Under the pieces are notes generated by a model. That model searched no databases. It saw only the letters and a list, made by a program, of their open reading frames with translations, and was not told the origin of the DNA. This document shows positions 1 through 64,000 of a stretch of DNA of 64,000 nucleotides, piece after piece; the stretch's first letter is position 1; each line of letters starts with the position of its first letter. This stretch comes from Amphiura filiformis (lineage: Eukaryota). The stretch is from the NCBI RefSeq assembly GCF_039555335.1, contig NC_092630.1:31084769-31148768 (forward strand), read 5' to 3'. The translations under genes were made by a program, and so were the position numbers.

Positions 1-99
1 TTCTTCTTCCTAATTGAATACATTGCTTATGATTATTGCTGTGTTCTTTGTTTTTGTTCGCTCGGTTGGCTGTTATGTTGTTTTTGTTGTAGTCATAAC

Positions 100-364
100 T
101 TAAATATTACCAAAACATATATATTTGTATTGAAGATACTCATCTATTCCGTACTTTCCTCCTTCCCTTCCCATCCCGGTTTCCTTGACTCCTCCAAATG
201 GGGTTGTTTCAGCAGAGATGATGCTCTCGTTGACACCGACCAATCCGACCTCTAATTTTTCCGCAACACGCCAGATCTGGGAGATGTTATTGGAGCAGAA
301 GTAGCCTGCTAGGCCTACATTGCAGGCATTGGCTATGGCAACGGCTTCCTCTTCAGTTTTAAAC
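100..364 (-). CDS. ALDH5A1: Succinate-semialdehyde dehydrogenase (ALDH5A1-like), exon 9 (last), ends ...[16 protein letters not shown] + TAA
   Basis: ORF 100..402(-) translates [22 protein letters not shown]...[22 protein letters not shown], collinear with the SSADH C-terminus. Acceptor ttatgtttttag|GTTTAAAACTG at 364/365. Phase matches exon 8 (ATA AG|G TTT). Confidence 0.85.
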
Positions 365-484
365 CTAAAAACATAAAGAATAGATAAAAAAAGAAATGTC
401 AAAACTAATGTAGGCCTACAAAGTGTTACTTCAAGCCTCTGCTACGACGTATGTATGTGATGTCAAGCCTCTGCTATATTGTCA

Positions 485-735
485 GCCTGCTACGCTTTTT
501 GCCTAAGTCATTTTTGTAATTTTGAGAACAAAGTACCAAATATAGTTCAAGTATGCATTGAACATATTTATTCACCAATCTGTGCACAAAAACAAATGAT
601 AATGATACAAATGAAATGGAATAATCTGAAATAATTAGGGTGATTACGTAACTGATGCATACTTGAACCACATTTTGTTCTTTGTTCTCAAAATTACAAA
701 AAAAGACTTAGGCAATTAGCGTAGCAGGCTGACGA
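485..735. mobile_element. MITE with about 75-bp TIRs (cagcctgctacgc...gttcaagtatgcat / atgcatacttgaac...gcgtagcaggctg) in the last intron of the ALDH5A1-like gene
   Basis: Inverted repeat visible directly in the sequence. Confidence 0.7.
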
Positions 736-1902
736 TATACTAAAATAGGTGCAGAATGGGCATAACATTTTTGTCTCTTGTGGAATGATTGACTTTCATG
801 CAAGACTTTCCATGTAGGGGTGCTATCTATAGACAAATCCAAATCCACGCCTTCCTACACCTGACTAGCAGCCTTTAGTTGGGTACCAGTTGGCTACAAT
901 GCACCCAAAATGTGAAATGATTCGGCCTTGGTGGAAATTTTAAACTGCATTCCATCACCCGTTTTACACCTTCCGCGAAAACACAGGTAGACAAAAGAAT
1001 GATTAAAGTTTACAACACAATAGGCCAGGGTCGGATCCAGGAATTTTTGATAAAGGGGGTGCCTTTTGGTCGACGACGAAAAAAATGTGTCAAAGGGGGT
1101 TACCCCCACGAAAACTCAACGGTTTTGGCCCATTGTTTGCTGTTCATGGCGAATTTGTTCCATTTTTTAATTTCTTACACTTTTGTATTTTTAAGTTACC
1201 GCACACTTTGCTAGTAAAAAAAATAGGGGGCACGCTGCCGCTGCGACCCCCTAAATCCGCCCCTGTAGGCCCTACAGTTCCCTTCGGCAAAACACACAGC
1301 TTCTACATGGTCTATTCGCTGATGAAGTGACATAATAATCGGATTAACTACGCACGGTATCAATGCATACATAATAATCGGATTAACTACGCACGGTATC
1401 AATGCATACACCATATCAAACGCTACAAATAGTACTTGCGAACAAAAGGACTATGTATGAATAGATGCGACTGGATTACCTGCGGAATTATTTCTATTGT
1501 ATTATTCTATTAACCCTCCTCGTCCTTGCATCTTCTCTAGGTGTTAGGCGGCTTTTATTTACACAATTGGGCGCTCAAAACACCAGGTTGGTGCTAGCAT
1601 AGCGGGTAACCAAAGATGGCCGACCAAATCCTGACCATGACTTGGCTCGTTGGATTCGTCTATACAATATCAATCTATAATTTGCATGAATAAATTTGTT
1701 ACTTGGCACAAGTGTCAAATTGTAAATTTGAGCCTTGCACAGGAGGAGCAAAATATTTCACAATATCAAGGCAACTTACGACTCGTCGTAAGTTGCGAAC
1801 GATTTCTAAACTTACAAAGCTTCGAAAAGTTTAATGAAGTGGACCCCTAGTTACATTTTAGGAGTGAAATATTTGTTATTTCCCATGTTTATAATATATT
1901 AC

Positions 1903-2072
1903 CTTATCAGTGGTGCCATTGGTCCAAATGTTTCTTCCCTACATGCTAACGCTTCTTTTGGAACATCGGCCAAGACAGTTGGTTCAAAAAATGAATGACC
2001 TAGTTCATGTCTCTTTCCTCCAATAAGCACTTTAGCTCCCAGAGCCACAGCATCTTTTACCTGGTTTTCAAC
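1903..2072 (-). CDS. ALDH5A1: ALDH5A1-like exon 8 (VENQVKDAVALGAKVLIGGKRHELGHSFFEPTVLADVPKEALACREETFGPMAPLI-)
   Basis: ORF 1899..2165(-). Acceptor attttcag|GTTGAAAAC, donor CTGATAAG|gtaatat. Matches human EKQVNDAV...HEETFGPLAPVIK. Confidence 0.85.
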
Positions 2073-2223
2073 CTGAAAATTATGACGGAAAAAAGTATAC
2101 GTATAAAGTTGGATGTTGATTGTGTTCACTTGCATGTTTTGGTGAGCCTTATGCACAATGTGCACTGCACATGGTTTTCTGATAATCAGCTAATAAATAT
2201 ATAAATAAGTATCATAGGAAATT

Positions 2224-2479
2224 GTGACACGATCTGGTCCATGGGTGCCAAAGGCGGCAAATTTGAAACTGAAATAACGGTAAAAATATGGAGTAAAAAA
2301 CAATAAAATACATAAGGAAATAGGCATCAAAAAACTTCATAACTTTAGAACCCAGTATGCTAGCTAGGCCTTTGGTGTTTTCAGTAAATGATAACCAATT
2401 GTATTTATAATGTAATAATTACAGTAACACAATTTTCAAAAATGCCTCCTTTGGCCCCCATGGACCAGATTGTGTCACA
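2224..2479. mobile_element. MITE family 1 (TIR gtgacacgatctggtccatggg...cccatggaccagattgtgtcac), 4-bp TSD AATT
   Basis: About 45-bp terminal inverted repeats. Copies also at 12865-13105, 21177-21430 and 45835-46671. Confidence 0.8.
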
Positions 2480-3560
2480 ATTAAACATAAATCTGTCAAA
2501 AACAAAGCCATATTAATTGTGTGTAATATATTCAATACAACCAAATGAAATGGATGTCAGCAAACTTTTATTGGTGTTGATGTAAAAATTTGCATAGGTA
2601 GGTGTAACAGACTGACATTTGATTTTTGTTGTTGCAAAAAAAATCATATGCTGTACATTTGTCTTGATGACCATCACAATAAAGCATTTTTTCAAAGAAT
2701 TTTAAGACAAGTAGCTCAAAATAGCAAAGTTTGCACCTTTGAGGTGTAAGTAGCTTTAAATTTGCTTTAAAAAAGAAAGAATTACACCTCTATTTGTGTG
2801 CCAAACTTGGTGTAATAATAGTGTATTAATTGGTAGCTATGGTGTTTTGACTTCAGTTACCTGCTTGTTTCTCCTTTTTCCATTAAGCGGAGGCACCGTC
2901 TTTAGCATTAGCTTTGGATATTTAATTACCGGGTGGAAAATAAAGAAAATAATTAAATATCCAAAGCTAACGCTAATTACGGCGCCTCCGCCTAATGTCA
3001 GTGTCAAGATATTATGCCCTTTGACCTGTCACACTTTGTATCTGTAAACCCTATAGGGCAGCAGAACATAAGCTGTAACACACTCAACTGTAAAGTTGGG
3101 TAAATATAGGATTTTTTGGTAAATAATGCAAGATAGAAGTCCAAAGTATTCTGAAAAGTTTTTTACAAGTTTTTACACTTGTAGTTTTTAAACAATAGAC
3201 TGATTAACATAAAATGTGCATATTTTGTGCTAATTTTAAGACAAAATATAATAGTTTGTAACTGAAAATTAGAAGCAAATTTTACCTTTCTGATATTTAC
3301 GAAATTTGAATGAAAAAAATATTTTTGGGAAAATCATGAACCGAGTTAATAATGTCGCTTGTATACTGCTTGTAGCTTGTATATTTAATGATAACAATAT
3401 GAACAATGTTATCATTGTCAACAATATATGAAAACATGAACTTTACCGTTTACATTCATAATGATTATCATAAATTCAGACAATAAGAATAACCACTGAT
3501 CATGCTGATTATTATATAAAGTATCATCATTTTGCACACAAGCCATATTGCGCTATAATA

Positions 3561-4234
3561 CAGGGTGTATCAAAATGATTGGTAGATGGTGTGGCAGAAT
3601 GGTTATAGACTGTAGACAGTGTCTGTTAAGTTAGACTTGGGAAGAGTTATTGCAATGGCTCCATAGTATTCCACACTTCAGCGTAGTTTCATAGTGAAGA
3701 ATTACTGGTTGACACGAAGCTATGGAGAAGTGCAGAGAAGATTTAGAAGACAGTTTTCAAGAAAAGCAAGGAGTATCCCATGCAAACATGCTATAACTTA
3801 CAATGTTTCAAAATTTGATATGGGCAGTTACGGAATCCATCCCAGATGTTAAGATGGGGCTTTACTTCACACTGCCATAGTCGTTAGGCAGAGACACTTC
3901 AGGAACTATCTTTCTAAAAGTACATGTAAAGCAATTTTAAGTTTTGTAGACTGAAATGAGATATTGATTGAGAGCATGTATGCAATAAATATTCAATCAG
4001 TGAGCCTATTAATGTTGTGTTGTGTAAGTAAAATTATGATTACGACGATCTTCGTTTAAATGACAATAGCTTCCAGATGCATCAACCTATTATCATCAGG
4101 TTATTAGATCAATAGGTAAACATATGCCCCTTTCTAATTATAGTACAAAAACTATATTAATTAGCAATTTTGTATTTTTGATATATTTTTGAAAATGTCA
4201 CATATCCCGCTACCAATCATTTTGATACACCCTG
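3561..4234. mobile_element. Tc1/mariner-like non-autonomous element. 25-bp TIR cagggtgtatcaaaatgattggtag, TA target duplication.
   Basis: Perfect TIRs at 3561-3585 and 4210-4234, flanked by ta/ta. No transposase ORF. Confidence 0.65.
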
Positions 4235-5350
4235 TAGTTTAAGGTTGGTCATAACCCTGGAATTATGGAAACTTTGCCTCGTGACTGCTCAATTGTGTAT
4301 AATATTTAGAACGGCAAAGACTTGCCGAATCCATCTTGGAATCCATTTTGGATCCAATATTTTCACACACTTGGATTCATCAAAGCATAATAATGTACAT
4401 TATTATTTTATTTATATCAGGCTTTTGAGCGATACAATAAAACTGTATATTGTACAATATTTGCAAAATACCCGGATGCAATACAATATTTGTTTAATAT
4501 TGTACGCGTTACCATGGTGACAACACCAACACGCGTCATGATACAACAGCACAACAATACATACACCGTAACGGCTCACAGGAGATTTCGTACTAAAACA
4601 AGTACAAACTTAATTCGTGGCTATTCTCGATGATGATAACCTTAGGAAATATAATCACCATCTAGGCCTACAAATAAACATATATATACAATTATTCTGA
4701 ATTTATCTTTAGAGAGTAAAGAGCAGAAAACAAGAAGGTCAAAAGGTAAGCTTACATTACAATACAAATTGGTTAAACCCGGTGGCTAGGTAAGCTTAAA
4801 TTTTCATTTTACCGCCTAGCAAAAGCCTGATATAAATAATAATAATAATATTGAATGGCTTATTTTCGTGTGATACAAGAATATATTGCACTCGATAGAA
4901 AAATATTGCACTCGTCTTCGACTCGTGCAATATTTTTATATCTCGTGCAATATATTCTCGTATCACACTCAAAGCCATTCAATATTATATAAATATTTAG
5001 TAAATGGCAAAGACTTTTCAAATCCATCTTGGGGTCAAATTTGGGCAAAAACGCTTAGTTTGGATAACATTAATTTTTTTTTTTAAATGTGTTTTGTGGC
5101 CCAATTGAAGCCATTCGTAGACCAGTATTCCCTATTTTATACTGTATAGGCCGAAATTATTTAAGTTATTGCTTAAAATATCAAGTGTACTGGTGTCCTT
5201 TTCTCCCTTTTTCTTCTCTCCTTTTCCTTTTTTTTTTTTTTTGGGGGAGGCAAAATGTGGGGAGACATTTGATATTGTGTGCCCCCACTTTGAAAAGTGG
5301 CCTTACTAACAAATGTCTTATGAAAGCCGAATTATTGAAATTTGTCTAGA

Positions 5351-6351
5351 ACATTGAATTCTTTCATTTCGGATGTAATTTTATCCAGTTTTTTTTTAAA
5401 CTTCAAAGAAATTCACTTTGTTTGGCAATTATGATTTTGAATTTCCAAATCATACACATACGCACAAACATCTCCAGTACATTTTACTAGTAATGTTTAA
5501 ACGCCCTAAAACGCGCATTGCGCATTATACGCATACTATTCAAAATGCGATACGTGTGCGAACACAGTACGCGTATATGACAAACAAGTGTGCCTACGCA
5601 CAAACATGCGTAGTACATAATTAGCCTCTCGTTATAAAAGGTCAGCAGACCTTCCTCGTCCTTCAACATGTTTGAGGGGAGTATGCCGATTTAATTATGA
5701 AGCGAGAAAAACGTGCGTCTGGTTGTACATAACACGCGGGCAAGACAGGCAAAACAATAATGTAACATTAATGTTTCACATTCCTTCCCCCTCCATATCA
5801 ATGTTTAAGCAAACACTTGACTAAACGTCATTTAATTTGAAGGTTACTACTTGTTTATAAAGAATGCAAATGAAGTGCTCAAACCTAAACATTTTCCTAA
5901 CACCACATCCCTCCCCCTCCCCCTTCCCCACCAATCAATGTTGGGTTCTATTAGGCTCCTGTGACCAAACAAATTAGGATTCAAAATTGCAGAGTCCGAA
6001 CACGGAGGCTATTCATAAGACCCAAATCAACATTGTTACAGGGGAGGAGGGGGTCGAATATGGTGCGTGGTCCTCAAGTGTCAACCATCATCACCATAAT
6101 CATCATCATCACTACCATTGTCAAAGGAATACATTTCTTAAATCACGTTTTTCTAGTTTGCCACCAAAAAATATCAACTACCAGATAAGGCTCAAATAAA
6201 AATAAAGTGAACTATTTACAGTCTATTTAAAAACAAATTTGTTTTACATAATGATTTGGAAATTCAAAATCATATTTCCAACACAAAGTGAATTTCTTTG
6301 AAGTTTAAAAAAAAGTGGATTTAATTACATCCGAAATGAAAGAATTCGGTG
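5351..6351. mobile_element. Non-autonomous DNA transposon (element A) with about 100-bp TIRs (cattgaattctttcatttcggatgtaatt...)
   Basis: Left end 5351-5450 is the reverse complement of 6245-6351. Contains a (CAT/CAC)n tract. A second copy lies at 7701-9615. Confidence 0.7.
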
Positions 6352-6357
6352 TTATAA

Positions 6358-6649
6358 GGTGTATGGTTCAAGGATTGGATAGCAGTTATCCATGCTTGAC
6401 CAATGCATGCATGGATAGCCCTTGTGAAATGGACATTGGATAGCTCTTATCCATCCTAGTGCTGACCAGCATGGATAATCGCTATCCAAGCCTACACCTT
6501 ACTGGTGTATGGCTCAAGGATTGGATAGCAGTTATCCATGTTTGACCAATGCATGCATGGATAGCCCTAGTGAAATGGACATTGGATAGCTCTTATCCAT
6601 CCTAGTGCTGACCAGCATGGATAATCGCTATCCAAGCCTTGAGCCATAC

Positions 6650-6650
<1 letters not shown>
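6358..6650. repeat. Tandem pair of about 147-bp hairpin MITE units (TIR ggtgtatggctcaaggattggatagc / gctatccaagccttgagccatacacc)
   Basis: Identical dimer at 7401-7694. Each unit is internally palindromic. Confidence 0.75.
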
Positions 6651-6728
<78 letters not shown>

Positions 6729-6757
6729 AAAAGAAAGAAAGAAAGAAAGAAAGAAAT
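6651..6757. repeat. (GAAA)n microsatellite
   Basis: gaaagaaagaaa... for about 105 bp. Confidence 0.95.
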
Positions 6758-7204
6758 TGAGGTAAAAAAGCTTTTAAACATATCGTACAGAAGAGGATAG
6801 GAAAAGTAATAATATTAAAAATAGCACTACAGAAGATTCGAACTCATGGCTATCATTATAACCTATAGTTCACAAGTCACCGCCTCTACCGCTGCAACGC
6901 GAGGAACTCTCTGAACAGTTAATCGATTTATAATGTATATTAAGTTATTCAATGTACGTATGGTCCGTGGCGTGATAGAAAACTTAACTGAAACGTATCA
7001 AATAGACATAATTTCATCGGTTTACTCGAATATATTTGTTGGCAATGTATTTAGGGTTGTAAAAATAAATTTGGAATTTTGATTCATTAACTTCCCCACG
7101 GTCGACAAAATTTAAAGAAAGAAAATTACATTGATTTCTTTTTAAACTGTTTGTGTCGACCGTTAGCGTTATACTTATTATAAATAAATTTGCACGACTA
7201 ACAA

Positions 7205-7290
7205 CGGCCCTCCTACAGTGTAGTGGTTTAGTTAATGCTTTGTGATCACGAGATCTAGAGTTCGAGTCCCATTGTCGCCATTTTTTTTAC
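7205..7290 (+). ncRNA. tRNA-derived / SINE-like Pol III unit (box A TAGTGGTTTAG, box B GGTTCGAGTCC, T8 terminator). Does not fold as a canonical tRNA.
   Basis: agtgtagtggtttagtt...gagttcgagtcccattgtcgccatttttttt. Confidence 0.25.
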
Positions 7291-7400
7291 TTAAAGAATC
7301 TGCACCTTATCCCTTTTTTTAAATCTCAGATGACACCTACGTCGGTTCAAATTAAAAAAAAAATATGATCAATAAAGAAATGAGTATAGATTTTAATTAG

Positions 7401-7694
7401 GGTGTATGGTTCAAGGATTGGATAGCAGTTATCCATGCTTGACCAATGCATGCATGGATAGCCCTTGTGAAATGGACATTGGATAGCTCTTATCCATCCT
7501 AGTGCTGACCAGCATGGATAATCGCTATCCAAGCCTACACCTTACTGGTGTATGGCTCAAGGATTGGATAGCAGTTATCCATGTTTGACCAATGCATGCA
7601 TGTATAGCCCTAGTGAAATGGACATTGGATAGCTCTTATCCATCCTAGTGCTGACCAGCATGGATAATCGCTATCCAAGCCTTGAGCCATACAC
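7401..7694. repeat. Second copy of the 147-bp hairpin MITE dimer
   Basis: Near-identical to 6358-6650. Confidence 0.75.
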
Positions 7695-7700
7695 CTTACA

Positions 7701-9615
7701 ACATTGAATTCTTTCATTTAGGATGTAATTTTATCCAGTTTTTTTTTATACTTCAAAGAAATGCACTTTGTTTGGCAATTATGATTTTGAATTTCCAAAT
7801 CGTACACATACGCACAAACATCTCCAGTACATTTTACTACTAATGTTTAAACGCCCAAACCGCATTGCGCATTATACGCATACTATTCAAAATGCGATAC
7901 GTGTGCGAACAGAGTACGCGTATATGACAAACAAGTGTGCCTACGCACAAACATGCGTAGTACATAATTAGCCTCTCGTTATAAAAGGTCAGCAGACCTT
8001 GCTCGTCCTTCAACATGTTTGAGGGGAGTATGCCGATTTAATTTGGTTACGAAGGTATCCTTTCAAAGCAAACACTATGGACCACAAGAGCCTCGTCCAA
8101 TGGCACAGTCCAATAACCTCAATTACATAATCATAGTGCAAAATTTGACCTCAAGTTGCAGAGTATGAGTTTTGTACCCAAATCTTCAAAGGTCATTCAA
8201 TGAATGTACACATGTATGGGGTATAAGAACTTCCCCTGATAGATGAGAATGTTGTGGATCTTAATGAAATGAACTGGGAATTGTTTCATCGTAAAAGTTC
8301 TAATGTCCTCGAGAGAGACAGTTATATATGCTTCGCTATGCATCTGTGTGTTAAAACAGGCTACCATTGCAAAATATTATGAAGCGAGAAAAACGTGCGT
8401 CTGGTTGTACATAACACGCGGGCAAGACAGGCAAAACAATAATGTAACATTAATGTTTCACATTTCTTCCCCTCCATATCAATGTTTAAGCAAACACTTG
8501 ACTAAACGTCATTTAATTTGAAGGTTACTACTTGTTTATAAAGAATGCAAATGAAGTGCTCAAACCTAAACATTTTCCTAACACCCCATCCCTCCCCCTC
8601 CCCCTTCCCCACCAATCAATGTTGGGTTCTATTAGGCTCCCGTGACCAAACAAATTAGGATTCAACATTGCAGAGTCCGAACACGGAGGCTATTCATAAG
8701 ACCCAAATCAACATTGTTACGGGGGAGGAGGGGGTCGAATATGGTGCGTGGTCCTCAAGTGTCCCAAGGCTAGTTTCCGTACTTTGCGTTTTGTTTACAA
8801 TTACCTTTCCGATGGTAATGACATTTTAAAAATAAATAAAAAAATTGACAGTGATTCGTCGTCATCATTAACATTATCACCATCATCATCATCATCATTA
8901 TCATCACCATCATCACCATAATCATCATCATCACTACCATTGTCAAAGGAGTACATTTCTTAAATCACGTTTTTAAACTTCAAGCTTAGTTTGCCACCAA
9001 AAAATATCAACTACCAGATAAGGCTGAAATAAAAATAAAGTGAATTCTTAAACACTTGAGAACGTTCCTGCAATCTTATTGGTTCTTACCCAGCTTTACC
9101 GTGTGATATGACACGATATCACACGGTCAGCGTGCAGGCGTCGACGCCGACACGCTGTACTCGCTATTTGGACCAATCGGAGGCGCACAGCAACAACGAG
9201 ACTGATCGATTTTAAGCGCTTGGTAATTCCTTGCAAAATGTAGGATTTAATTTAATTAAAACTTGTATAATATTTTTATTTGAATTGAAGTGTTTAAGAA
9301 TGAGAATAAAGGTATTGTTTTAGCCGCTGTCGTGCATCTATCGTCTCATATAACACGCGCTATCATTATTTTTGGCGTAAAACAATTCGGCTTCGCCCCG
9401 TTGTTTTACTTAAAATAATGATGTCGCCGTGTTATATGAGACGATAGATGCACTAACAGCGCTAAAAACAATACCTTTATTCTCTAACTATTTACAGTCC
9501 ATTTAAAAACAAATTTGTTTTAGATAATGATTTGGAAATTCAAAATCATATTTCCAACACAAAGTGAATTTCTTTGAAGTTTAAAAAAAGTGGATTTAAT
9601 TACATCCGAAATGAA
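7701..9615. mobile_element. Element A, second copy, carrying two internal insertions (about 8040-8380, and 9045-9480 with its own palindrome)
   Basis: 7701-8040 matches 5351-5690. 8380-9045 matches 5690-6200. 9480-9615 matches 6200-6351. Confidence 0.7.
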
Positions 9616-10424
9616 AGAATTCGGTGTTTTAGACTATATAAATTATCATCAGTTTAACTTTAATTAAGTTTGATCATTATCTAGTAGGCTATACATTTTG
9701 ATATCATTGACCTGTTCATTCAACCCAATTAGTGTTATAATTTTTGTAAGACTAGATGTATCGTAAGGGTATATTATTGAATAAATCTATATCATGTACA
9801 TAAAAATATGCAAATTTTATGTTAATGAAGCCATATTTTTTGAAACCATATGTGTAAAAACTTGTAAAAAACTTTTGGGTATACCTCAGATCAAAAAATC
9901 CTATATCTACTTCAAATGTTGGTTTTTTGTTAAGGAAGCGCCTTTTTGCGCCAGTTCTGCCGCCTTACTACAAATAGTGATTGAATATGAATATTACTGT
10001 GATACCAATACCCAAATGTATTGTGCACCATCAGCCTCATTTCATACCCATGCTGGGTCACAATTACAGACCTGCCAACCTACCGAAGTCAGAATGAGGG
10101 ACATTGAGACCAAAACCTTGTACATGTACACAAACCATGTATCGACAAATTCAAAGACAAGGTGTGCAATACTTTCAGAATTCAGAGAAGGTTTTGCAGG
10201 TCCGAATTTATCACAATAGACTAAAGAGAATAATATACCAATTTTTAAAGAGACATTTTCGTCATTTTCTGCTGTTCTTACATTTAAATTTGCCATCACT
10301 GAAATTTTCAGAAAACAGGTCTGTCCCTCATTTTCACTTTGGTAAACCCCAAATGTGGGACAGTCCCTCAAAATGAGGGACAGTTGGCAGGTCTGCAATT
10401 AGTATTGACAACAAAATGTCTTAC

Positions 10425-10580
10425 CTTTTGAACAGCCTTGTCATTTATGAGTGGTCCCTGTGTTACGCCAGCCTCCATACCATTACCAACAACAAACTTC
10501 TCTACGGCTACAGCCATCTTCTTGCTGAACTCATCATAGATGCCATCTTGGACCAAGATTCTGTTGGCACACACGCAAGT
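10425..10580 (-). CDS. ALDH5A1: ALDH5A1-like exon 7 ([52 protein letters not shown])
   Basis: ORF 10368..10574(-). Contains the catalytic-Cys motif GQ|TCVCAN. Acceptor ccattag|ACTTGC, donor CAAAAG|gtaaga. Confidence 0.85.
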
Positions 10581-10664
10581 CTAATGGAAGATACAAGTTT
10601 ATAATCATTGCTACATATTGGTTTGTTCACAATTAAATCTATACTTTGTTTCATCTCAAGCTTG

Positions 10665-11045
10665 GTAAAAAAAAAAAAAAACACAAGTTTGTTTCCTGTA
10701 GCGTGCTCATTTCGTTTTGACAGCTTTTTTTAAGCATTTAGATTTTTTTTTTTTTCACTTTTGAAAAAAGAAAGAAAAAAAATGTAAAAAATCCCAAAAA
10801 ATAATATAAAACACTACTGGAGTAAACATTTACACATCACACAACAAACGAGCTTAGTGAAAAACTACTGGAGAAAACATCACACATTTTTTTAATACTT
10901 TTTTAATCTGCAGGTTGAAAGGGGATCATAAATATTCTTGAATATGAAGAAATATGATTTTTGTGTGTGTCGGAGAGACCCACTGTAAATTTCCATTCCA
11001 ATTTGCAGCAAAAAAGTTTTTTTATTTTTTATTTGAAGACATGGA

Positions 11046-11092
<47 letters not shown>

Positions 11093-11150
11093 ACATTTCG
11101 CATTTGACTTTTTTGACCTGCTACAGGAAACAAACATGTTTTTTTTTTTT
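10665..11150. mobile_element. A/T-homopolymer-rich MITE (TIR aaaacacaagtttgtttcctgtagc / gctacaggaaacaaacatgtttttt)
   Basis: Inverted termini at 10668-10700 and 11120-11150. Contains A39 and T runs. Confidence 0.55.
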
Positions 11151-11315
11151 GGCCTAATGATAGTATTTTTATGTGATTGCACTGCAAGAATACTGACAAA
11201 TATGCCTGTTAGATTAGTTTAGCACACATATCTTGTACGGGTAACACAGACAGTAAGCAGTTACTTCCTTGTTCAGGGGAATTTCAAGTTAGTTTAACTT
11301 CTTCACAAGAACATA

Positions 11316-11715
11316 ACTTTGCCCCCAGACATGTTAAAATCACAAACAAAGCATCTAAATATATGTTTTGAGGTACGAGGAATGTAATGTAACAAACATT
11401 ACATCACGGGGATACCGATGTGAACATAGGCTTAAGCCATCTTGGCATGAGCTCAGCTCTTTTGGAGTACATTTTGAATATATCCATTGTAGCTCAAAAC
11501 CTATGTGAGATATTTTGTATATATGTATTAAACATGTCTGGTTGAAAACTAATTTTACTTACTAAAATGGCAGCCATTTTGGCCGCCATATTGGAATTTG
11601 GCTACTTAGGATCATTGAAACCTCTTGCAAATGTTTTTAAAACATTCCTTGTACCTCAAAACATATATTTAGATGCTTTGTTTGTGATTTTAACATATCT
11701 GGGGGCAAAGTTATA
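11316..11715. mobile_element. Foldback element with about 70-bp arms (ctttgcccccagacatgttaaaatcacaaacaaagcatctaaatatatgttttgaggtac...)
   Basis: 11316-11385 is the reverse complement of 11636-11710. Contains a duplicated aatggcggccattttggacgccat motif. Confidence 0.65.
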
Positions 11716-12082
11716 ATAAAAATTGAAAATGGCGGCCATTTTGGACGCCATCTTGATTTTGAAGGAAGCACAAGGGGATTCTCGGGGACTTTTGGAATTT
11801 GATTCTATACATATTCCTGGACCTATCCTGAAAAAATCAGCTTGTTATGAGAAATGTTAACCTTTTTATGACATATGAGCTAATACTATTGGACTATTTG
11901 AAATATCACAGTTGGATTGCATACAGGTGTTGAAAACTGTGTTTATTCAATTGAAATTTCTAGTATAGTTGTCCTAACTAATTTACACATAAGACAACAA
12001 ATTGGCAATGTCCAAAAGACATGGCAATTGACTCAGATTTGCAGTCAGAGTATATCCTCCCATATTTCCATTGACTACCTAC

Positions 12083-12226
12083 CTGTCCCATATTTCTGAA
12101 TTTTGCTAGCACTGCCCCTGCTACTGCTGTGTCCACATCGGCTGAATCAAACACAAGGAAGGGGGCATTACCACCAAGCTCCATAGACACACGCTTCACT
12201 GTACTTGCTGCTTGCTTGAGTAAAAT
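12083..12226 (-). CDS. ALDH5A1: ALDH5A1-like exon 6 ([48 protein letters not shown])
   Basis: ORF 11978..12397(-). ELGGN general-base motif. Acceptor ttgccag|ATTTTA, donor GGACAG|gtaggt. Confidence 0.85.
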
Positions 12227-12361
12227 CTGGCAATAATATGGTGACGTAAGAACAAAACTTAGAAAGTAGAATGACAATTTTCTAAAGGATGTAAATATTA
12301 ATAAGAGCAACCAATAGTTTCTTTTTCTTTCTTTCATATTATCAGTATTGGTCCAGTATAG

Positions 12362-12640
12362 TCCCACCCGCTTTTTTAGGTGAAAATTTTTCACCAAAAA
12401 AAAATTTCAAGATGTTTTGTATTTTTAATATGAAAATTGATAATTTGTATTCATGTCATACTCTATTAATGATTTCAAAATCCATTGAATTTGAATGCAT
12501 TTTGAAAACATTAATAGAATATGACATGAATACAAATTATCAATTTTCATATTAAAAATACAAAACATCTTGAATTTATTTTTTTACAATTTCTGGAATT
12601 TTTCGAAAAATGGGGGGTGGGACTATACTCGGACGAATAC
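12362..12640. mobile_element. Foldback element related to the family 4 core, with its own TIR gagtatagtcccaccc
   Basis: 12362-12385 is the reverse complement of 12612-12640. The core matches the 23560-23700 palindrome. Confidence 0.6.
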
Positions 12641-12864
12641 GGTATTTGTTTGCTTGATAGTTGTTAGTATACACATAGTCACTACTTTTGGAAATTTGGT
12701 GCAAGCTCACATATGTGTGAGGAATCTTAATAGAGGCTCAGTGTAGAATTGAGGTTTAGACTCATCCTCCTTCAATGTAGGTCTAGTTCTGTGAAATGTA
12801 TACTTGTCATCCTAAGTTCTTTGACTCAATATAAAATAGTTCTTATGTATAGCTGGTTGTATAT

Positions 12865-13105
12865 GTGACACGATCTGGTCCATGGGGGCCAAAGGCAGCA
12901 AATTTGAAACTGAGATAAAGGTAAAAATATGGAGTAAAAAAACAAGAAAATACATAAGAAAATAGACATCAGAAAAATTCATAACTTTAGAACCAATTAT
13001 GCTAGACCTTTGGTGTTTTCAGGAAATGATAGCCTATTGTAATAATTACAGTAACTCAATTTTCAAAAATGCCTCCTTTGGCCCCCATGGACCAGATTGT
13101 GTCAC
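12865..13105. mobile_element. MITE family 1 copy, TSD ATAT
   Basis: Same TIRs as 2224-2479, flanked by atat/atat. Confidence 0.8.
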
Positions 13106-13576
13106 ATATACCCTCAACATACCCAAATGGATGTAATTATTAATAAATAAATCCAAGTAAGGTAAATCATCCACAGTAAAGTGCTCAACCAAGAAGGGAG
13201 CTGGAATATATTTAAAATGAACTTGGTGGTTTATTCAAGCATTGTTGACCTACACTGTCGGCATTGGCTGGCCTTCATGACACAATGTCGTACTTATCAA
13301 TATAAACTTTTGGCCGGCAGTAATAGAATGAAATTTTCCTTATTTATTCTTCAAGCCAAGGCTGTGAAAACCAAGAGTAAAATATCTATAAACGTTTAGA
13401 AATGTCATTAATACAATACCGTACACTATGAAATATCTTAACATTTGTACACCTTTATGCCACTTGGACATTCAACGAGTGCTCAGGTTTTACAACACCT
13501 GCTTTAATAATTTCAATTCAAATTGATTTAATTTGTCAAAATTTCTAAAAATTACTTTCGGGTTCTGTTCACCTAC

Positions 13577-13720
13577 CTTTCCTGTGGCGGTTGATCCAGT
13601 GAATGACATCTTCGCCACTAGAGGGCTCTCACAAATCACCTTACCAACAGCAGGTGTGTTTTCACGAGAAGACGTCACAATATTCATACATCCAGCAGGT
13701 AGTCCAGCCTCCTCTGCTAT
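13577..13720 (-). CDS. ALDH5A1: ALDH5A1-like exon 5 (IAEEAGLPAGCMNIVTSSRENTPAVGKVICESPLVAKMSFTGSTATGK)
   Basis: ORF 13490..13687(-) plus upstream in-frame codons. Acceptor tactttacag|ATAGCA, donor GGAAAG|gtaggtg. Matches human LASQAGIPSGVYNV...SFTGSTTTGK. Confidence 0.8.
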
Positions 13721-14854
13721 CTGTAAAGTATCATAAGGTAATGAAAAGCTGCCATGTTTTAAGCCTTTCTATTTGTGACCTGCTACCACGAAATCATCGT
13801 AAAGTCACCGCGACTTTATACTCATTTCGTTGAGTTGGTAGATTCGAGACATTTGATCTGACTAAGTTGATGTTCTTTGTTTGCCGCTCACCTGTACAAG
13901 CCAGTAGTATTATCCTTTGTGAATCGCCCATTGTGCCCCCATTCATAAAGGACATACAGACATACTTAGTGGCTTTAACAGGTGAGTGAACACCAACGCA
14001 GTAGCCAGGGCGTTTTGAGTGACTAACACCTTGCGACTTTAAGCTGATTTCGTGGTAGCAAGTCACATTTTTTACAATGTTGTAAGACTGCACTCAGAAC
14101 CTTTCAAAACTTCCAGGGTAAAGAAACAAGGTTTGATTTTATAGTTTGAATAATCATACAAATATTCCAATATTTTCTAAATGTATGTCAAATTGTGCAC
14201 AATGTGTATGATTTTTCAAACATAACTTGTGTGCAGTGTTGAAAATCATTTACAAAGGATTTTGGAGACAAAATGTGGAAAAATTTTGTGGAAAAGTAGA
14301 ATGCTAGAACAAACAAATTAAACATTTTCCTGGAATGCGTACACCATGTGCTTTCTATTACTTCTGATTTTGATACTAAAATTATTTTTAAATAACGTTC
14401 TTTGATGAGAGTATTCACAATGTTCTTTGATGACTTATGTCAGAATTTCAAGAGTCTTTCATTAAAGGTGAGCATGTAGGCTCCTTTCGCATCATGCAAG
14501 ATAAGCCACACGCTGTGTTGTAACTCTGCTGGCATTATTAGTACCAGGGTCTATCGATTAACATATCATACATACCTGCTTAACTGAGGATAATGTATAC
14601 AGAATAATGCTAACCACTTTGGCCCAAAACACACTTTTATCCATTTGGCATAATTCTGAAATTATACAGCTCTATTCAGGCACAGAACCCAGATCAGCCT
14701 ACACTGAGAATAACCATCACAGCCAGGATCAGCTCACCGAGTCTCGTATGGGTACACAGGAACACAATTTTCCATGAGAACAGAATTGTGACACTGCAGT
14801 TGCCCAAAATTGTACTGTCTAGTGTCTTACCAATTAAGCTATAAACTGGCCTCA

Positions 14855-15435
14855 AAAAGAAATTTATAATTTTTCACAAGGTCATATCTTAAAAATCCTC
14901 TCCATAAAATGAACAAAAATTGCACACAGGATTACTTTAATACTCAACTCTAAACACATGTCAGTAACCAAGCAGTTGTCCAACTGACACAACAGCAAAA
15001 TGCACTGACATGGAACACCTTCATGGACCAAAATTCACAGCCCAACAGACTTCTTTTGTTGGGTTCCAATTATTCACCTGTACATGAACAAAAATGACAC
15101 ACAGGATAACTTCAATACTCTACTCTAAACACATGTCAGTAACCAGGCAGTTGTCCAACTGACACAATAGTAAAATGCACTGACACGGAACAGCTTCCAG
15201 GACCACATTCACAGGCGAATAATTGGAACCCAACAAAAGAAATCTGTTGGGCTGTGAATTTTGGTCCATGAAGGTGTTCCATGTCAGTGCATTTTGCTGT
15301 TGTGTCAGTTGGACAACTGCTTGGTTACTGACATGTGTTTAGAGTAGAGTATTGAAGTAATCCTGTGTGCAATGTTTGTTCATTTTTATGGAGAGGATTT
15401 TAAGATATGACCTTGTGAAAAATTATAAGTTTCTT
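14855..15435. mobile_element. Foldback element, arms about 200 bp, with a partial third arm. Lies 40 bp from the exon 4 donor of the ALDH5A1-like gene.
   Basis: 14860-15060 is the reverse complement of 15235-15435. 15062-15200 is a direct repeat of the left arm. Confidence 0.7.
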
Positions 15436-15475
15436 TTTGAGGCCAGTTTAGTAAGAATAAGTTTGTATCACTTAC

Positions 15476-15592
15476 CATAGCGAGAGCTAGAGCTGAATAT
15501 GGAGTATCTTCTGCTGGTTTGATGACTGCAGTACATCCAGCAGCTAAGGCAGCACCAAGTTTTCTTGTAATCATGCCACTAGGAAAATTCCA
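15476..15592 (-). CDS. ALDH5A1: ALDH5A1-like exon 4 ([39 protein letters not shown])
   Basis: ORF 15386..15574(-). Acceptor tttttcag|TGGAAT, donor GCTATG|gtaagtg. Matches human [38 protein letters not shown]. Confidence 0.8.
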
Positions 15593-15739
15593 CTGAAAAA
15601 TTAGCAGGAATGTATTTAACTGATTGAGTAAGCAGATATTTTTGTAACAGGTAGGTATAAGTTTAGATTTTCAAGAGCAAAAATATAATTTTTTTCAAAC
15701 TCTTCAAACTCAAATTCTTTATCAAAGGATCAAGTTTAA

Positions 15740-16097
15740 GAGGGTACTACAGACTACACCCCTGCCCAATGTTGTGCCTATTTTTGCATTTTTCTCAAAA
15801 ATTATAGAGCATTGAGGGCAAGTAAGATATGTATATTATAGGGGCAAGGACTTCAACTACTGCCCTAGACATTTTATTTCAGCACAGACAGCAGTTGTGG
15901 AGTAACAGTCAAAAATTAGGGAAAACCAATATTTGATAAATAAATCAATAATTACTTGCCTAGAGTTGCGGAATTTTCAGTGTAGTAGTTGTAGTCCTTG
16001 TCCCTATATATACATATCTTACTTGTCACCAATGCACTATAATTTTTGAGGAAAATGCAAAAATAGGCACAAAATTGGCCAGGGGTGTAGTACCCCC
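15740..16097. mobile_element. piggyBac-like MITE (family 2; TIR gagggtactacagactacacccct / aggggtgtagtaccccc) flanked by TTAA
   Basis: TTAA at 15736-15739 and 16098-16101. Copies at 47103-47465 (TTAA on the right flank) and a 5'-truncated copy at 27527-27810. Confidence 0.6.
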
Positions 16098-16216
16098 TTA
16101 AGAATATAAAATAGGCCACCTGTCAATATCTGACTATATTTGAACTATATTTTAACCACAGCCAGGTTTTGAAGAAAAGAATATTTTTTACCAATAACAA
16201 TACTTGTTTTACCTAC

Positions 16217-16381
16217 CGGTGTAATCATACCAGCTACTCCAACAGGTTGCCTGATTGTAATTCCTCTTTTACCAGTCATAGCAGGAGACACATCGCCGTA
16301 AGTCCTCTTTGCTTCTTCAGCAAACCACTCATAGAATGATGCAGCATACATGATCTCTCCCTTAGCTTCTGCTAATGGTTT
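16217..16381 (-). CDS. ALDH5A1: ALDH5A1-like exon 3 ([56 protein letters not shown]). This is the authentic, most 3' copy of the repeated exon fragment.
   Basis: ORF 16145..16390(-). Acceptor ttgattgcag|GGCAAACC, donor ACACCG|gtaggt. It is the only copy that continues past ...CCTGCTATGA into MTGKRG... and reaches a GT donor. Confidence 0.85.
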
Positions 16382-19300
16382 GCCCTGCAATCAAATAATC
16401 ATAATTGTAAGTGTCATTTTTACCATAGGAGAGGATACATCACAATAAGTTCTCTTTGCTTCTTCAGCAAACCACTCATAGAATGATGCGGCATACATGA
16501 TCTCTCCCTTAGCTTCTGCTAATGGTTTGCCCTGCAATCAAATAATCATAATTGTAAGTGTCATTTTTATCATAGGAGGGGATACATCACAATAAGTCCT
16601 CTTTGCTTCTTCAGCAAACCACTCATAGAATGATGCGGCATACATGATCTCTCCCTTAGCTTCTGCTAATGGTTTGCCCTGTAATCAAATAATCATAATT
16701 GTAAGTGTCATTTTTATCATAGGAGAGGATACATCACAATAAGTCCTCTTAGCTTCTTCCGCAAACCACTCATAGAATGATGCTGCATACATGATCTCTC
16801 CCTTAGCTTCTGCTAATGGTTTGCCCTGTAATCAAATAATCATAATTGTAAGTGTCATTTTTACCATAGGAGGGATACATCACAATAAGTTCTCTTTGCT
16901 TCTTCAGCAAACCACTCATAGAATGATGCGGCATACATGATCTCTCCCTTAGCTTCTGCTAATGGTTTGCCCTGTAATCAAATTATCATAATTGTAAGTG
17001 TCATTTTTACCATAGGAGGGATACATCACAATAAGTTCTCTTTGCTTCTTCAGCAAACCACTCATAGAATGATGCGGCATACATGATCTCTCCCTTAGCT
17101 TCTGCTAATGGTTTGCCCTGTAATCAAATTATCATAATTGTAAGTGTCATTTTTATCATAGGAGAGGATACATCACAATAAGTCCTCTTTGCTTCTTTGG
17201 CAAACCACTCATAGAATGATGCTGCATACATGATCTCTCCCTTAGCTTCTGCTAATGGTTTGCCCTGTAATCAAAGGATCATAATTGTAAATGTCATTTT
17301 TATCATAGGAGGGGATACATCGCCGTAAGTCCTCTTTGCTTCTTCAGCAAACCACTCATAGAATGATGCGGCATACATGATCTCTCCCTTAGCTTCTGCT
17401 AATGGTTTGCCCTGTAATCAAATTATCATAATTGTAAGTGTCATTTTTATCATAGGAGAGGATACATTACAATAAGTCCTCTTAGCTTCTTCCGCAAACC
17501 ACTCATAGAATGATGCGGCATACATGATCTCTCCCTTAGCTTCTGCTAATGGTTTGCCCTGTAATCAAATTATCATAATTGTAAGTGTCATTTTTATCAT
17601 AGCAGGAGACACATCGCCGTAAGTCCTCTTTGCTTCTTCAGCAAACCACTCATAGAATGATGCAGCATACATGATCTCTCCCTTAGCTTCTGCTAATGGT
17701 TTGCCCTGTAATCAAATTATCATAATTGTAAGTGTCATTTTTATCATAGGAGAGGATACATTACAATAAGTCCTCTTAGCTTCTTCCGCAAACCACTCAT
17801 AGAATGATGCGGCATACATGATCTCCCTTAGCTTCTGCTAATGGTTTGCCCTGTAATCAAATAATCATAATTGTAAGTGTCATTTTTATCATAGCAGGAG
17901 ACACATCGCCGTAAGTCCTCTTTGCTTCTTCAGCAAACCACTCATAGAATGATGCTGCATACATGATCTCTCCCTTAGCTTCTGCTAATGGTTTGCCCTG
18001 TAATCAAAGGATCATAATTGTAAATGTCATTTTTATCATAGGAGGGATACATCGCCGTAAGTCCTCTTTGCTTCTTCCGCAAACCACTCATAGAATGATG
18101 CAGCATACATGATCTCTCCCTTAGCTTCTGCTAATGGTTTGCCCTGTAATCAAAGGATCATAATTGTAAATGTCATTTTTATCATAGGAGGGGATACATC
18201 GCCGTAAGTCCTCTTTGCTTCTTCAGCAAACCACTCATAGAATGATGCAGCATACATGATCTCTCCCTTAGCTTCTGCTAATGGTTTGCCCTGTAATCAA
18301 ATTATCATAATTGTAAGTGTCATTTTTATCATAGGAGAGGATACATTACAATAAGTCCTCTTAGCTTCTTCCGCAAACCACTCATAGAATGATGCGGCAT
18401 ACATGATCTCTCCCTTAGCTTCTGCTAATGGTTTGCCCTGTAATCAAATAATCATAATTGTAAGTGTCATTTTTATCATAGCAGGAGACACATCGCCGTA
18501 AGTCCTCTTTGCTTCTTCAGCAAACCACTCATAGAATGATGCTGCATACATGATCTCTCCCTTAGCTTCTGCTAATGGTTTGCCCTGTAATCAAAGGATC
18601 ATAATTGTAAATGTCATTTTTATCATAGGAGGGGATACATCGCCGTAAGTCCTCTTTGCTTCTTCCGCAAACCACTCATAGAATGATGCAGCATACATGA
18701 TCTCTCCCTTAGCTTCTGCTAATGGTTTGCCCTGTAATCAAATTATCATAATTGTAAGTGTCATTTTTATCATAGCAGGAGACACATCGCCGTAAGTCCT
18801 CTTTGCTTCTTCAGCAAACCACTCATAGAATGATGCAGCATACATGATCTCTCCCTTAGCTTCTGCTAATGGTTTGCCCTGTAATCAAAGGATCATAATT
18901 GTAAATGTCATTTTTATCATAGGAGGGGATACATCACAATAAGTCCTCTTTGCTTCTTTGGCAAACCACTCATAGAATGATGCTGCATACATGATCTCTC
19001 CCTTAGCTTCTGCTAATGGTTTTCCCTGTAATCAAAGGATCATAATTGTAAGTGTCATTTTTATCATAGGAGGGGATACATCACAATAAGTCCTCTTTGC
19101 TTCTTTGGCAAACCACTCATAGAATGATGCTGCATACATGATCTCTTCCTTAGCTTCTGCTAATGGTTTGCCCTGTAATCAAATAATCATAATTGTAAGT
19201 GTCATTTTTATCATAGCAGGAGACACATCGCCGTAAGTCCTCTTTGCTTCTTCAGCAAACCACTCATAGAATGATGCAGCATACATGATCTCTCCCTTAG

Positions 19301-21510
19301 CTTCTGCTAATGGTTTGCCCTGTAATCAAATTATCATAATTGTAAGTGTCATTTTTATCATAGCAGGAGACACATCGCCGTAAGTCCTCTTTGCTTCTTC
19401 AGCAAACCACTCATAGAATGATGCGGCATACATGATCTCTCCCTTAGCTTCTGCTAATGGTTTGCCCTGTAATCAAATAAACATAATTGTAAGTGTCATT
19501 TTTATCATAGCAGGAGACACATCGCCGTAAGTCCTCTTTGCTTCTTCAGCAAACCACTCATAGAATGATGCGGCATACATGATCTCTCCCTTAGCTTCTG
19601 CTAATGGTTTGCCCTGTAATCAAATAATCATAATTGTAAGTGTCATTTTTATCATAGGACGGGATACATCGCAATAAGTCCTCTTTGCTTCTTCTGCAAA
19701 CCACTCTTAGAATGATGCGGCATACATGATCTCTCCCTTAGCTTCTGCTAATGGTTTGCCCTGTAATCAAATTATCATAATTGTAAGTGTCATTTTTATC
19801 ATAGCAGGAGACACATCGCCGTAAGTCCTCTTTGCTTCTTCAGCAAACCACTCATAGAATGATGCAGCATACATGATCTCTCCCTTAGCTTCTGCTAATG
19901 GTTTGTCCTGCAATCAAATAAACAATTGTAAGTGTCATTTTTATCATAGGAGGGATACATCGCAATAAGTCCTCTTTGCTTCTTCTGCAAACCACTCTTA
20001 GAATGATGCGGCATACATGATCTCTCCCTTAGCTTCTGCTAATGGTTTGCCCTGTAATCAAATTATCATAATTGTAAGTGTCATTTTATCATAGCAGGAG
20101 ACACATCGCCGTAAGTCCTCTTTGCTTCTTCAGCAAACCACTCATAGAATGATGCGGCATACATGATCTCTCCCTTAGCTTCTGCTAATGGTTTGTCCTG
20201 CAATCAAATAATCATAATTGTAAGTGTCAATTTTATCATAGGAGGGGATACATCACAATAAGTCCTCTTTGCTTCTTCAGCAAACCACTCATAGAATGAT
20301 GCGGCATACATGATCTCTCCCTTAGCTTCTGCTAATGGTTTGCCCTGTAATCAAATAAACATAATTGTAAGTGTCATTTTTATCATAGGAGGGGATACAT
20401 CACCGTAAGTCCTCTTTGCTTCTTCAGCAAACCACTCATAGAATGATGCGGCATACATGATCTCTCCCTTAGCTTCTGCTAATGGTTTGCCCTGTAATCA
20501 AATAAACATAATTGTAAGTGTCATTTTTATCATAGGAGGGGATACATCACCGTAAGTCCTCTTTGCTTCTTCAGCAAACCACTCATAGAATGATGCGGCA
20601 TACATGATCTCTCCCTTAGCTTCTGCTAATGGTTTGCCCTGTAATCAAATAATCATAATTGTAAGTGTCATTTTTATCATAGGAGGGGATACATCACCGT
20701 AAGTCCTCTTTGCTTCTTTAGCAAACCACTCAGAGAATGATGCGGCATACATGATCTCTCCCTTAGCTTCTGCTAATGGTTTGCCCTGTAATCAAATAAA
20801 CATAATTGTAAGTGTCATTTTTATCATAGGAGGGGATACATCACAATAAGTCCTCTTTGCTTCTTCCGCAAACCACTCATAGAATGATGCGGCATACATG
20901 ATCTCTCCCTTAGCTTCTGCTAATGGTTTGCCCTGTAATCAAATAAACATAATTGTAAGTGTCATTTTTATCATAGCAGGAGACACATCGCCGTAAGTCC
21001 TCTTTGCTTCTTTAGCAAACCACTCATAGAATGATGCAGCATACATGATCTCTTCCTTAGCTTCTGCTAATGGTTTGCCCTGTAATCAAATTATCATAAT
21101 TGTAAGTGTCATTTTTATCATAGGAGGGGATACATCACAATAAGTTTTCTTAGCTTCTTCAGCAAATCACTCATATGTGACACGATCTGGTCCATGGGGG
21201 CCAAAGGCGGCAAATTTGAAACTGAGATAAAGGTAAAAATATGGGGTTAAAAAACCAATAAAATACATAAGAAAATTGACATCAAAAAACTTCATAACTT
21301 TAGAACCAAGTATGATAGGCCTTTGGTGTTTTCAGTAAATGATAGCTTATTGTATGTATAATGTAATAATTACAGTAACTCAATTTTCAAAAATGCCTCC
21401 TTTGGCCCCCATGGACCAGATCGTGTCACATATAATGATACGCCATACATGATCTCTTCCTTAGCTTCTGCTAATGGTTTGCAAACCCTGTAATCAGATT
21501 ATCATAATTG
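16382..21510. repeat. 148-bp tandem satellite of about 33 units derived from the exon 3 / intron 2 junction of the ALDH5A1-like gene, interrupted by a MITE at 21177-21430
   Basis: The period is 148 (e.g. caatcaaataatcataattg at 16387 and 16535). Each unit is about 110 nt identical to the 5' part of exon 3 plus about 38 nt of upstream intron ending in the acceptor. There are two alternating sub-variants. Confidence 0.9.
21177..21430. mobile_element. MITE family 1 copy inserted into the 148-bp satellite, TSD ATAT
   Basis: Satellite unit sequence resumes at 21431-21510 after the element. Confidence 0.8.
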
Positions 21511-21759
21511 CTCAGTTCCTACACTTACTGATGCTGAATGCCCAGGTCTCTTAATACTTGGTTGCAAAGTTATGAACATTATATGTCAAGTTTCTCATGT
21601 TTTTATTGTTTTTCTCCTCACTTCTTGCCTATATCTCGGTTTCATTATTGCCAACTTTAGCCTATATCTCGGTTTCATTATTGCCAACTTTAGCCTGATT
21701 GGATCAGATCTGGTCACATGTAGTTAGGATGACAATATATAATAGTATTTCATATTTAC

Positions 21760-21843
21760 CTGTTCAGCAGTCATTAGTTTTGCAAGATCATCCTGGTTTT
21801 GCACCATTAATGCAAACATCTTTTTCAGTATTTCACATCTTTC
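21760..21843 (-). CDS. ALDH5A1: ALDH5A1-like exon 2 (ERCEILKKMFALMVQNQDDLAKLMTAEQ)
   Basis: ORF 21724..21975(-). Acceptor ttttcaatttcag|GAAAGATG, donor GAACAG|gtaaatatg. Matches human [28 protein letters not shown]. Confidence 0.8.
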
Positions 21844-22780
21844 CTGAAATTGAAAACAAAAATCAATGCATGTTTTAAAACCCACTTTAATCACACCTTT
21901 GCTTGCAGATTCACATCTACTCTTACTTTTACAAGTCCTCAATTCCTCATGGTCATACATGTATAACTGAGCCAATACATCTTTCTATTCTTAATGCATG
22001 CTTTGATATTTTTTATGTTTTGGGGGATCAGCATCCTAGGTGGGGGTTCAGGATGTAAGAGCTCCTTGGTAGTCAGGGGCTAAGCTCCCTGAAGATGTTG
22101 GGTTGGGGTTGAAACATATGAAACACACTCACATGGAAGTAACACTTCCATAATTTTGTAGGAGGAAGGCCATTTATTATATTTTATACAATAAAGCTCT
22201 CCCAGGGAACTTAGATCTCCGGGAATTGCGACTGAAAAAGGTCACGATTCACACAAGTCGGATCTCATCTCTACGATCTGAATTGACCTAGGTCAGTTTA
22301 TTTCGTGGCATGCTTAGTAGGCACATCAGTCTTACCATAGACCCTGGAAGATATTTAATAAATATTTGCTCCACAATTTATCAATACATGTATGATAAAA
22401 TATTAAAACATCATATAAGAACTATTCTATAGAAAATCAGTTATACCAAGTAACTGATGAGGCATTAAATATGCAGGATATTAATCATCTTCCTAATAGG
22501 CAGACTATGGTACATGTCATAGACGTAACTTTTCACTTCCGCAAATGGCAGTTTGGTCGGACATCATCTCTTTTCAAATTGTGACCTAACTCCCGCCATT
22601 TAACCCTTGGCAGTCTCATCCCCCTGGCTCTCCTTTGCCCTTCCTCTGGCATCATGAACCACCTCTACTGAAATTCTATTTATCTGCACCTCACCCATTA
22701 TTGACGTTTTTACTGCCTGAAGTCACATTATGTGGGTGTTAAGGATACTGCATTACCCTTTATTTCGTTTGTAAAATTAC

Positions 22781-23041
22781 CTTTGCCGATGTGTCCCTCC
22801 AAGTATAAAATGCATCATAGGCTTTCTGTATAGCGTCCTGTGTTTCTGCTACACCCAAATCTGCTACTCGTCCCAACTCTTCACCGGTAGCAGGGTTTTT
22901 AACTGTGAAGGTGTTGCCGTCCTTTGCACTCACCCATGCCCCATTGATGTATGCATGCTCCTTGAGGTACTGGGTGTAGTGTCGCACTGGAAGCCTTGCT
23001 GGTGTACGTTTAAGCACTTGTAGTGTATGTATGGCAAACAT
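22781..23041 (-). CDS. ALDH5A1: ALDH5A1-like exon 1 (MFAIHTLQVLKRTPARLPVRHYTQ... putative mitochondrial presequence, then ...GAWVSAKDGNTFTVKNPATGEELGRVADLGVAETQDAIQKAYDAFYTWRDTSAK)
   Basis: ORF 22760..23041(-). ATG at 23041-23039. Donor GGCAAAG|gtaattttac. The N-terminus is Arg-rich and lacks acidic residues, typical of a transit peptide. Confidence 0.8.
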
Positions 23042-23200
23042 GGTGGTTTCTTTCCTGCTTAAAGAAATAATAAATAAAGAAACAAATTACTTGCAGTACA
23101 CATTAATTTCTCTCTCTAGTCAAGTAATGATGAAATTGGATGGGCGTTATAAAGGCTTTACAGCCTTCCAAAAGAGTGCCCGAGACGACAGGTAAACAGG
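23042..23200 (-). promoter_or_regulatory. Putative core promoter and 5' UTR of the ALDH5A1-like gene. There is a TTTATAA element about 105 nt upstream of the ATG on the minus strand.
   Basis: The minus-strand sequence reads gcctttataacgcccatcc...ATG. No upstream coding exon was detected. This is inference only. Confidence 0.2.
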
Positions 23201-23319
23201 TAAATCATGAATACTGGTACATGTACTATACTGTGTCTCATCTCAAGTTGAGAGCTGTTGAGAGTGGCTCAGCTTGCCATCCAGGCGCGTATCCAGGGGA
23301 GGGGCGAAGGGGGTGCACA

Positions 23320-23930
23320 CTAAGGCTGGCATTTTCGGTCGGGGCGGGTACCCGCCGAGATTACATTACACGGTAGGAAATACCCTCCCGGGTACCGAAA
23401 TTCAAAAAAAAAAAAAAGAATTTTTTTTTTTAAATTTTTTTAAAGTTTTTTATTTTTTCGGTTTTGTAGTGTCCCTGGACCTAGACCTAAATGCTAGGAT
23501 CATTCATGGTTGACCTAAAAAAAAAAAAAAAAAAAAAATAAATAAATTTCAAGATATTTTGTTATTTTTAATATGAAAATTGATAATTTGTATTCATGTC
23601 ATAGTCTATTAATGATTTCAAAATGCATTCAAATTCAATACATTTTGAAATCATTAATAGACTATGACATGAATACAAATTATCAATTTTCATATAAAAA
23701 ATAACAAAATATCTTGAATTTTTTAAATTTTTTTAGGTCAACCATGAATGATCCTGGCATTTAGGTCTAGGTCCAGAGACACTACAAAACCGAAAAATAA
23801 AAACTTAGAAACCAAAAAAAAAAAAATTTTTTTTTTTTTTTTTTTTTTTGCAATTTCGGTTACCCGGTTACCCGCCCGAAAAATTGCGGCGGGTACCCGG
23901 GTACAAAATTACCCGAAAATGCCAGGCCTA
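23320..23930. mobile_element. Family 4 long palindromic (foldback) element: ggcattttcggtcggggcgggtacccgcc...cctagacctaaatgctaggatcattcatggttgacctaaaaa...
   Basis: Nested inverted symmetry centred near 23630. Copies or fragments at 12362-12640, 39420-39470, 56395-56445, 56885-57265 and 59912-60232. Confidence 0.75.
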
Positions 23931-23934
23931 GTGC

Positions 23935-24760
23935 ACCCCGGTAAAAAAGGAGAGGGAGAGAAAGGGAAGGGGAAAGAGGGGAAGAGAGAAGGAGAAAGAG
24001 AGAGAGAGAGAAGGGCAAACATTGTGAGTAAACATGGCTATGGTTATTTTTTAGCATAAATATTAGGCTACTGTATGTGATTTTATAGAATATTGTATCA
24101 AAACACTAGGGCCGCGCCGAATAGGCCTATTATTTTGCGTAATGCAGGCCCAGATTGAGGGGCAAAATAGGAGAGGAGGGGAGAGGAGAGGAGCTGGAGA
24201 GGAGAGGAGAGGAGGGGGAGCAGTAGCGTAGCCCAGGAGTGTAGCCAGGGGGCAGAGTGCCCCCTGACAAAAAATGAAAGAAAAAAGTGCCCCTCTGACA
24301 AAAAAATGAAAGAGAAAATCAGGAGGTCAAAGGAAAATAAAAGGGGAAAGAAGCACCTTTCCTACCAAATTTCAGCCCGATCATGGGCCAAAATAGTGTA
24401 AAATACCAATTTTTTGCGCGCGTAAAGATAAAGTCCTTTCCATCCTGATAATGGGCGAAAATAGTGTAAAATACCACATTTTAGCGCGCTACGCACGCAC
24501 ATCATCCCAATATGGCGTTTTTTGGAAGCTCGAAGACATACTGTCTATGATGCAACTGTATGATGTGTATGATGCAACTGTAATTTTTTTCGTCTGTGCC
24601 CCTGAACTTTTATTTTGCCCCCCCCTTCCGTGACCAAAAAAGCTGGCTACGCCCCTGGAGGGGAGGAGAGGAGACTCAGAAGAGAGGAGAGAAGAGGAGA
24701 GGAGAGGGGAGGGGAGGGGAGAGGAGAGGAGAAGAGAAAAGGCTAAATTGCACGTGAGTA
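23935..24760. repeat. GA-rich (GGAGAG)n low-complexity tracts and duplicated short units upstream of the ALDH5A1-like gene
   Basis: 23935-24010, 24165-24235 and 24655-24745 are purine-only on the plus strand. Confidence 0.8.
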
Positions 24761-26374
24761 GGCCCATGCCTACAAAAGCACAGTCGGGTCATTCGGAAGT
24801 ATAATAGGCCTGTAATAGGCCTGTAATTATTTAGGCATTGCTTGAAGGCGAGTCCTCGTCCCAAAAGAATGTGAAAATTAGTACTGCGGGCCCATCAATG
24901 TGCAGGGCCTGTCACATTTTTTCACCCAAGTCAGTAATTAAGACGGACTCACTGATGCTCAACTTCAACATGAGCTAGTCATGCATGCTTTAGTAATTGC
25001 GAGTCTCACGTCTTATAGGCCTCAGTCACAGTGGACCAGTGTAACATTTAAAATTTTGCAAATTGACTTCGGGCCCTTGTTTGTTGTTGAAAGCAATAAT
25101 ATAAATAGTGTAATAATGATGCACCAAAATGGCTTCAATTCGACCTTCATCATTGCCCCCTCACTTCTGAGGGGGCAACATGCCCTCAACCCCCCCCTAT
25201 GTAGGGCCTATGGATAAACAACTCAGTGGCCGTTTTCGCTACTGTATTAGACACTTGTATGTTTTAGGCAATAACTTAATAATTAGACGTACAGTAATAG
25301 TAAATAATGTACCATTTTTCTAACTAAAATATATACACAATAATAGTGTCAAAATAATTTATACAATAACAGTGAAAACTTGACCATGAATTGGGCCTTC
25401 ATTTCACAAATTTTCGACTTTTTCAAACTAAAATTTTACATAATAATAGTGCCAAAATGGCCCACCAAATGGCTTCAATTAGGTCTTCATTTTGTAAAAG
25501 TTTCTCACTTCTGAGGGGGGCACCCCTCAGACACCCCTTGCGTCACGAATGCGCTCCGGGATGTCCGCTTTGCGGACATTTAGTATTTCACAATTATCTA
25601 CTTTGCGCCCCCAGTCTACGAATTCATGGATACGTGCCTGCCATCAGTGCATGATGCACGCAACTGCCTCTTCAGCGCATGGACAAATAGCCCTTCTACG
25701 CGTGTATATATGTCCCCATAGGATTAGTTTAGTTCACGCAATCCAAAACTAGATTACCAATGCGAAATCCAACATGACGCTATTCTGATCTTGAGACGAT
25801 ACACACTATACAGCAAGTACAACTGCTACAGTGCTGTACAGTATTTTAAAGGGGTAATTTTTGATCTAAACATCGTCTTTCTAGGGTATGGTTCAATAGA
25901 TATCCACGAAAAAAGCTTATTTCCAAAATTTCAGTTCAGACATTGAATTTGCAACTAACACACAAGTACATAATTTACATTTTACAGTACATTTGTACCC
26001 ACCACCATATGTTGTAATTTCAGGCTGTCAAAAGCCTGAAAATACAAATTGGAAGGTATCTTTCTTTGTCACATAACCGAATCTGCAAGAAAGTTTATGC
26101 ACACTATTAAGGTCGGCGTTGGCACTGTCTTTTGATGTCGACATGTCAACATATTTTGTATCTCCACATCGACAGTGTGTTGACGCGATGTAAGTGTGTT
26201 AGTGTCATAGACCAGACAGGGAAGTCCTCTTTTGGTCTAGATGCACTAGCGCCCTCGCCTCAACGTTTTAACCACAAGGTCCGAGCCCAGGCAGGACCGG
26301 AAGTGATACTTTGATGAGCGGTTTGCGACAGAAATGGTGAAAGGACCTGATTGTCTACACTTTGTCCTGTCCAC

Positions 26375-26625
26375 TGTTTCATCACTTTCATGCATACTTC
26401 CCGGGGGGTAAAATTTCCAAACGGCTCGCCAAAAATAGTTTGTCCCCCCTCTCGCCCACCAAAAATCGCTTGCCCCCCCTCTTGTCCTGCCAAAAATCTT
26501 TGCCCCCCCCTTGCACATGCCAAAATGGCTTGCCCCCCCCCCCTTCGGATCGCCAAAAATGTCTTCCCCCCAATTTTACCCTCTCTCAGGGCTCATAATT
26601 ATTGCACAGCCCCTAATGAAATCCT
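26375..26625. mobile_element. Family 5 MITE with internal (GCCAAAAAT..TTGCCCCCCC)n sub-repeats
   Basis: Ends gggggtaaaattt / aattttaccc. Copies at 41695-42015 and 50920-51370. Confidence 0.6.
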
Positions 26626-27526
26626 ATTTATAGGTGGCCAATTTTATTATAACGAGCTTTGCTCACATTTGTTTTCCTACCAATGAATTGTTTTGTACAT
26701 TTATCATGAACATTGAACATTGAATTGTCGGGACATGGGTTATACTCAAATGCAGCAAACCTTTGACGAGCGCGACTTCCGTGATGTTGCAAATTCGGCG
26801 CTAACAATGCGTACGGCGCACAGTTCATTCATAAATTTCCACTCAGCAACAACATATCGCCTTAGCAGCCAATCAGAGACAAGTGCGTGTAACGCAGTAA
26901 ATATGCGATGTATCCTTACAATACGCGCTCGTCAAAGGTTTACTGCATTTTAGTTTAGTGGCCTGGATTGAGCCTTATCTGCTTCAAGTGCTTGATTAAA
27001 ATTAAAGTTTAACCGACTCTTTTAAGCTTACCTGATTTTGGCGACTTAGTCTGGATTATGAAAGCTACCTAGTACTTCTATGTTTGCTTTGAAGAGAACT
27101 GCGTTATTTTATGAAACAGTGAAGTTATTTAGTGGTATGAAAAACCTGAAAAAGGTAAACAAAATCCAGCAAACATGTAAACGTCAAATCAATCAATCAG
27201 CTGGGACATTGCAACACAGTGAAGGGGACGGGCTTTGCATAGCACTGACCTCCAACCTGCGCTGCGGATGTAATTTGCCACCAAATAACAACATAACAAT
27301 AGTTTCCGCTCGGCTAGTTCCGTTGTAAAAACGTCCCTGAGATTTTTAGAATCATGACTGTAAGTAATTATGGTATTATGTTTTAAACTCACTAACTCAC
27401 TTTAACTGCATCTAGTTTCGTGTAGTGATCAAGTCACAGGCTTAAATGTTTGCGTAATTATCATGATTGATAAGCTTACCGCCGGGTAAGCTTACTATAT
27501 TATTCTATACTAAATGTTGCCTCAAA

Positions 27527-27810
27527 AGTTATGTATATTATAGGGGTAAGGAATCCAGTTACTACACTTGAATTCCAGTGACTCAAGACAAGCGGTATGT
27601 TATTTATGATAAGAAAAGAGGTACCGCTAGAATGTACCTCATTTCTTAACATATATAAATGAACCCCTTGTCTTGAATCACTGAAATTTCAGTGAAGTAA
27701 TTGGAGTCCTTACCCCTATAATATACATAACTTTTGTTACCAGTGTGTAGTTACTTTTTGAGAAAAATGCAAAATTAGTCAAAAAATTTATCAGGGGGTG
27801 TAGTACCACC
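27527..27810. mobile_element. Family 2 MITE, 5'-truncated copy
   Basis: Matches the internal and right-TIR sequence of 47103-47465. Confidence 0.5.
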
Positions 27811-28744
27811 TTAAGTAGTCAGTAATTGTTTTAGTTGTACAAATTCAACATTCAAAGCTGTCAATACATCATACCCTCACTAGATTTGAAAAAAGTAACC
27901 AGTAGTTTTGACATGCTGACATGTGAATTTTCACATATAGGCCCTATTGCACACTCCCGCATCCGCCTGCTCCACATCCGCCTGCTCCTCCACCCCTGGC
28001 ATTTTTCGTTTCAACTGATGTGATTTTTTTATTGAATAATGCATAATTATATGCTTCAGTAGACTGAAAGAGTATAAAATTAGGCTTAAAATGAGGTATC
28101 AACCACTGCTGTAGGATATGGGGTTATGGAAAGCCAATCAAATTTGTAACGCAATTTTCCGAAAAATGTAATCCCTCCACCCTTTTTGCATACCCAACTT
28201 ATGACATGCGACCGTGTAAGCTTGCAATACATTTTCTGCATCAGAAAAGCTACTAGAACGTCTCGGGACCCTTTTATAACGTTTGTAAACTTGTCTCTAA
28301 TAAACGCCTGTTAGGAAAAAATTAGGCAAACCATGTAAAAATAAGCACCCACCAGCAAATTAGTAAAAACTGTCGGATGGGCATGAAACTTGGTGGGTAC
28401 AGTCTACATTTAGAGCCAAATTTTTGGAAGGTCATTTCGGGGTCACCAGGTGTCATCTGAGGTACAAGTTTACTGAACGCCCAGCCAGGGGGATCGCGTG
28501 GTTCGAGAACCACCTATTTTTTATGGTTAATTTCACCCTTTCCTTGACATTCTCGTTTTAAGAGAAAGACTGACCTTTCGCTTGATACTACAGTCTACAT
28601 GAAAAAACTTACACTGAGTCACTGACCAGTATCTTAACTTTTACTTGCATCATCCAGAATCAGCCAAACGCTCAGTACTGCGATCACTGTATCAAAGAGC
28701 TGACAATGTATCGTCGAACATTGAAAACAGACAACATGAAAACG

Positions 28745-28975
28745 AGTGTTAACATTTTATAGTTTATAGTTGTAGTTGTAGTTTATAGTTGTACATGTAG
28801 TTATAGTTGTAGTTGTAGTTATAGTTGGAATTATAGTTAAGTTAATAGTTGTAGTTGTAATTATAGTTGAGTTTATAGTTGTAGTTGTAATTATAGTTGA
28901 GTTTATAGTTGCAGTTGGAATTATAGTTGAGTTTATAGTTGTAGTTGGAATTATAGTTAAGTTTATAGTTGGCTA
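28745..28975. repeat. Minisatellite (atagttgtagtt-type units, about 12 bp)
   Basis: An inverted copy of the same minisatellite lies at 34085-34290. Confidence 0.85.
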
Positions 28976-28979
28976 GATC

Positions 28980-29720
28980 GAGTTATATAACTTAAGACAT
29001 TCTCTGTACCATTGTTGAAATTATGCCATAGCTTCCCATAATGCATTGTTGAAACTATATGCTATACCTATACTCTGTAGCGGAATGTCTTCCCATAATG
29101 CATTGCTGTAGATTGTATTGGAATGCTTTCCCATAATGCATTGTTGGAATTCTTGCCCATAATGCATTTTTAAAACCATGTTATTGTCATGTTAAATAGG
29201 CCTACATGCATCAGCTGTACCGCTGTACCTTATATTCCCATACAAAGTATTGATGAAATGCCATAGCTTCCCATAATGCATTGTTGATACTATGCTATAC
29301 CTGTAGTCAAATGCCATAATGCATTCCGTACCCTGTACTGGAATGCTTTCCCATAATGCATTGTTGAAACTATATGCTATACCTATACTCATAATGCATT
29401 GCTGTAGATTGTATTTGAACGCTTTCCCATAATGCATTGTTGGAACTCTTGCCGATAATGCATTGTTGGAACTCTTGCCCATAATGCATTTTTAAAACCA
29501 TGTTATTGTCATTTTAAATACATGTACACTATGTATTCTTCCCAGAATGCACCAGCTGTACCTTATATTCCCATACAAAGTATTGATGAAATTATGCCAT
29601 AATGCATTGTTGATACTATGCTATACCTGTAGTCAAATGCCTTCCATAATGCATTCCATACCCTGTACTGGAATGCCTTCCCATAATGCATTGCTGTACC
29701 CTCTATTCGAATCTCTTGTT
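28980..29720. repeat. Complex minisatellite built on cccataatgcattg(t/c)tg motifs
   Basis: More than 12 motif occurrences at irregular 50-100 bp spacing. Confidence 0.8.
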
Positions 29721-29934
29721 GAAATGATAAGTCACAATACATCAATACATCCTGGTAATATAGATTGTGAAATTTGGTGAAAAAAAACACCTCATTGTCA
29801 TTTTATGGTCATGCGGTCGAAATGCCATAGATTGTTGCAGAATTTTGGGAAAGACCAAAGAAATGAGACAAAAATCCTGGATTGTACAGGGCAAAATATC
29901 CTTCTCCATCAGCATGTTGGTCGTGTATGTGAAT

Positions 29935-30185
29935 CAATCATAGGCATAGATCAGGGGGGGTGTCTCCCAATATTTTGGCAGGGGGATGGTCCATACAACG
30001 CCCCCACCCCCCAATGTTGACGCCTGTATGTGGGTTTCTGACCAAATTAACCTTCTATTGGCCATTTTAGCCCCGAATTTATTCCCCTTTTGCATCATAT
30101 TCCATCAGTTTAGCTTCAATATGGCAAAAAATTTTGCGCACATTTGTAAGTTGTCCACTTGTGTCGTCGCCATATACTATTACTA
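29935..30185. repeat. About 250-bp repeat whose inverted partner lies at 35700-36010
   Basis: ccaatattttggcagggggatggtccatacaa...ccccaatgttgacgcctgtatgtgggtttctgaccaaattaacc is the reverse complement of 35780-35995. Confidence 0.7.
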
Positions 30186-30591
30186 GTATCTTGATGTAAA
30201 TGTGAAGATCCTTACTACAGGACCGCAACTGATGAAATGCCGTCCTTTGATACCTGTATACCATGTATACAGGTCCAACCAACCAATTATAACAATTAGC
30301 CTCAATCCCTTTGGCATTGTTCATAATTCTGCTTTTTTTTTAATATGATGAAGCCCTTCCTGGGTTCACTGTGAAATGTTACATGAGTCCTTTTTGTCAA
30401 GGTAAACAAAGATACTAAAACTGGGGTCCTGGGAGTTCTATAACTTCATGCTTGAGACACACAGTGAGGGGTCAATGTGTTGATGATGTTAATGCAGGCG
30501 TCAAAGGGAATTTTGAACCTACCCTCCTCAAGCCCTTCACCTTGATTCACTCTTCAAAAATTATTCACCTGATCTGTGAGTGCTGCTTCTA

Positions 30592-30925
30592 AGGGGCGCA
30601 CCATTAGATTTCCAGGGGGGGGCATGGGAGTTTTTGAAAAAAAGAAAACTTCACCCACTAGTGAGACGAAAAAAAACAACTTTGCCCACTAGTGAGACGA
30701 AAAAAAAAAAAAAATTTTGCCTCACTGATAAGTAAAAAAAAAAATTCCCCACCCAACTTTGTATAAAAATTTAATAAAATTGAAAAAAAAAAAATACTTT
30801 CGCCGCCAAAGGCGGCAAAAAAAAATAAAATTGGGTGCTCTCGGATGAAAAAAAAAAAATTCTGCCTGACCCAAACTCCAATGCCCCCCCTGAGAATCTA
30901 ATGGTGCATCCCTAAGGGACCGTTC
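30592..30925. mobile_element. MITE (TIR ggggcgcaccattagatttccagggggggcatgggagttt), rich in A-runs
   Basis: 30592-30632 is the reverse complement of 30885-30925. Confidence 0.6.
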
Positions 30926-32489
30926 ACAAACACTTGTAAGGGGGGGCCTGATGCAAAAAGGGGGGCCCTGAAAATTGTTGACCATCCTAAGATTCACCGC
31001 ATCTTACAACTCATTGGGTCACAAGATTCACCCCATGGTTTTGTCCAGCAAGGTAAAGATTAGATGACTTTTCACCAACGACATGGTGAAGTCTTGAGGA
31101 TGGTAGAGTCAAGATTCCCTTTGACGCTTGCATAAGCAGGAAATGAAAGCCTCTGGGTGGTCAAATCATGGCCAAAACAGCAACACATTATGCAATTTAT
31201 AGATAGCTCATGTCACTTCATGACTTAAATTAATTTTTATAGCATGATCCTTCATCAATTCAAAGACCCAGAAGAGCAGAGGCATACCAGCATCAGCAGT
31301 AATGGGGAGTGGGAGAGGCTGGTCCCGGGGGGGGCACTCAACACAAATGACCATATGGATATGCTCCCGGAGAGACCCCTTTTGGATTTCGCAGCTCGAA
31401 AGACCCCCTATATTTGACCAAAATAGAACTCCGAAAGACCCTTGATTTTGATAATTTCAGCTCTGAAAGGTTTTTTTCAGGCGATTTTCAACCAGAAAGC
31501 CTAGATAGACCCTTGATTTGGACTGTTCGCAGCTCCAAAAGTCCCTGTTTTACTTGTTCGCAGCTCCAAAAGAACCCCTTTTATCGGTACACAGTCAGCT
31601 CCCAAAGACCCACCACCTCAAAATTTCGGGGGAGCATACCCACCAAATTTTTTTGATGTGCCCCCCCCCCCTGGGGGCTGGTCGATATTGCCTCGGCTCA
31701 AAATACTGGGACAAAATTGACCAAAAGTATCTTCTTTTGGCCTGGTTAGACCACAATTTTTAAACATTCTAATTTTGACCCAAAATTTCTCAGTGAATAT
31801 CAACAATATTTTAGTAGAGGGACAGCAGGAAGATTTGGAAATTTTGCATCTCTAGGCCCTTCTTAATTCTCCCACTCCTGTAGAAGAGTTTATACGCTGT
31901 CTTTTGAAGGCGAAAATAAATAGGGTTCTATGTACAGGCCTGTCAGTGGTTTTACTTTTGGCTCCATCACCCAAACACCACTCATTTTGGACTGTGCACT
32001 AATTATGAGCTGTGGGGATTTGGCACTTTAAAAGAGGGGGCAGTACCCCGGGCAGTACAGAAATGTGTGCAAAATGTCATGCTTGCTATGCTCGCAAATA
32101 AACTATTTAGGGACCGTTCACAAACACTTGTAAGGGGGGGCTGATGCAAAAAAAGGGGCACCATTATGTATCATTGGCCCCTGGGCACCACAACCCCTGA
32201 ACTACACCATTGCACCACTGAACACTAATTAAACTAATAGAGTGCATTTTGCACTAATTATGTTATGCTAAAATGGTACTAAATGGTACAATTGTTTTTA
32301 AGTACGGCATTGTTACACCCACCCCACTATCATGACTATTTTTAGCAGTATAGGCATGGTAGGTGATCAGATCTATACCAAGTCACAGCACAGATCCTGG
32401 AATTCATTTCCAGGGTCTGTTTTCAAAACTACTAATCATGCTAATAGTCTCCCACAGTGAAAACATTTAATATGGCCATAAAACTAACT

Positions 32490-33690
32490 AGACTTAGCTG
32501 TGGTCTAAGACCACGAACACAGCCGTGGTGTGACCCCTTAATGACCTTTGACTCCAAAATTTCAGAACACTCCATAGACATCGGCTAATCTCAATGCACG
32601 TTTGCACGTGGCATCACTCTGCTATGTTATTTGTGCCAGAAGAGGCATTTAGAAGGAATTTCGTTTTTAGACCGGAAGTGACCCTAAATGACCTTTGATC
32701 CCAAATAAAAAATACCAGAGATACACTGGATAACCACAATTCATGTGTGAACATACCGTTACTGTCGTAATTATTTCGTTTTATACCGGAAGTGACCCTT
32801 TAATGACCTTTGACCCCAAATCTGTGTACACCCCGTAGACACTGGGTAATGACAATGCATGTGTGCAAGTGGCGTCACTGTCCTACGTAATATGTGGGAG
32901 AAGATGCATTTTAAAGGTATTTCGTTTTATACCGGAAGTGACGCCTTAATGACCTATCACCCAAAATTTAAAAAACCACATATACACTGGGTAACCACAA
33001 TTAATGTGTGAACATACCGTTACTGTCCTATGTTTGGTTTGTGTAATAAAAATTTTTGAAGGTATTTCGTTTTATACCGGAAGTGACCCCTTAATGACCT
33101 TTGACCCCAAATAAAAAATACCACATATACACTAGGTAACCACAATTCATGTGTGAACATACCATTACTGTACTATGTTTTGTTTGGCTAATAAAATTTT
33201 TTGAAGGTATTTCGTTTTATACCGGAAGTGACCCCTAAATGACCTTTGACCCCAAATTTGTGTACACCCCATAGACACTAGGTAATGACAATGCATGTGT
33301 GCAAGTGGCGTCACTGTCCTACGTAATTTGTGGGAGAAGATGCATTTTAAAGGTTTTTCGTTTTATACCGGAAGTGACCCCTTAATGACCTTTGACCCAA
33401 AATAAAAAAATACCACATATAAACTGGATAACCGCAATTCATGTGTGAACATACCGTTACTGTCCTTTGTTTTGTTTAGCTAATAAAATTTTTTGAATGT
33501 ATTTCGTTTTATACCGGAAGTGACCCTTTAGTGACCTTTGACCCCAAATCTGTGTACACCACATAGACACTGGGTAGTAACAATGCATGTGTGCTAGTGG
33601 CGTCGCTATCCTACGTAAGTTGTGGGAGAAGATGCATTTTTAGTTGAAATCATGTTTTTGACCCCTATGACCCCTGCGTGACCTTTGACC
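32490..33690. repeat. About 146-bp tandem repeat of roughly 8 units with two alternating sub-types (accggaagtgaccc...aatgacctttgacccc)
   Basis: cggaagtgacc recurs at 32674, 32779, 32931, 33077, 33222, 33369 and 33515. Confidence 0.85.
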
Positions 33691-34084
33691 CCATAAGTTT
33701 CACGTGACATGTAGGGGCACGGTCAATGATCATTGTGACCAAGTTAGGTCAAAATCGATGTAAGCATGTGAGTGCTAGAGCAAATGTAAAGGTTGACAGA
33801 AGAAAGAAGAAGAAGAAGAAGAAGAAGAAGAAAGAACCTGTAAGAAAAAAGACACAGCCGTGACTAACGTCACGGCTGTGTAATTCCCCTTTGTTGTGCC
33901 CTCAAGTAATTTACCCAGGTCTTCCAGAAAAAAAGAGTATCTGATGTTGGAGTATAGTCTAAGAAGATTTAAATCTCTAGACCTAGGTTTTGAATTTACT
34001 AGGTTTAATACCTGATCATCATGAAAGATTTCTTACTTCTGTGATCATATGTAGCATAAGTTAAATATTCAACCCTAACTCTAA

Positions 34085-34290
34085 AAGCTTCTAAACCTAC
34101 AACTACTATATTAAAAGTAACTATAAACTCAACTATAACTCTAGACTCAACTATAACTCTCTAATTATAACTCTCAATCCAGCTACAATTCTAACCACAA
34201 CTATAAATGCAACTATAATCCAACTACAATTATAAATGATTATAAAAATGTGATTACAACTATAACTACAACTATAATTACAATGTCAAT
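34085..34290. repeat. Minisatellite, reverse-complement orientation of 28745-28975
   Basis: aactataaactcaactataactc... is the reverse complement of gagttatagttgagtttatagtt. Confidence 0.85.
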
Positions 34291-34932
34291 GATAAAAATA
34301 CATTTACTCCATGAAAACACTCACATCCAACAAGTTTTGAAGCTCAACAAGTACCCTTCTAAATTTGTTCATGACTTATCATCCAGGACTGACACGCTTG
34401 ATGAACCTAGGCCTAAATGCGACTGTCATCTTGCTGTACGTACATGTAGCTGGGACCTCTGAAGCTATACACAAAGTTCTTCAGTAGAAAAACCTTTGTG
34501 TTCACTTCAAAATGACCAATACCCTAAAATAGCAACTTATACACCAAAAGAACCCTATTTCCAAGGATCTCCAGCCAGGAGCTATCTATTCTATACCTTG
34601 TGGGTCTGTTGGTGAAACTGGCAGAACTTTGAAGAAGAGAACTGGCGAACACCAAAGAGACACTGATTCTGGCAACACACAAAAATCAGCAGTTGCTGAA
34701 CAATAGTGAGCATGCATGGCAAAACCAACTCGGCATTGACTGGGACATCCATGGGCGTACATGTAAATCCCAGGGGGACGTGTCCCTCACCCACCTTTCG
34801 CCAAAATTACCCATTTTCTGTTCTTTTCAGCCACTTTTTGACAATTCGGGCCAAATGTTCCCCCCCACACATTTCAAGCCGGATTAGCGCTAATGGACTG
34901 GGACAATACAATGTACCAAGATTTTGAACTTG

Positions 34933-35591
34933 ACTTAAGGGATGGGGTATGAACGTTTGGACAGTATTTATTGTGGGACATTAGAGCACATGAGACATAT
35001 CGAATCACATTCTGAATGTATACGAAGAATGTCCTTTTGATATCAAATAATTTTGATTTTTGAAATTAGCATTTTATGGCAAATGATTAAAATTGATATT
35101 TTTGATATTTAACAGTACTCGAAGTAAACTTTATAAATCTGATGATTTATACTTAAAGTGTATGTAGGTGGGATGAAAAGCCGACGATCAATTGAAAATT
35201 TTGACCTTTCATTATTGAAGATATGGATTTTTCCCCAAAACACCAAAAAAAAATAGGTCTTTTTGGGAAAAAAATCCATATCTTCAATATGAAAGGTCAA
35301 AATTTTCAATTGATCGTCGGCTTTTCCTCCCAGGTACATACACTTTAAGAATATATCTAGATTTACAAAATTTACTTCGAGGACTGTTATATATCAAAAA
35401 TGTGAAAAATATCAAATTTTAATAATTTGTCATAAAATTTGTATTATATCGTGAAATTCAAAAATGAAAATTATTTGATATCAGAAAGACATTCTTCGTA
35501 TTCAGAATGCAATTCGACACGTCTGAGGTGCTCTCATGTCCCACAAAAAATACTGTCTAAACGCTCAAAACGCTCATTCCAGATCCCTTAA
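34933..35591. mobile_element. Family 3 foldback element (ttaagggatggggtatgaacgtttggacag...), TTAA at both ends, inner hairpin at 35150-35345
   Basis: Near-perfect palindrome with two nested levels. Confidence 0.8.
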
Positions 35592-35699
35592 TGGAAGTTA
35601 ATGGAATCTTGACATATATCCATTCTACTCCAGACAATTTCAATAGGGACAAAGGAGTGGACATTCCTCCTGAGTAGAATAGATTATTCAAAAGGACCT

Positions 35700-36010
35700 C
35701 TGACCAAGTTCAGTGGCGTAGATTTCTTTTTGACATTGGTGGGGGATGAGGTTGGAAAAAATTCTTGAAGTATAGTGAATCTGTCACCTTTTGGCAACCA
35801 AATAGCTTTATGGTACAAATGCGTGAGAAGCTCGTGAACAAAATTGTGTTATATTGAAGCTAAAATGATGAAATATGGTACAAAATGGCCATGAGGTTAA
35901 TTTGGTCAGAGACCCACATACAGGCATCAACATTTGGGGTGGGGAATGATTGTATGGACCATCCCCCTGGCAAAATATTGGGGTGATTTATCCTCCAACC
36001 CCCCCCTCTA
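35700..36010. repeat. Inverted partner of 29935-30185, ending 8 bp before the NEIL2-like ORF
   Basis: See 29935-30185. Confidence 0.7.
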
Positions 36011-36221
36011 GATTGAAATGGTCTTCCATTCTACATTTGCAGTTTTAGGGCACCACTATACAAATTTATGCAAAGGTTCTTTGTGCACTGTTTTTAGATT
36101 TCAAATAAACTTAACACCTTCTTTATTATCATTTTCAGAAATATATATATTTGGAGCTTGCCACCAGTCAACCACATTGTATCAGAATTTGAACATCAGA
36201 AACAACATCTATCTCCTCACG

Positions 36222-37832
36222 ATGGCAGAAGGACCTTGGCTTCGCAACTGGGGCCACATGACACAGCAATTTGAAGGTAACAAAATTGAAATGATATCTG
36301 GCACCACCAAGTTAATCGACAAAGAAATGTGGCAAAGAGCTTATTTCTCTTTAGTACAAGTGTACGGCAAACAAATGTTCATCAAACTCTCTCACAGTTG
36401 TGCAGGAGATGAAGACAAGTCCATCTGGTTGCGGTATCATTTCCAGATGCACGGAAGACTTAAAATTGGGCTGAAGCTAAGTAAAGAACAACAACCTCGA
36501 TTGGTTTTCCATTTCCAAGATAGAAAATATCTTGCATTTTTCGGTGGCTCTCTCAAAATTGTAGCAGGACCTTGTGAAGACACCAAGACAGATATTCTAA
36601 GTGAGACTTTTGATAGAGAACAGGCCGCTGAAGCTGTGAGGCAAGGTGATCATGTTTGTAACATTCTATTGGACCAAACACACTTCTCTGGTGTCGGCAA
36701 TATCATCATGAATGAAGTGCTGTATAACTGCAAAATCCATCCTCAAGAAATTGGGGAGAATCTCAGTCGAACAGAGGCAGAGAACTTGGTCAATGAAGTT
36801 GTTAAATTCAGCAACGAGTGGCTGGATTGGGAGCTCTCTGATCACTCATGCGAAGAAAATTTGAGTGATCAAATGAAAGTATACTGGAAATTTACATGCC
36901 CTCTTGGTCACAAAACTAAACGGGGCTGGTTTAAAGAGAACGAGCTGAAATGGGTAATGGTGTGGTGTCCTCGATGCCAGCAAGAGAAAAGTATGCCAAT
37001 TCAAAAGCTGGGATGTGGAAAAGTAGTTGATAGCAAAAGTAGCAATGGTGAGGATGCAAGTAGTGCAGAATACAGTGGTGGTGAGGTTCAATGTAGCGAT
37101 AGTGATGGAACAGGAAGTTATGATTGGAATTGCACGTTAGATGAGTTGCCATCTATGAGTAATGAGGATACAATCAATACCAGTGATGAGCATGGTAATG
37201 ATGTGATGATGTATGATAATATGGTGACATCGGATAGTGGAATGGCATCGGATGGTGATTTGGAAGTTGTAAGTGTCATTGACAGAACATGTGTTATAAT
37301 GAGTAACTATGAAGAAAAGAAACCAAAAGTTGACAACTCTTCCAAATCGTGTAATAAATCGGTAAAAGTTCTTGTGGAACAAAGCGTTCTTGAGTTGCAT
37401 CCCAAGTTAAACATGGCAGCTGTTGCACTTGCGAAGAAACTATCTGCACATGAAATTCAGAGGCGTACTTGCAAGTATAAAAGATGTAACACAAACTTAA
37501 AGACAAGGTCATTTAATAGCAAATGGCACAGAATCAGTCATTCCAGGTATAATAAACACACAACCTGTCACAGCAGGCCTGGAGTAAATGCGAAAATAAG
37601 TCAGAGGAAACAAGAAGATCAAATTGCGCGAAAGTTGTATAAGGCTCAAGACAGGGACATTGCAATCAAGAAGAAAGCAAGTAGTAGAAAGACCAAGGTG
37701 CCTACATGTAGAATGCCCTTGAAGAAGTGGAGGGTTTCGGATTGTGTAAAGCTATCAGCTCAAGACAAGAACACTACAATGAAGATGGTAAAAACTCCAA
37801 GTGGTACTTTTGTTGTTACAGCACCCAAGTAA
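36222..37832 (+). CDS. NEIL2: Nei-like DNA glycosylase 2 (NEIL2-type; Fpg/Nei N-terminal domain, H2TH, CHCC zinc finger), single exon, with a ~280-aa low-complexity C-terminal extension
   Basis: ORF 36018..37832. From the Met at 36222: MAEGPWLRNWGHMTQQFEGNKI (human NEIL2 is MPEGPLVRKFHHLVSPFVGQQV). PRLVFHFQDRKYLAFFGG, LLDQTHFSGVGNIIMNEVLYNCKIHP (H2TH) and CPLGH...WCPRCQ (CHCC) are all collinear with NEIL2, with no frameshifts or stops. TATATATATTT lies about 75 nt upstream of the ATG. Confidence 0.85.
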   Translation: MAEGPWLRNWGHMTQQFEGNKIEMISGTTKLIDKEMWQRAYFSLVQVYGKQMFIKLSHSCAGDEDKSIWLRYHFQMHGRLKIGLKLSKEQQPRLVFHFQDRKYLAFFGGSLKIVAGPCEDTKTDILSETFDREQAAEAVRQGDHVCNILLDQTHFSGVGNIIMNEVLYNCKIHPQEIGENLSRTEAENLVNEVVKFSNEWLDWELSDHSCEENLSDQMKVYWKFTCPLGHKTKRGWFKENELKWVMVWCPRCQQEKSMPIQKLGCGKVVDSKSSNGEDASSAEYSGGEVQCSDSDGTGSYDWNCTLDELPSMSNEDTINTSDEHGNDVMMYDNMVTSDSGMASDGDLEVVSVIDRTCVIMSNYEEKKPKVDNSSKSCNKSVKVLVEQSVLELHPKLNMAAVALAKKLSAHEIQRRTCKYKRCNTNLKTRSFNSKWHRISHSRYNKHTTCHSRPGVNAKISQRKQEDQIARKLYKAQDRDIAIKKKASSRKTKVPTCRMPLKKWRVSDCVKLSAQDKNTTMKMVKTPSGTFVVTAPK

Positions 37833-38204
37833 AATACAAAATTGTACCCAAATGTGTATTATATATATAAGTATACTAAAATGAGATGGAAATTAGGGGA
37901 TGAGGGGGACAGGGGTCATTCAAAAAATAGTTAAAATACATCAGATATACATGACCTAAAAATCAAAAACATTTGAAAAGAGGTGTGTTTGTTGGGAGCA
38001 GGCAAGTAAGTTGTGTGATACACACAGAGGTGAAAAGTTTTTTTAAAAACCATTGATTTTTAAGTATTTGGTAGTTTTCCCAAACTTTTCCAAAAGTTAG
38101 TTTTTAAACAAATTGTAAATTGAGTCCAAAAGAGGGCATATTCTGTGTAATTTATACTTGCGATTAAAGATTGGTGTTTTTGCTGGACAGTCGTCTTAGG
38201 GTAT

Positions 38205-38700
38205 TAAATAAAGGCACTTAATTTAATGCCCACATGACCAGATGGGCGCTGACATTACAGCTTGTAGACAGGAAGTCTGGAAAAGTGACCTTTGGAAACA
38301 CGGCATGCATGAAGCATGATTTTCCAGCAAATTTGATGTTTTTTGCAACTTCCTAAATTTAGTTCTTGAATTTTGAAAACATACTAAAAAAGCAGAATGT
38401 GTAATGAATTACCTTGTACAATTTTTTGTAATTTCGCTAATATTTGTCTGAAAAGTTCCTATCTTTTTGCAGCACATCTACTGATCACTTGGTGGTCTCG
38501 GTATGGCGGTATAAGTTACAGGCCAGCCGGGCTTGACCTTAATTAAAAAGTTACCGGCCAGCCGAGCCGGCAACTAGATGCCAGTCAGAAAAGTTACCGG
38601 CCAGGCCAAAAGTTACAGGCCAATGGCCGGCTGACCGGCCCTATTTCGAACGCTGCCCCCATGGGTCATGTGGGCATTAAATTTAGTGCCTTTATTTAAA
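38205..38700. mobile_element. TIR element (ttaaataaaggcacttaatttaatgcccacatgacc) with internal agttaccggcc repeats
   Basis: 38210-38250 is the reverse complement of 38655-38700. Confidence 0.6.
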
Positions 38701-40264
38701 TGCCCCAAGATGACTGCTGGAAGGGTGAACTTGTTTAGAAGGTGTTTTTAAAGTCAATTGGTCATGCACATATGTACACTACCACACTTGAGTGACCCCC
38801 AACCCCCTGTTGGTGTGAGGGGTACTAATTAGGTTGAATTATTAATACGGGTTCTAATTAGATTGTCTTGCCAAATTAGAAATTCACTGATGGCTCTTTT
38901 ATGCACTTCAGCATGTTTATTTCTATGCTTTGCATGTACTTGTAAGGGGCATGCTATTGGCACTGCAGCAAGTTTACAGGGGTGTTTTTGATAGCAGTTA
39001 TTGGTACTCCACAGCATGTTAAACATGGTGGAGTACGTGTTAGTAATTGTTGTCTCAGTGCCCTTGTGGGCGAGTTACAGTTTTGGTCTTGGGGCGGTGG
39101 CTCCTGTCTTTTTACGTGTGAGGTGCGGGGATGGGCACGTTAAGGTGTTTGAGGGGTGTTACCAGTCTGTTGTGTTAACAGTCAATCTTATGCCACTTTT
39201 CTGTTTGTTTTCAACGTGTATATACAATAATTGTTTAATAAGCATGTTAAGTTACCGTAGAAGCAGGATTAATTACCATAGCAGTGTACAAATTAAGTGG
39301 TCATCCGGTCATCCCGTAGCCCAGATTTGCTGGCGGATGACCAGAAATTCACTGCAGGTTATCCGTTGGATGCCCATACTTTATTTAAAAAAAAATTAAT
39401 ACTTTTCCTTTTGAAATGTTACTTGACCTAGAGCTATAATTGCTAGGATCATTCATGGTTGATTTTAAACAAAATGTGTTTTTAATATGCAAAGTTCAAA
39501 TTTAACTTTAAAAAAATTACAATTTTTAATTTTAGATAATTATATACGGATGACCAAAAATTTTGGCGGATGACCAGATTTCATGACCTGGTCATCCGCT
39601 GGATGACCTGATTTTTTTTCTTAATTTGCACACTAATTACCAAAGTGATAGTTTTACACTATTTTTGATGTGTATTGTTCCACACTATTCAGCATCGAGT
39701 TACGTTACTTACGTAATTCTCTTGGTTACCGGATCACGCTATTTTGGTATGCCTTCGAGTGCCATATACTTTGTGTAGTGATGGTTTCGATTGTGGTTCA
39801 TTACTCAAGCACATGATTCCGTTGACATAGTAACATTACGTAACTTTGATACTGAATATAAAGCAAGCTGCACTCATTGACCACAGTGTATGTGTGCAAT
39901 GATAAATTGGCTACTATACTTGCTTTTTTCAAATACACTAATCTTTACAGGTGCGAGTGATCAGCATGATGTGAAAATTCTATAGAATTATGATCCAGGT
40001 CTCAGGCATGAGAATTTTCAGGTTTAAACCTGAATTCAGACTTTTTTTTGGTCCAAATTCCTGCACTTTCTTTTAATTTCAGCCCATTTGTGGCCTTTTT
40101 AGCCTAATTTTACATGTTTTTTGAGGCTTTTTCAAACATTTTAGGTTTTTCATGGATGATCATTCTCATGCCTTATCCCTGTTCTTTGATAATCTATGTG
40201 GAATGCAGAGGAACTGTGTAGCACCTAGTGCAGGGCAATACATTCAAAAATAGTGTAAACCCAT

Positions 40265-40930
40265 CACTATGCTAATTAATACTAAACACATCAAAAGAAA
40301 TAAGTCCCCCTCTGAAAATTTCGTCATAACATCGTAAAGTAAAACTTTGTACCAATAAAACGTGCTTAGAAATAATTATATGATTGTTTACTAAGTGTTT
40401 TGTGAAAATGAAAGATGTCCATGACTTCATGGCTGAATGAACCCAAATTGAAGACAAAAACTGCCCTTTCCAAAAGTCACAAAGTAGGCCTATGCTTGTT
40501 AACTGCAAGGCGTATTGGGACAGGAATGGAACTGGCCATCTTACAACTCACTGTGCTGAACTCTGCACCAAGGGGATTTGCATGGCTGAATGATCAAGAA
40601 TCGATACACGTTACAGTAAATGTTCACTTGGTGAGGATTTTAAACTGCACTCAAACACATGGGGTTTTCCATTAGTAACAAGCCATAATCAACTTTTGTG
40701 ACAAGCAATAGGCCTACTTTGTGACTTTTGAAAAGGGCAGTTTTTGCCTTCAATTTAGGCTCGTTCAGCCCTGAAGTCATGGAAATCTCTCATTTTCACA
40801 CAACACTTAGTAAACAGTCATATAATTATTTCAAAGTTAGTTTTGTTGGTACAAAACGAAACCTTAACAATGTTATGACGACATGTTCAGAGGGGGACTT
40901 TTTTTATGTGTTTATTAAATCACTACTTCT
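40265..40930. mobile_element. Foldback element, about 280-bp arms
   Basis: 40270-40520 is the reverse complement of 40680-40930. Confidence 0.7.
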
Positions 40931-41694
40931 ATGGGCTATGATGAATTATGTAATGTTACATTATACTTGCGGGGGGGGGGGCACTCATACATATTGGCAT
41001 GTATCATGTGCCTGTCAAAGACCCATTTTCTTTTACAAAACTGCCACCCAAGGACCCCCTTTTTTTTTCAAAAGTATACACCCAATCCCATTATAATGTC
41101 TGGAGGCTACACCCTATGAGCTCCTTTTATCTTCATTTTTAGCTCAAAAAAACATTCTTTTGGGCTAAAATACACCAACAAATTTCATATGCAGGGGCCT
41201 GTCCTGTGTGCAACTCACAATATTGTTAGTTTGCAAAATCACACCCTGCAGAAGATGATTGTGAACATCTTGAATATATACCGACTGCTCAGTGCCAGAA
41301 GTGGGTAAGTGCAATAGCTGTCATGTGTATAGCTGCCATGTGTAGACGAGTACAATATACTCTGTGTAAATTGCCTAATGTTCACAGGGCAGCTATTGCA
41401 CTTACTCACTTCTGGCACTGAGCAGTCAATATGTGGATCAGGGAAAACATACTATACATGTAGTTACTTCCTCTCACATATCATTATCTCATATTGGAAA
41501 ATGGATCTCATTGTGGATCTCAAAGTTCAAATATGAGACCCATAATAAGATTTAATATGAGTATCATTGACTATCATATAGAGATATAGTAGCTAACCAA
41601 TTGAATTTCACTGGGTACCACAATATAACTTCAAATTGTTCATCAATGGTACAAATATTTTGTTGAAATGTATGCTTTTAGGGGATATGCAATA

Positions 41695-42015
41695 ATTATG
41701 AGTGGGTAAAATTTCCAAATGGAAAAATTGTCCCCCCCCTCTTGGCCTGCCAAATCTTTGTCCCCCCCCTCCTCCTTAGCACATGCCAAATTTTTGGTAT
41801 CCCAATTTGCTGTTGTTTTTGTAAGTACTGTTTCCTTTTTAAAGCGTTATATTTGAAAGGCACCCCATGAATGTGTGCCCAAAATCGCTTGTCCCCATCT
41901 CGGCTTGCTAAAAATTGCTTTCCCCCGCTTCAGCTTTCCAAAAATTTCTTGCCCCCCCCCCCCCCCCCCCCAATTTTACCCTCCCACCAGGGGGGCTCAT
42001 AAAGAACAGCCCTTA
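41695..42015. mobile_element. Family 5 MITE copy
   Basis: gggtaaaatttccaaat...ccaattttaccctc, with C-homopolymer-punctuated sub-repeats. Confidence 0.6.
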
Positions 42016-43863
42016 TGATAGTATGTATTCTGATGTTTGATGAAGAAAGTTAAACAATTACACAAAGCATGTTTGTTTAGGTCAGGGTTTTGCAATGTTG
42101 TTTTCATATTCTTTTATTGGTGAGGGTGTGGATGCCGGTCATCCATGATCTCTTTTTATTTCTTGCCACATGTATATGAATGTTTTTATCTTCTTTTTTG
42201 TTGTTGATATGTTTGTATATCATGATATATTTATTGTCTATATTTGTTTCTATAACTGTAATTTACTTACTATTTATTGCTTGCATGCTTCGTAAAATCA
42301 TCACGTTTGAGTTTCAGTTTATTTGTCTTGTTCTGCTCTCCGTTTGAATGTGTTCTTAAGCGTGTTGGTTCTTTTAATCTATATTTGTGCTTGTATATTT
42401 ATATATATATATATCCAATATGAGTTGGGTTCAACAGTGTCATAAAAGTTTTGAAATTCACTCAAAACTTTCATTGTGAAAAATGTAGTGATCATGCCAT
42501 GGCAGCATGTTGGATGTGCAGGAAGAGAACTTCCCAGGTGTGGTCTGTGCGTGTGTAGGAAGTGTTCATTTGAGCAGGCATGGGATTTTCCAGTGGAAAC
42601 ACTGGAACCAGTCTTTTTTGATGTTAAAATTCCCGCAGTTTTATTTATTTTCAGCCCATTTTCAGGTGTTTTTGTCCAATTTTACGTGCTTTTCCAGCTT
42701 TTCCGGACTTTTTCATAAATGCATAGTCCCATGCCTGTTTGAGGGGTTGATGGCAATCTAACAATTATTGTAATTTTAATGAGAATCATTTTACAATGAT
42801 GTTATGTAATACATTACATATCAAAATTGAGTTATGTAATTAAAGGTCTATTCAGTGATCTTATTGAGGGTGTAAAAAATAAAAATGTTTATAAATTGAT
42901 TAGTTATTAAAATTGTCAGTAGGTATTTTTTTGAAATCTAAAAAAGGTATAAAAGGGAAATAACAGTATTGATAAAGTTGAAGCCATATTCACACGCATA
43001 TGTATGTACATTAGTTAATTTCTGTACTAAAGTAGAGAAAATATATTTTTGTGTAAAATGTCCTATTTTGTGTTTAATAAAAATCTTTCAGCTTAACCAC
43101 TAGCAGGCTATGTTAGCCAGGGTTCACAGGTTTTTGCCTCAGGTGGGAAAAACCATGGTTTTAGCCACAGTTTTTTCTGCTTGGCAAAAATAGCTTTTGC
43201 CGACTAAAAAAGTGAAAAATGTTTAACTTTTTTCACCTCAAAACTAATTGCTTACTTGCTTACTTAAGATGAGTGGTGTCCTCGAACTACAACGGCACGC
43301 CAAATCCTTCTGTCTTGCATGGCCGTTCCCAAATCCATAACATCCAGTCCAGTGTCCTGCTTCAATACATCCACATATGTTAGAGGGGGTCTACCAGGTT
43401 TTCTGTTTCCATGTTTTGGTGTCCAATGGGTCAGCTTAGCTGCAGGTTCATTTTTGCTTCTGTATGCGTGCCCAGCGAAATGTGTCCTCCTCTCTCTGAT
43501 CTTCTATGAAAGTTTCTGAGTACATGCTCTCCAAAACTAATTATTAAGTAACAAAAATAATTTTCTGAGTGTAGTTAGGCCAAATTTTGCAATTATAGGT
43601 AACTATTATCGAGAAATTAAAGGCACATGTTTTCAATATGCACTATAGTGCACTTAACTGAAATGTGTCATATCAAATTTAAAATGGTTCCATTTTAAGG
43701 ACTTGATGCGATAAAATTTATGCCGAATGAATGATTCATGAAAAGTTATTACTATTTATGAGCTTTCTGTGTTACTTTTTATATTTGACTGACTATAAAT
43801 TATGTGTTTTTATATGCCACTTTTCACAAGCAACCAGGTTTTTGTTGGCAAAAATTGAACCTT

Positions 43864-44270
43864 GATGTTTGTACCGTAACCGCTCGGGTATAAGCCCACC
43901 CTCCTAGATGGGCAATTTCACTTCAAAAATGGGGGTGGGCTTATAACCGGGGAGGGGCTAGTAGTTTAATTTAAAAATAAGAACAATCTGCCCCATTTGA
44001 ATATGCCCAAAGTACCAGCAATTTCTATCATCTACATGTATATCATTTTTTTTAAATTATAAGTATGGAATGTTAATTTTTAACTGATATTTTTTTTTAT
44101 TTGTTCTAGAATGTGAAAGAAAAGCATTGACATGATTTAAGAACTAAGCCAAAATTACCACTGGGCTTATACCCGAGTGCACCCTTGTTCTCAGAATGGT
44201 TTAAAAAATAGAGGGTGGGCTTATAGCCAAAGGTGGGCTTATACCCGAGTGGTTACGGTACATACTACAT
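43864..44270. mobile_element. MITE (TIR gtaccgtaaccgctcgggtataagcccacc)
   Basis: 43864-43893 is the reverse complement of 44241-44270. Internal gggcttata sub-repeats. Confidence 0.7.
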
Positions 44271-44388
44271 TAGCAAGTAGTAAAGGTGCAAAAAAAAATT
44301 GATGATTTTACGAATTTCCAAACTTACTGTTTGGATCAGATATGCACCAAGATTTTATAACCAAACTTTTATGTGTAGTATTAAGGGC

Positions 44389-45609
44389 TGGGGTATGAAC
44401 GTTTGGACAGTATTTATTTTGGGACATTGGAGCACATCAGATATATCGAATTGCATTCTGAATACGTAGAATGTCATTCTGATATCAAATAATTTTGAAT
44501 TTTTGAAATTCGCAATTTAATACACATTTTATGGCAAATCATTAAAAATTGATATTTTTGATATTTAACAGTACTTGAAGTAAACTTTATAAATCTGATG
44601 ATTTATACTTAAAGTGTATGTAGGTGGGTTGAAAAGCCGACGATCAATTGAAAATTTTGACCTTTCGCATTGAAGATATGGATTTTTTTTCCCAAAACAC
44701 CAAAACAAATTAGGTCTTTTGGGAAAAAATCCATATCTTCAATATGAAAGGTCAAAATTTTCAATTGACCGTCGACTTTTCCTCCTGCTACATACACTTT
44801 AAGAATATATCATTAGATTTATATAATTTACGAGGACTGTTATATCAAAATTGAAAAATATCAAATTTTTATAATTTGTCATAAAATTTGTATTATATTG
44901 TGATTTTCAAAAATGAAAATTATTTGATATCAGAAAGACATGCTTTAAGGATCTAAAATGAGCGTTTATTGCGTTTCGATAGTATTTTTTGTGGCACATG
45001 AGAGCACCTCAGACCTATCGAATTGTATTCTGAATATGAAGCATGTCTTTCTGATATCAAATAATTTTCATTTTTTTAAAATCACAATATAATACAAATT
45101 TTATGACAAATTATAAAAATTTGATATTTTCAAATTTTTGATATATAACAGTCCTCAAAGTAAATTATATAAATCTAATGATATATTCTTAAAGTGTATG
45201 TAGCAGGGAGGAAAAGCCGACTTTCAATTGAAAATTTTGACCTTTCATATTGAAGATACGGATTTTTTCCCAAAAAGACCTAATTTTTTTTGGTGTTTTG
45301 GGAAAAAAAATCCATATCTTCAATATGAAAGGTCAAAATTTTCAATTGATCGTCGGCTTTTCATCCCACCTACATACACTTTAAGTATAAATCATCAGAT
45401 TTATAAATTTTACTTCAAGTACTGTTAAATATCAAAAATATCAATTTTAATGATTTGCCATAAAATGTGTATTAAATTGCTAATTTCAAAAATCAAAATT
45501 ATTTGATATCAGAATGACATTTTTCAGTATTCAGAATGCAATTCGATGTCTGATGTGCTCTAATGTCCCAAAATAAATACTGTCCAAACGTTCATACCCC
45601 AGCCCTTAA
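44389..45609. mobile_element. Family 3 foldback element, 1.2-kb near-perfect palindrome, TTAA at both ends
   Basis: The left arm 44389-45000 mirrors the right arm 45000-45609. Each arm carries the ggtcaaaattttcaattgatcgtcggcttttc hairpin. Confidence 0.85.
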
Positions 45610-45834
45610 ATGTACTGAAAAGGTTGTTCTTTTAAAACTGATCAACTTTTATGAATTTAGAAATCTTGAGAATTTATTTTGTATTCATTTTGAAGAAAAA
45701 ATGTTTCTTCCTACTTTTTCAGAATGTGTTTGTCATAACTTTATAAAGCTTTCAAACAAGTAAAGCCATAATGTATGATCTGAATTATTATAAGATGAAA
45801 TTGGTGAATTTTTACTCAATTTTTTGCTTTTTTT

Positions 45835-46671
45835 GACATGATCTGGTCCATGGATGTCAAAGGCGGCAAATTTGAAATTGAGATAAAGGCAAAATAAAAA
45901 CATTAAAATACTGTTTACATAATAAAATAGACATCACAAAACTTCATAAGTTTAACCAAGAATGCTACATGTAGACCTTATGATGTTTTCAATATGATAG
46001 CGCACAGTGTCATCGCCCCGATATCTTCATGGCAGAAATCGCCATGGTAGATTGAATCCTCCGCCACGCATGGCCATTATACATATCGACCTGTTTAATA
46101 GTTTCGCATAAATAGGCTGAAGGACATCTGACTAAGGCTACTGAAAATAGCCCCGATTACCTTGGTGACTGACCTCGCTGTGTGTCAGTCAAGCATGGTA
46201 TGCCATAGGTCATATTCTTTTAGACAACCTTCACGATTGGCCTATACACTGCGCTATATAATTCGGCACATATTAATCAGAATTATTGCGGAATTATTGT
46301 CAGTTTTTGACTCAAGACGCAAGCTACTGTCTCAAAGCGCAAGTTAACGACTATCATATCTGTTCAAAATATATATTCATGTGTAAGGAACCACATCTGG
46401 TTTCTTTACGAAATCATTTACGGGAGATATTCATCATTTTCTACATGTACACCGCTATCCAAAGATTTTCTTCACATATCAAACTCATGCATAGCAAATG
46501 CACGTGTATCGATCCCGGGTATTCATTTTAGTATCTCTGCTGTACCAAGTAATTATTAGCCAGGCGATGTCGGTGTGTAGCGTAATATTTGTATTTTTAA
46601 GTATAAATAATTATTGTAACTAAATTTTCAAAAATGCCTCCTTTGGCCTCCATGGACCAGATCGTGTCGCA
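45835..46671. mobile_element. MITE family 1 copy with about 580 bp of unrelated internal sequence
   Basis: Left TIR tgacatgatctggtccatggatgtcaaaggcggcaaatttgaaa, right TIR ttttcaaaaatgcctcctttggcctccatggaccagatcgtgtcgc. Confidence 0.6.
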
Positions 46672-47102
46672 TATCTGTAATGTTCACACACATGTTCCAA
46701 GTTACACCTAAATGGAATCAGCCAAGTTTGTTGTGCTTGTGTAAAATGAGCAATTTTGACAGTACATTTGTAAGTCGTACATTAAGTCCCCCGTATAACT
46801 CCATGTTAAATGGCTAAAATAGCCAGTGGGGTTTCTTTCACTTAACCTCGTTATTTTTGTATAAAATGGAAAGAAACCCTTCACCATTTTGGTAAAGAAT
46901 GACAAAATTAAAATTTGACGAAATCGTACATTATATGGCTTTAATTGAATATTTATAAATCAATAAACTATGAAAATAGCATTTGTTAAGTTAAATTTTG
47001 AGGCATGGTAGTATTTTTGTGCATTCTTCAAATTGTGAAATTTCATGAGAACTTTCATTGTGTTTTGAAATGATTTAAGCAAAGTGTTGGTTAATCTGTG
47101 AA

Positions 47103-47465
47103 GGTGGTACTACACCCCTCGATAAATTTGTGTCTATTTTTGCATTTTTCTCAAAAACTAAAAACACAGTAGTATCAAAAGTTATGTATATTATAGGGGC
47201 AAGGTTCCAATCCAATTACTTCACTGGAATTTCATTGACCCAAGACAAGCGGTTCATTATTTATGATAAGAAAAGAGGTACTGGTAGAATGTACCTCATT
47301 TCCTATCATATATACCGAACCGCTTGTCTTGAGTCACTGAAATTTCAGTGTAATAATTGGACTCCTTGCCACAATAATATACATAACTTTTGTTACCAGT
47401 GTGTTATTATTTTTTGAGAAAAATGTAAAAATAGTCACAAATTTACCATAGGGGTGTAGTACCCC
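47103..47465. mobile_element. Family 2 MITE copy
   Basis: ggtggtactacacccct ... aggggtgtagtaccccc|ttaa. Confidence 0.6.
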
Positions 47466-47968
47466 CTTAAAGCTTAAAAAAATTATAAGATCAATTACTG
47501 ATCGACCAACAATAGCCAATGAGAAGTCTGCCTTTAGAAGAATATCAGAAGAATCCCGCGTCCAAAATTGAACATCTCAAAATAATTAATTATTTTATTT
47601 TTGTTTCTAATTTTCTCCTTTAAAATAACTTTCAACTACTTCTACTTGCCATTTTCTGACTTTAATAATATCAACAATAATGATGAATAAACAAAGAGTA
47701 CAACTCCACCTTCACTTATTTATAAAATCAAATATTGTTGTGAAATAATTAAATGCCCACTCCAGTCAAAACAAGTCAATAGTTGCTTGTAATAGTTCAA
47801 ACTAGATAAAGAAAATAAAAGATAATTAATAATTAAGTCACCTCGTCCCTTTTTCCAAATCAGGGCAGCCAGCATACCACATGGGCGGGGGTTAAAAGGG
47901 GCAGGGTTTTGTCACTGAACTCAATCAGTTAATTAACCTTATCAGTTTATTAATCTAATCAAGTATCC

Positions 47969-49366
47969 ATGAATGCTGACGATGCTGATGCTTATGATGC
48001 TGCTGATGCTGCTGATGATGATGCTGTTGACGATGCTGATGCTGCTGATGATGATGCTACTGATGATGCTGTTGATGCTGCTGCTGATAATGATGTTGAT
48101 ACTGATGATGCTACTGATGATGCTGCTGATGATGCAGATGCTGCTGATGATGCTGATGATGTTGATGCTGATGATGTTCATGATGCGACTGATGATAATG
48201 CTGATGATGCTGCTGCCAATGATGCTGATGATGATGTTGCTACTGATGATGCTGATACTGATGATGATGCTGATGATGATGATGTTGCTGCTGATAATGA
48301 TGTTGATACTGATGATGCTGCTGACAATGCAGGTGCTGATGGTGCTGCTGATGATGATGCTGATGATGTTGATCATGTTGATGATGCGACTGATGATGAT
48401 GCTGCTGCAGATGATGATGCTGCTGCAGATGATGATGCTGCTGATGATGCTGATACTGCTCATAATGCTGCTGCTGACGATGCTGCTGATGTTGATGCTG
48501 CTGCTGATGATGATGCTGATACTGATGACGCTGATGATGATGCTGCTGCTGACGATGTAGATGCTGATGATGATGCTAATGCTGCTGCTGATGTTGATGC
48601 TGCTGCTGATAATGATGTTGATACTGATGATGCTGCTGATGATGCTGCTGCTGACGATGCAGATGCTGATGATGATGCTGATGATGTTGATGATGCGACT
48701 GATGATGTTGCTGCTGCTGATGATGCTGCTACTGATGATGCTGATACTGCTGCTGATGATGCTGCTGATGATGATGCTGCTGCTGATGTTGCTGCTGATA
48801 ATGATGTTGATACTGATGATGCTGCTGCTGACAATGCAGGTGCTGATGGTGCTGCTGATGATGATGCTGATGATGTTGATGATCATGTTGATGGTGCGAC
48901 TGATGATGCTGCTGCTGCTGATGATGCTGATACTGCTCATAATGCTGCTGCTGACGATGCTGCTGATGATGTTGATGCTGTTGATGATGCTGATACTGCT
49001 GCTGCTGCTGATGATGATAATGTTGCTGCTGCTGCTGATGCTGCTGATATTAATGATGCTGCTGCTGATGTTGCTGCTGATGATGCAGATGTTGATGATG
49101 CTGATGATGATGTTGACGATGCTGCTGATGATGCTGATGCTGCTGCTGATGATGCTGTTGCTGATGATGCTGATACTGATGATGCTGCTGCTGACGGTGC
49201 TGCTGCTGATGTTGATGCTACTGCTGATGATGCTGATACTGATGCTGCTGCTGCTGACGATGTAGATGCTGATGATGATGCTGCTGCTGACGATGCGGAT
49301 GCTGCTGCTGATGATGATACTGATGATGTTGATGATGATGTTGATGATGCTGCTGATGATGACTGA
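47969..49366 (+). CDS. Intact 465-codon ORF encoding an extremely acidic poly(Asp/Ala) protein (MNADDADAYDAADAADDDAVDD...), built from GATGCT-type cryptic repeats. Coding status is uncertain.
   Basis: Uninterrupted ORF with ATG AAT GCT at 47969. Codons are almost exclusively GAT/GCT/GAC/GTT/ACT. There is an internal 510-bp duplication (48285-48400 matches 48795-48910). No signal peptide. Confidence 0.3.
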   Translation: MNADDADAYDAADAADDDAVDDADAADDDATDDAVDAAADNDVDTDDATDDAADDADAADDADDVDADDVHDATDDNADDAAANDADDDVATDDADTDDDADDDDVAADNDVDTDDAADNAGADGAADDDADDVDHVDDATDDDAAADDDAAADDDAADDADTAHNAAADDAADVDAAADDDADTDDADDDAAADDVDADDDANAAADVDAAADNDVDTDDAADDAAADDADADDDADDVDDATDDVAAADDAATDDADTAADDAADDDAAADVAADNDVDTDDAAADNAGADGAADDDADDVDDHVDGATDDAAAADDADTAHNAAADDAADDVDAVDDADTAAAADDDNVAAAADAADINDAAADVAADDADVDDADDDVDDAADDADAAADDAVADDADTDDAAADGAAADVDATADDADTDAAAADDVDADDDAAADDADAAADDDTDDVDDDVDDAADDD

Positions 49367-49673
49367 TGATGACAATGATGCCTCGGATGATGACTTGCAT
49401 GATGATGACATGTATGATCAGTAGCTGTATCATCACCATCATCAGCATCAGCAGGATCATCATCAGCAGCATCACCAGCATCAGTATCATCAGTAGCAGT
49501 ATCAGCATCATCAACAGCATCATCATCAGCATCATAATCAGCATCAGCAGGATCATCATCAGCAGCATCACCAGCATCAGTATCATCAGTAGCAGTATCA
49601 GCATCATCAACAGCATCATCATCAGCATCATAATCAGCATCAGCAGCATCATCAGCATCACCATCATCTGCAT

Positions 49674-49714
<41 letters not shown>

Positions 49715-49746
49715 GCATCATCATTAGCATCATCAGCATCATTATC

Positions 49747-50099
49747 TTAATTGGCATCATCAGCATTATCAGCATCAGCAGCATCATCATCAGTAGGCCT
49801 AACATCATCAGCATCACCATCTGCATCAGAATCATCATCAGCAGCATCAGCATCATCATAATCAACATCATAATCAGCAGCAACATCATCATTATCACCA
49901 TCATCTGCATCAGAATCATCACCAGCATCATCATCATCATCCTCATTAGCATCATCAGCATCATCATCATAATCGGCATCATAAGCATTATCATCATCAT
50001 CAGCATCATCATCAGCAACATTATCAGCATTATCATCGGCATCAGCATCATCATCATCATTAGCATAATCAGCATCAGCACCATCAACATCATCATCAA

Positions 50100-50130
<31 letters not shown>

Positions 50131-50878
50131 ATCTACATCGTCAGCAGCAGCATTATCGTCAGCGTCATCAGTATCAGCATCATCATCAGCAGCATCAACA
50201 TCAGCAGCAGCATCGTCAGCATCAGTATCAGCATCATCAACAACAGCAGCAGCATCATCAGCATCGTCAGCAGCATCATCAGCAGTATCAGAATCATTTT
50301 CAGCAGCAGCATTAACATCATCAGCAGCAGCATTATTAGCATTAGCATTGTCAGCAACATCATCAGCATCATTATCATCAGCAGCATCATCAGTAGCAGC
50401 ATCATCAGCAGCATCATCATCATCAACAGCATTATCATCCAGCAGTATCATTATCAGCAGCATCATAAGCATCAGCATCGTCAGCATCATCATCAACAGC
50501 ATCACCATCATCAGCATCATCATCAGCAGCATCATCAGCATCTGCTCCATCAGCAGCAGCATAATCAGCAGCATCATCAGTATCAACATCATTATCAGCA
50601 GCAGCATTAACATCATCAGCAGCAGCATCAGCATCATCAGTATCAGCATCATCAGCAGCAGCATCATCATCATCAGTCGCATCATCATCAACATCATCAT
50701 CAGCATCATCATCAGCATCTGCATCGTCAGCAGCATCATTAGTATCAACATCATTATCAGCAGCAGCATCAACATCATCAGCAGCAGCATCATCATCAGC
50801 AGCATCATCATCAGTAGCATCATCAGCAGCATCAGCATCGTCAACAGCATCATAATCAGCAGCATCATAAGCATTCAT
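49747..50878 (-). pseudogene. Inverted, diverged paralogue of the D/A-rich ORF (MNAYDAADYDAVDDADAADD...). The D/A frame is broken by a stop and frame shifts.
   Basis: ORF 50435..50989(-) holds the D/A frame from ATG 50878 and stops at 50435. The D/A frame resumes in a different frame inside ORF 49747..50874(-). It starts with the same ATGAATGCT as the plus-strand copy. Confidence 0.25.
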
Positions 50879-50919
50879 GGTTACCGTAGATATTGATTGA
50901 TTACTTGATAATGATGTAA

Positions 50920-51370
50920 GGGGTGGTGCAATAATTATATGTACCCCCGGGGGTGAATTATAGGGGGGCAAAGATTTTTGGCAGGCCAAAAGGGGGGGAA
51001 AGCATTTTTGGCAGGTCGAAAGGGGGGGTTAAGCTATTTTTGGCAGGTCGAAAGGGGGGCAAGCAATTTTTGGCACAGTTATTTTGGGCACCGTTTCTAT
51101 ATTACGCCCTAAAAAGGCGTAGGAAAACGTTACGAACACATTCAAATATGCAAAATTTCCTGCTCGCTGCGCTCGCATTATATGTTATTGACAATTTAAG
51201 GTTTTAAATTCGGGTTCCCAAAAATCTTGCATGTGTAAGGGGGGGCAAAGGGCGTCAAAAGGGGGGGCAAAGGTTATTTGGCACGTCAAAAGCGGGGGGG
51301 CAAGCGATTTTGGCAGACCATTTTGAGAATTCACCCCCCCGGTACACATAATTATTGCACCACCCTAAAT
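50920..51370. mobile_element. Family 5-related element with 40-bp TIRs (ggtggtgcaataattatatgtacccccgggggtgaatt), abutting the start of the inverted D/A paralogue
   Basis: 50925-50965 is the reverse complement of 51330-51370. Internal ggcaagc.atttttggcaggtcgaaaggggggg sub-repeats. Confidence 0.65.
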
Positions 51371-52864
51371 AATATTAATGATAGGCCTAATAGTAATAAT
51401 AATATGCCTAATAATAGGGATGCCCACTCTCAATACAGTTTCCACTAGAACGATTTTTCATTTACTGTGTGCGTGCACTCACACACGTATTGTCTATGGA
51501 GAAACTGATCGATACAAGAAATCCCAGGCATGTTAAATGGCGTACATACTTGTTTTGATCCAAATGTAGGCTTATATCAGGGTGTTTCAAGAAATTCCTG
51601 ATTCCACCAGAAAACATTCACCAAACTTTTTCCTGTTTGGTCAGTAAATAGAGAGGACCTTCCTGCATGAAGAGATCACCTTTTTTTAATGAAAAATTTA
51701 ATGAGATGAGAACTACAACAGGTTGAAGTGACACCATTCTGTGCATCAGGTGTTCAAACGCAATTATCTCCGAATTTGGAGTGAATCAGACAAGCAAACT
51801 TACATACTCATAAAATTTAACTATTTATGAAGACAAAATGTGTAGGATGTTAAGAAATTTAAGAATGTTTAAGCCTACCGCGGCCCATCTCAAATCATGC
51901 ACTTCCCGTGCACTTCTCACTACCATGTCCATTTCATAGGGAGTATAAAAACCGGGGACCATCATGGCTTCCATGCACACAGTGTATTGCTCAATAAAAG
52001 ATAACCTTTGAGTTGGAGCAAATTTCTCAAAATTGGTAGTGATTAATGTTACCAAACTTATGCCATGATGAAATATAATAATTTTGAAGATAAAATGTGC
52101 TGACCTTAAAAGATTGAACAATGTTTAAGACTACCGCTTTTCATTTGAAATAATGCACTTATTGTTCATCTCCTCTATGGAGATATTTTCCATGGCGGCC
52201 ATCTATGATCATGCTTGAGGTTTCAACAAACAAACCATGGGTTTTGAGGTCTTATAGTTTTTGTTGTATGTCAACAAAATCGATTAAATTTTCAGGATGA
52301 TCTTATTTTCATGTTGTTATAAGCAAATATAATGTTCCAGATAAGATAGTTAATAAATACATTAAGAAAAAGTACATTAAAGTTGCACTTTCTGTTAGTA
52401 TTCCTTTTTGGACTAACTTTTTAACATGTTCTAGCAGCCCTATATAAAACCGTGACACTCGAAAGGCCATATCTCTGGAATGAAACGTCCGATTAAGATT
52501 ATTTAAACGCCAAAATGTTTCTTTCATCAATTCCCATCCATAAAGTTAGGTCTGAATCAATTTAAAAGTACTTCAATTTTTAGTGGACATGCCTACTAAT
52601 AATAATAATAATAATGATGATAATAATGATAATAATAATAATAATAAATGATAAGAGCAATATTAATAATAAATAATAAATTGAATATTATCTTTGGATC
52701 AGGGATGTGAGAGTAGACATTCAAACATAGACTTTGTATTCGTCAAAACCAGGGATGTGAGAACAGACGAAACACTACGTCCTCAGAGTTGGTAAATACG
52801 TCATCTGCTTTATTATTCATAGGTACCTTGAACGGCTGGAATACATGATGTATTACCAAACAAA

Positions 52865-53664
52865 ATGGCAGCCTACATACATCATGTCCAGCTCTGCACG
52901 AAGCACGGGTCTAAATATGTGCAGAAGTTTGTCCAGAATGCTAATTTCAAACTTTTTGCCGAGAGAACAACTGATTCTATAAGGCAGTGGGCTGTCAGGA
53001 GTGGCTCAACAGTATTTGTCATCAATCAACCCGTCACTGCGAACGCTGAACCAGGCGCAGAACACGTTGAAAATCCGTATAGGCCTACGTTGTTGTGTAA
53101 TAATACTATTACCAATTCTCGTATTTCTGATCGTGGTTCTGGCATGTCTGGTGAACACCCCCAAAGTTATAAGAGTGATCAAAATCAGTCAATACCAAAT
53201 CAACGTCATCATATACCATTATCCTGTTTTTCATCTAATAAGGACCGAAATATAGATACAGTTTTTAATGTTGCATTCGAAGTTCCCAATGTTGAAAAAA
53301 GTGTTGAACTGGCACAGCAAAATGGGGCTAAAGTCCTATGTGAACCAACAGCAGTGCATGATGGTAATGGAAAAGTGGTTGTTGCTTCTGTGCAATCTTG
53401 CATCGGCAATGTTGTTCATATGTTGCTCAATGCAACAGACTACCATGGGGTCTTTTTACCAGGGTTTTGCAGCATAGAATCAGAATCTCATCATGCTCAT
53501 GATAAGAACTTGAATTTTTTTGAATTTGAAACAAGCGAAGTTAATGGACAGACATTAACAAGTCATCTGGATCATGTAACTTTTGCATCAAACATAGGTA
53601 CTTCAAGTCACGTTCTAGAATGGTATGAGAAGTGTTTTGGAATGAAGCGATTCAAACTATCCAG
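52865..53664 (+). CDS. HPDL: 4-hydroxyphenylpyruvate dioxygenase-like (HPDL / glyoxalase-domain) exon 1
   Basis: ORF 52865..53668 gives MAAYIHHVQLC...RQWAVRSGSTVFVINQ (human HPDL is MAAPALRLCHIAFHV...WRQLALRSGDAVFLVNE), then YHGVFLPGF and LDHVTFASNIGTSSHVLEWYEKCFGMKRFKL. Donor TCCAG|gtaaga. Confidence 0.8.
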
Positions 53665-55082
53665 GTAAGAGGTATTATATAGGCCTACATGGATGTATAC
53701 ATGTAAACTCCATGCAATACTTTTTTCTATAGTATAGGCCTATTAAATCACAAAAGATTTTTTAGGAGATGATGAGTGCTTTATATATTTTTGCAGAATG
53801 ATTTCCATATGTAGGGACAGGCACATCTGAACGAGGGCGCTATTTATTTTACTTGATAATACAGGCGGTGATGGAAGCGATATCGCCAATTTTGAGGTCG
53901 CCATTGGATTAACACATAATCATGAAATCTTCACAAACAATTCTAAATTTGTTATGTGGTGTCAAAGCAAAATTACATGTATCTTACTCTAAAACCGTCG
54001 GGGTACGACAATGTACCACACTGCAAGTATGTTAATTTTCCATTTGTAATTGCTAACCGTGTATTTTGAATGGGGCTGTCAGCCCTGTATCTTCGCCAGC
54101 CTCAGACGTCACGTGTTGCGCTTCCTATGCCGCCTGGATAATAAAGCCCTATGTAAATCTGTGCCATTTTGTGCCACTGAAAACACCATTTTTGGAGAAA
54201 ATGATGAATAAAACCAAAATGAATCGTTTTCAGATGCTCTAGTTTGCATTGACAACAGATTCAATGCTTTAGGAAGCAGAATGCAACATTGACTTCACTT
54301 TTGGATATTTTTTTCTGTGAGATATGCCTTGGTGAAAATCACTATTTTGGTCAAAAAAGGGGTCAAAAAGGGGCATTTTTGGGAAAAAAATCTATTTTGA
54401 CCCAAAATTCATCTTCTGACAAAAGGGAAACATGGTTTGACAAAAACTTTCATCCTTTTCACATAACAATTCCAGTTTACATATTTGCTGGGAGAAAGCA
54501 CTTTTTTGTTATCGCTTGGGAAAAATCATTGTTTTTGCCTAAAATGGCCGAAAAAATGGCACATTTTTACCACCTTAAAAATTGAATTTTCATACAAAAT
54601 TTCACAGATGTGTTGGAAATGATAACATACATAATATTCAACAAAAATTAGATAAAATTACAATGAAAACAAAAAATTAGAGAAAATGGCCCAATGTTCC
54701 GACAGTAATTTTGTCATACAGTAGAAGATTTGTTTTGGTGTCAAATTGTTTCTGAGAAGTTCTCTCTTCCAATAAACAACAATTCATGTTAATAGAATTA
54801 ATTTGAAATTTTTATGCCTTAACCTAATAATTTTTCATTTTAAAGATGTACTGTATACCGGTACTTGTATCCGTGAATTTGATGTTTTTCAATGGGTACA
54901 AAATTTGTTGTTTTCCATAACTTTTCATCCCTGCCCAGATGACTTGTCATATTTTATTTTATGAAGAGCATGAATGAATTCATATTTTTTATAGTCAAAA
55001 TGTTAGATTTTTGTATGCATGTACATTACTACATGTACAATGGTTAATCATTCTTGGATGTGTTTGTTGCTTCTTTCTGCAG

Positions 55083-55252
55083 AGATGAGGATGATTCAGA
55101 AGGCTTTCTTGTTGAAGGGCAGAATGTTGGACTTAGGATGAAAGCTATGGAATATTGGCATTGTGCAGAGACTGGTTTAACAATGCCATCACATAACAAT
55201 GAAAGATACCCAAAGACCAAATTTGTGATTTCTGAAGCTTTACCTGGACAAG
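55083..55252 (+). CDS. HPDL: HPDL-like exon 2 (-DEDDSEGFLVEGQNVGLRMKAMEYWHCAETGLTMPSHNNERYPKTKFVISEALPGQ-)
   Basis: Acceptor ttctttctgcag|AGATGAGG, donor CAAG|gtatgc. Phase is continuous with exon 1. Matches HPDL ...PTLVLAESLPGA. Confidence 0.75.
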
Positions 55253-56600
55253 GTATGCAACAACCAGCGTTCGAAAATTTGGGTGTCCGGTTGCCCGGGA
55301 CAACTAAAAAAGTCGCCGGACAACCAGAAATACTGGTTCGGTTGTCCGCCGGACAACCATAAATCTAGCCAAAAGTCACATTTGTAGGCCTATGGACAAC
55401 CAAAAACTTAGACGGACAACCAGAAATTGTAATCTGGTTGTCAGTGGGACAACCATTTATTTTTCCTAAATTCGAACACTGGCAACAACCAAGATGTTTC
55501 AAAAATGCTGATATTTCCATGCTATCTTGTGTAGTAAGCTTACCAAGTTGCCCACATAGTCGATTATAGCGTCACTTTTTGGCGAAAATCTCGATTGGAA
55601 ACCCGGAAGTGAACCAGAAGTCAGTGTTTCTAGTTCATAGTTCATCATTTTAGCGTGAGTTTTAAGTTTACCTAATGATTTTAATGGGAATAATCGTTCT
55701 AAAATTGACCTTGAATAAATGCCCCCCCTACGGAAAATGAAATACGAAATACGGTATATCCACCTCATTGTGAGAGATGTCATTTTATTGTACTGCAAAA
55801 AAGCAGTTCTTAAATTTGGTTTAAGAAGGTAAACATTTTGAAGATAACTGTCATGTTTATTTGATGCACCATGGTCCCAACGTCAAAAGAATTTTACACT
55901 CATCAAATTCCAAAAGCCAGGTTTGCGACATGTGTACATAATTCAATATAAGTGGCCACTCAACTTCTAGTGCACCCATCATGTAAGTTGTCCATTGATA
56001 CTACTACTTACTTGACTTGTATACAAGTGGTAAATAATTAAATTTGCAAATATTTCAAGAAAAAACACTAACTAAGAAGGTATATGGTCATGTGTCATAT
56101 CAGGGCTGTCAACTTTTTGGAATTGCTTGACGTGAGACAGAGGCGTACCGGGATTTGCCAACTCCAATGTTCATTTCGAACCATGATTACTTGAGCCACA
56201 AAAATTATTCATGACGATGCGCGTGAGATTTTACTAATTTTTCAGCTCTTTGCGTGAGATTTACTACCTTGGCATGAGACCGTGAGAAAGTGACCCAATG
56301 CGTGAGACTCACGGCCAATGCGTGAGAGTTGACAGCCCTGGTCATATGGCGGGGCACATTTGCATTACAAGTGACGGATCTGCACTTTACGAAAAATGCG
56401 TCGGGTACCCGGGCACAAAATTACCCGAAAATGCCAGGGTTACTTTGACATACGTCATTATGTAATGCACCCAACGATATTTATGGTTTATTATTTTGTT
56501 CTAGAGAGAGGAAAAGAGAGAGAGAGAGAGGTAGTTATGTTAGTGTAAGTACACTTACCGTACCATACTAACTTTCTTGCTGTTATTCTTTCTATTTTAG

Positions 56601-56752
56601 GTCCAAATCAAGTTGAAACGTTTATAGAACAACATGATGGACCTGGCATCCAGCATATAGGACTGTATACCCCTAACATCATTGAAACAGTCAAAGTATT
56701 GAAGAATACAGGATTAGATTTTCTGCAACCCCCAGACACCTATTATACGGAG
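56601..56752 (+). CDS. HPDL: HPDL-like exon 3 (GPNQVETFIEQHDGPGIQHIGLYTPNIIETVKVLKNTGLDFLQPPDTYYTE)
   Basis: Acceptor tctattttag|GTCCAAAT, donor ACGGAG|gtaaga. Strong match to HPDL [27 protein letters not shown]...FLAPPGAYYQQ. Confidence 0.85.
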
Positions 56753-56884
56753 GTAAGATGAGTTGTTGTGTTGTTTTGATTTTTTTGGAGGGAAGTATTT
56801 AAAAGGGCATTTTGCAGGGGTGTGATTTTTCCGGATTTCCGGATTTTTTGTACAGAAATGGAATTTTGGGAAATTGCAAAAAAA

Positions 56885-57265
56885 TTTCGGTTTCGTAGTG
56901 TCCCTGGACCTAGACCTAAATGCTAGGATCATAAAAAAAATTTTAAAAAAGTCAAGATGTTTTGTATTTTTAATATGAAAATTGATACTTTGTATTCATG
57001 TCATACTCTATTATCGGTAATGATTTCAAAATGCATTCAAATTCAATGCATTTTGAAATCATTAATAGACTATGACATGAATACAAATTATCAATTTTCA
57101 TATTAAAAATACAAAACATCTTGAAATTTTTTTTTAGGTCAACCATGAATGATCCTAGCATTTAGGTCTTGGTTTTTTAATTTCGGGTACCCGGGCAGGG
57201 TATTTCCTGCCCGGGTAATGTAATCTCGGGCGGGTACCCGCTACCCCGCCCAAAAATGCCAGCCT
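56885..57265. mobile_element. Family 4 foldback element in HPDL-like intron 3
   Basis: Same cctagacctaaatgctaggatc / ggtacccg motifs as 23320-23930. Confidence 0.7.
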
Positions 57266-58456
57266 TTTTGGGTTCATGAATATTTAATGAGCAGCGCGAT
57301 ACTGCCTCAAACGGTATGACGCCGACATGACTGTATGCTGAAATACGAGGATGGTGGAAGTATGTATTCACAGAATTATAAATGTTTTTATACTATAAAG
57401 TGAAGTATTTTAACAGTTTCTCATTTTTGCATTTTACCCCATGAAATTGCATCTCCAGTGGTGCTCAAGTGTGTAAACCCTCTGGCTTCGGCGGGCTTCG
57501 CTCGAGCCCCCACCAGGGCGTTGCCCTGGACCCCACCAGAGGCCCTTAAGCGGGACCCTGGACCCCCGGCAGCAACAGGCGAGAGCTCCGCTAGCTTCGC
57601 TCGCTCCGCTTCGCAATTTCATTGTCTTGGTTTTTTTTTCTTAAAGCACCAACCAATCACACCCCTGATTTTGTGATCCACAGCATCATCCCCCACTTTT
57701 CACAAAAAAGTTGAGATTTTTATATCACTGGAAACCTCTGGCTACATAATGTTTATGTACAAAATATTTCTTGCAGAGTAATTAGTTTAGCAAAGATATC
57801 GTGAAATTTTAATTTCGTTCTGGTATACCACCTGTATCTTGCTGTACCTTTTTTTACTGCTAAAACTGATAGATTGATTCTCTATTATTGTAGAAAGCAT
57901 CCATGTCTCTTTGGCTGGAAATATCTCGTCTCTTTGCCAGTGAACTAAATAATAATAAAACAGCATTTATATATAGCGCATTGTGAATCGCAGATTCCTC
58001 AATGCGCTTTACAGTAAAAACAAAATAATCACAAAATAATGATACATCAAGATATAATGAAATCAGTATAAAAATTTAAAAAAGGCATAAAAATACTACA
58101 CCTACACATCAAAAATCATAATGAAATATATATTTTTAAAACCAGACCAGCTGTGAATACAATTATTAATTATAGAATTAGAATCAGCATACTAGTACAG
58201 AATTGCACAACAAGAAAATAAACATGATAAAATAGCACAACATTCAAATAACAAATAACAAAATAAATAAATTTCAGGCAATAATATGATGGCAAGACTG
58301 GGTGCACCCAGCCACTTCCCACATGGAGAAGCGATCGTGCAGACACATCACGAAGATGTGAGATCCACCGACCTGAGAGCAAGTCGATGCACCTCACAAC
58401 TTACAACAGTCACATTTATGAACTTCACACTTAAATTGTCTTCCTCTCTCTTCCAG

Positions 58457-58620
58457 ATTGGCAAATTGAAAGAGATGGTAGAAGTTGGTGAAAATCCTGA
58501 AGATTTAAAAAGCTTGGGAGTCCTGTTAGATGCAGAGAGTTTTGTAGAAGATGAGTTCCCACCATCCACCAACTGCAGTAGTGTTTCCCCAAGCTCGGAC
58601 AATAAGGGTCAGCTGCACAA
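58457..58620 (+). CDS. HPDL: HPDL-like exon 4 (IGKLKEMVEVGENPEDLKSLGVLLDAESFVEDEFPPSTNCSSVSPSSDNKGQLH-)
   Basis: Acceptor ttcctctctcttccag|ATTGGC, donor CACAA|gtaagtg. Matches HPDL PGKERQIRAAG...QGILLD. Confidence 0.7.
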
Positions 58621-58815
58621 GTAAGTGTTAATGTGCTATAAATCATCTTTCCCCAAGCCTTGATTGTGAAAAGTTATGACATGAATGGTTTTCCACCAAA
58701 ACACTGAATTTTGTTTTCTTTATTGGTAAACTGGAAAACTTTGGTCTCTAATTAAGATAGGAAAACAAGATCAACTTGACATATCACACTACTTTTGCTT
58801 GATCACATCAGATAA

Positions 58816-59052
<237 letters not shown>

Positions 59053-59449
59053 GATGTATAGAGGCCTTGCATGTGACGTATCATCCCGTAAATATGGCGG
59101 ACTACTCAAATGCATTAAACAAAATCATGATTGCAAGCTACCGTGACAGTTCGTCTCACACACATAACCCTTCACTATGATCAAATAGGTTGATGACAAC
59201 ATTTGATTGAATGGACTGCACTCCGCCATAACTACGGTGAAGGACACCAGCTCAAATCCTTTGTTTGGAGCCAATCGATCATTTCATGCAGGGCCTCTAT
59301 AGAGTTTTTATTATATAGCAAAGTTTATTTGAATTGCGCACAAATTTGTAATTGTTTTGCAGTATATGTACAAATCAGAGTATTACAGTTGATTAATTGT
59401 CTAAACTATTTAATTAAAATACTCCCACCGCAGTGGATTAGGTCAAGCT

Positions 59450-59665
59450 CTTTGTATAGAGGCCGTCAGCGTGACGTCATATGCCGCCATCTTGTGGGTA
59501 CACGCTGTAATGGTCGTTCGATCTCCATGCGTGAGCAGCGAAATCATCGCGTTGAGGTGCGATAACAGCTGCGTGGCAAGCTGCTCCCTGCGCGTAGTGT
59601 CCGACGCATGAACACACAGATCATTTGTACCCACAAGATGGCGAAAGGCTGACGGCCTCTATTCA
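59450..59665. mobile_element. Small foldback MITE in the HPDL-like 3' region (tatagaggccgtcagcgtgacgtcatatgccgccatcttgtgggtaca)
   Basis: 59455-59505 is the reverse complement of 59615-59665. Confidence 0.65.
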
Positions 59666-59911
59666 TAGAATTACTAAAGGTTACCAGATATTAATTTTAT
59701 TTAAATTTTTTACATACTGTATGGAAAATACTCCCCCTCTATAAATAAGCGCCCCTCCAATTTTTCAATTTGACACAAATGCAAACATTTCCATGCCATA
59801 TCGTGTGAAAAAGCTTAAAACTTGCATCAGTCATGTCACTTATGCATGGACAAAACCTTGTATGACTCAAATTTCCATCCATTTCATTGCCTAACTTTTA
59901 TGCATTTTATG

Positions 59912-60232
59912 TGTCCATGGACCTAGACCTAAATGCTAGGATCATTCATGGTTGACCTAAAAAAACATATTTAAAAAAAATTGAATTTTGCACCATGTTT
60001 TGTGTTTTTAATAAGAAAATTGATATTTTGTATTCATGTCATACTCGATTAATGATATCAAAATGCATTGAATTTGAATGCATTTTGATATCATTGATAG
60101 AGTATGACATGATTACAACATATCAATTTTCTTATTAAAAAAACAAAACATCGTGCAAAATTCAATTTTTTTTTTTTAAATTTCGGTACCCGGCAGGGAA
60201 TTTCCTGCCCGGTAATAGGATTCTCAGGCGGG
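59912..60232. mobile_element. Family 4 foldback element just downstream of the HPDL-like gene
   Basis: Same family as 23320-23930. Confidence 0.7.
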
Positions 60233-61461
60233 ACTCAAATTTGCGGGACTCACTCACACCCTTATGAAGGAATAAGCCAGAGTCTGCAGTATGTCAAATT
60301 GGCAATTTACAATCCTGTTTTGTTTTATTAGAGATTATGTAATGCCTATCAGCCTCAACTTAATATCCCAGCAAACACAAGATGTTTTACGTAAAACTTA
60401 AAAGGGCATTTCGTGATCCACAGCCTCATCCCCCCACTTTTCTCAAAAAAATTGAGATTTTTATACCACTGGAAACCTCTAGCTACATAATGTTTATGTA
60501 CTAAACATTTCTTGCAGATTAATTTGTTTAGCAAAAATATCGTCAAATTTTAATTTCGTTCTGGTATACCAGAACGAAATTACAACAGTGGCCTATGGAG
60601 CAGTGTAATATATGTAATCATGCATAACTCGCAAACACAAAATCGGAATCAACTGAAATTTTGGGAATTAGCTTTTTTCATTGATATCTACTGAAAAATG
60701 TCATAAAAAGTGGATGTTAGGATCACGAAATCCTCCTTTAAATGTCAGATTATATAAAGGATATAAAACGTTTTAATATTAAGAAAACATTATTGAAAAA
60801 TTGATGCAAATCATTTTGACATAAAGTTATTTTAAGTGTTGACGAAATAACATTTTGACATGTTTTGTGTTTTTTCATATAAGACATTTAAAGAATGTTT
60901 TTACGACCTTGATTTAACCTGGGGTCCATTTCGCTAAACTTTTTAACCCTTGGTAACTCAAGCAACTGTTCGTAAAGTTACGAATACCCAATACTAGATG
61001 TAACTTGATAATTACAAATGATTTCTAGACTTACTAAGCTTCATAAAGTTAAGTGAAATGGACCCCACCCCATTTCATCATTGCAAACCTGAAGAAACAA
61101 AAACAGCCATATACATGTATCATTGCCTTTCAGTACCATAGTTGAACAGGGTATTGTTGTACTAGGGTTGTAAAAGTACTTCAAGTGAATGCTCCCGTCT
61201 GTTTTGGGGTACAAATAATGTAACCCAAGACCAGTATTTATATAAATATTCTAATAGTACATTAAATATTAAGGTAGTTCACTAACTTTCTCTGGTGAAT
61301 GTAAATACTTCAGAGAAAAATGAACAAAATTTTTGACGGGAATGTTCCAGATATTTTTATATTTTTATTTTTGTCTATTTTTAATGTTTATATTGTGTGT
61401 GTGGAGCATAAAAATGTTTAGTGGTTTTTTTTTCAAATCTGTCACATTGCCTAAATTCTTT

Positions 61462-62095
61462 TCCGCTTGATTATGAGCTCTGTGATGTAGAGTTTTGGAA
61501 TTAAATCTAATACTGGAACTTACTTTTTCGCAACTATTGCGACATTGCGTCTGGAACAACCAGACTTCATTAGGCAACTGACCCGCTGGACTGGTCACGT
61601 GATAGACAGCTAGGTATCGACCCGATGGCCCGGTCCCATGCATGAGATAAGTTAAAGCGGAGTCCCCCTTTCTTGTTCAGTTATGGTTGCTCAATGCGTT
61701 CCCAAATGGCTTCTTTTATGCCTCTCCTATGCCATTGTTCCTCCTTATCAAGAATAACGACTTCCTCGTTCTTAATTGAGTGTCCAGTGTCCTTTAAATG
61801 GAGGTAAACAGCAGAGTTTTGCGCTTCGTTGGTACTTGGTCTCCTATGTTGACCAAGTTTTAACTCCGCTTTAACTTATCTCACGCATGGGACCGGGCCA
61901 TCGGGTCGATACCTAGCCGTCTATCACGTGACCAGTCCAACAGGTCAGTTGCCTGATGAAGTCTGGTGGTTTCAGACGCAACGTCGCAATAGTTACAAAA
62001 AAGTAAGTTCCAGTATTAGATTTGATTCCAAAACTCTGTTTGAAACTACTGGATGACTAAGAACATTCACTCATTGAGCTCTGTGTTAGACCAAG
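61462..62095. mobile_element. TIR element with about 200-bp terminal inverted repeats
   Basis: 61462-61670 is the reverse complement of 61850-62095 (gagctctgtgatgtagagttttggaattaaatctaatactgg...). Confidence 0.75.
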
Positions 62096-62344
62096 GGCAT
62101 TGGACATTCCTGAAACGTCAGATCAGACTTTACTTGGATCAGTAACAACACTAAATTTCTGAAATGTCTGATTTATATGCTTCAAGCGCTCAATATTATT
62201 GTCTTGAGAACTAATGTGTATTTCAAGTTAATTTAATCAGTGTGAATGCTATTATATGCATGTGAGCTTCAAAAAAGAAATGGTTGTGTTGGTTTTGAAT
62301 GATATTTTTTAAATGTTCTAAACACAAAGTGTGATTCTTCACAT

Positions 62345-63478
62345 AGTGACAGGGTCTGCAATATAGTGTCAAATTTTTGTATAGCAAAAATGCTATGCAA
62401 ATGTTTGTATAGCAGTTTTCAAATATTGTATAGAAGTTTGTGTAGCTATTTTTATCTTATTTATTTTGCATCATGACAAATACGACTTGCGTTAGAAAAA
62501 CCAAGGGTTCAAAATAGCCCTATAAATGTGACCGTTCACGGCGAATGAGCTTTAAATTCCTCCCCGGTCAATTTTGTTTTATTTCGTGTTTAAAAAATAA
62601 ACATCATAAACTTAAAAATGGTATATCATTTGACTTCAAACGATATCCAGAAGCGGGGTTATGGTTTGTTAAACTTTGCTCCTTCAACAAAATTATAGCA
62701 TTTTACATTTTTACATGTGTCTCTTTTTCCACATTGCTGGCAATAAATATCAAACAGTCATAATTGGCGGTCATTTCAAATCATCCCCAAGTCAACGAGG
62801 TTTAAGAAAGGTCTCTCATTGTTAATTGTTGGTTATGCATACATGTACAAAATACAATGCCACCACGCAAACAGTAGATAGCAAAAGCAAACAAAGGCCA
62901 GAGCTATTAAAAGTTCTATAACCATCTAAGGTAGAAGCTTATTATCCACTTCAACAATAGGATTATTGATTAGTTTTTGACTATCAAAATGAGACAGATG
63001 TCGTGCCAGCCGATGAATACGACCTTCGTACACATTTTACACCGTAACTCAGAATACAATTTAGGGAATTTTCGGCTCATTTGTGCTGCCGGGTCACAAA
63101 TAAGAAATTATTGAAGGCCCATCTCTTACATAAATATACATGTTTTATAGAATAAGGAATATTACGAGTTGCCAATCAAATGAACCAATAGGCCTAGTAA
63201 TAAAATTTGATTGTCCTGCTCTTTTGTTCACCGAGCATATCCTTGCTTAGCTTTAAAACATGTCAGGATTCAAAATGCTCTCAGATCTTAGACTGTTTAT
63301 TTGTGACATTTTTCTAAAATAATCGTAAATAATAATGGCCGATTAAAGAAACATTATTTACACATTACATGTGTATAAACTTAGTGTAAAAATAATGGAA
63401 ATTGTTACTTGCATAGCAAACTGACTAGATTGTATAGCAAACTGCTATGCGATACCGGCTATTGCAGACCCTATGACA
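62345..63478. mobile_element. About 1.1-kb non-autonomous element (TIR gtgacagggtctgcaata / tattgcagaccctatgacac)
   Basis: The ends are inverted repeats. There is no long ORF. Confidence 0.5.
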
Positions 63479-64000
63479 CATACATGTACTGCTGTATTAA
63501 AATTATTGTTGTTCAACAATATCTAGTGATTGTGGTCTAGACTATCACACCTCATTTATGGAATAATGTTGTAAACTGTACATACTGGTCATTTCACTAT
63601 GAACCCGTGTTGCATTTGGAAGAAGACTTCAAAACAAACATCAAAACTGATGGGGACCAATCATTTTGATACAGCCTGTGTATAATAAACGTCACAATAA
63701 AAAATGGAATAAAACTAAATCCAATTTTGTAAACAAAATATGGACTTCCATTAAAAAGAGTTCCATTGTATAAAAAAAAAACAGATATTTTTTTATATAA
63801 CATGTATCGTAGCCTATATAAATTCTTTTTCATCTACTTAATTTCTTAATTTACCAGGACAAAAGAATTAAAAATAAAAACATCTTTAATTCAGGAGGGC
63901 ATGTACTTATAATTGGCAAGTCCAGGTGGTCACCGCACACGTAAGTTAATGATAAACACACATTTACAATGTATTAGTAATACGAATTAGTATTCCTCGT

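Follow-up and report, generated by a model that had tools for sequence, protein, structure and literature searches.

Thirty-three decoy copies of an exon start upstream of exon 3 in the SSADH gene of the brittle star Amphiura filiformis: an acceptor-side mirror image of boundary-spanning minisatellites

A number of human introns carry minisatellites whose first monomer spans the exon-intron boundary and thus repeats the splice donor (PMC1557585). Described cases are F7 IVS7 (37 bp, 5-9 copies), CBS IVS13 (15-20 repeats), IFI6/6-16 (25 pseudo-sites), LMNB2 (100 bp, 10-15 copies) and intron 4 of PDGF (81 bp, 16-18 copies); in most of them the pseudo-sites are silent (PMC1557585). These arrays are the closest known kind to the one described here, which lies in intron 2 of the Amphiura filiformis SSADH gene and is their acceptor-side mirror image. 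Like them, it is an intronic head-to-tail array that adjoins an exon, its terminal monomer holds the authentic junction, its host gene is functional, and it represents a natural cis-competition experiment. In the F7-type arrays the donor is repeated and the authentic site comes first (5'-most), whereas in SSADH the acceptor is repeated and the authentic site comes last; a rule of first-site scanning from 5' to 3' therefore cannot explain the choice. Each SSADH unit also contains 110 nt of exon sequence, with any exonic enhancers included, compared to 4 nt in F7; there are 33 copies, and, unlike in the F7-type arrays, the exon part appears to follow the real exon in its changes from one species to another. 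No acceptor-side example of a boundary-spanning array was found in literature searches.

Three further systems share some of these features. Decoy exons promote intron retention in SF3B1 intron 4 and in OGT (PMC6097662, PMC7373989); like the SSADH units they are unproductive intronic sites that could engage the flanking authentic sites, but each of them is one cryptic exon that has a 3' as well as a 5' splice site, while the SSADH units are tandem and acceptor-only. New introns can arise, and existing ones grow, through internal gene duplications (Gao and Lynch 2009, Hellsten et al. 2011, as outlined in PMC3443670), and going by that outline these duplications resemble SSADH in that a tandem duplication within the gene has its splice signal absorbed and leaves the mRNA unchanged; they are presented there as single, mostly exonic AGGT segments that give rise to a new intron, whereas in SSADH a pre-existing intron was amplified serially. 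Finally, the CapA satellite arose from an intronic single-copy sequence (bioRxiv 10.1101/213868), and is likewise a tandem family with a still identifiable single-copy progenitor. CapA is a genome-wide satellite, in contrast to the SSADH array, which in the 64-kb window (the whole stretch of DNA analysed) is apparently one local array, attached to and including its progenitor.

Both the SSADH gene and the array read on the minus strand. The gene model has 9 exons with GT-AG introns and encodes an intact 502-aa SSADH, with exon 2 joined to the last repeat copy. An earlier note, made from the sequence alone, had named the host gene as SSADH, and this is borne out: the product matches TIGR01780 over its full length at 700.9 bits (curated cut-off 646.35), aligns end to end with human SSADH (2w8n, residues 26-501, E=1.3e-201), and agrees letter for letter with XP_072026376.1 of A. 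filiformis, a RefSeq model for which protein homology may in turn have supplied part of the evidence. The numbering as intron 2 and exon 3 is right for the coding exons of the nine-exon model.

Table 1. Features of the SSADH locus, in positions of the 64-kb window. Donor scores are from a matrix that was not trained on this species.
Feature	Position	Strand	Remarks
SSADH coding exon 1	22781..23041	-	ATG at 23041; donor AAG/gtaatt; sequence read and gene model
SSADH exon 2	21760..21843	-	84 nt, phase 0/0; donor CAG/gtaaat, 8.2 bits
SSADH intron 2	21759..16385	-	contains the 33 tandem decoys that precede exon 3
Unique 5' part of intron 2	21488..21759	-	upstream of first unit
33-bp x2.1 repeat in unique intron part	21627..21696	-	sequence
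Old MITE-like fragment in unique intron part	21554..21662	-	sequence
Probable ancestral acceptor region, source of the unit's intron part	21525..21488	-	~38 nt, end of unique intron part
Decoy unit u0	21080..21487	-	oldest, most diverged; split by MITE
MITE in u0	21176..21430	-	255 bp, TA target-site duplication, 46-49-nt terminal inverted repeats
Decoy units u1-u32	16385..21079	-	110 nt exon-3 sequence + 37 nt intron each
Weak donor-like ATG/GTAAAA, end of u28	17005..17013	-	3.65 bits; would give 107-nt pseudo-exon
Weak donor-like ATG/GTAAAA, end of u29	16859..16867	-	would give 107-nt pseudo-exon
Weak donor-like ATG/GTAAAA, end of u32	16418..16426	-	108-nt in-frame pseudo-exon; 39 nt from authentic AG
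Authentic acceptor region of exon 3	16421..16385	-	last 37 nt of the u1-u32 block
Authentic SSADH exon 3	16217..16384	-	168 nt, phase 0/0; donor CCG/gtaggt, 9.36 bits
Last repeat of array = first 110 nt of exon 3	16384..16275	-	part of authentic exon 3
SSADH exon 4	15476..15592	-	gene model
SSADH exon 5	13720..13577	-	gene model
SSADH exon 6	12226..12083	-	gene model
SSADH exon 7	10580..10425	-	gene model
SSADH exon 8	2072..1903	-	gene model
SSADH exon 9	364..100	-	gene model
MITE copy	2479..2223		91.5%
MITE copy	13106..12864		90.2%
Interrupted MITE copy	46671..45834		

TRF reports a single array at 16276..21175 (period 147, 33.4 copies, 94% matches, score 8442). A search anchored on the acceptor and the start of exon 3 finds 34 copies on the minus strand, exactly 147 nt apart in 26 of the 32 regular spacings, and unit-by-unit alignment resolves 33 decoys (u0-u32) followed by the authentic exon (u33). 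The three approaches thus agree with the proposal of the earlier note that about 33 tandem units were built from the exon-3 acceptor and the first 110 nt of the exon. The unit length proposed there, 148 bp and not a multiple of 3, has to be corrected to a period of 147 (3x49), although six units measure 144-146 nt; an in-frame TGA is nevertheless present in each unit. Every unit consists of 110 nt of exon 3 and 37 nt of intron ending in ttgattacag, which includes the acceptor AG. The exon sequence is really there, at up to 100% identity: in u13, u16 and u24 it equals the real exon over 109/109 nt. The terminal monomer is formed by the authentic acceptor and nucleotides 1-110 of exon 3, giving 34 AG acceptors. 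As had been claimed, this copy alone continues into ...CTGGTAAAAGAGG...ACACCG/gtaggt, that is, into the exon's other 58 nt followed by the donor. With the breakpoint inside the exon, all copies upstream are exon starts cut short before a donor is reached.

The array directly adjoins exon 3 without a shift in register, and the 37-nt intron part of the unit resembles the unique intron sequence upstream of the first unit (score 15, reached by 0 of 5000 shuffles). The sequence supports the view that the array arose in place from the boundary of intron 2 and exon 3: a segment of ~147-151 bp across this boundary, now present in 34 in-register copies, would have undergone tandem duplication and further amplification through unequal crossing-over. 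Through serial amplification of its own 3' boundary, intron 2 was lengthened ~14-fold. The single MITE that had been seen to interrupt the array is 255 bp long and splits only the first, 5'-most and oldest unit. Its arms are 93-94% complementary, and the TA flanks restore the unit sequence; being short, non-coding and multicopy (3 full copies and 1 interrupted in the window), with terminal inverted repeats and a TA target-site duplication, it is a TA-target element (Tc1/mariner-like, Stowaway-type). It has diverged by 8.5-10% from its sister copies, which argues that the first unit is not recent.

The units vary in a structured manner. The exon part of u0 differs from the real exon at 17 positions, and there is a 4-nt insertion after the AG. 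One type of unit is indeed identical to the real exon, as had been described, but the picture of only two, strictly alternating sub-variants does not hold, as at least four variant classes are present. The mean number of differences is 6.8 at lags 2 and 4 compared to 7.9-8.3 at odd lags, a weak periodicity with a few identical units at lags 4, 6 and 8; the higher-order amplification proposed earlier may thus be weakly reflected here. Identical units occur at non-adjacent positions (u16=u24, u18=u22, u19=u25), all four gametes are found at 23 of 120 site pairs, and haplotypes of the real-exon type are spread across the array; these patterns speak for exchange among units. Decoy diversity is steeply graded, from 0.011 over the first 40 exon nt to 0.131 over the last 30. 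Such a gradient is not obviously predicted by pure neutral exchange.

With regard to splice signals, a donor matrix that was not trained on this species gives 5.4-10.9 bits for the authentic SSADH donors and 9.36 for that of exon 3, while the best GT in the decoys scores 5.66 (three units) and the remaining ones 4.77 or 3.65. Among the acceptors of the gene, that of exon 3 is the poorest in pyrimidines (fraction 0.55 vs 0.65-0.80); the AG is intact in all units, as is a branch-like CTTAC at -24. The decoys are non-coding, with TAA in u8 and u10 and indels in u8, u21, u23, u28 and u29, and read-through from any decoy ends after 46 codons. We considered and rejected a tandem exon duplication of the cassette or mutually exclusive type, where the copies are cut at +110 of 168, several contain stops and frameshifts and all have the in-frame TGA, and also decoy exons with two functional sites, where the internal GTs, at best 3.65-5.66 bits by this matrix, compare with 9.36 for the exon-3 donor.

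Based on the weak exon-3 acceptor and the lack of a good donor in the decoys, we infer that the last copy is selected by exon definition. The weak acceptor would need a good donor ~170 nt downstream, which only the last copy has, and the spliceosome would then pass over the 33 decoy acceptors. The splice signals, along with a RefSeq model that uses the last copy, suggest that the decoys are silent; the array would be a tolerated, essentially neutral passenger. Cryptic splicing and copy-number polymorphism, which the earlier note had suggested as consequences, may still occur at this locus, represented here by one haploid sequence. We put the probability of this explanation as a whole, exon-definition choice of the last copy together with a neutral array homogenised by exchange, at roughly 65%. 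One older line of work may count against it: according to the summary in PMC1557585, experiments with duplicated acceptors favoured the 'proximal' copy, and if 'proximal' means the upstream acceptor, the first decoy would be predicted rather than the last.

For correct splicing, brittle-star SSADH has to skip 33 near-perfect decoy exon starts. The locus thus amounts to an extreme natural cis-competition test of 3' splice-site choice, in which 34 acceptors share the same branch region, AG and first 110 exon nt and differ only in sequence further downstream, at a polarity opposite to that of the well-studied F7-type donor arrays. If only the last copy is used, the downstream donor would dictate acceptor choice by exon definition, against both proximity and transcription order.

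Evidence on the age of the array comes from a diverged relative (contig L001, 560 bp, from an independent short-read assembly), which has one partial decoy of its own upstream of its own exon 3, matching its own exon. The divergence of exon 3 between the two species is dS about 1.4. At species-diagnostic sites in the shared 55 nt, decoy and exon agree within each species at 7 of 7. The relative's decoy, nearly identical in its junction yet matching its own exon, indicates an old origin of the decoys with concerted evolution. We suggest that the array is kept exon-like by unequal exchange and gene conversion among the units and with the real exon, which, being under purifying selection, would anchor the homogenisation; the array would then look young because it is homogenised with the real exon, despite a homologous decoy in a deeply diverged relative. 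An essential coding exon would thus evolve in concert with 33 non-coding copies, and would be exposed to a lasting mutational risk, since a single gene conversion could bring stops or frameshifts into it. Concerted evolution of this kind may be the reason why a tandem array can keep a 'young' appearance for long periods. That a neutral array should have lasted over dS about 1.4 is surprising in itself, and counts against the neutral explanation.

We consider it rather unlikely that the decoys of the two species arose independently, with boundary-spanning duplications being frequent and the Amphiura array young. The near-identity of decoy and exon within each species would also be expected of a recent duplication, and such events do recur, as in the SSADH of another animal (L089) an unrelated 93-nt segment spanning the donor boundary of this exon stands in two tandem copies. 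Moreover, no significant similarity is seen between the intron part in the window and that in the relative (p=0.24 with ACAG fixed), so that the case for common origin rests on the position of the breakpoint and one shared substitution. The decoy junction lies at exon position 108-110 (of 168) in both species, an agreement within ~2 nt; the intron pieces are similar in length (37-38 nt in the window, 42-43 nt in the relative); and the decoys of both species carry C where both real exons carry G, all of which argues against independent origins. So does the survey of ten loci, in which acceptor-side decoys occur at two only, mutual closest relatives, with no decoy in the eight other animal SSADH orthologues; the divergence of u0 and of its MITE likewise suggests that the Amphiura array is not very young.

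It seems improbable that the array is a selected regulatory device, in which 33 acceptors engage the exon-2 donor or U2AF/U2 non-productively and SSADH output is tuned through slowed or blocked removal of intron 2 or through nonsense-mediated decay, as a multi-copy, acceptor-only form of the decoy-exon mechanism of intron retention. Intron retention in human genes is indeed known to result from decoy splice sites (PMC6097662, PMC7373989), but the decoy exons described require both splice sites, and the SSADH units have no good donor. The persistence of a decoy with nearly the same junction in the relative at dS about 1.4, when the eight other orthologues have none, would be in line with selection, as would the retained AG and CTTAC; only a single decoy is visible in the relative, however, and the first 40 exon nt differ between the species at ~10 positions, so that there is no conservation at the level of sequence. 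The uniformity of the acceptor and these 40 nt among units, far greater than that of the rest, could be accounted for equally well by homogenisation. More speculatively, and in our view very doubtfully, the array could be an 'acceptor sponge' under selection, conserved from ancient times ahead of exon 3 of SSADH in ophiuroids, predating the dS ~1.4 divergence and made of tandem modules of branch site, AG and exonic enhancer. It would then set the speed or frequency of intron 2 removal, as a detained intron or an NMD switch, and be a type of splicing regulator without earlier description.

That the array or its copy number is an artefact of noisy long-read assembly is highly improbable. The A. 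filiformis assembly was made with flye from Nanopore R9.4.1 reads and polished, at a heterozygosity of 3.2% (PMC11310086), and the six shorter units could be residual indel errors; but an array of 4.9 kb is far below the typical nanopore read length at ~100x coverage, the unit differences form structured, shared haplotypes rather than random noise, one unit holds a MITE, and the new junction between decoy and intron is also present in the relative's independent short-read assembly. An origin from a dispersed satellite or mobile element, inserted in the intron after capture of an exon fragment, can practically be set aside: the 147-bp monomer is of typical satellite length, and other 146-bp tandem blocks and abundant MITEs are present in the window, but the consensus of those blocks is unrelated to the array unit, no copy of the unit occurs elsewhere in the 64 kb, outside the exon sequence the unit shows homology to the unique intron next to it, and the array is in register and continuous with the real exon.

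Arrays of this type can also mislead gene predictors and short-read assemblers; the contig of the relative, for example, ends inside its decoy, in sequence that is repeated in the exon.

The array lies in the gene for succinate-semialdehyde dehydrogenase (SSADH), and gene and array are both read on the minus strand. The gene model, obtained by tblastn with an SSADH query and inspection of splice sites, has nine exons, all GT-AG, with introns 1-7 all in phase 0. The encoded protein of 502 aa exceeds the cut-off of NCBIfam TIGR01780 (SSADH), with 700.9 bits against 646.35, and its residues 26-501 align with the human mitochondrial enzyme 2w8n (E=1.3e-201). Over its full length it is identical to RefSeq XP_072026376.1, annotated as 'succinate-semialdehyde dehydrogenase, mitochondrial-like [Amphiura filiformis]', which places the window in a brittle star (Ophiuroidea). 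The NCBI gene model likewise splices exon 2 to the last copy of the array.

Exons of the SSADH gene and copies of the MITE (window positions)
Feature	Position	Strand	Remarks
E1	23041..22781	-	gene model
E2	21843..21760	-	gene model
E3	16384..16217	-	gene model
E4	15592..15476	-	gene model
E5	13720..13577	-	gene model
E6	12226..12083	-	gene model
E7	10580..10425	-	gene model
E8	2072..1903	-	gene model
E9	364..100	-	gene model
MITE	21430..21176		255 bp; TA target-site duplication; inverted termini 46-49 nt (93-94% complementary); in u0 alone
Further MITE copy	2223-2479		full-length, 91.5% identical; SSADH intron 8
Further MITE copy	12864-13106		full-length, 90.2% identical; SSADH intron 5
Longer MITE copy	45834-46671		interrupted; outside SSADH gene

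Intron 2 measures 5375 nt, ~91% of it occupied by a single array, which Tandem Repeats Finder places at 16276..21175 with a period of 147, 33.4 copies, 94% matches, a consensus alignment without indels and a score of 8442. An anchor search with AAACCATTAGCAGAAGC gave 34 occurrences on the minus strand; the first interval is 404 nt, enlarged by a 255-bp insertion, and those that follow are exactly 147 nt in 26 of 32 cases and 144-146 nt in six. Period and spacings thus set the unit at 147 = 3x49, correcting the 148 bp, not a multiple of three, of the earlier note. Alignment of all units shows that each opens with 110 nt from exon 3 (GGCAAACCATTAGCAG...CCTATGA), after which come 37 nt with ttgattacag at their end; the composition put forward in that note, the exon-3 acceptor plus the first 110 nt of the exon, therefore stands, with the intron part reduced to 37 nt. 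Its estimate of about 33 tandem units, one split by a MITE, also agrees with the 33 decoys (u0-u32, truncated exon-3 starts) that precede the authentic exon (u33). As had also been stated, the final copy (16384) alone runs on into the rest of exon 3 and a GT donor, as ...CTATGACTGGTAAAAGAGG...ATTACACCG/gtaggt. The published assembly was made with flye from Nanopore R9.4.1 reads at ~100x and polished, and the species has a heterozygosity of 3.2% (PMC11310086); such reads easily span a 4.9-kb array, and indel errors left after polishing could account for a few of the units of 144-146 nt.

The 37-nt intron part of the unit aligns with the unique intron directly upstream of u0 with a score of 15, reached in 0 of 5000 shuffles; because the two are homologous, the array was built in place from the intron-2/exon-3 boundary. 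Derivation of this tail from a diverged exon-3 continuation (positions 111-148) was not supported (p=0.10; 0.70 in L001, a contig from a diverged relative), the flanking intron being matched instead. A GTAA microhomology junction with a strong ancestral donor, likewise considered, cannot be demonstrated.

The most diverged unit is u0 (21487..21080), whose exon part has 17 differences to the real one and whose AG is followed by an insertion of 4 nt; deletion of the MITE and one TA from its sequence restores a normal unit. Divergence of 18-22% corresponds to about 100 Myr on a rough calibration (PMC11310086). From the position of the MITE in u0 and the divergence of its copies under this calibration, we infer that the insertion, and hence the first duplication, dates back some tens of millions of years. 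Another inverted-repeat element lies just downstream of exon 3 in intron 3 (15753-16091), with 84-nt arms that are 92% complementary and 171 nt apart.

Units u1-u32 differ pairwise by ~5.6% on average, in exon-derived and intron-derived parts alike. Along the exon part, diversity rises from 0.011 (nt 1-40) to 0.046 (nt 41-80) and 0.131 (nt 81-110), the last value being high because two old haplotypes are present: that of the real exon (..CGGCGATGTGTCTCCTGCT..), carried by ten units, with u13, u16 and u24 matching exon 3 at 109/109 nt, and a decoy type (..TTGTGATGTATCCCCTCCT..). The earlier note had read two alternating sub-variants as higher-order amplification. The real-exon and diverged types do exist, but there are more than two classes, including a TT.TA subtype and others set apart by CC or T in the intron part, and the periodicity is weak (mean number of differences 6.8 for lags 2 and 4 vs 7.9-8.3 for odd lags). 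Non-adjacent units can be identical (u16=u24, u18=u22, u19=u25), and of 120 informative site pairs 23 show all four gametes. Such a pattern points to unequal exchange and gene conversion, not to clean higher-order amplification.

Relatives were sought by protein search with the decoy peptide and by profile search, which recovered ORFs of exon 3 from metagenome and genome assemblies, on eukaryotic contigs; the JGI metagenome contigs scanned with the exon-3 peptide gave bacterial SSADH only, at <=74% identity. The closest relative, L001 (ENA ERZ7462372, 560 bp), is 93% identical to exon 3 in protein and 81.5% in DNA (dN 0.05; dS ~1.4, near saturation over only ~40 synonymous sites). This contig opens within an extra copy of the relative's exon 3, its positions 1-72 being 93% identical to exon positions 41-112; there follow a ~42-nt intron-like piece with CTGACTAAC and the real exon, entered at cag/GGTAAACC. 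An exact match to the relative's exon 3 over the first 56 nt puts the contig start inside repeated sequence, which may reflect an assembler break at the repeat. The comparison of the orthologous intron proposed in the earlier note yields a decoy in one relative, with nearly the same junction: in both species the decoys depart from exon sequence at position 108-110. None of eight further animal orthologues, with matching exon boundaries and 780-10,039 nt of sequence upstream, has a decoy.

Both decoy lineages carry C where both real exons carry G (cctCctatg and cctCttatg vs cctGctatg), and over the shared 55 nt decoy and exon agree within each species at 7/7 species-distinguishing sites. Between the L001 decoy and those of the window, the intron parts have no significant similarity with ACAG fixed (p=0.24), as expected at such divergence, and this comparison gives no evidence about common origin. 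We favour, by roughly two to one over two independent duplications with coincident breakpoints, one old duplication whose copies then evolved in concert, anchored by the selected exon.

The decoys are not coding. Every unit contains an in-frame TGA (ttTGAttacag), so that exon 2 spliced to any decoy would, with no further processing, end after 46 codons; TAA stops in u8 and u10 and frameshifting indels in u8, u21, u23, u28 and u29 are also present. A protein search with a decoy-specific peptide returned no decoy ORF in any assembly searched, only exon-3 ORFs of relatives. The 34 acceptors are near-identical, each with a branch-like CTTAC at -24, no AG between and a pyrimidine fraction of 0.50-0.60; the authentic one (16385-16430), at 0.55, is the lowest of the gene's eight, the others lying at 0.65-0.80. 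On an approximate donor matrix, authentic SSADH donors score 5.4-10.9 bits (exon 3, 9.36), and the top decoy GT, ACG/GTGATG, scores 5.66 bits and occurs in three units only. CAT/GTATGC, a site shared with the real exon, scores 4.77 bits, and ATG/GTAAAA 3.65; the latter, in u28, u29 and u32, would give pseudo-exons of 107, 107 and 108 nt, with the next AG just 39 nt on.

The best-supported mechanism for acceptor choice is probably exon definition: a weak acceptor needing a downstream donor would be recognised in the last copy only. Such a choice conflicts with early globin experiments, where duplicated sites showed 5'-to-3' proximity behaviour (as summarised in PMC1557585), which makes the locus interesting. 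We thus suggest that the array is most likely a tolerated, concertedly evolving boundary amplification whose decoy acceptors are ignored via exon definition. No RNA structure able to mask the decoys was found (a unit with flanks folds at z=-0.49), and Rfam matched no family over the whole window. A conserved role for the array as a regulator of splicing seems to us improbable. In nature, the locus puts both 3' splice-site selection and concerted evolution between exon and pseudo-exons to the test.

In human minisatellites described in PMC1557585, the first monomer spans the exon-intron boundary and the donor is reiterated in the intron; examples are F7 IVS7 (37 bp x5-9), CBS IVS13, IFI6/6-16 (25 pseudo-sites, two used), LMNB2 (100 bp x10-15) and PDGF intron 4 (81 bp x16-18). 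The SSADH array resembles this class in being intronic with a terminal monomer that holds the authentic junction, but is its mirror image in reiterating the acceptor, with the authentic site in the last copy; it also has a higher copy number, and the exon portion of its unit, at 110 nt, is much longer. An acceptor-side boundary-spanning array was not found in the literature searched, where absence is not proof of absence. Decoy exons in the sense of PMC6097662 and PMC7373989 are ruled out, the units having no competent donor, as is tandem exon duplication, the copies being truncated and degenerate; a label of satellite DNA in the genomic sense cannot rest on this single locus. One control orthologue (JGI metagenome contig Ga0558716_35102, from another animal) has a 93-nt unit twice (5119-5211 and 5212-5304, one mismatch) across the exon-3/intron-3 donor boundary. 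This duplication is of the F7 type, at the opposite end of the same exon, and unrelated to the Amphiura decoy unit; boundary-spanning duplications are thus evidently not rare in such genomes.

Elsewhere in the window, two near-identical 1.9-copy blocks of ~146-bp period lie 1 kb apart in SSADH intron 7 (6358-6639 and 7401-7682), and a 146/292-bp array of 5.6 copies at 32530-33640; their consensus is unrelated to the exon-3 unit. An uninterrupted 604-aa ORF at 36018-37832 (+), its exact sequence absent from the protein collection searched, has an Fpg/Nei H2TH domain (PF06831, 55.3 bits) and looks like a NEIL-like DNA glycosylase gene. Inverted arms of ~1.4 kb at 47981-49371 and 49429-50874 are of (GAT/GCT)n-like low complexity, with long spurious ORFs on both strands.

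What the first reader, a model, noticed from the sequence alone, without database searches (positions are those of the whole stretch)
36018..37832. Intronless NEIL2-type glycosylase with Ala instead of the catalytic Pro2, and a long novel C-terminal tail
The whole Nei/H2TH/CHCC zinc-finger architecture of NEIL2 is encoded collinearly in one 604-codon ORF. The neighbouring conserved genes have 4-8 introns, so this suggests a retrogene or a lineage-specific intron-less copy. The predicted start MAEGP replaces the family-invariant MPEGP with a GCA codon. In Fpg/Nei enzymes the N-terminal Pro after Met removal is the Schiff-base nucleophile, and NEIL3 uses Val instead, so an Ala2 enzyme would have altered chemistry or be a pseudo-glycosylase. 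Glu3 and the Lys of the YGKQMF motif are retained. About 280 aa of acidic, Ser-rich sequence followed by a Lys/Arg-rich tail comes after the zinc finger, with no counterpart in NEIL2. The ORF begins 8 bp after a 250-bp repeat whose inverted partner lies 6 kb upstream.
Basis: partly seen in the sequence, partly recalled or inferred. Interest (0 to 1): 0.62.

Follow-up and report, generated by a model that had tools for sequence, protein, structure and literature searches.

The report
Brittle-star NEIL2 paralogue with altered active site
This is a real, conserved extra copy of the DNA-repair glycosylase NEIL2 in the brittle star Amphiura filiformis that has lost the catalytic N-terminal proline and a key DNA-clamping arginine but is still kept by selection, so it probably binds DNA without doing the usual chemistry; its lack of introns and its long tail are normal for echinoderm NEIL2 genes.

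Summary
The ORF is real. The CDS (36222-37832, 536 aa) equals RefSeq XP_072025792.1, an 'uncharacterized protein' of Amphiura filiformis. Residues 1-257 are a NEIL2-type Nei/H2TH/CHCC domain (PDB NEIL2 E~1e-35; model TM 0.88 to the NEIL2-DNA complex). Codon 2 is GCA (Ala).

The gene is a paralogue, not the NEIL2 orthologue. A. filiformis has a canonical MPEGP NEIL2 on another chromosome. The window gene belongs to a separate 'W' clade whose other members start MPEGPW.

Ala2 is not the only change. Of 46 columns near-invariant in 22 Pro2 NEIL2s, the window protein changes 7, including K163M, G238K, R244W (human Arg310) and T246M. Glu3, Lys50, the H2TH Asn and the zinc ligands remain. The domain is still under purifying selection.

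A relative in another assembly also has GCA. It has also lost the ATG and Lys50 but keeps the same tail. Its Pro2 sister copies lost the tail.

The retrogene reading is not supported. In the related echinoderm loci read here, the NEIL2 catalytic domain lies in one exon.

The tail is homologous within the subfamily (E 1e-31) but matches no known domain.

Most likely this is a lyase-dead DNA-binding derivative. It is a new variant of a known kind, of moderate interest.

The parts
36018..37832 (+).
   Evidence: The first 68 codons have no homology in any relative.
36222..37832 (+). Coding sequence of 536 aa plus stop. It equals RefSeq XP_072025792.1, 'uncharacterized protein' of Amphiura filiformis.
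   Evidence: 100% identity over 536 aa; accession.
36225..36227 (+). Codon 2, GCA = Ala. It replaces the Pro (CCA/CCT in relatives) that is the Schiff-base nucleophile.
   Evidence: (first codons of the five W genes).
36222..36992 (+). NEIL2-type glycosylase domain, residues 1-257: N-terminal beta-sandwich, H2TH and CHCC zinc finger
   Evidence: Pfam H2TH 5.5e-15. phmmer to NEIL2 structures ~1e-35. AF2 pLDDT about 90, with TM 0.88 and rmsd 2.7 A to 8th9.
36369..36371 (+). Lys50 of YGKQMF, retained. It corresponds to human NEIL2 Lys50.
   Evidence: role from PMC8879280.
36447..36452 (+). Void-filling loop positions Met76-His77. They correspond to opossum Leu141-Phe142. The aromatic residue is Trp/Phe in all canonical NEIL2s, Asn in other W members and His here.
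   Evidence: role from PMC10711445.
36690..36710 (+). H2TH motif GVGNIIM. Asn160 is kept. Lys163 is replaced by Met; it is Lys in all 23 other sequences.
36897..36980 (+). CHCC zinc finger (Cys226, His230, Cys249, Cys252), with G238K (36933-36935), R244W (36951-36953, TGG) and T246M (36957-36959) in the beta-hairpin
   Evidence: Arg310 is described as an 'absolutely conserved Arg' that clamps the two phosphates flanking the lesion (PMC8879280). The human G303R variant lowers glycosylase activity (PMC12459671).
36993..37277 (+). Acidic, Ser/Thr-rich, predicted disordered linker (residues 258-352). It contains a YDW motif (37119-37127) shared with P0003/P0004 and P0016 (degenerate YDL in P0002).
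   Evidence: pI 4.05; pLDDT about 30; motif.
37257..37283 (+). DLEVVSVID block: an acidic run followed by V-V-S-V. It is conserved in all W copies and resembles a SUMO-interaction motif by pattern only.
37278..37829 (+). Basic Lys/Arg-rich tail (residues 353-536), homologous to the tail of P0002
   Evidence: pI 10.3. BLASTP of the tails gives E 1e-31, 34% identity over 213 aa. dN/dS 0.28.
37470..37541 (+). Best-conserved tail block, RRTCKYKRCNTNLKTRSFNSKWHRISH, with spacing C-x4-C-x13-H-x3-H. It is a possible zinc-binding module.
   Evidence: No Pfam or PDB match. pLDDT 55-64.
37791..37817 (+). C-terminal motif KTPSGTFVV (KTPSGSFIV in P0002, TSSGKFVIS in P0016), predicted as a beta-hairpin
   Evidence: pLDDT about 74.
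36118..36137 (+). Polypyrimidine-AG acceptor-like site (ttctttattatcattttcag) 84 nt upstream of the start codon. It is a putative 3' end of a 5'UTR intron.
   Evidence: Read directly. Equivalent sites lie 48-112 nt upstream of the start in L001-L004. This is inferred, not shown.
35840..35990 (+). One copy of a dispersed repeat of about 150-190 bp. The inverted partner is at 29960-30135.
   Evidence: (I8, I9, I13).
29960..30135 (-). Inverted partner of the repeat above

Best explanation
The ORF is a functional, selection-maintained paralogue of NEIL2. It belongs to a third echinoderm NEIL2 clade ('W'), which in the collections searched here appears only in A. filiformis and two unnamed assemblies that may be brittle stars or close relatives.

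Ancestrally, W proteins were ordinary Pro2 Nei-type enzymes with a long C-terminal tail. They had already replaced the aromatic void-filling residue with Asn.

In the A. filiformis lineage the copy lost four things: the N-terminal Pro nucleophile (P2A), the zinc-finger Arg that clamps the phosphates flanking the lesion (R244W, with G238K and T246M nearby), and an H2TH Lys (K163M). It kept the fold, Glu3, Lys50, the H2TH Asn and the zinc ligands.

Inferred mechanism:
- The protein still folds as a Nei domain and probably still engages DNA. Binding may be weaker or altered, and may be helped by the very basic tail.
- It cannot perform the Pro-dependent Schiff-base beta/delta-lyase chemistry.
- After Met removal the N-terminus Ala-Glu- is a near-ideal NatA substrate. 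The alpha-amine is therefore probably acetylated and blocked.
- The retained function probably lies in DNA or lesion binding plus partner recruitment. The candidate recruitment elements are the conserved tail modules: the YDW motif, the acidic/hydrophobic DLEVVSVID block, the C-x4-C-x13-H-x3-H block and the C-terminal KTPSGTFVV hairpin.

Shown here: homology, paralogy, the substitutions, the rate asymmetry, purifying selection and tail conservation.
Inferred only: loss of lyase activity, acetylation, and a reader or scaffold role.
For: Identity and fold.

Paralogy:
- A. filiformis has a canonical NEIL2, XP_072043763 (MPEGP), on another chromosome.
- NJ tree: W monophyly 100%, W sister to canonical clade A 92%, clade A monophyly 90%.

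Ancestral Pro2: P0003, P0004 and P0016-full start ATG CCA/CCT, reading MPEGPW.

Active-site erosion:
- 7 changes at 46 columns that have at most one exception among 22 Pro2 sequences. The 21 metazoan Pro2 sequences in that set show 0-2 changes each.
- Pro1 is the nucleophile. [quoted passage not shown] Arg310 is described as 'absolutely conserved' (PMC8879280).
- The human G303R variant lowers glycosylase activity (PMC12459671).
- Experimental precedent: M. smegmatis Nei2 P2A loses AP lyase activity (3.3% vs 93.8%) but keeps 5-hydroxyuracil glycosylase activity (PMC11323726).

Acetylation logic: NatA acetylates Ala- N-termini. An acidic second residue gives >95% acetylation. Pro prevents acetylation (PMC6063853).

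Still functional:
- Domain dN/dS is 0.11-0.13 against relatives, and tail dN/dS is 0.28.
- Window vs P0003 domain identity is 72%, similar to 74% for canonical NEIL2 between the same two organisms.
- The 536-codon ORF is intact.

Accelerated lineage: 34 vs 13 unique changes against P0003 (chi-square 9.4).

Independent replicate: P0002 in assembly ERZ25070167 has GCA at the same codon, ATG changed to ATA, GK changed to NQ (Lys50 lost), G169W and Arg changed to Lys. It nevertheless keeps a 566-codon ORF and the whole tail. Its sister copies P0003/P0004 keep every catalytic residue but lost the tail by frameshift.
Against: - No expression, protein or activity data are available.
- Glu3, Lys50, Asn160 and the zinc finger are all retained. 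This would be unexpected if catalysis were irrelevant, and fits a residual glycosylase.
- Nei2 P2A keeps glycosylase activity.
- NEIL3 works with Val2.
- A bacterial Nei-like protein that is otherwise canonical naturally starts MAEGP.
- dS is saturated between the compared genes, so the dN/dS values are rough.
- The tail modules match no known domain. SUMO-interaction, zinc-binding and other readings rest on pattern only.
- The single-base calls GCA and TGG could not be checked against reads.
- N-terminal acetylation is predicted from general rules, not measured.
Confidence: 0.55

Rival explanations
1. It is still an active DNA glycosylase with changed chemistry. It would be a monofunctional or weak-lyase enzyme that uses the primary alpha-amine of Ala1, or water activated by Glu3. 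It would be comparable to NEIL3 (Val2), probably specialised for single-stranded or forked DNA.
For: - Glu3, Lys50, H2TH Asn160 and the CHCC ligands are retained.
- The domain is under strong purifying selection.
- M. smegmatis Nei2 P2A retains 5-hydroxyuracil glycosylase activity while losing lyase activity.
- NEIL3 uses Val2.
- An otherwise canonical bacterial Nei-like protein has a natural MAEGP start.
- The whole W clade lacks the aromatic void-filling residue. From my own knowledge of NEIL3, that is a feature associated with preference for single-stranded DNA.
Against: - The Arg equivalent to human Arg310 is lost. It is described as absolutely conserved and needed for DNA binding.
- G238K, T246M and K163M are also changed.
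- Ala-Glu N-termini are expected to be more than 95% acetylated in eukaryotes, which would block an amine nucleophile.
- The relative P0002 shows that, with the start codon and Lys50 also lost, the Ala2 form is still retained.
Confidence: 0.27
2. It is a decaying or recently inactivated gene copy, or the unusual codons are assembly or polymorphism artefacts, and it has no retained function.
For: - There are seven hits at near-invariant positions and an accelerated lineage.
- The family does produce dead copies. L005 is a 5'-truncated fragment, and L002/L004 carry frameshifted, decayed tails.
- L. variegatus paralogue B has E3G.
- No expression evidence was available.
Against: - The 536-codon ORF is intact in an AT-rich genome.
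- dN/dS is 0.11-0.13 in the domain and 0.28 in the tail.
- Overall domain divergence is no greater than for canonical NEIL2 between the same species pair.
- Seven changes cannot all be sequencing errors.
- The same GCA codon occurs in an independent assembly.
- RefSeq models it as a complete protein.
Confidence: 0.1
3. One reading: it is a retrogene, or a lineage-specific intron-less copy, made from an intron-containing NEIL2 parent.
For: - The CDS is uninterrupted.
- The family has several dispersed copies in one assembly, including a 5'-truncated one. That pattern resembles retroposition.
- Vertebrate NEIL2 is multi-exon (own knowledge).
Against: - The catalytic domain is also in a single exon in L. 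variegatus canonical NEIL2 (residues 1-476). Paralogue B is fully single-exon.
- The canonical NEIL2 of assembly ERZ25070167 is one 467-codon ORF.
- Intronless coding sequence is therefore the ancestral state of echinoderm NEIL2 and carries no information about retroposition.
- No poly(A) tract follows the stop codon.
- An acceptor-like site lies upstream of the start in all W loci.
- W split from clade A before the ophiuroid-echinoid divergence in the tree.
Confidence: 0.08

Closest known systems
NEIL2 (endonuclease VIII-like 2), Fpg/Nei H2TH superfamily; closest structures are Monodelphis NEIL2 6VJI and 8TH9
   Same: - Same two-domain fold: model TM 0.88 to the DNA-bound NEIL2 structure.
- 33% identity to the opossum enzyme, and 49% to A. 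filiformis canonical NEIL2 in the domain.
- H2TH motif, NEIL2-specific CHCC zinc finger, Glu3 and Lys50 are present.
   Different: - Ala replaces the Pro nucleophile.
- Trp replaces the Arg310 equivalent.
- G238K, T246M and K163M are changed.
- His replaces the aromatic void-filling residue.
- It lacks the vertebrate disordered insert.
- It has a 279-aa tail absent from vertebrate NEIL2.
- It is a paralogue: the orthologue is XP_072043763.
NEIL3 (Val2 Nei-like glycosylase)
   Same: A non-proline residue 2 in a eukaryotic Nei-family protein. It also has a long C-terminal extension with extra zinc-binding modules, and lacks canonical void-filling residues (NEIL3 domain structure from own knowledge).
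   Different: - NEIL3 is a more distant sequence relative (PDB E about 1e-10, against 1e-35 for NEIL2).
- NEIL3 keeps the zinc-finger Arg.
- Its tail domains (RanBP-type and GRF zinc fingers) are unrelated: no Pfam match in this tail.
M. smegmatis Nei2 P2A mutant (PMC11323726)
   Same: Exactly the same substitution in a Nei-type enzyme. It gives an experimental read-out: lyase activity lost, glycosylase activity kept, and the in vivo crosslink-repair function independent of lyase.
   Different: It is an engineered bacterial protein with the zinc-finger Arg intact and no eukaryotic N-terminal acetylation.
Other echinoderm NEIL2 paralogues: clade A (canonical) and clade B (echinoid)
   Same: Single-exon catalytic domain and long, low-complexity basic C-terminal tails. 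Clade B of L. variegatus also shows an active-site change, E3G.
   Different: The tail sequences are clade-specific. HMGN-like RRSARL and AT-hook-like motifs occur in clade A. An acidic ISLSLSTL motif occurs in clade B. YDW, DLEVVSVID, the Cys/His block and KTPSGxF occur in clade W. All clade A and B members checked keep Pro2, Lys50 and the Arg.

Membership tests
Fpg/Nei (H2TH) superfamily | Helix-two-turn-helix domain | tested here: met
   Pfam PF06831 gives E 5.5e-15, 55.6 bits, above the 34.7-bit cut-off. The GVGN motif with Asn160 is present.
Fpg/Nei (H2TH) superfamily | N-terminal beta-sandwich glycosylase domain | tested here: met
   Pfam PF01149 gives only 19.1 bits, below the 25.5-bit cut-off. 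However, phmmer aligns residues 3-257 to NEIL2 8th9. The AF2 model has pLDDT about 90 and superposes on 8th9 with TM 0.88.
Fpg/Nei (H2TH) superfamily | N-terminal Pro (after Met removal) as Schiff-base nucleophile | tested here: not met
   Codon 2 is GCA (Ala). All 22 other canonical NEIL2-clade sequences have Pro.
Fpg/Nei (H2TH) superfamily | Catalytic Glu3 and the conserved Lys of the beta2-beta3 loop (human Lys50) | tested here: met
   E3 and K50 are present.
Fpg/Nei (H2TH) superfamily | Conserved Arg in the (zinc) finger hairpin that binds the phosphates flanking the lesion (human NEIL2 Arg310) | tested here: not met
   Trp244 (TGG at 36951-36953). Arg is present in all 22 Pro2 sequences. 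Role from PMC8879280.
NEIL2 subfamily | CHCC zinc finger | tested here: met
   C226, H230, C249 and C252 align with the NEIL2 ligands.
NEIL2 subfamily | Orthology to NEIL2: being the species' NEIL2 gene | tested here: not met
   A. filiformis has a separate 'endonuclease 8-like 2', XP_072043763. The window gene falls in a distinct clade, W: 100% monophyly, sister to clade A at 92%.
NEIL2 subfamily | Bifunctional glycosylase / beta,delta-lyase activity | not testable with these tools
   This needs biochemistry. Sequence predicts loss of lyase activity.
Processed retrogene | Intronless copy of a parent whose homologous region contains introns | tested here: not met
   Related canonical genes have the catalytic domain in one exon. 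The A. filiformis parent locus itself could not be fetched.
Processed retrogene | Poly(A) remnant or target-site duplications at the 3' end | tested here: not met
   No A-tract follows the stop codon. Target-site duplications were not searched for. Given the age of the clade, such hallmarks would be erased anyway.
Classical C2H2 zinc finger / PBZ (PAR-binding) zinc finger, for the tail block 417-439 | C-x2-4-C-x12-H-x3-5-H (C2H2) or C-x5-C-x6-H-x5-H (PBZ), with a profile match | tested here: not met
   The spacing is C-x4-C-x13-H-x3-H. No Pfam match at E up to 10. No PDB sequence match. Zinc binding is untested.

The most novel reading that the evidence does not exclude
Brittle stars carry a NEIL2-derived 'pseudo-glycosylase'. 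It would be a Nei-fold protein that selection has stripped of its nucleophile and phosphate clamp while preserving the fold and a dedicated tail, so that it reads damaged or single-stranded DNA and recruits partners instead of cutting.

Two observations would support an adaptive separation of the catalytic and scaffold roles:
- The same CCA-to-GCA change apparently arose in parallel in two lineages.
- In the second species the roles are split between paralogues. P0003/P0004 are catalytically intact but tail-less. P0002 has the tail but is catalytically degenerate.
Probability: 0.35. Interest if true: 0.55.

Novelty: new variant of a known kind. Interest (0 to 1): 0.42.

Why it matters
Fpg/Nei enzymes are a standard example of N-terminal-proline catalysis. 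NEIL3 (Val2) is the well-known eukaryotic exception.

This gene would be a natural, selection-maintained NEIL2 paralogue that lacks both the Pro nucleophile and the Arg described as 'absolutely conserved'. A second, more degenerate relative still keeps the same tail. Together they offer a natural experiment on what a Nei fold does when it cannot form the Schiff base, for example lesion or AP-site reading, protection or scaffolding.

The work also shows that echinoderms have three NEIL2 clades with clade-specific tails, and that active-site erosion recurs in the extra copies.

The practical consequence is modest. The gene should be annotated as a NEIL2-like paralogue, not as NEIL2 and not as a retrogene.

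Tried and rejected
- First AF2 run with the 5-sequence alignment gave mean pLDDT 34 and was unusable. The second run, with 14 sequences, was good for the domain only.
- A search of the 5.8-billion-protein collection with the tail alone returned nothing, not even the protein itself. It is therefore uninformative about tail homologues.
- Pfam and PDB sequence searches of the tail found nothing significant. Classical C2H2, PBZ, AT-hook, PIP and APIM readings of tail motifs were considered from pattern and dropped, because spacing or consensus is not met.
- The locus of the canonical A. filiformis NEIL2 (P0006) is not on record, so its exon structure could not be read. Sea-urchin and ERZ25070167 loci were used instead.
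- Orthology of clade W with echinoid paralogue B was considered, because both are intronless with acidic/hydrophobic tail motifs. It was rejected: W+B has 1% bootstrap support against 92% for W+A.
- A single origin of Ala2 in a common ancestor of the window gene and P0002 was considered. It is disfavoured: P0002 groups with P0003/P0004 at 96% bootstrap; dS is 0.89 against 1.75-2.4; and the decayed tail remnants of P0003/P0004 resemble P0002. Parsimony-informative sites are few (4 vs 6 vs 3), so it is not excluded.
- The bacterial promoter/terminator scan is irrelevant for a eukaryote.
- The upstream repeat is absent from related loci.
- Literature searches for NEIL2 in echinoderms or A. filiformis found nothing relevant.
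Full report
**1. What is in the sequence**

The window comes from the brittle star Amphiura filiformis. The protein encoded from ATG 36222 to the stop at 37832 is 100% identical over 536 aa to RefSeq XP_072025792.1, an 'uncharacterized protein', on an 86-Mb chromosome.

It is by far the longest non-repetitive ORF in the window.

Homology to every relative begins exactly at the Met of MAEGPW.

A polypyrimidine-AG site (ttctttattatcattttcag) lies 84 nt upstream of that ATG, and no ATG lies between the two. Equivalent acceptor-like sites lie 48-112 nt upstream of the start in all four related loci. I infer a 5'UTR intron. On that reading, the 68 extra codons and the upstream repeat are intronic. 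This is not shown.

**2. Identity of the domain**

- Pfam finds H2TH (E 5.5e-15). The N-terminal Fapy domain scores below its cut-off.
- phmmer against the PDB aligns residues 3-257 to opossum NEIL2 (8th9 9.6e-36; 6vji 3.5e-35). NEIL3 (about 1e-10), NEIL1 and Fpg score far lower.
- An AlphaFold model built on 14 sequences has pLDDT about 90 across residues 1-257. It superposes on the NEIL2-DNA complex 8th9 with TM 0.88 and rmsd 2.7 A.
- The architecture claim is therefore confirmed, including the NEIL2-type CHCC finger (C226, H230, C249, C252).

**3. It is a paralogue, and the family context changes the interpretation**

An exhaustive HMMER scan and cluster look-ups show that A. filiformis also has a canonical 'endonuclease 8-like 2'. 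This is XP_072043763, 458 aa, starting MPEGP, on a different chromosome. It is 49% identical to the window protein in the domain.

Echinoderm NEIL2-like proteins fall into three clades (NJ, 1000 bootstraps):

- **Clade A, canonical:** A. filiformis, Lytechinus, Diadema and the unnamed assembly ERZ25070167. Monophyly 90%.
- **Clade B, echinoid paralogue:** monophyly 99.9%.
- **Clade W:** the window gene; P0002, P0003, P0004 and P0108 from ENA assembly ERZ25070167; and P0016 from ERZ27293330. Monophyly 100%.

W is sister to A (92%) and not to B (1%). The other full-length W members begin MPEGPW, with CCA or CCT at codon 2. Pro2 is therefore the ancestral state of the clade.

**4. Intron status**

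- L. variegatus paralogue B is a single-exon CDS (L007 2001-3482).
- L. variegatus canonical NEIL2 has residues 1-476 in one exon. Only the last approximately 60 residues lie on downstream exon(s), the first detected about 16 kb further on.
- The canonical gene of ERZ25070167 is one uninterrupted 467-codon ORF.
- All W loci are uninterrupted.
- No poly(A) remnant follows the stop codon.

Intronlessness therefore says nothing about retroposition here.

**5. The active site**

Codon 2 is GCA. In an alignment with 22 Pro2 NEIL2-clade sequences, 46 columns have at most one exception. The window protein differs at 7 of them: P2A, Y107F, P144H, K163M, G238K, R244W and T246M. The 21 metazoan Pro2 sequences in that set differ at 0-2 each (an earlier alignment gave the same seven).

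- R244 aligns with human NEIL2 Arg310. That residue is described as an 'absolutely conserved Arg' that squeezes the two phosphates flanking the lesion. With Lys50, it is required for efficient DNA binding. Pro1 is the nucleophile (PMC8879280).
- G238 aligns with human G303, whose somatic G303R variant lowers glycosylase activity (PMC12459671).
- The aromatic void-filling residue (opossum Phe142; PMC10711445) is Trp or Phe in all canonical sequences except L. variegatus paralogue B (Leu). It is Asn in the other W members and His in the window protein.
- Retained: Glu3, Lys50 (YGKQMF), H2TH Gly159-Asn160 and the four zinc ligands.

**6. Is it decaying?**

No.

- NG86 dN/dS for the domain is 0.11 (vs P0003) and 0.13 (vs P0002). 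For the tail it is 0.28 vs P0002. dS is saturated, so these values are rough.
- Domain identity between the window protein and P0003 (72%) is about the same as between the canonical NEIL2s of the same two organisms (74%).
- The A. filiformis lineage is nevertheless accelerated. It has 34 unique changes against 13 in P0003, with P0016 as outgroup (chi-square 9.4).

**7. A natural replicate**

In assembly ERZ25070167, P0002 (566 aa, L001) carries the same GCA codon. Its original ATG is now ATA, with a new ATG four codons upstream, so Ala cannot be N-terminal. It has also changed YGKQ to NNQH (Lys50 lost), GVGN to GVWN, and the finger Arg to Lys. That makes 9-11 hits at near-invariant columns.

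It still keeps a 566-codon ORF and a tail homologous to the window tail along its whole length (E 1e-31).

Its sister copies P0003/P0004 (96% bootstrap; dS 0.89, against 1.75-2.4 to the window gene) keep every catalytic residue. They are cut off just after the DDLEVLSVSD block by a frameshift. Recognisable decayed remnants of the tail (KKLSATEIDR...) lie downstream.

P0108 (L005) is a 5'-truncated fragment with Arg changed to Ser.

Two points follow:

- The CCA-to-GCA change most likely arose twice. Few informative sites bear on this, so a single origin is not excluded.
- In the second species, catalysis and tail are partitioned between copies. That argues the tail-bearing scaffold has a function independent of catalysis.

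L. variegatus paralogue B has MPGGP (E3G), another case of active-site change in a supernumerary NEIL2.

**8. The tail**

- Residues 258-352 are acidic (pI 4.05) and predicted disordered.
- Residues 353-536 are basic (pI 10.3).
- Conserved blocks:
  - YDW (residues 300-302).
  - DLEVVSVID (346-354): an acidic run followed by hydrophobic residues, resembling a SUMO-interaction motif by pattern only.
  - VEQxxL...KKLSxxEIxRRTCKYxRCNxxLxxRSFNSKWHxxSHxRYN (C-x4-C-x13-H-x3-H; pLDDT 55-64).
  - The C-terminal KTPSG(T/S)F(V/I)V, predicted as a hairpin with pLDDT about 74. P0016 ends with TSSGKFVIS.
- No Pfam or PDB sequence match was found.
- The large-database search with the tail failed even to return the protein itself, so it is uninformative.
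- Long basic tails are normal in invertebrate deuterostome NEIL2s. What is specific to W is the sequence of the tail.

**9. Mechanism proposed**

The experimental precedent is M. smegmatis Nei2 P2A. It abolishes AP-lyase activity (3.3% vs 93.8%) and most Schiff-base trapping. It leaves 5-hydroxyuracil glycosylase activity intact, and the in vivo crosslink-repair function of Nei2 does not need lyase activity (PMC11323726).

In a eukaryote there is a further point. Pro N-termini are never acetylated. Ala- N-termini are NatA substrates, and an acidic second residue raises acetylation above 95% (PMC6063853). The mature Ala-Glu-Gly-Pro N-terminus is therefore probably blocked.

Combined with the loss of the Arg310-equivalent clamp and of Lys163, the most likely state is a Nei-fold protein that cannot run the canonical Schiff-base lyase cycle and has altered DNA contacts. 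It would be maintained for DNA or lesion binding and for tail-mediated interactions (confidence 0.55).

The main rival is a still-active monofunctional glycosylase, NEIL3-like (0.27). It is favoured by the retention of Glu3 and Lys50, and by natural MAEGP Nei-like proteins in bacteria (P0090, on a gene-dense bacterial contig). Pseudogene or artefact (0.10) and retrogene origin (0.08) are less likely.

**10. The repeat**

Two copies of an element of about 150-190 bp lie in inverted orientation, at 29960-30135 and 35840-35990. They are about 85-90% identical, with a 26-bp indel. They are the only two copies in the window and are absent from related loci. The proximal copy ends about 235 bp before the real start codon. 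Nothing ties it to the gene.

**11. Verdict**

It is a new variant of a known kind. Interest is moderate, because pseudo-enzyme derivatives of repair enzymes are not unprecedented. The combination of loss of nucleophile and Arg clamp, purifying selection, an apparently parallel Pro-to-Ala change, and complementary degeneration of paralogues makes it a tidy, testable case.

Noticed in passing
P0005, P0006, P0168, P0169 and P0153 (canonical echinoderm NEIL2 proteins; L008, L009): The C-terminal tails of clade-A echinoderm NEIL2 end with an HMGN-like nucleosome-binding-type motif (RRSARL, RRSARIA, RQSARLA, RRSTRLRR). L. variegatus also has AT-hook-like RGRP repeats. This suggests chromatin tethering of canonical NEIL2 in echinoderms.
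   Followed up: no
L007 (L. variegatus CM031025.1), protein P0162: Sea urchins have a second, fully single-exon NEIL2 paralogue (clade B) with a conserved acidic ...ISLSLSTLxxLM C-terminal motif. The L. variegatus copy reads MPGGP (Glu3 changed to Gly) and LMLG (Trp changed to Leu), whereas L. pictus has MPEGP and LMWG.
   Followed up: partly
window 47973-49371 and 49429-50874: Two arrays of about 1.4 kb of degenerate (GATGCT/GATGAT)n repeats are reverse complements of each other and meet near 49400. Together they form a large inverted microsatellite palindrome, which produces spurious long ORFs in all frames.
   Followed up: no
window 32530-33640: A tandem array of a 146-bp unit (about 5.6 copies, with 261/292-bp higher-order periods) lies inside the segment bracketed by the inverted repeat copies.
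   Followed up: no
window 11978-12397 (-): An exon of an aldehyde dehydrogenase gene (Pfam Aldedh, 3.3e-13). A 267-codon ORF at 52865-53668 (+) has no Pfam match.
   Followed up: no
Proteins P0027-P0152 (N-termini listed); L010: Residue 2 is not universally Pro in Nei-like proteins. MAEGP occurs in P0081 and in P0090; P0090 lies on a bacterial contig with a TLC ATP/ADP transporter. MTEGP occurs in P0028 and P0072. MVEGP/MVEAP also occur. About 30 proteins of roughly 245 aa start MEGPS, with no residue between Met and Glu.
   Followed up: partly
L001 about 6009, L002 about 9938, L004 about 983, L003 about 470; window about 36137: All five W-clade loci have a polypyrimidine-AG acceptor-like site 48-112 nt upstream of the start codon. 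This suggests a conserved 5'UTR intron.
   Followed up: partly
L005 (ERZ25070167 ctg296409) 8054-8542 and 9619-9816: A 5'-truncated W-clade copy. It starts at the equivalent of residue 218, has the finger Arg changed to Ser, and has a decayed tail remnant 1.1 kb downstream. The W family therefore has at least three to four loci in that organism (P0003 and P0004 could be alleles), and some are dead.
   Followed up: partly

What the first reader, a model, noticed from the sequence alone, without database searches (positions are those of the whole stretch)
47880..50990. Tail-to-tail inverted pair of poly(Asp/Ala) ORFs built from GATGCT cryptic repeats
Arm 1 (47969-49366, +) is an uninterrupted 465-codon ORF starting ATGAATGCT and encoding nearly pure D/A (MNADDADAYDAADAADDDAVDD...), with a 510-bp internal duplication. 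Arm 2 (50878 down to about 49450, -) starts with the same ATGAATGCT and the same motifs (gctgctgataatgatgttgatactgatgatgctgct), but its D/A frame is broken. The two arms form a roughly 2 x 1.4 kb imperfect palindrome centred near 49400. The opposite frames read Ser/Ile and Met/Leu, so only one frame per arm is plausibly coding. An intact ATG-initiated ORF of this length inside a repeat, duplicated and inverted, could be a real hyper-acidic protein gene (compare Asp-rich matrix or Ca-binding proteins). It could also be an expanded satellite that merely lacks stops. Either way it is a large potential cruciform or fragile structure. There is no signal peptide at the N-terminus.
Basis: partly seen in the sequence, partly recalled or inferred. 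Interest (0 to 1): 0.7.

Follow-up and report, generated by a model that had tools for sequence, protein, structure and literature searches.

The report
Inverted GAT/GCT repeat, ORFs incidental
A 2.9-kb stretch of brittle-star (Amphiura filiformis) intergenic DNA is a real inverted duplication of a simple repeat built from GAT and GCT triplets; its long poly(Asp/Ala) reading frame is most likely a by-product of triplets that cannot mutate to a stop in one step, not a gene.

Summary
Arm 1 (47969-49366, +) is a 465-codon ATG-initiated Asp/Ala ORF. Arm 2 (50878 down to 49430, -) starts with the same CCATGAATGCT, is collinear with arm 1 for about 400-500 nt, and is broken by one 1-nt insertion and one TAA. 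The centre is CAGTAGCTG at 49419-49427. The window is Amphiura filiformis, and the locus lies among MITEs between a NEIL-like and an HPDL-like gene.

The gene reading is not supported. The antisense Ile/Ser frame is open for longer (489 aa). The stop counts in all six frames match a neutral simulation, in which the D/A frame stays open in 70-92% of runs. The third codon position is the least variable. Paralogous blocks differ by 19 nonsynonymous and 1 synonymous change. The ORF begins and ends with the repeat, and has no signal peptide or nearby poly(A) signal. No protein search or exact look-up found it, although the neighbouring RefSeq protein is in the collection.

Best reading (about 0.7): neutral, cryptically simple triplet-phased repeat, expanded by slippage and then inverted-duplicated. 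Rivals are an orphan hyper-acidic gene, a foldback transposon (no target-site duplication found) and a hairpin-RNA locus. Interest is low.

The parts
47969..49366 (+). Arm 1: triplet-phased GAT/GCT cryptic repeat. Its D/A frame is a 465-codon ATG...TGA ORF.
   Evidence: GAT 201 and GCT 156 of 465 codons; third position is T in 93.5%. TRF best periods are 15, 33 and 18 at about 71% matches.
48070..48960 (+). Internal duplication of about 0.5 kb within arm 1 (copy A about 48070-48480, copy B about 48592-48960).
   Evidence: Exact matches of 43-58 nt at offsets of 504-522 nt. In the alignment all gaps are multiples of 3.
49365..49424 (+). Tail of arm 1. After a 1-nt frameshift (GATGATGAC-T-GATGATGAC) the Asp-rich frame continues as DDDNDASDDDLHDDDMYDQ and ends at TAG 49422-49424.
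   Evidence: translation. TRF period-12 unit TGATGATGACA at 49309-49418.
49419..49427 (.). Centre of the palindrome, CAG-TAG-CTG. There is no real spacer between the arms.
   Evidence: The hairpin apex of the predicted ssDNA fold lies in this central part of the folded stretch.
49430..50878 (-). Arm 2: inverted copy of the repeat, starting ATGAATGCT at 50878. D/A frame: 147 codons, a 1-nt insertion (CC at 50439-50440), 230 codons, TAA (49747-49749), then about 105 more D/A codons.
   Evidence: Collinear alignment with arm 1 over about the first 400-500 nt.
49441..49646 (-). Tandem duplication with a 96-nt offset private to arm 2 (49441-49550 is identical to 49537-49646).
47939..47968 (+). Left outer boundary. 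Only CC and a weakly similar 17-40 nt (TAATCTAATCAAGTATC) are shared with the right outer flank (50879-50918, inverted). No target-site duplication.
   Evidence: local alignment score reached by 22 of 500 shuffles, anchored alignment by 4 of 500; no direct repeat of 9 nt or more at the boundaries; flanks otherwise unrelated.
47091..47477 (.). Context: palindromic MITE-like element in the left flank.
   Evidence: Self-inverse at 83% over 394 nt; copies at 27522-27814 and 15753-16101.
50917..51368 (.). Context: MITE with 39-nt terminal inverted repeats (50921-50959 / 51328-51365) and G-rich 30-bp sub-repeats, 38 nt from the start of arm 2.
   Evidence: Family copies at 26428-26620 (-) and 41733-42000 (-).

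Best explanation
This is a non-coding, cryptically simple DNA repeat in an intergenic, transposon-rich part of an Amphiura filiformis chromosome.

Proposed history (inferred): an array of GAT and GCT triplets grew by replication slippage and unequal exchange in steps of 3n nucleotides, from single triplets up to about 0.5-kb blocks. The whole array of about 1.4 kb, including its 5' boundary, was then copied in inverted orientation onto its own tail. The likely route is a fold-back or template-switch repair or replication event at the short CAG..CTG inverted microhomology. The two arms have since diverged by substitutions, 3n indels and private internal duplications.

The long poly(Asp/Ala) ORF, and the even longer antisense Ile/Ser ORF, are by-products. 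No single substitution turns GAT, GCT or their common derivatives into a stop, and slippage keeps the triplet phase.

Shown: the structure, the homology of the arms, the neutral-like substitution pattern, and the lack of any database or annotation support. Inferred: the order of events and the duplication mechanism.
For: 1. ORF boundaries coincide with repeat boundaries. The ATG is the first codon of the array, and the TGA is created by a 1-nt frameshift inside the repeat.
2. Arm 1 has 0, 3, 208, 0, 6 and 7 stops in its six frames, and the antisense I/S ORF is 489 aa against 465 aa.
3. A neutral substitution simulation on random GAT/GCT arrays, at the observed 21-27% variant codons, gives 0.1-0.35, 0.2-0.45, 202-217, 0.04-0.16, 6-12 and 8-13 stops in those frames. 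The D/A frame stays open in 70-92% of runs.
4. Only 1 of 465 codons (TAT) is one step from a stop.
5. The third codon position is the most conserved (T 93.5% and 94.6%, against first-position G 90.5% and 87%). Variant codons are mostly transitions of GAT or GCT at any position.
6. In confidently aligned paralogous blocks there are 20 single-nucleotide differences: 19 nonsynonymous and 1 synonymous, where 22-28% synonymous is expected under neutrality. There is therefore no purifying selection on the protein.
7. Radical replacements (N, Y, H, G, V) are common, while the conservative D-to-E change is nearly absent. This is odd for protein-level selection.
8. There is no Pfam hit, no hit among 5.8 billion clusters and no hit among 1.84 billion representatives. 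phmmer would detect even a 100-aa identical fragment at E = 1e-23.
9. The exact ORF, and ten ORFs in other frames, are absent from the 15-billion-protein collection. That collection does hold the RefSeq protein of the neighbouring gene, XP_072025792.1.
10. There is no signal peptide. No AATAAA or ATTAAA occurs on the + strand until 51993, so any arm 1 transcript must read through the antisense of arm 2.
11. The surroundings are MITE-rich intergenic DNA. The genome paper reports about 100x Nanopore coverage and a recent DNA-transposon burst (PMC11310086).
Against: 1. The triplet phase is kept very well. Only two non-3n indels occur in 2.9 kb (50439-50440 and 49364), and either could be a residual Nanopore assembly error, given QV 31.6. 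If both are errors, both arms would carry long ATG-initiated D/A ORFs. Depending on how many substitutions are independent events (12 to about 190), neutral expectation ranges from about 1 to about 19 frameshifting indels, so this point is undecided.
2. Third-position changes in Asp codons are almost all synonymous (GAC 23 against GAA+GAG 2), whereas Ala codons show mostly T-to-A or T-to-G changes. The events are not independent, because they are copied by block duplication.
3. Both arms keep the ATG.
4. The animal builds a calcite skeleton, and Asp-rich matrix proteins exist in other phyla.
5. Annotation pipelines mask low-complexity DNA, and a protein without K or R is invisible to tryptic proteomics. 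Absence from databases is therefore weak evidence.
6. No transcript data could be consulted.
Confidence: 0.7

Rival explanations
1. Arm 1 is a real, lineage-specific (orphan) gene encoding a 45-kDa hyper-acidic, intrinsically disordered poly(Asp/Ala) protein, and arm 2 is its inverted pseudogene or second copy. Only composition would be under selection, so dN/dS near or above 1 is tolerated.
For: - Intact ATG-to-stop ORF of 465 codons.
- Arm 2 is broken by only one 1-nt insertion and one stop in 1.45 kb.
- The assembly's per-base error rate of about 7e-4 could account for a single frameshift.
- Asp third-position changes are 23 synonymous against 2 D-to-E.
- The organism biomineralises, and skeletal matrix proteins are typically acidic, repetitive and hard to find by homology (PMC4336488).
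Against: - ORF openness is expected neutrally, and an antisense ORF is longer.
- The third position is the least variable, and paralogous blocks differ 19:1 nonsynonymous to synonymous.
- There is no signal peptide and no non-repetitive terminus.
- There is no poly(A) signal before the opposite arm.
- It is not in the RefSeq-containing collection in any frame.
- No homologue was found.
- The brittle-star skeletal proteome paper reports no Asp/Ala-rich protein.
Confidence: 0.12
2. The locus is a non-autonomous foldback-type DNA transposon, made almost entirely of two long terminal inverted repeats that consist of short tandem repeats, with no middle domain.
For: - The architecture matches the description of foldback elements: long TIRs (up to 1.7 kb in Tetris) with internal tandem repeats, and a variable or absent middle domain without coding capacity. 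Foldback elements have also been reported in sea urchin (PMC4079207).
- The arms end at the same sequence, CCATGAATGCT.
- The neighbourhood is full of MITEs.
- The genome had a recent DNA-transposon burst.
Against: - There is no target-site duplication at any plausible boundary.
- There is no distinct non-repetitive terminal domain; only CC and a weakly significant 17-40 nt are shared.
- There is no second copy in the 64-kb window.
- The arms are only collinear for about the first third, with 89% identity in ungapped columns overall.
- An exact-match scan of metagenome contigs with one 30-nt motif was empty, but that collection is not expected to hold this genome.
Confidence: 0.1
3. The inverted repeat is transcribed as one unit and acts as a hairpin-RNA (endo-siRNA or piRNA) source. 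It might target transcripts with GAT/GCT-rich, Asp/Ala-coding regions.
For: - Long hairpin potential, z = -11.5.
- Any transcript of one arm must include the antisense of the other, because no poly(A) signal intervenes.
- Drosophila hpRNAs arise as inverted-repeat copies of exon fragments of their target genes (PMC10317233).
Against: - The arms are about 89% identical with many indels, which is far from the near-perfect duplexes of known hpRNAs.
- No progenitor or target gene was found.
- There is no evidence of transcription or of small RNAs.
- There is no Rfam match.
Confidence: 0.05
4. The palindrome is an assembly artefact, such as a fold-back chimeric Nanopore read or a mis-joined haplotype.
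For: The assembly is Nanopore R9.4.1 with flye, from a genome with 3.2% heterozygosity.
Against: - The arms differ by 11% substitutions, dozens of indels, and private duplications (about 0.5 kb in arm 1, 96 nt in arm 2). A chimeric read would give near-identical arms.
- Each side has unique, unrelated flanks.
- Coverage was about 100x.
Confidence: 0.03

Closest known systems
Cryptically simple, triplet-phased low-complexity repeats (the concept of cryptic simplicity from Tautz, Trick and Dover 1986; cited from my own knowledge)
   Same: It is built from a few short motifs (GAT, GCT and their one-step derivatives) scrambled without a fixed long period. It grows by slippage in multiples of the unit and by block duplication. 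TRF finds only about 71% matches at periods of 15, 18, 33 and 42.
   Different: It is unusually long (2 x 1.4 kb) and is organised as a spacer-less inverted duplication. It keeps triplet phase almost perfectly over 2.9 kb.
Foldback transposons (Drosophila FB, Tetris, Galileo; sea-urchin TU elements)
   Same: Two long inverted arms made of short tandem repeats, little or no middle domain, and no coding capacity (PMC4079207). From memory, TU elements of Strongylocentrotus have outer TIR domains made of short tandem repeats; I did not verify this here.
   Different: No 8-10 bp target-site duplication, no conserved non-repetitive terminal domain, and no second copy in the window.
Asp-rich biomineral matrix proteins (Aspein and Asprich of bivalves, coral SAARPs and CARPs) and the DSPP repeat domain (from my own knowledge)
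   Same: Extreme Asp content, encoded by triplet-phased cryptic repeats in which indels come in multiples of 3. The host is a calcifying animal.
   Different: Those proteins have signal peptides and non-repetitive parts, and are supported by cDNA or proteomics. This ORF is repeat from first to last codon. It has no signal peptide, no homologue, no annotation, and no synonymous-site excess.
Drosophila hairpin-RNA (hpRNA) loci
   Same: A long inverted repeat that would fold into a hairpin if transcribed. hpRNAs are born as inverted-repeat copies of gene fragments.
   Different: The arms are much more diverged and full of indels. No target or progenitor gene is known, and there are no small-RNA data.

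Membership tests
Cryptically simple triplet-phased repeat (non-coding) | Composed of a few short motifs without a dominant long period | tested here: met
   GAT and GCT make up 77% of codons in both arms. TRF periods of 15, 18, 33 and 42 all give about 70% matches.
Cryptically simple triplet-phased repeat (non-coding) | Length changes in multiples of the unit (slippage or unequal exchange) | tested here: met
   All gaps between the two copies of the arm 1 duplication are 3, 6 or 15 nt. Repeat offsets are all multiples of 3.
Cryptically simple triplet-phased repeat (non-coding) | Stop-codon pattern and substitution pattern as expected without selection on a protein | tested here: met
   Observed stops in the six frames (0, 3, 208, 0, 6, 7) match the neutral simulation. 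The third position is the least variable. Paralogous blocks differ 19:1 nonsynonymous to synonymous.
Secreted Asp-rich skeletal matrix protein gene | N-terminal signal peptide | tested here: not met
   The N-terminus is MNADDADAYDAADAADDDAVDD, with no hydrophobic core. This was judged by reading the sequence; no predictor was run. An upstream spliced exon cannot be excluded.
Secreted Asp-rich skeletal matrix protein gene | Evidence of selection on the coding frame (synonymous excess, conserved orthologues) | tested here: not met
   for substitutions. No homologue. Orthologous loci in other ophiuroids could not be examined.
Secreted Asp-rich skeletal matrix protein gene | Expressed product (mRNA or protein) | not testable with these tools
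   Only indirect evidence is available. The ORF is not in the collection that contains the RefSeq annotation of this genome, and there is no poly(A) signal within 2.6 kb.
Foldback transposon | Long terminal inverted repeats containing internal tandem repeats | tested here: met
Foldback transposon | Target-site duplication (8-10 bp) flanking the element | tested here: not met
   There is no direct repeat of 9 nt or more between 47850-47980 and 50865-50995. The only 8-mer lies 75-110 nt from the arm ends.
Foldback transposon | Multiple dispersed copies sharing the termini | tested here: inconclusive
   There are none in the 64-kb window.
hpRNA / endo-siRNA hairpin locus | Inverted repeat able to form a long duplex | tested here: met
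   ssDNA fold of -316.6 kcal/mol, z = -11.5. The arms are imperfect, at 89% identity with many indels.
hpRNA / endo-siRNA hairpin locus | Dicer-dependent small RNAs and a complementary target gene | not testable with these tools
   No small-RNA data are available. No related protein or gene was found.
Long-read fold-back assembly artefact | Near-identical arms | tested here: not met
   141 mismatches and about 60 gap runs between the arms, plus private duplications.

The most novel reading that the evidence does not exclude
Arm 1 is an expressed orphan gene, born from a triplet repeat, that makes a 465-residue protein of 46% Asp and 36% Ala with no K, R or E. Such a protein would be invisible to tryptic proteomics and to homology searches. 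It would act in the brittle star as an intracellular or unconventionally secreted polyanion, for example a Ca/Mg-carbonate modulator. The inverted partner arm would provide antisense or hairpin-RNA control of it.
Probability: 0.08. Interest if true: 0.65.

Novelty: new member of a known kind. Interest (0 to 1): 0.2.

Why it matters
The main value is cautionary. It shows cleanly that a 465-codon ATG-initiated ORF can carry no evidence of coding when its codons (GAT, GCT) are mutationally insulated from stops and slippage preserves triplet phase. Gene finders and human readers should check the antisense frame and the per-position variability before calling such ORFs.

The locus is also a natural example of a spacer-less 2 x 1.4 kb diverged palindrome in an echinoderm genome with a history of rearrangement. 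It could serve as a marker for studying fold-back or template-switch duplication. If the minority reading were true, it would be a new class of poly(Asp/Ala) protein in a calcifying animal.

Tried and rejected
- Pfam scan of the D/A protein: nothing.
- Word-indexed phmmer search against 5.8 billion clusters: no hit at E <= 1e-3. I checked locally that phmmer does recover identical fragments despite the composition bias, but does not recover arm 2 from arm 1. These searches therefore exclude near-identical sequences only, not diverged low-complexity relatives.
- Full phmmer search against 1.84 billion representatives: 0 hits.
- The look-up of encoding contigs failed for the D/A ORF, but also for the neighbouring RefSeq protein. 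That index does not cover this genome, so the result is uninformative.
- Exact look-ups of the D/A ORF, the arm 2 ORF and ten other-frame ORFs: none present.
- Exact 30-mer scan of JGI metagenome contigs: 0. It was not expected to be informative.
- Rfam scan of the whole window: nothing.
- blastn of the left flank against the right flank: no homology. A more sensitive alignment gives only weak similarity over 17-40 nt next to the ATG.
- Target-site-duplication search: negative.
- I tried to estimate whether frameshifting indels are fewer than neutral expectation. The number of independent substitution events cannot be fixed (anywhere from about 12 to about 190), so the test is inconclusive.
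- The contrast GAC >> GAA/GAG against GCA/GCG > GCC looks like selection against D-to-E, but the events are copied by block duplication. Radical replacements are also frequent, so I did not accept it as evidence of coding.
- A simple inversion inside one long array was rejected, because both outer ends carry the same start sequence and collinear first blocks.
Full report
**Where the window comes from.** The 604-codon ORF at 36018-37832 carries the H2TH and Fapy-glycosylase domains. From its second Met it is 100% identical to XP_072025792.1, an 'uncharacterized protein' of the brittle star Amphiura filiformis, encoded on an 86-Mb contig. The window is eukaryotic: about 37% GC with sparse ORFs. 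The finding lies between this NEIL-like gene and an ORF that starts at 52865 (MAAYIHHVQLC...). From my own knowledge, that ORF looks like the N-terminus of a 4-hydroxyphenylpyruvate-dioxygenase-like protein; this was not confirmed, and Pfam gave no hit.

**The observation.**
- Arm 1 (47969-49366, +) is a 465-codon ORF starting ATGAATGCT. It has 215 Asp, 169 Ala, 31 Val, 22 Thr and 14 Asn, with no Lys, Arg or Glu.
- It is made of GAT (201) and GCT (156) codons plus one-step derivatives, and 93.5% of codons end in T.
- It contains an internal duplication of about 0.5 kb (offsets 504-522 nt, exact blocks up to 58 nt) whose copies differ only by substitutions and 3n indels.
- Arm 2 runs on the minus strand from 50878 to about 49430 and begins with the same CCATGAATGCT.
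- Arm 2's D/A frame is interrupted only by a 1-nt insertion in a CC at 50439-50440 and by a TAA at 49747-49749. It contains a private tandem duplication with a 96-nt offset.
- A global alignment shows the same order of blocks in both arms over the first 400-500 nt, and 89% identity in ungapped columns overall. This is therefore a true inverted duplication and not merely two patches of like composition.
- After a 1-nt frameshift, the Asp-rich frame of arm 1 continues for 19 codons to a TAG that sits in the centre of the palindrome, CAG-TAG-CTG at 49419-49427.
- The central 996 nt folds as single-stranded DNA into one long hairpin (-316.6 kcal/mol, z = -11.5).

**Is the ORF evidence for a gene? 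No.**
- The antisense Ile/Ser frame of arm 1 is open for 489 codons, longer than the D/A ORF, and the Met/Leu frame has only three stops.
- I simulated neutral substitutions on random GAT/GCT arrays until 21-27% of codons were variants; the observed value is 23%. The D/A frame stayed stop-free in 70-92% of runs and the antisense I/S frame in 86-96%.
- The mean stop counts of the other frames (about 202-217, 6-12 and 8-13) bracket the observed 208, 6 and 7.
- The reason is simple: none of the nine one-step neighbours of GAT or GCT is a stop, and only one codon of the 465 (TAT) is one step from a stop. ORF length is therefore uninformative here.

**Is there selection on the protein? None was found.**
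- The third codon position is the least variable position in both arms (T 93.5% and 94.6%, against first-position G 90.5% and 87%).
- The variant codons are mostly transitions of GAT or GCT at any position: GTT, ACT, AAT, GAC, GGT.
- In confidently aligned paralogous blocks (arm 1 against arm 2 start, and arm 1 copy A against copy B) there are 20 single-nucleotide differences. Nineteen are nonsynonymous and one is synonymous, with 14 at the second position. About 22-28% synonymous would be expected neutrally.
- Radical replacements (Asn, Tyr, His, Gly, Val) are common, while the conservative Glu is almost absent.
- One pattern looks like constraint: GAC 23 against GAA+GAG 2, while GCA+GCG outnumber GCC. 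These variants are copied by block duplication and are not independent, so I give this little weight.

**Gene-like features are missing.**
- The ORF is repeat from its first codon to its last.
- The stop is created by a frameshift in the repeat.
- There is no hydrophobic N-terminus.
- No AATAAA or ATTAAA occurs on the + strand before 51993. On the minus strand the first one after arm 2 is at 47951. Any transcript of one arm would therefore contain the antisense of the other.

**Database evidence.**
- There was no Pfam family, no hit in the 5.8-billion-cluster search and none among 1.84 billion representatives.
- A local control showed that phmmer would find an identical 100-aa fragment at E = 1e-23 despite the biased composition. 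It does not find arm 2 from arm 1. These searches therefore exclude near-identical annotated or assembled proteins only.
- Exact look-ups of the D/A ORF, the arm 2 ORF and ten ORFs in other frames were all negative, while the neighbour's RefSeq protein is present. The locus is therefore not annotated as these ORFs in RefSeq.
- The look-up of encoding contigs does not index this genome, since it failed for the neighbour as well.
- Rfam found nothing in the window.
- The skeletal proteome paper for the brittle star Ophiocoma wendtii describes C-type-lectin and Pro/Gln-rich proteins, with no Asp/Ala-rich protein (PMC4336488). However, a protein without K or R would escape tryptic proteomics.

**Context and boundaries.**
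- The flanks of the two arms are unrelated, apart from CC and a weakly significant 17-40 nt next to the ATG. The anchored alignment score was reached by 4 of 500 shuffles.
- There is no target-site duplication.
- The left flank holds a palindromic MITE (47091-47477; copies at 27522-27814 and 15753-16101).
- The right flank holds a MITE with 39-nt terminal inverted repeats and G-rich 30-bp sub-repeats (50917-51368; copies near 26428-26620 and 41733-42000).
- The genome paper reports Nanopore R9.4.1 reads assembled with flye, QV 31.6, 3.2% heterozygosity and a recent DNA-transposon burst (PMC11310086).
- A per-base error rate of about 7e-4 means that either of the two single-base frameshifts could be an assembly error.
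- The palindrome itself cannot be a fold-back read artefact, because the arms have diverged and carry private duplications.

**Most likely explanation (about 0.7).** This is a neutral, cryptically simple triplet repeat. It expanded by slippage and unequal exchange, and was then duplicated in inverted orientation onto its own tail. The likely mechanism is a fold-back or template-switch event at the CAG..CTG microhomology (inferred). The arms have since diverged, and the ORFs are by-products.

**Rivals.**
- An orphan hyper-acidic protein gene plus an inverted pseudogene (about 0.12). What keeps this alive is the near-perfect preservation of triplet phase and the shared ATG.
- A foldback-type non-autonomous transposon (about 0.10). 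The architecture fits the published description (PMC4079207), but the target-site duplication and the terminal domain are missing, and copy number could not be tested.
- A hairpin-RNA source (about 0.05). The precedent is Drosophila hpRNAs (PMC10317233), but the arms here are too imperfect and no target is known.
- An assembly artefact (about 0.03).

**Verdict.** This is a real structure and an ordinary kind of sequence, and the gene interpretation is not supported. Interest is low. Transcript mapping, raw-read inspection, genome-wide copy counting and synteny in other ophiuroids would settle the remaining doubt.

Noticed in passing
window 50917-51368; also 26428-26620 (-) and 41733-42000 (-): A MITE family with terminal inverted repeats of about 39 nt (GGTGGTGCAATAATTAT...CCCCC) enclosing tandem G-rich 30-bp units (GGGGGGCAAAGNATTTTTGGCAGG). 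There are three copies in 64 kb, and the copy near 41950-41970 carries a run of about 20 G.
   Followed up: partly
window 47091-47477; copies at 27522-27814 and 15753-16101: A MITE-like element of about 390 nt that is its own reverse complement (83% over 394 nt), lying 500 nt upstream of arm 1. This is a second hairpin-forming repeat family in the window.
   Followed up: partly
window 36018-37832 (+): An intronless ORF for a NEIL/Fpg-type DNA glycosylase (H2TH domain), identical to RefSeq XP_072025792.1 of Amphiura filiformis. The open frame extends 67 codons upstream of the annotated start. The long C-terminal half has no Pfam domain.
   Followed up: partly
window 52865-53668 (+): A 267-codon ORF beginning MAAYIHHVQLC. 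By eye it resembles the N-terminus of 4-hydroxyphenylpyruvate dioxygenase-like (HPDL) proteins. It has no Pfam hit at E <= 0.01 and no exact entry in the protein collection, so it is probably the first exon of a longer gene about 2 kb downstream of the palindrome.
   Followed up: no
window 8801-8956 (-): A short GAT-rich run encoding DDDDYGDDGDDNDDDDDGDNVNDDDE within a 51-aa ORF. It is the only other Asp-codon repeat in the window, and it is not known whether it is exonic.
   Followed up: no
window 11978-12397 (-): An aldehyde-dehydrogenase exon (Pfam Aldedh, E = 3e-13). The sequence [18 protein letters not shown] suggests a succinate-semialdehyde-dehydrogenase-like gene on the minus strand.
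   Followed up: no
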